Of a stretch of 605 nt of DNA, positions 1-605 are shown one piece after another. Within the stretch, counting starts at the first letter, position 1, and every line of letters begins with the position of its first letter. The notes under the pieces are model-generated. The model was not told the origin of the DNA, did no database searches, and was given only the letters and a program-made list of their open reading frames with translations. The position numbers and the translations under genes are program-made. The DNA is from a phage, in the sequence record KM389308.1, one strand, 5' to 3'.

Positions 1-6
1 AACACC

Positions 7-12
7 AGGGAG
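7..12 (+). promoter_or_regulatory. Candidate Shine-Dalgarno (AGGGAG) for the ATG at 23
   Basis: AGGGAG read directly from the sequence; the 10-nt spacer to the ATG is at the long end of the functional range. If the ORF really continues upstream, this is just internal coding sequence. Confidence 0.3.
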
Positions 13-22
13 CACCACCAAC

Positions 23-286
23 ATGCGCATCAGCAACATCGAATGGCTGAAGAAACGGATCGAGTTCATCAGGAAGCTCGGAAAACAGACCGCACGACAG
101 AGACAGATCATTGACCTGCTCGACAACGAGGACAGACTCACAGAACAGGAACGCAAACTTCTCCACGTACTGGCAACAGCCGAAAAAAACGACTTACAGG
201 CACAGGAGAGCGAACGAAAACAGGCGATCCAGAAACGAATCGAGGGGAAGAAACAACGACGGGAACGCAATCACCGGCTCTTCTAG
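23..286 (+). CDS. Hypothetical small basic, predicted all-helical protein (87 aa from first ATG). May instead be the C-terminal part of a longer protein starting upstream of the window, for example the last gene of a mob/accessory operon reading toward oriV.
   Basis: Uninterrupted frame from ATG at 23 to TAG at 284-286; the same frame has no stop back to nt 2. AGGGAG at 7-12 lies 10 nt upstream of the ATG. The coding strand is purine-rich and T-poor. The product is rich in K/R/E/Q with amphipathic-helix periodicity (e.g. IEWLKKRIEFIRKL) and a very basic C-terminus (KRIEGKKQRRERNHRLF). No similarity to the Rop sequence (MTKQEKTALNMARFIRSQ...) that I can see. Function is not assignable from sequence alone. 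Confidence 0.6.
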   Translation: MRISNIEWLKKRIEFIRKLGKQTARQRQIIDLLDNEDRLTEQERKLLHVLATAEKNDLQAQESERKQAIQKRIEGKKQRRERNHRLF

Positions 287-340
287 CAGCGGGGCTACTG
301 ATCGAAGCAGGACTGGTGGACACAAAAACAGGCGAGCTAT

Positions 341-380
341 GCTATAAAAAAGATATGATATTACAAAGACTTAAACCCAT
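341..380. other. AT-rich intergenic block between the ORF and the replicon-homologous segment
   Basis: Direct count: 10 G/C in the 40 nt gctataaaaaagatatgatattacaaagacttaaacccat, against roughly 50-60% GC in the flanks. Contains A6 and TATA-like runs. No convincing -35/-10 pair with correct spacing on either strand. Confidence 0.5.
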
Positions 381-412
381 TGAGCACGATCTAGACACAT
401 GCCCAAACCCAG

Positions 413-605
413 ACGCGTAAGTGTTCCCGTTCACGTTCCGGTGCCCTGGTGCTTCCTCGCTCATTCGCTCGCTACGCTCGGTCATGAGACTGCGGCGAGC
501 ACTACCACCTCAATCATGCGGTAAGCCGCACCATTGCTGGGCTGAGAGGAGAAAACCGCCGGAAAGCCCGCTGCTCAAAAAGACGCCGAAAGGCGCTGTT
601 ATCTG
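413..605. other. ColE1/pMB1-family plasmid replicon segment: region immediately downstream of oriV, truncated by the window edge (oriV, RNA II and RNA I expected beyond nt 605, RNA II on the minus strand)
   Basis: By-eye alignment to the recalled pBR322/pUC top strand (cttcctcgctcactgactcgctgcgctcggtcgttcggctgcggcgagcggtatcagctcactcaaaggcggtaatacgg...). Window 451-463 gcttcctcgctca matches 13/13; the next 20 nt match about 16/20; ctgcggcgagc is identical; tgcggtaa and the ggaaag...caaaag...aaagg pattern are retained. Further left, gcgtaag (415-421) also matches. Orientation is the pBR322 top strand, i.e. antisense to RNA II, so a fork from oriV would enter from the right. Confidence 0.75.
451..540. 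other. Putative primosome assembly site (PriA/factor Y n-prime-type pas) homolog, with stem-loops at 476-500 and 511-536
   Basis: Stem gctcg (476-480) pairs with cgagc (496-500) around a 15-nt loop. The recalled pBR322 homolog has cgctcg / 15-nt loop / cgagcg at the same place, so the stem is conserved while the loop sequence differs. A second imperfect hairpin is caat-ca-tgcgg-taag-ccgca-cc-attg (511-536). Assignment as pas rests on my recollection that the pBR322 L-strand factor Y site maps about 150 bp downstream of oriV. Confidence 0.4.

Follow-up and report, generated by a model that had tools for sequence, protein, structure and literature searches.

The window, by which we mean the whole stretch of 605 bases analysed here, begins with the end of an untranslated leader, followed by the ORF previously reported from it, by an out-of-frame remainder of the same gene and by sequence resembling the flank of a ColE2-type replicon. 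The features are listed below with their coordinates in the window and their strand.

1..22, plus strand: 5' untranslated leader with a Shine-Dalgarno-like GGGAG at 8-12, forming the last 22 bases of the 176-bp gap between mobA and the ORF.
23..286, plus strand: the reported ORF, with an ATG start, 87 codons and a premature TAG; its product comprises the N-terminal domain and the greater part of the long central helix, together with the basic patch KKQRRERNHRLF.
279..286, plus strand: deletion site, reading TCTTCTAG in the window versus TCTTTCTAG in the relatives, with TT at 281-282 in place of TTT; the gap column of the alignment is 281.
283..420, plus strand: out-of-frame 3' third of the gene, with 45 codons (LAAGLLIEAGLVDTKTGEL...PNPDA) and a TAA at 418-420; it contains the family signature motif AGLLIEAGLVDTKTG.
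443..581, strand not assigned: ColE2-type replicon flank, 85% identical over 139 bases to ColE9-J 6556-6693 (the mobC-to-rep region), E 5e-40.
451..500, strand not assigned: ssiA-like element, matching ColE1 1311-1360 at 44 of 50 bases (88%), E 2e-13, and identical in ColE9-J.
577..605, minus strand: putative part of a ColE2-type origin core, CAGATAACAGCGCC; the core runs past the window end.

Matches to the whole 605 bases were obtained in 597 plasmid records, 579 of which are typed as mobilisable, and the carriers of these plasmids are nearly all Escherichia, Salmonella, Shigella or Klebsiella. In complete E. coli genomes the match was present on plasmids in 554 of 5426 (∼10%) and on none of the chromosomes. 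The best match to the window was the E. coli plasmid pLH85-a-D (5328 bp, 99.7% identity), followed by pIGJC156 and its relatives with ∼95% identity, and no 100% identical match was found among the complete E. coli genomes or the PLSDB plasmids. The relatives are small mobilisable plasmids typed as carrying a Col156 replicon and a MOBQ relaxase.

The reported ORF lies in frame 2, in which no stop is encountered between base 2 and the TAG at 284-286, and the small basic helical ORF described at 23..286 in the initial annotation is indeed present, its 87-aa product consisting of 48% K/R/E/Q, carrying a net charge of +9 and being predicted to be helical. The ORF is not, however, of full length. 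In all five complete plasmids compared (pLH85-a-D, pIGJC156 and three others) the CDS starting at the same ATG measures 399 bp and encodes 132 aa, which is equivalent to 23..420 of the window. Alignment to the two closest plasmids revealed a one-base gap in the window within a TTT run (CTCTTTCTAG to CTCTTCTAG), and the TAG at 284-286 is encountered because the loss of one T from this run (near 281-283) shifts the frame. Translation of positions 283-420 in the next frame yielded the missing 45 residues, LAAGLLIEAGLVDTKTGELCYKKDMILQRLKPIEHDLDTCPNPDA, and then the normal TAA. As the remaining codons can be read in this way, the 165-bp gap, which had been regarded as an empty slot too short to hold a rop gene, is the frameshifted 3' third of the same gene. 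This third is kept in close and distant relatives, and the motif most strongly conserved in the family is located in it, along with nearly all of the TraD-homology domain, of which ∼11 residues remain in frame when translation stops after codon 87. The sequence comparison thus indicates that the window copy has been either disabled or mis-sequenced by the loss of one T, with 87 of the 132 codons left in frame. Through a single-base indel, a gene of a known kind here had the look of a novel short ORF with an ‘empty’ gap behind it.

When the deleted allele was searched as an exact 28-mer, no matches were detected in the viral, species-representative genome and metagenome contig collections, and the intact allele with identical flanks was present in two metagenome contigs. 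Entries for the exact 87-aa product exist in the gene-position index, and among the places listed there all three were genes cut by contig ends in which the TTT is kept; these candidates were accordingly rejected as other carriers of the truncated product. The largest protein clusters are of 130-132 aa, for instance P0007 with 1741 member sequences.

As ORFs of 78 and 61 aa overlap 23..286 in other frames, the length of the ORF was by itself not decisive. The pN/pS ratios, calculated according to Nei-Gojobori for the five plasmids and the restored window with near-identical pairs left out, ranged from 0.13 to 0.28 for codons 1-87 and from 0.19 to 0.62 for codons 88-132, so that, by this measure, both parts of the gene are coding and under purifying selection in the relatives. 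Judged by these ratios and by the hundreds of homologues, the 87-codon ORF is a real gene and not a chance frame.

The leader at 1..22 has exactly the sequence with which the gap between mobA and the ORF ends in pLH85-a-D. In that plasmid an in-frame stop is located 41 codons before the ATG and is formed by the TAA of the oriT nick core, and the upstream neighbour mobA lies on the opposite strand in both pLH85-a-D and pIGJC156. The frame, open as it is from base 2, had been suspected of continuing into an upstream gene; the leftward sequence of the closest plasmid shows that it ends at this stop. Some gene callers do place the start 40 codons upstream, giving a protein of 172 aa (P0001, P0005), and this extension would fall in the conserved non-coding oriT gap. 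In the alignment, distant homologues begin where the ATG at 23 lies, and the start at this position is thus annotated as well as supported by homology.

At every locus examined, the gene was divergent from a PF03389 MobA/MobL relaxase gene, from which it is separated by a gap of 176 to ∼215 bp, and this gene order holds on Col156 plasmids as well as in distant relatives with Rep_3 or RPA replicons. Each of the gaps contains the oriT inverted repeat and the nick core, as does an RSF1010-like plasmid; in pLH85-a-D, GTTTCTC...GAGAAAC followed by TAAGTGCGC is located 115 bases upstream of the ATG. The corresponding sequences are as follows.

pLH85-a-D gap: GTTTCTCgacgaaggaGAGAAACataTAAGTGCGC
Gap of locus L006: GTTTCTgcccgatagggAGAAACgtcTAAGCGCGCC
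Gap of locus L010: GGTTTCTCGACcccgcaggGGTCGAGAAACaacTAAGCGCGCC
Gap of locus L022: equivalent repeat, then CTAAGTGCGCC
IncQ1 (RSF1010-like) plasmid, upstream of mobC: GTTTCTCgaaGAGAAACcggTAAGTGCGCC

Among the five plasmids, the gap between mobA and the ORF is 97% conserved, compared with differences at 12-26% of the synonymous sites of their ORFs, and this disparity fits a cis-acting site. The 176-bp gap thus holds the RSF1010-type oriT of these plasmids, and the gene appears to be part of a transfer module that travels with the MOBQ relaxase and the oriT between replicons rather than being a part of the replicon.

The family to which the protein belongs was recognized through its homologues. 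The 87-aa ORF gave no match with PF06412 (TraD), and the restored 132-aa protein reached 13.9 bits (E 0.048, residues 77-106), which is below the gathering cut-off of 22.3 bits. Sub-threshold matches with the same model were obtained for nine of 19 close relatives, the best with an E-value of 0.0039. Close relatives (at least 67% identity) are nearly all annotated as ‘hypothetical protein’, one of them being named ‘conjugal transfer protein TraD’. An HMM built from the 19 close relatives and searched against 1.84 billion representatives detected 151 proteins, including full-length relatives of 140-190 aa with E-values from 1e-14 to 1e-4. The consensus of 64 aligned relatives reads ...W L..R..YI.GLK.P...Q.LL.LA......AEKA......RKARDHELY.AAGLLILAGLVD.KTG.P..D...LLGAL, and 52 of these 64 match Pfam TraD, with a best E-value of 4.5e-13. 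Two proteins found in the profile search, P0160 (E 2e-14) and P0165 (E 1.2e-12), score 39.4 and 43.9 bits, respectively, on PF06412 and hence lie above 22.3. Furthermore, a 148-aa protein named TraD by PGAP is encoded at the equivalent place on a sister Col156 plasmid, NZ_CP077681 (3895 bp). It scores 34.5 bits on PF06412, and the restored protein shares 30% identity with it over 117 aa (BLASTP, E 1e-11). Because the homologues, 52 of the 64 relatives and the TraD of NZ_CP077681, match PF06412, several of them above the cut-off, the protein can be placed in the TraD family as a divergent member that carries an additional N-terminal domain. The novelty that had been ascribed to the ORF is lost with this placement in a characterised family.

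The intact protein consists of a helical N-terminal domain of ∼75 residues, a long helix ending in a basic patch and a TraD-type C-terminal domain (RRERNHRLFLAAGLLIEAGLVDTKTG...). The predicted structure is almost entirely helical, with helices at 3-18, 24-34 and 41-95 and four helices in all. Searches with Pfam and NCBIfam models gave nothing meaningful for the 87-aa ORF, NCBIfam gave only scattered single matches for the 64 relatives, and neither the protein nor any of the 64 relatives matched PF05713 (MbeC/MobC ribbon-helix-helix). For the N-terminal domain of ∼75 residues, neither a Pfam model nor a structural match was found.

Among characterised systems, the small TraD of Ti and rhizobial plasmids (PF06412, MOBQ2) resembles the protein in its C-terminal domain, which is homologous through intermediates that pass the cut-off, and in the position of its gene, which likewise adjoins an RSF1010-like oriT opposite a MobA/TraA-type relaxase gene. 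The Ti protein, however, comprises little more than the ∼62-residue domain, and its gene is part of a traCDG operon carried by a conjugative plasmid. The protein described here has an additional N-terminal domain of ∼75 residues, its gene stands alone on a mobilisable plasmid of 5 kb, and in the window the TraD domain is out of frame. Passages in PMC3907764 and PMC4700958, both citing Cho and Winans (2007), present TraA, TraC and TraD of the Ti plasmid as thought to form a relaxosome at the RSF1010-like oriT located between divergent operons and to repress both of these operons.

A further counterpart is MobC of RSF1010/R1162 (IncQ1, MOBQ1). There, mobA, oriT and the accessory gene follow in the same order with divergent transcription, and the oriT inverted repeat GTTTCTC/GAGAAAC and the nick core TAAGTGCGC are nearly identical between IncQ1 and the plasmids described here. 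In both MobC and the protein under study, a basic motif is followed by a hydrophobic helix (RK..R..L.GA..L). The motif ERKNETRRKVLVGAMIL of MobC resembles the family motif, and the MobC sequence used for the comparison proved to be 100% identical to an annotated ‘mobilization protein C’. RSF1010 MobC differs in its length of 94 aa, in having no N-terminal domain and no Pfam TraD match, and in that IncQ plasmids also encode MobB. When a shallow family alignment was compared with the single MobC sequence by hhalign, nothing was found; comparison of a deeper family profile with a MobC-family profile placed the basic motifs in the expected register, but this was not significant (P 0.066, probability 0.8%). 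A connection is provided by P0244, a natural hybrid protein of 140 aa that was detected with the family profile and in which residues 1-87 match the family HMM (77 bits) and residues 55-136 match the MobC-family HMM (44.9 bits, E 1.4e-13 among 263 sequences), the two halves being joined at the shared basic motif. Its gene lies opposite a MobA/MobL gene with an oriT in between. The hybrid shows that the N-terminal domain forms a module of its own, which can be combined with either type of C-terminal domain, and it supports functional equivalence with MobC.

The replicon next to the gene turned out to be of a different type from that assumed earlier. The initial annotation had read the locus in a ColE1 setting, with the ORF in the place of rop. 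The replication protein of the relatives is a ColE2-type Rep primase matching PF03090, and Rep of pLH85-a-D is 93% identical over 261 aa to that of ColE9-J. No Rfam families, including ColE1 RNAI, were detected in the window at a permissive threshold or in the whole of pLH85-a-D, and the homology of the window to ColE1 is confined to the 50 bp at 451-500 (88%). Since the relatives are Col156 plasmids, their Rep is of the ColE2 type and RNAI is absent in the Rfam search, the reference frame of ColE1 and rop was wrong; by its sequence the plasmid is ColE2-type (Col156), not ColE1-type.

The 50 bp shared with ColE1 correspond to ColE1 1311-1360, which we take to be the n'/ssiA single-strand initiation or primosome assembly site. 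The DNA fold predicted for this element was no better than that of shuffled sequences (z −0.6), and its designation as ssiA-like accordingly derives from sequence identity only. ColE1 replicons are known to carry ssiA downstream of ori (PMC3167613, PMC2831885). Beyond the element, the core sequence CTATATCAGATAACAGCGC is common to pLH85-a-D and ColE9-J and is located directly downstream of rep in both, which is where ColE2-type plasmids have their 32-bp origin (PMC6856555, PMC2831885); from this we infer the exact assignment of the origin at 577..605. On the minus strand, a terminator-like site comes after CAGATAACAGCGCC: the hairpin GCGCC-TTTC-GGCGT (596-583) with a run of T residues behind it. 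It resembles a terminator for the convergent gene rep, the stop codon of which is found in pIGJC156 at a distance of 6 bases from the end of the window, outside it.

The slot between the oriT and the ssiA-like element and origin is occupied on other ColE2-type (Col156) plasmids, namely ColE9-J and pIGWZ12, by the MOBQ4 mobC gene, which in plasmids of the ColE9-J type is separated from mobA by a 178-bp gap. The two proteins belong to different families: ColE9-J MobC has 91 aa versus 132 aa here, no alignment to it was obtained by hhalign, and the relaxase of MOBQ4 plasmids is only remotely related to the relaxase of the present group. Experimentally, MOBQ4 mobC raises mobilisation by 0.6-1.5 log and is not essential (Garcillan-Barcia et al., 2019, PMC6856555). 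The pIGJC156 group does not appear in that paper or in its supplement. Like the protein described here, Rop (Rom) is small and helical, and its gene lies on a plasmid close to a replication region with an ssiA-like site. It is, however, a helix-loop-helix protein of ∼63 aa found on ColE1-type replicons with RNAI/RNAII, as opposed to the ColE2 Rep and the lack of RNAI/RNAII in the plasmids considered here. BLASTP gave no alignment to Rop, in agreement with the earlier statement that the ORF has no recognisable similarity to it, and the predicted fold, which includes a helix of 55 residues among its four helices, is different from that of Rop.

With high confidence, we regard positions 23-420 of the window as a copy of a relaxosome accessory gene (mobC/traD-like) of the pIGJC156/Col156 MOBQ group that has been frameshifted by the loss of one T. 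By analogy with RSF1010/R1162 MobC and Ti TraD, the intact 132-aa protein would join MobA at the oriT, where it would help to expose or melt the nick site for cutting by the relaxase, and it is also likely to act as a repressor of both divergent promoters in the 176-bp gap, including its own. A role of this kind is proposed from what is described for Ti TraD, for accessory proteins in general and for the MOBQ4 mobC gene in the same slot; accessory proteins generally bind oriT and favour single-stranded DNA at nic, and transfer is diminished when they are deleted (PMC6856555). The truncated product would lack nearly the whole TraD domain and, if the deletion is real, mobilisation would be expected to be reduced but not abolished.

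Several other readings of the locus were weighed against this one. Possible, although rather unlikely in our judgement, is that the counterpart of the gene, in function and by distant homology, is specifically MobC of RSF1010/R1162 and not the Ti-type TraD. The RSF1010-type oriT with the same repeat and TAAGTGCGC core, the identical order of mobA, oriT and gene, the existence of the hybrid P0244 and the common register of the basic motif in hhalign all argue for it, but the hhalign values given above (P 0.066, probability 0.8%), the missing N-terminal domain of RSF1010 MobC and its failure to match Pfam TraD speak for the other relative; the difference from the main explanation concerns solely the closest relative, the predicted mechanism being the same. 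Considerably less probable, at a level at which we offer it as speculation, is a wider scheme in which the N-terminal domain may be a previously undescribed oriT-specificity module joined to either a TraD- or a MobC-type C-terminal domain, TraD and MobC may be two branches of one superfamily, and the TT allele, if real, may be a natural ‘N-domain only’ allele, possibly acting as an oriT-binding regulator or in a dominant-negative manner. More doubtful still is the proposal that the deletion is real and the 87-aa ORF is a genuine product whose N-terminal domain binds DNA or RNA on its own, with a function such as the control of copy number or plasmid maintenance. The N-terminal part can indeed be combined independently, as it is seen with TraD-type or MobC-type C-terminal domains, and the product retains the basic patch and its net charge of +9; yet the truncated allele was present nowhere else in the collections searched, the 87-aa database entries being contig-end cuts with TTT, the downstream 45 codons are intact and under selection in the relatives, and the gene travels together with relaxase and oriT and not with the replicon, again with no similarity to Rop. 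One of the two options put forward in the initial annotation, that of a standalone gene for a small protein, thus came close to the truth, whereas the copy-number or maintenance function attached to it does not agree with the occurrence of the gene alongside unrelated replicons (Rep_3, RPA).

Two further possibilities concern how the window is read by the ribosome and where the gene begins. A full-length protein could be obtained from the window by programmed −1 ribosomal frameshifting at CUC UUC UAG, where the stop comes immediately after the shift site and the frame beyond it is intact. Programmed frameshifting of this kind takes place on slippery heptamers of the form X XXY YYZ, on which the tRNAs can re-pair. 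The site in the window is not such a heptamer, re-pairing of tRNA-Phe on CUU would be poor, the allele was present in the window only and not in the collections searched, and the gene is a simple in-frame one in every relative, so that no shift is needed; we therefore hold this explanation to be very improbable. Still further removed, to the point of being practically negligible, is the other option of the initial annotation, in which a longer mobilisation protein starts upstream of the window and the ORF is its C-terminal tail. The openness of the frame from base 2 and the 172-aa proteins (P0001, P0005) obtained by callers that extend it by 40 codons would be in its favour, but the in-frame stop 41 codons upstream in the oriT nick core and the location of mobA on the opposite strand rule against it, distant homologues start at the position of ATG-23, and the extension consists of conserved non-coding oriT sequence.

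A frameshifted copy of a relaxosome accessory gene thus remains the preferred reading of the window. A paper on this plasmid backbone lists an ‘orf of unknown function’ (PMC3364232), which may be the same gene. For biology at large the finding carries little weight, but it is useful for the annotation of plasmids: the TraD/MobC-like assignment would provide a testable role for a gene that is mostly labelled ‘hypothetical protein’, and it marks the 176-bp gap upstream of the gene as the oriT.

Comparison of the window with plasmid pIGJC156 revealed a single base difference in positions 1-283 and nine in positions 286-386, corresponding to a pS of 0.018 and 0.154, respectively, which places a mosaic boundary between 1-283 and 283-386. 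The one-base deletion in the accessory gene is located at this junction, and three metagenome contigs (L003-L005) end within one to two bases of the boundary, as if assembly graphs branched there. Many database entries of this TraD-like family are truncated or contain internal deletions or frame shifts, or are given a false 40-codon N-terminal extension whose start lies inside oriT (P0100, P0110, P0121, P0123, P0124 and P0130; P0001 and P0005). Gene calls for this small accessory gene are unreliable, and assembly indels in it are common.

Two elements lie downstream of the gene:

Window 451-500 (also 444-503): ssiA-like element, 50 bp
Window 577-605, in the closest Col156 plasmid (L001) 5089-5125, minus strand: part of a ColE2-type origin core (CTATATCAGATAACAGCGC)

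The ssiA-like element (451-500) is 88% identical to that of ColE1 and 100% identical to that of ColE9-J, positions 444-503 (60 bases) recur as a 100% copy on a Klebsiella plasmid of 92 kb (H80), and an E. coli plasmid of 122 kb (H79) has a related stretch; the element thus circulates among unrelated plasmids. When folded as DNA, it performed no better than shuffled sequences. The end of the window falls within the putative ColE2-type origin, where the core is followed on the minus strand by a hairpin and then a T run, together resembling a rep terminator.

On the other side of the gene, a second inverted repeat was found immediately 3′ of the nick core in L001, with analogous repeats at the equivalent position in two other loci:

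L001 4414-4446, shortly before the window begins: second inverted repeat (CCTTCTAATT...AATTAG..GGAAGG)
RSF1010-like IncQ1 plasmid (L012) 86-108: analogous repeat
Locus of the hybrid protein P0244 (L022) 1229-1252: analogous repeat

This repeat may be where the accessory protein binds, or it may serve the divergent promoters as an operator.

Three further genes were considered:

L001 2889-3422, minus strand: 177-aa ORF, starting directly behind the mobA stop codon (mobA product, 308 aa)
ColE9-J (L013) 6729-7004, minus strand: MOBQ4 MobC
L022 1322-1744, also in L023: gene of P0244, a natural hybrid accessory protein

The 177-aa ORF, which had no match in a Pfam search, is kept in the Col156 relatives; its product could be a partner protein resembling MobB, or a C-terminal portion of the relaxase that has become detached. 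By PSI-BLAST, MOBQ4 MobC was reported to have no homologues among other accessory proteins (PMC6856555); the ColE9-J protein scored 27.5 bits against the RSF1010 MobC family profile (E = 1.4e-10 for a single comparison). In P0244, residues 1-87 matched the window's family in its N-terminal domain (77 bits), residues 55-136 matched the RSF1010 MobC family (44.9 bits), and the junction lies at a basic motif common to both. Its gene lies opposite a MobA/MobL gene, the two being separated by an RSF1010-type oriT. From this hybrid it seems that C-domains of the TraD type and the MobC type can replace one another.

Follow-up and report, generated by a model that had tools for sequence, protein, structure and literature searches.

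A ColE2-type replication region, very probably, at the right end of a 605-nucleotide window, and its hairpin shared with ColE1- and F-type plasmids

We analysed a 605-nucleotide stretch of DNA (sequence record KM389308.1; hereafter the window) and found that positions 413-605 are very probably the cis-acting replication region of a mobilisable plasmid of the ColE2 family (PlasmidFinder type Col156). The region runs opposite to rep transcription, and in it a Rep primase encoded to the right would act on the minus strand, DNA polymerase I (Pol I) would travel leftwards and PriA would act at 502-449. The first-pass annotation of the window had instead proposed a ColE1-family replicon with RNA I and RNA II to the right, and thereby assigned a familiar hairpin to the wrong replicon family. 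Our own comparisons show how far the sequences agree, to which family the rep gene of the relatives belongs, that no RNA I is found, and that the hairpin is conserved and covaries; the position of the primer, the direction of synthesis and the dependence on PriA we infer from the literature on ColE2-P9 and ColE1. The features of the window, each with the evidence on which it was placed, are as follows.

23-286, plus strand: first 87 codons of a gene for a TraD-like relaxosome accessory protein, which has 132 aa in relatives; ORF list and alignment to pLH85-a-D
283-420, plus strand: out-of-frame remainder of that gene with its conserved C-terminal TraD-like domain (LAAGLLIEAGLVDTKTG...), stop codon TAA at 418-420; translation and alignment
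413-516, no strand: stretch similar to the region downstream of the ColE1 origin; nhmmer (L006 1310-1417, E = 1.4e-18), BLAST and local alignments
449-502, minus strand: long hairpin of the ssiA type, a putative primosome assembly site (PriA- or n'-type ssi); invariant block, consensus structure and homology to ColE1 ssiA
512-537, minus strand: imperfect hairpin CAATCATGCGG-TAAG-CCGCACCATTG between pas and ori; minimum-free-energy and centroid single-stranded DNA folds of both strands
578-596, minus strand: terminator-like hairpin GCGCC-TTTC-GGCGT plus T-run, in the rep sense, abutting the origin core; terminator scan
592-605, minus strand: right-hand end of a ColE2-type oriV core; identity at 14 of 14 positions to the 3' end of the ColE2-P9 minimal origin

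The full 605-base window was searched by megablast against 72,556 plasmid records and matched 597 of them, with few exceptions small mobilisable plasmids from the genera Escherichia, Salmonella, Shigella and Klebsiella. The best match, the E. coli plasmid pLH85-a-D (NZ_CP100490.1; 5,328 bp), is 99.7% identical across the entire window, which corresponds to the reverse complement of its positions 218-823. Next came plasmids of ~5.1 kb at 95-96%, pIGJC156 (NC_009781) among them, and many plasmids of 3.7-5.5 kb matched at 92.8%. pIGJC156, the PlasmidFinder reference for Col156, has the same gene order (mobA, oriT, traD-like gene, pas, ori, rep), an order shared by the 3.7-5.5-kb 'pCol156' plasmids of E. 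coli, Salmonella and Klebsiella, and together these plasmids are 93-96% identical to the window over its whole length. A check by replicon typing had been proposed along with the ColE1 assignment; in PLSDB, pLH85-a-D, pIGJC156 and the other records opened are typed as replicon Col156 with a MOBQ relaxase. Plasmids of the MOBQ4_2/Col156 group have been described as ColE2-like, their 32-bp ori following rep on its downstream side (PMC6856555). A match to the window was present in 554 of 5,426 complete E. coli genomes, placing Col156/ColE2-like plasmids in about one in ten, and every one of the 663 matching places lay on a plasmid (0 chromosomal), which bears out the earlier view that the DNA comes from a natural plasmid lineage and not from a cloning vector.

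The reverse complement of 592-605, CAGATAACAGCGCC, agrees at every position with the 3'-terminal 14 nt of the ColE2-P9 minimal origin aaaatgagaccagataagccttatcagataacagcgcc (taken from the supplement of the DIAL-strain paper and written in the rep sense), and contains the 'R' repeat CAGATAA at 599-605. Since these last 14 nt are origin core, the window ends inside oriV; an origin had rightly been placed near the right edge, but the edge does not fall 30-60 bp short of it. In relatives, the match to the origin runs on past the point at which the window ends (…AAGCCT(A)TATCAGATAACAGCGCC), and ColE2-P9, ColE3-CA38 and ColE9-J share the origin core ...TATCAGATAACAGCGC(C) just downstream of rep. 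A 15-mer from this region, ATCAGATAACAGCGC, was found once in each of five ColE2-like loci, directly downstream of rep, and in none of four ColE1-type loci. ColE2-type origins are described as ~32 bp in length and directly downstream of rep (PMC6856555), with two CAGATAA repeats and a Rep primer site (PMC3632715), the sequence of the Rep primer being AGA (PMC5304414). Within the minimal origin the AGA triplet occurs on the rep-sense (minus) strand only and nowhere on the complement. Because of this asymmetry, the leading strand is most likely of minus polarity and synthesised from the right edge leftwards through the window, as the first-pass annotation also had it, and the primer 5'-AGA-3' probably has its template, TCT, at T602-C603-T604 in the R repeat.

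The window stops inside the origin, and rep and the left half of the origin are known from relatives, where a rep gene lies directly to the right of the window-equivalent (6 of 6 relatives inspected). In pLH85-a-D, a minus-strand ORF of 339 aa terminates ~75 bp past the window end. Its product carries the Pfam domains Replicase PF03090 (2.7e-43) and PriCT_1 and a C-terminal HTH, is 93% identical to the Rep of ColE9-J over aa 1-261, and matches the solved Rep structure 3VW4 at 6e-42, which is taken to be the DNA-binding domain of ColE2-P9 Rep, judging from ~90% identity to the matched stretch. This domain architecture is shared with the Rep proteins of ColE2-P9, ColE3-CA38 and ColE9-J, plasmids of class C theta replication with a Rep primase and a 32-bp ori. 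At the same place, pIGJC156, p12-6334.2, pZ1323CEC0001-6 and JE86-ST05_p5 have a gene annotated as 'replication initiation protein', the type of which is not given in the records. The Rfam model of RNA I (RF00106) gave no match in pLH85-a-D or pIGJC156 at E<=1, nor in ColE9-J, for which the gathering threshold was applied; the same scan detected RNA I in two true ColE1 plasmids, which served as our ColE1-type comparison: pRHB33-C07_5 (which also has Rop; RNA I, 70 bits) and pRHBSTW-00542_5 (RNA I, 106 bits).

A strong stem-loop was also observed on the minus strand in the leader of the rep mRNA, just before the rep start (L001, from pLH85-a-D, 843-966; L002, from pIGJC156, 4070-4193). It gave a weak match resembling PK-repBA (E = 0.02-0.1, under the gathering score) and is probably the target of an antisense RNA I of the ColE2 type; the Rfam scan of pLH85-a-D and pIGJC156 returned no match to a ColE2 RNA I family.

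The C-terminal DNA-binding part of the pLH85-a-D Rep (aa 262-339) is unrelated to that of ColE9-J, and so presumably marks an origin-specificity (IncB) type of its own. The left half of the pLH85-a-D origin (L001 ~5114-5135; ACATGAACAAGCCTATAT) likewise differs from ColE9-J and has no clean 'L' CAGATAA repeat, unlike the ColE2-P9/ColE9-J type. Compared at the DNA level, the 3' end of rep and the left half of ori in pIGJC156 also fail to align with pLH85-a-D, and the rep/ori variant of the window matches that of pLH85-a-D, not that of pIGJC156. These differences suggest a coupled exchange of the determinants of origin specificity (Rep C-terminus plus ori left half), and this divergence, which a deposited plasmid already shows, agrees with the mosaicism and the several specificity types known in the group. 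Members of the pLH85-a-D family further differ from the ColE2/ColE9-J type in having no colicin operon and a different mobilisation accessory gene.

We then compared the window with the ColE1-type plasmids by local alignment and with a profile HMM built from six ColE2-like plasmids (nhmmer), whose matches to ColE1 plasmids reached E = 1e-13 to 1e-18. Window 432-500 agrees with pRHB33-C07_5 (L006 1332-1400) at 57 of 69 positions (local score 78; shuffle mean 18, sd 2), the core at 451-500 agrees with both ColE1-type plasmids at 43-44 of 50 positions (86-88%), and local alignment scores against these plasmids were 70-79 where shuffles averaged ~18 (sd 2-3). The profile alignment covers ~413-516, so that the left boundary of 413 given by the first-pass annotation was accurate, and its claim of homology to the ori-downstream region of pMB1/pBR322 holds for 413-516 (E = 1e-18) but not for 517-605; the identity it put at three-quarters over 413-605 is in fact ~83-88% over ~70 nt, with nothing beyond. 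To the right of ~516 similarity to ColE1 is absent: the nhmmer envelope stops there, short of the origin, and local scores of 511-605 against the ColE1-type plasmids equal the shuffle mean. The ColE1 RNA/DNA switch (…GGCGTTTTTCCATAGGCTCC…, ~115-170 nt from ssiA) is present in L006 and has no significant similarity in window 517-605, and forcing 501-605 globally onto the 120 nt before the switch gave z~2.3, which we judged not significant. When 413-605 was searched by distant BLAST, more than 5,000 records matched, only 595 of them with a query cover of at least 80%; the remaining records share a piece of ~50-75 nt only.

These comparisons bear on whether the window could border a ColE1-type replicon, with RNA II (minus strand) and RNA I (plus strand) to the right and an RNase H/Pol I origin 30-60 bp past the window end. 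Window 413-516 is indeed homologous to the ssiA region that follows ColE1 origins, and in true ColE1 plasmids with the block, RNA I does lie ~500-550 bp rightwards on the plus strand, with rop leftwards. We nevertheless give such a replicon almost no credence, since in the relatives that space is filled by a ColE2-type rep gene and origin and yields no RNA I, the similarity is gone at 517-605, and the block also lies beside sop/ccd in F-type plasmids. Occurring as it does in ColE2-like and F-type plasmids, the ColE1-like block is not diagnostic of a ColE1 replicon. The first-pass annotation had itself named a lack of RNA I/RNA II-like sequence in the right-hand flank as grounds for giving up the ColE1 reading; no RNA I is found in pLH85-a-D or pIGJC156 at E<=1, nor in ColE9-J at the gathering score, so the reading falls on its own terms and is already refuted for all sequenced relatives.

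It is also conceivable, though in our judgement quite improbable, that the ori-to-pas interval of ColE1 and ColE2 plasmids is a single ancestral 'Pol I entry plus PriA loading' cassette onto which either RNA II/RNase H or a Rep primase was grafted, with a homology that reaches very faintly to the start site. Hints in this direction are a GC hairpin and T-run beside the start site in both systems and the global z~2.3.

Returning to the ColE2-family replication region, we found that 451-500 forms a run of 50 consecutive positions unchanged in an alignment of six ColE2-like plasmids. JE86_p5 is only 76.5% identical over 413-605 overall, yet its 451-500 block is identical. The arrangement around the block is equally constant: read in the rep sense, all six plasmids (6 of 6) show the rep stop codon, the ori core, TTTTTGAGC, the small hairpin (537-512), the invariant block (500-451) and the stop codon of the mobilisation accessory gene in this order. 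To define the structure, nine copies of the block from three lineages (ColE2-, ColE1- and F-type), a small sample, were aligned and folded with RNAalifold, giving a single long hairpin of 15 pairs (window 502-449) in which 498-502 pairs with 449-453 as the outer stem. On this consensus 98.5% of cells are paired and 4 pairs show compensatory changes; neither the covariation score nor the paired fraction was attained by any of the shuffles (0 of 500), and sliding the partners by 1-3 columns lowered the pairing to 18-47%. The outer stem itself changes in a compensatory manner, reading CCGCT/AGCGG in ColE1 plasmids versus GTGCT/AGCAC in the window and F. Single-sequence folds of 425-550 as single-stranded DNA had energies within those of shuffles on both strands (z = -1.25 and -0.66), so that the argument for the hairpin is a purely comparative one. 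Covariation by itself is blind to strand; two G·T pairs of the minus strand, which are A·C mismatches on the plus strand, point slightly to the minus strand as the one that folds.

By sequence, 449-502 is homologous to ssiA, the n'-primosome assembly site of ColE1, and would by analogy serve PriA. We take the ColE1 block compared here to be ssiA partly on the strength of the factor-Y site of pBR322. Nomura et al. (1991) are said to have mapped ssi sequences experimentally in ColE2, F, R100 and R6K. The ssiA of ColE1/pMB1/pBR322 is a homologous hairpin of ~54 nt in the same orientation relative to the travel of the leading strand, and the distance from block to start is similar, ~115-170 nt in pRHB33-C07_5 (switch sequence GGCGTTTTTCCATAGG) versus ~100-155 nt in the window (presumed start at 602-604). 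What differs is the origin that feeds it: in ColE1, RNA II processed by RNase H under the control of RNA I and Rop; in the window family, a Rep primase with a 3-nt primer. In ColE1, the displaced strand exposes the site during extension by Pol I, and binding of PriA leads to assembly of the primosome (PMC3167613, PMC2831885). Strong mosaicism has been described for plasmids of the present kind (PMC3364232), and the ColE1-like block might on that account be a functionless scar of recombination between Col plasmids. We attach minimal probability to this, as the block keeps its 50 consecutive positions in six ColE2-like plasmids despite variable neighbours and compensatory changes preserve its stem across the ColE1-, ColE2- and F-type copies.

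For the ColE2-family region, the most probable course of events can be laid out as follows. Rep, a primase of the archaeo-eukaryotic type whose gene follows directly on the right, on the minus strand, would bind the ~32-38-bp origin that has its right end at 592-605 and synthesise a primer of three nucleotides, ppApGpA, with the plus strand as template, probably at 604-602. Pol I would elongate the primer leftwards into the window and, after ~100-155 nt, the displaced minus strand would expose the 54-nt hairpin 502-449. PriA would recognise the hairpin and give rise to a primosome (PriB, DnaT, DnaC-DnaB, DnaG), which would begin lagging-strand synthesis and hand over to Pol III. Where exactly the primer is made, and how far the ColE2 ssi has been established by experiment, are assumptions that we draw partly from secondary citations. 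Initiation in ColE2-P9 is dependent on Rep and Pol I, independent of DnaG, and uses the primer ppApGpA (PMC4980987, PMC4538821). Every element of this scheme is already known: the class-C theta replicon of ColE2/ColE3/ColE9, its Col156 relatives, and the PriA-type ssi shared with ColE1 and F. Both the Col156/ColE2-like replicon and the ssi elements of ColE2 were reportedly described decades ago.

Copies of the block also occur in F-type plasmids of 93 and 176 kb, beside sopAB and ccd-resD. In these phiX174-type ssi blocks the invariant core (GCTCGCCGCAG...TGAGCGAGGAAGCACCAGGG) and the outer stem are as in the window, while the inner hairpin differs (GGGCGAAGCCC) and the replicon context (RepFIA/FIB) is unrelated. 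The pas core of ~65 nt was seen in pTA142 (IncFIA/FIB; L012 2501-2565) between IS1203 and a site-specific integrase/ccdBA, and in pC50_002 (IncFIB/FII; L013 2501-2565) ~650 bp downstream of partition genes. A further copy, in the 3.4-kb plasmid pL9-5 (L004 771-833), is nearer to the ColE2 variant (…GTGAGACTGCGG…); this plasmid has no Rfam RNA I at the gathering score and no replicon typed. With matches to the pas piece in more than 5,000 plasmid records, the piece is a widely shared, portable module. The ~50-nt ssiA/pas hairpin known from pBR322/pUC is thus common to ColE1, ColE2 and F-type replicons, and reveals a nearby origin and the direction of the fork, not the kind of replicon.

The hairpin has the mobilisation module (mobA, oriT, traD-like gene) on one side and the replicon on the other, and its homologues in F-type plasmids belong to conjugative elements, so we also considered whether 449-502 acts mainly in conjugation, priming the complementary strand on transferred single-stranded DNA in the recipient; ssi elements in conjugative plasmids have been discussed in these terms (PMC11541004). 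We regard this as very unlikely for the window, where the position of the block (~100-155 nt) and its orientation to the origin match those of ColE1 ssiA. The relaxase gene of MOBQ plasmids usually enters the recipient last, and if it does so here the transferred strand is the plus strand, which is not the one expected to be active. Moreover, the block stays with ori-rep when the mobilisation module is swapped (ColE9-J versus the window family).

Two smaller hairpins lie between the pas block and the origin core of the ColE2-type region. For the one at 512-537, the alignment shows GCAATGGT to be invariant and the GCGG/CCGC stem to be retained in most ColE2-like plasmids; in ColE9-J the pas block and the GCAATGGT hairpin are kept between ori and the mobilisation gene as in the window. 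The nhmmer profile found no counterpart of this hairpin in ColE1 plasmids, and it was seen only in the ColE2-like family, where it may belong to the ColE2 ssi or act as a signal of its own. The hairpin at 578-596 was one of 2 sites in a terminator scan in which 1.1 were expected, a weak result when taken alone. It is kept in pLH85-a-D, pIGJC156, pZ1323-6 and JE86_p5 and may end the rep transcript. As an extra GC hairpin and T-run after the core it sets the pLH85-a-D family apart from ColE9-J, in which it is cleanly deleted; ColE9-J being without it, the hairpin is dispensable for origin function. An Rfam scan of the window at E<=10 returned isrQ (15 bits) and a human lncRNA, both far below the gathering score and dismissed as chance, the isrQ match being explained by the GC hairpin at 583-596. 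Scanning 400-605 for repeats and promoters gave one trivial palindrome (MluI-like, ACGCGT) and no sigma-70-like sites.

To the left of the replication region, the ORF at 23-286 had been likened to rop. It is indeed transcribed toward the origin, but it is a frameshifted gene of the TraD family without a match to Rop: in a base-by-base alignment with pLH85-a-D one T is missing from a TTT (281-282), as a result of which the frame meets a TAG at 284-286. The intact gene, a CDS of 399 bp (132 aa), is found in pLH85-a-D, pIGJC156, p12-6334.2 and the pCol156 of Ec-RL2-1X, and pZ1323CEC0001-6 and JE86_p5 have a 148-aa homologue in its place. Pfam and NCBIfam gave no match, Rop included, for either the 87-aa or the 132-aa form. 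Identity is 31-32% to the 148-aa 'conjugal transfer protein TraD' at the same position in other Col156 plasmids, and this homologue matches Pfam TraD PF06412 (E = 1.5e-8) exactly over the C-terminal portion that is lost in the window. The traD-like gene adjoins, in divergent orientation and across the presumed oriT, the gene for a MobA/MobL relaxase, a layout also known for the accessory genes of relaxases in related MOBQ plasmids (PMC6856555). The deletion at 281-282 may be genuine, which would make the gene a pseudogene, or may stem from a sequencing error in a homopolymer. We considered programmed frameshifting at 278-286 (CUC UUC UAG) and rejected it, there being no slippery heptamer and no RF2-like context, and the frame being intact in every relative compared there (pLH85-a-D by its sequence, four others by their annotated 399-bp CDS).

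The mobilisation accessory genes of the window family and ColE9-J are unrelated (9% identity), and similarity between the two begins abruptly at CTTACGC, in the region of the stop codon of the accessory gene (window ~413-420; L003 ~6700-6730). From the sequences compared, this boundary resembles a point at which the replicon and the mobilisation module were joined by recombination.

Follow-up and report, generated by a model that had tools for sequence, protein, structure and literature searches.

Does the pBR322-like segment near the end of the 605-nucleotide stretch of DNA analyzed here (the window) mark a pMB1-type replicon without its DnaA box, or does it belong to a replicon of another kind? 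The question arises from a sequence-only reading, which treated the segment as a pMB1 homologue, noted that the DnaA box found at the corresponding position of pBR322 appeared to be absent, and suggested that the replicon may rely on the PriA/primosome assembly site (pas) route alone or carry the box elsewhere. We propose, with a probability of about 0.82, that the window is the mobC-pas-origin edge of a small mobilizable ColE2-type (Col156, MOBQ4) plasmid, in which helicase loading proceeds via PriA and the pas and which has no DnaA box. The features on which this reading is built are collected in Table 1.

Table 1. Features of the window, in order of position
Feature	Position	Strand	Remark
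mobC-like accessory mobilization ORF of MOBQ4 plasmids	23..286	plus	87 aa, truncated
Core hairpin of a phiX174-type (n') primosome assembly site (ssi), homologous to pBR322/ColE1 ssiA	449..502	minus (putative)	
Segment read as a conserved pas extension, ColE2-like plasmids only	503..543		Region flagged in the sequence-only reading; no DnaA box
Variable spacer, pas to origin	544..582		Low conservation in the A2 and A5 alignments
Terminator-like hairpin, GCGCC-TTTC-GGCGT then CTTTTT	583..596	minus	Consensus scan; rep adjoins the window on the minus strand
Initial ~15 bp of a ColE2-type origin, truncated at the window end	591..605	minus	Minus strand reads CAGATAACAGCGCCT

The earlier claim that no DnaA-box-like 9-mer exists in the window was confirmed, since neither strand matched the consensus TTATNCACA with fewer than 2 mismatches. 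At 2 mismatches we counted four matches, against 3.1 ± 1.7 in shuffled sequences, and 82 of 200 shuffles contained at least four. By our own arithmetic, 605 nt should contain by chance ~0.02 perfect and ~0.5 one-mismatch DnaA boxes; the absence of the box is thus without statistical weight alone and is informative only by contrast with pMB1. As a pMB1 reference we used a vector-derived record (L003), found with a pBR322 origin sequence that it matched at 100% over 344 nt. This record carries the pBR322-type box, as had been stated, in the form of GGTTATCCACAG at positions 485-496, and the window sequences that had been quoted were likewise correct (gccgcaccattgctgg at 525-540 and ttatctg at 599-605). 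Permissive blastn reproduced the alignment register of the sequence-only reading (window 440-594 with L003 395-548, 66% identity) and placed the pMB1 box opposite window 530-539 (ACCATTGCTG), with 2 of 9 bases matching; MAFFT instead treated the box as an insertion relative to the window. Similarity was concentrated in window 441-500, which reached a local score of 34 with pMB1 (shuffles, 7.8 ± 1.5; 0 of 500 reached the score). Beyond this core it was weak (score 13 versus 8.5 ± 1.4, with 7 of 500 shuffles as good).

We then considered the replicon from which the window comes. The window showed 99.7% identity to the E. coli plasmid pLH85-a-D and ~95% to pIGJC156, both of which are typed Col156 and MOBQ (MOBQ4 for pIGJC156), and 597 plasmid records matched it, mostly small mobilizable plasmids. 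A replication initiation protein gene is annotated in pIGJC156 on the opposite strand, 7 nt past the end of the match. Rotation of pLH85-a-D to window position 1 revealed that the window end is followed, on the minus strand, by a 339-aa ORF, which was missing from the ORF list of this plasmid only because the start of the record splits it. The encoded Rep contains the Pfam domain Replicase (PF03090, 2.7e-43), PriCT_1, and a C-terminal HTH domain, matches PDB 3VW4, the crystallized ColE2-P9 Rep domain, at 6e-42, and is 76% identical over residues 1-266 to ColE2-P9 Rep, for which the full-length Rep of pLC1477_18-2 was used. The latter protein is 100% identical to 3VW4, and its plasmid carries the same pas-origin module as the window, with an identical pas core and 84% identity over window 415-605. 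The order mobA (minus), mobC (plus), pBR322-like segment, rep (minus) recurred in every relative fetched, namely, pIGJC156, ColE9-J, a 5.1-kb S. sonnei plasmid, pB1172, pLC1477_18-2, and pRM10042-3. MOBQ42 plasmids have been described as carrying ColE2-like initiators, being typed Col156, and having a 32-bp origin downstream of rep, with a small mobC that adjoins oriT and diverges from mobA, in the order mobA/oriT/mobC (PMC6856555). The ColE2-P9/ColE3-CA38 family (class C theta; Col156; MOBQ42, for example, ColE9-J and pIGJC156) has the same order mobA/oriT/mobC/pas/origin/rep, its Rep proteins likewise contain Replicase, PriCT_1, and HTH domains, and the origin core TATCAGATAACAGCGCC directly follows the rep stop.

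A ColE1-type replicon is rep-less and makes an RNA II preprimer and an antisense RNA I. Rfam gave no match to ColE1 RNAI in the window at E up to 1, nor in the complete pLH85-a-D sequence at the gathering threshold, the positive control on the pMB1 sequence scoring 73.7 bits, and a rep gene is present. Because RNAI is absent here and present in the pMB1 control, and because a ColE2-type rep adjoins the segment in the relatives, the replicon is, as judged from sequence, of the ColE2 type (class C theta) and not of the pMB1/ColE1 type (class B theta). This assignment draws on near-identical full-length plasmids, because the 605-nt window stops short of rep and of two thirds of the origin.

The remaining third of the origin forms the end of the window. 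ColE2-type origins contain CAGATAA direct repeats and the site at which Rep makes an AGA primer (PMC3632715; PMC5304414). An origin of this kind, ~32 bp in length, lies downstream of rep and carries a CAGATAA repeat as well as the AGA primer site. The 7 bases with which the window ends, ttatctg, form the exact reverse complement of CAGATAA; on the minus strand, the R direct repeat occupies 605->599 and the primer sequence AGA occupies 604->602. Read on that strand, the window end (605->592) is CAGATAACAGCGCC, a core that does not vary among 14 family members, one of which is pLC1477_18-2, the plasmid with the ColE2-P9 Rep. Alignments of 8 and then 14 pas-origin modules showed no variation in GCGCTGTTATCTGATA (reverse complement, TATCAGATAACAGCGC), and all 14 ColE2-like plasmids carry GCGCTGTTATCTG(ATA) unchanged immediately after the rep stop. 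In the window's lineage, the R repeat alone is intact, the position of the L repeat being degenerate (TGAACAA). ColE2-P9 Rep synthesizes ppApGpA, and replication is unidirectional and dependent on DNA polymerase I (Pol I), according to the biochemical literature on ColE2-P9; according to a review, DNA synthesis in vitro needs no more than the ColE2 origin, Rep, Pol I, and SSB (PMC4980987). In the origin studied here, AGA occurs on the minus strand only, and therefore the leading strand should start there and run toward lower window coordinates.

The lineage of the window differs from ColE2-P9 in the C-terminal DNA-binding (HTH) region of Rep and in the Rep-proximal half of the origin, which reads GAACAAGCCTATA in the window's lineage versus CCAGATAAGCCTTA. 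This half, including the position of the L repeat, lies at ~606-632 of the rotated pLH85-a-D (columns 197-230 of alignment A2). Such divergence is the known mode of difference between specificity types within the family and would be expected if the Rep-origin specificity were peculiar to this lineage. The terminator-like hairpin is probably the terminator of the rep transcript, to judge from its sequence, and overlaps the edge of the origin; its T-run on the minus strand corresponds to the 3' part of the variable spacer (578-582, aaaaa). The spacer retains weak residual similarity to the pMB1 stretch GGGGATAACGCAGGAAAG.

The earlier suggestion that a DnaA box lies elsewhere in the replicon was not borne out. 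No perfect box was present in the whole of pLH85-a-D or ColE9-J, and one-mismatch matches occurred at chance level with none near the origin; pLH85-a-D had 7 where 4.9 ± 2.4 would be expected, each at a distance of over 1 kb from the origin. Nor did ttatctg at the window end continue into a box. The sequence runs on as ttatctgatatagg / ttatctgatataggcttgttcatg, which is the CAGATAA origin repeat and not TTATNCACA, and ttatctgat is 4 mismatches away from TTATNCACA by our own count. A TTATNCACA with at most 1 mismatch was absent from all 14 ColE2-like pas-origin modules, including that of the plasmid with the ColE2-P9 Rep.

The pBR322-like segment itself corresponds to a primosome assembly site. 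Window 440-499 was 80% identical to pMB1, and homology to the experimentally defined site, pBR322 ssiA, extends over window 441-500. Positions 451-500 were invariant in 8 ColE2-like plasmids (A2); among 14 modules (A5), only 462-464 varied within this interval, in one short contig (L020). A search with window 415-605 returned at least 5,000 matching plasmid records. Among the matches listed, ~595 covered most of 415-605 and were ColE2-like plasmids, and the others spanned only ~436-524, usually 441-505 or 451-500, and included ColE1-type and large conjugative plasmids. The element was located ~350 nt upstream of repE in an IncFIA plasmid (L013 3001-3065) and adjoined the rep gene in an IncR plasmid (L014 3001-3065). 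The pas-like elements of F (IncFIA repE) and IncR, at a distance of a few hundred bases from rep, share the hairpin core, in which compensatory changes occur, but they differ from the window in that the origins are iteron type and DnaA dependent, homology does not extend past about window 505, and the inner part of the hairpin has another sequence.

Twelve copies from 4 replicon types could be folded into a common hairpin, in which window 449-460 pairs with 492-502 and inner stems form in between. The consensus hairpin has 14 pairs, with 99.4% of the cells paired and compensatory double changes in 5 of the 14 pairs, compared to 14 to 51% paired in slid controls; the structure was derived from the same 12-sequence alignment on which pairing was scored. 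This conserved hairpin fits a structured single-strand element at 449-502. Folding of 436-545 as single-sequence DNA gave z values of -2.0 for the minus strand and -1.5 for the plus strand, and -0.06 for the pMB1 equivalent, values too weak to establish structure or to point to a strand. Base-pair covariation was symmetrical between the strands, and the G-T wobble evidence for the minus strand was slight. We infer from the geometry only that the functional strand is the minus strand, which would be the displaced strand and lagging-strand template. At the n' pas of pBR322 (ssiA), which is exposed by Pol I extension, PriA loads DnaB and DnaG (PMC3167613, PMC3640518, PMC5778457); by analogy, the pas described here may likewise depend on PriA.

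Several observations accompany this result. The same pas hairpin stands beside four unrelated origin types (ColE1, ColE2, IncFIA, and IncR), and compensatory changes separate the lineages; the hairpin behaves as a portable module. Nomura and colleagues reportedly described, in 1991, a ColE2 ssi of the phiX174 type with homology to its ColE1 counterpart. A coding explanation for 421-605, as a 61-aa ORF in pLH85-a-D or a 74-aa hypothetical CDS in pLC1477, was rejected because ~50 nt do not vary at any codon position and because other replicons have the same core in a noncoding setting. The small ORFs across the pas and origin (pLC1477_18-2, L007 1513-1737; L001 217-402) are almost certainly spurious, since the region is conserved as a noncoding structure in other replicons.

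These elements suggest the following course of replication. The plasmid Rep primase would bind the ~32-bp origin that starts at the last 15 bases of the window and would make the ppApGpA primer at AGA, at 604->602 of the minus strand. Pol I would extend the primer, presumably toward lower window coordinates, and the growing D-loop would displace the parental minus strand and, after ~100 to 150 nt, expose the hairpin at 449-502, probably together with an adjacent hairpin at 511-536. On the exposed structure, PriA, PriB, DnaT, and DnaC would load DnaB and DnaG for lagging-strand synthesis.

Comparison with pBR322 and its relatives shows what is shared and what is not. The ssiA of pBR322/ColE1 has a homologous hairpin core in the same orientation, with presumably the same primosome-loading role after formation of the Pol I D-loop. 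The pas lies ~100 to 150 nt downstream of the leading-strand start here versus ~135 to 185 nt in pMB1, and in both, the displaced strand has the polarity of the nascent leading strand. In contrast, the origins are unrelated, pBR322 using an RNA II/RNase H primer and the replicon studied here a Rep primase. The resemblance of the window to pBR322 comes from the hairpin module, which pBR322 has at the same distance and in the same orientation beside an unrelated origin. Between pas and origin, pMB1-like plasmids have TTATCCACA and an inverted partner, GGGGATAAC; the window lacks both and has the conserved hairpin 511-536 instead. Both elements are kept in 4 of the 5 ColE1-type plasmids aligned, the exception being the p15A-like pEc45_3. 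The RNA/DNA switch (GCGTTTTTCCATAGGCTCCGCC) was found ~140 to 190 nt from the pas in all five ColE1-type sequences (A3), and the window has GCGCTGTTATCTG there. The ColE1 origin region also contains a 70-bp DnaA-reactivating sequence (DARS) with three DnaA boxes (PMC5835720), and this element is absent from the window. The DnaA box near the ColE1 pas is a potential DnaA-dependent site for DnaB-DnaC assembly (PMC3640518). Origins of the p15A-like ColE1 type (pEc45_3) resemble the window in having the pas core and no DnaA box from pas to origin, but they differ in being still RNA II primed, with the GTTTTTCCATAGGCTCCGCC switch region. Hence, in part of the ColE1 lineage the DnaA box has been inserted, as an accessory, between pas and origin, and it does not belong to the conserved module. 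Since the box is such an accessory, outside the shared module, it is not expected here, and its absence is real yet expected in a ColE2-type replicon. What stood of the sequence-only reading is that no DnaA-assisted route is evident and that the PriA/pas route is plausible; its premise of a pMB1 homologue did not stand, as the replicon is of the ColE2 type and a Rep primase gene adjoins the window.

Two other readings of the replicon and of DnaA deserve consideration. That the source of the window is an RNA II-primed replicon of the pMB1/ColE1 type, with its DnaA box lost or located elsewhere, is suggested by the 80% identity of the pas core, by the weak similarity that goes on to about window 594, and by the existence of true ColE1-type plasmids without a box, such as the p15A-like pEc45_3. 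However, we regard this as scarcely credible, given the absence of RNAI from both the window and pLH85-a-D and the ColE2-type rep and origin that abut the window in every relative examined. Moreover, the window ends in the CAGATAA origin repeat and not in an GCGTTTTTCCATAGG RNA/DNA switch region, and the occurrence of the same pas core beside unrelated IncFIA and IncR replicons means that sharing it implies no common replicon type. The participation of DnaA via degenerate low-affinity sites of the kind found at oriC, with 2 or more mismatches and situated in or near the pas-origin spacer, is very improbable. Two of the four 2-mismatch matches do lie just beyond the pas, at 371-379 and 391-399, and the imperfect inverted box of pMB1, GGGGATAAC, falls opposite window 548-556 (GGAGAAAAC) in the alignment. 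Nevertheless, such matches occur in the window at chance frequency and are lacking altogether in 9 of the 14 pas-origin modules, GGAGAAAAC is 4 mismatches from the consensus by our own count, conservation within the module is lowest in the spacer at 545-590, and Rep, Pol I, and SSB suffice in vitro, according to the review cited above (PMC4980987).

The segment at 503-543 requires separate discussion. It is nearly invariant in the 14 ColE2-like modules, 545-590 being variable, and contains an inverted repeat (511-514/533-536 and 517-521/526-530), of which 511-536 folds as a hairpin on either strand. In this hairpin, ~93% of the cells were paired, covariation was indistinguishable from shuffles on both strands, and four single changes stay G-T pairs on the minus strand, which is a hint only. 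A pattern scan of genome contigs for the pas core plus the origin core added little diversity, as it yielded only 6 loci, all close relatives. We read 503-543 as a ColE2-lineage extension of the ssi. That the segment lies outside the pas and acts as a cis element of its own in ColE2-type plasmids, for instance, as a lagging-strand or fork stop or as a site for Rep or a host protein, is unlikely, although conceivable. Consistent with a separate element, the segment is kept in all 14 ColE2-like modules and is absent from the ColE1-type, IncFIA, and IncR copies of the pas, in which homology ends at ~505-524, and an inverted repeat without significant covariation could reflect recognition of the duplex rather than folding. 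On the other hand, the segment directly abuts the pas core, its hairpin is stable on either strand, and several substitutions in 511-536 keep pairing as G-T on the minus strand. Furthermore, work by Marians and Arai is reported to show that phiX174-type sites usually need more than one hairpin, and this counts against a separate element. The stretch at 503-543 could, as a speculative suggestion to which we attach low confidence, be a lineage-specific second helicase-loading determinant or a site that fixes the start or stop of the lagging strand.

At the other end of the window, the mobC-like ORF is shortened. One T of a TTT run is missing at 281-283 compared to pLH85-a-D, pIGJC156, and pB1172 (alignment A7), and the ORF of these relatives reads on to ~420 to give 132 aa, as seen in pLH85-a-D and annotated in pIGJC156 and pB1172. 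The shortened ORF loses the C-terminal motif AAGLxIxAGLVDxKTG, which is common to a 148-aa homologue, annotated as "TraD," on an S. sonnei plasmid. It is by this frameshift that the mobC-like gene of the window differs from the ColE2-P9/ColE3-CA38 family, and the missing T is either a real pseudogene mutation or a homopolymer sequencing error. The mobC-like protein had no Pfam or NCBIfam match. The mobC of ColE9-J (L004 6729-7004) encodes 91 aa visibly unrelated in sequence to the window ORF, and pLC1477 and pRM10042-3 have, by annotation, a 91-aa mobC of the ColE9-J kind. The pas-origin module is conserved despite this unrelated flanking mobC, and mob and rep modules appear to be shuffled at or near the pas. 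Near-identical enterobacterial ColE2-like modules were also encountered in assemblies labeled Acinetobacter, Moraxella, or Lachnospiraceae/Bacteroidetes metagenome-assembled genomes (MAGs) (L015, L016, L018, L019, and L020), where they probably represent contamination or misbinning of small high-copy-number plasmids.

Earlier work, from ~1989 to 2006, has already described replicons of the ColE2 type together with their Rep primase, small origin, and nearby phiX174-type ssi, and the biological importance of our finding is small. If 503-543 is indeed a second helicase-loading determinant, this segment would do for ColE2-type plasmids what the DnaA box and ABC primosome back-up does in pBR322. 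The lesson is a practical one, for annotation: because the module occurs beside ColE1-type, ColE2-type, IncFIA, and IncR origins, a pBR322-like stretch of ~60 nt should not be taken as a sign of a ColE1-like replicon or as a basis for predicting ColE1 accessories, the DnaA box among them.
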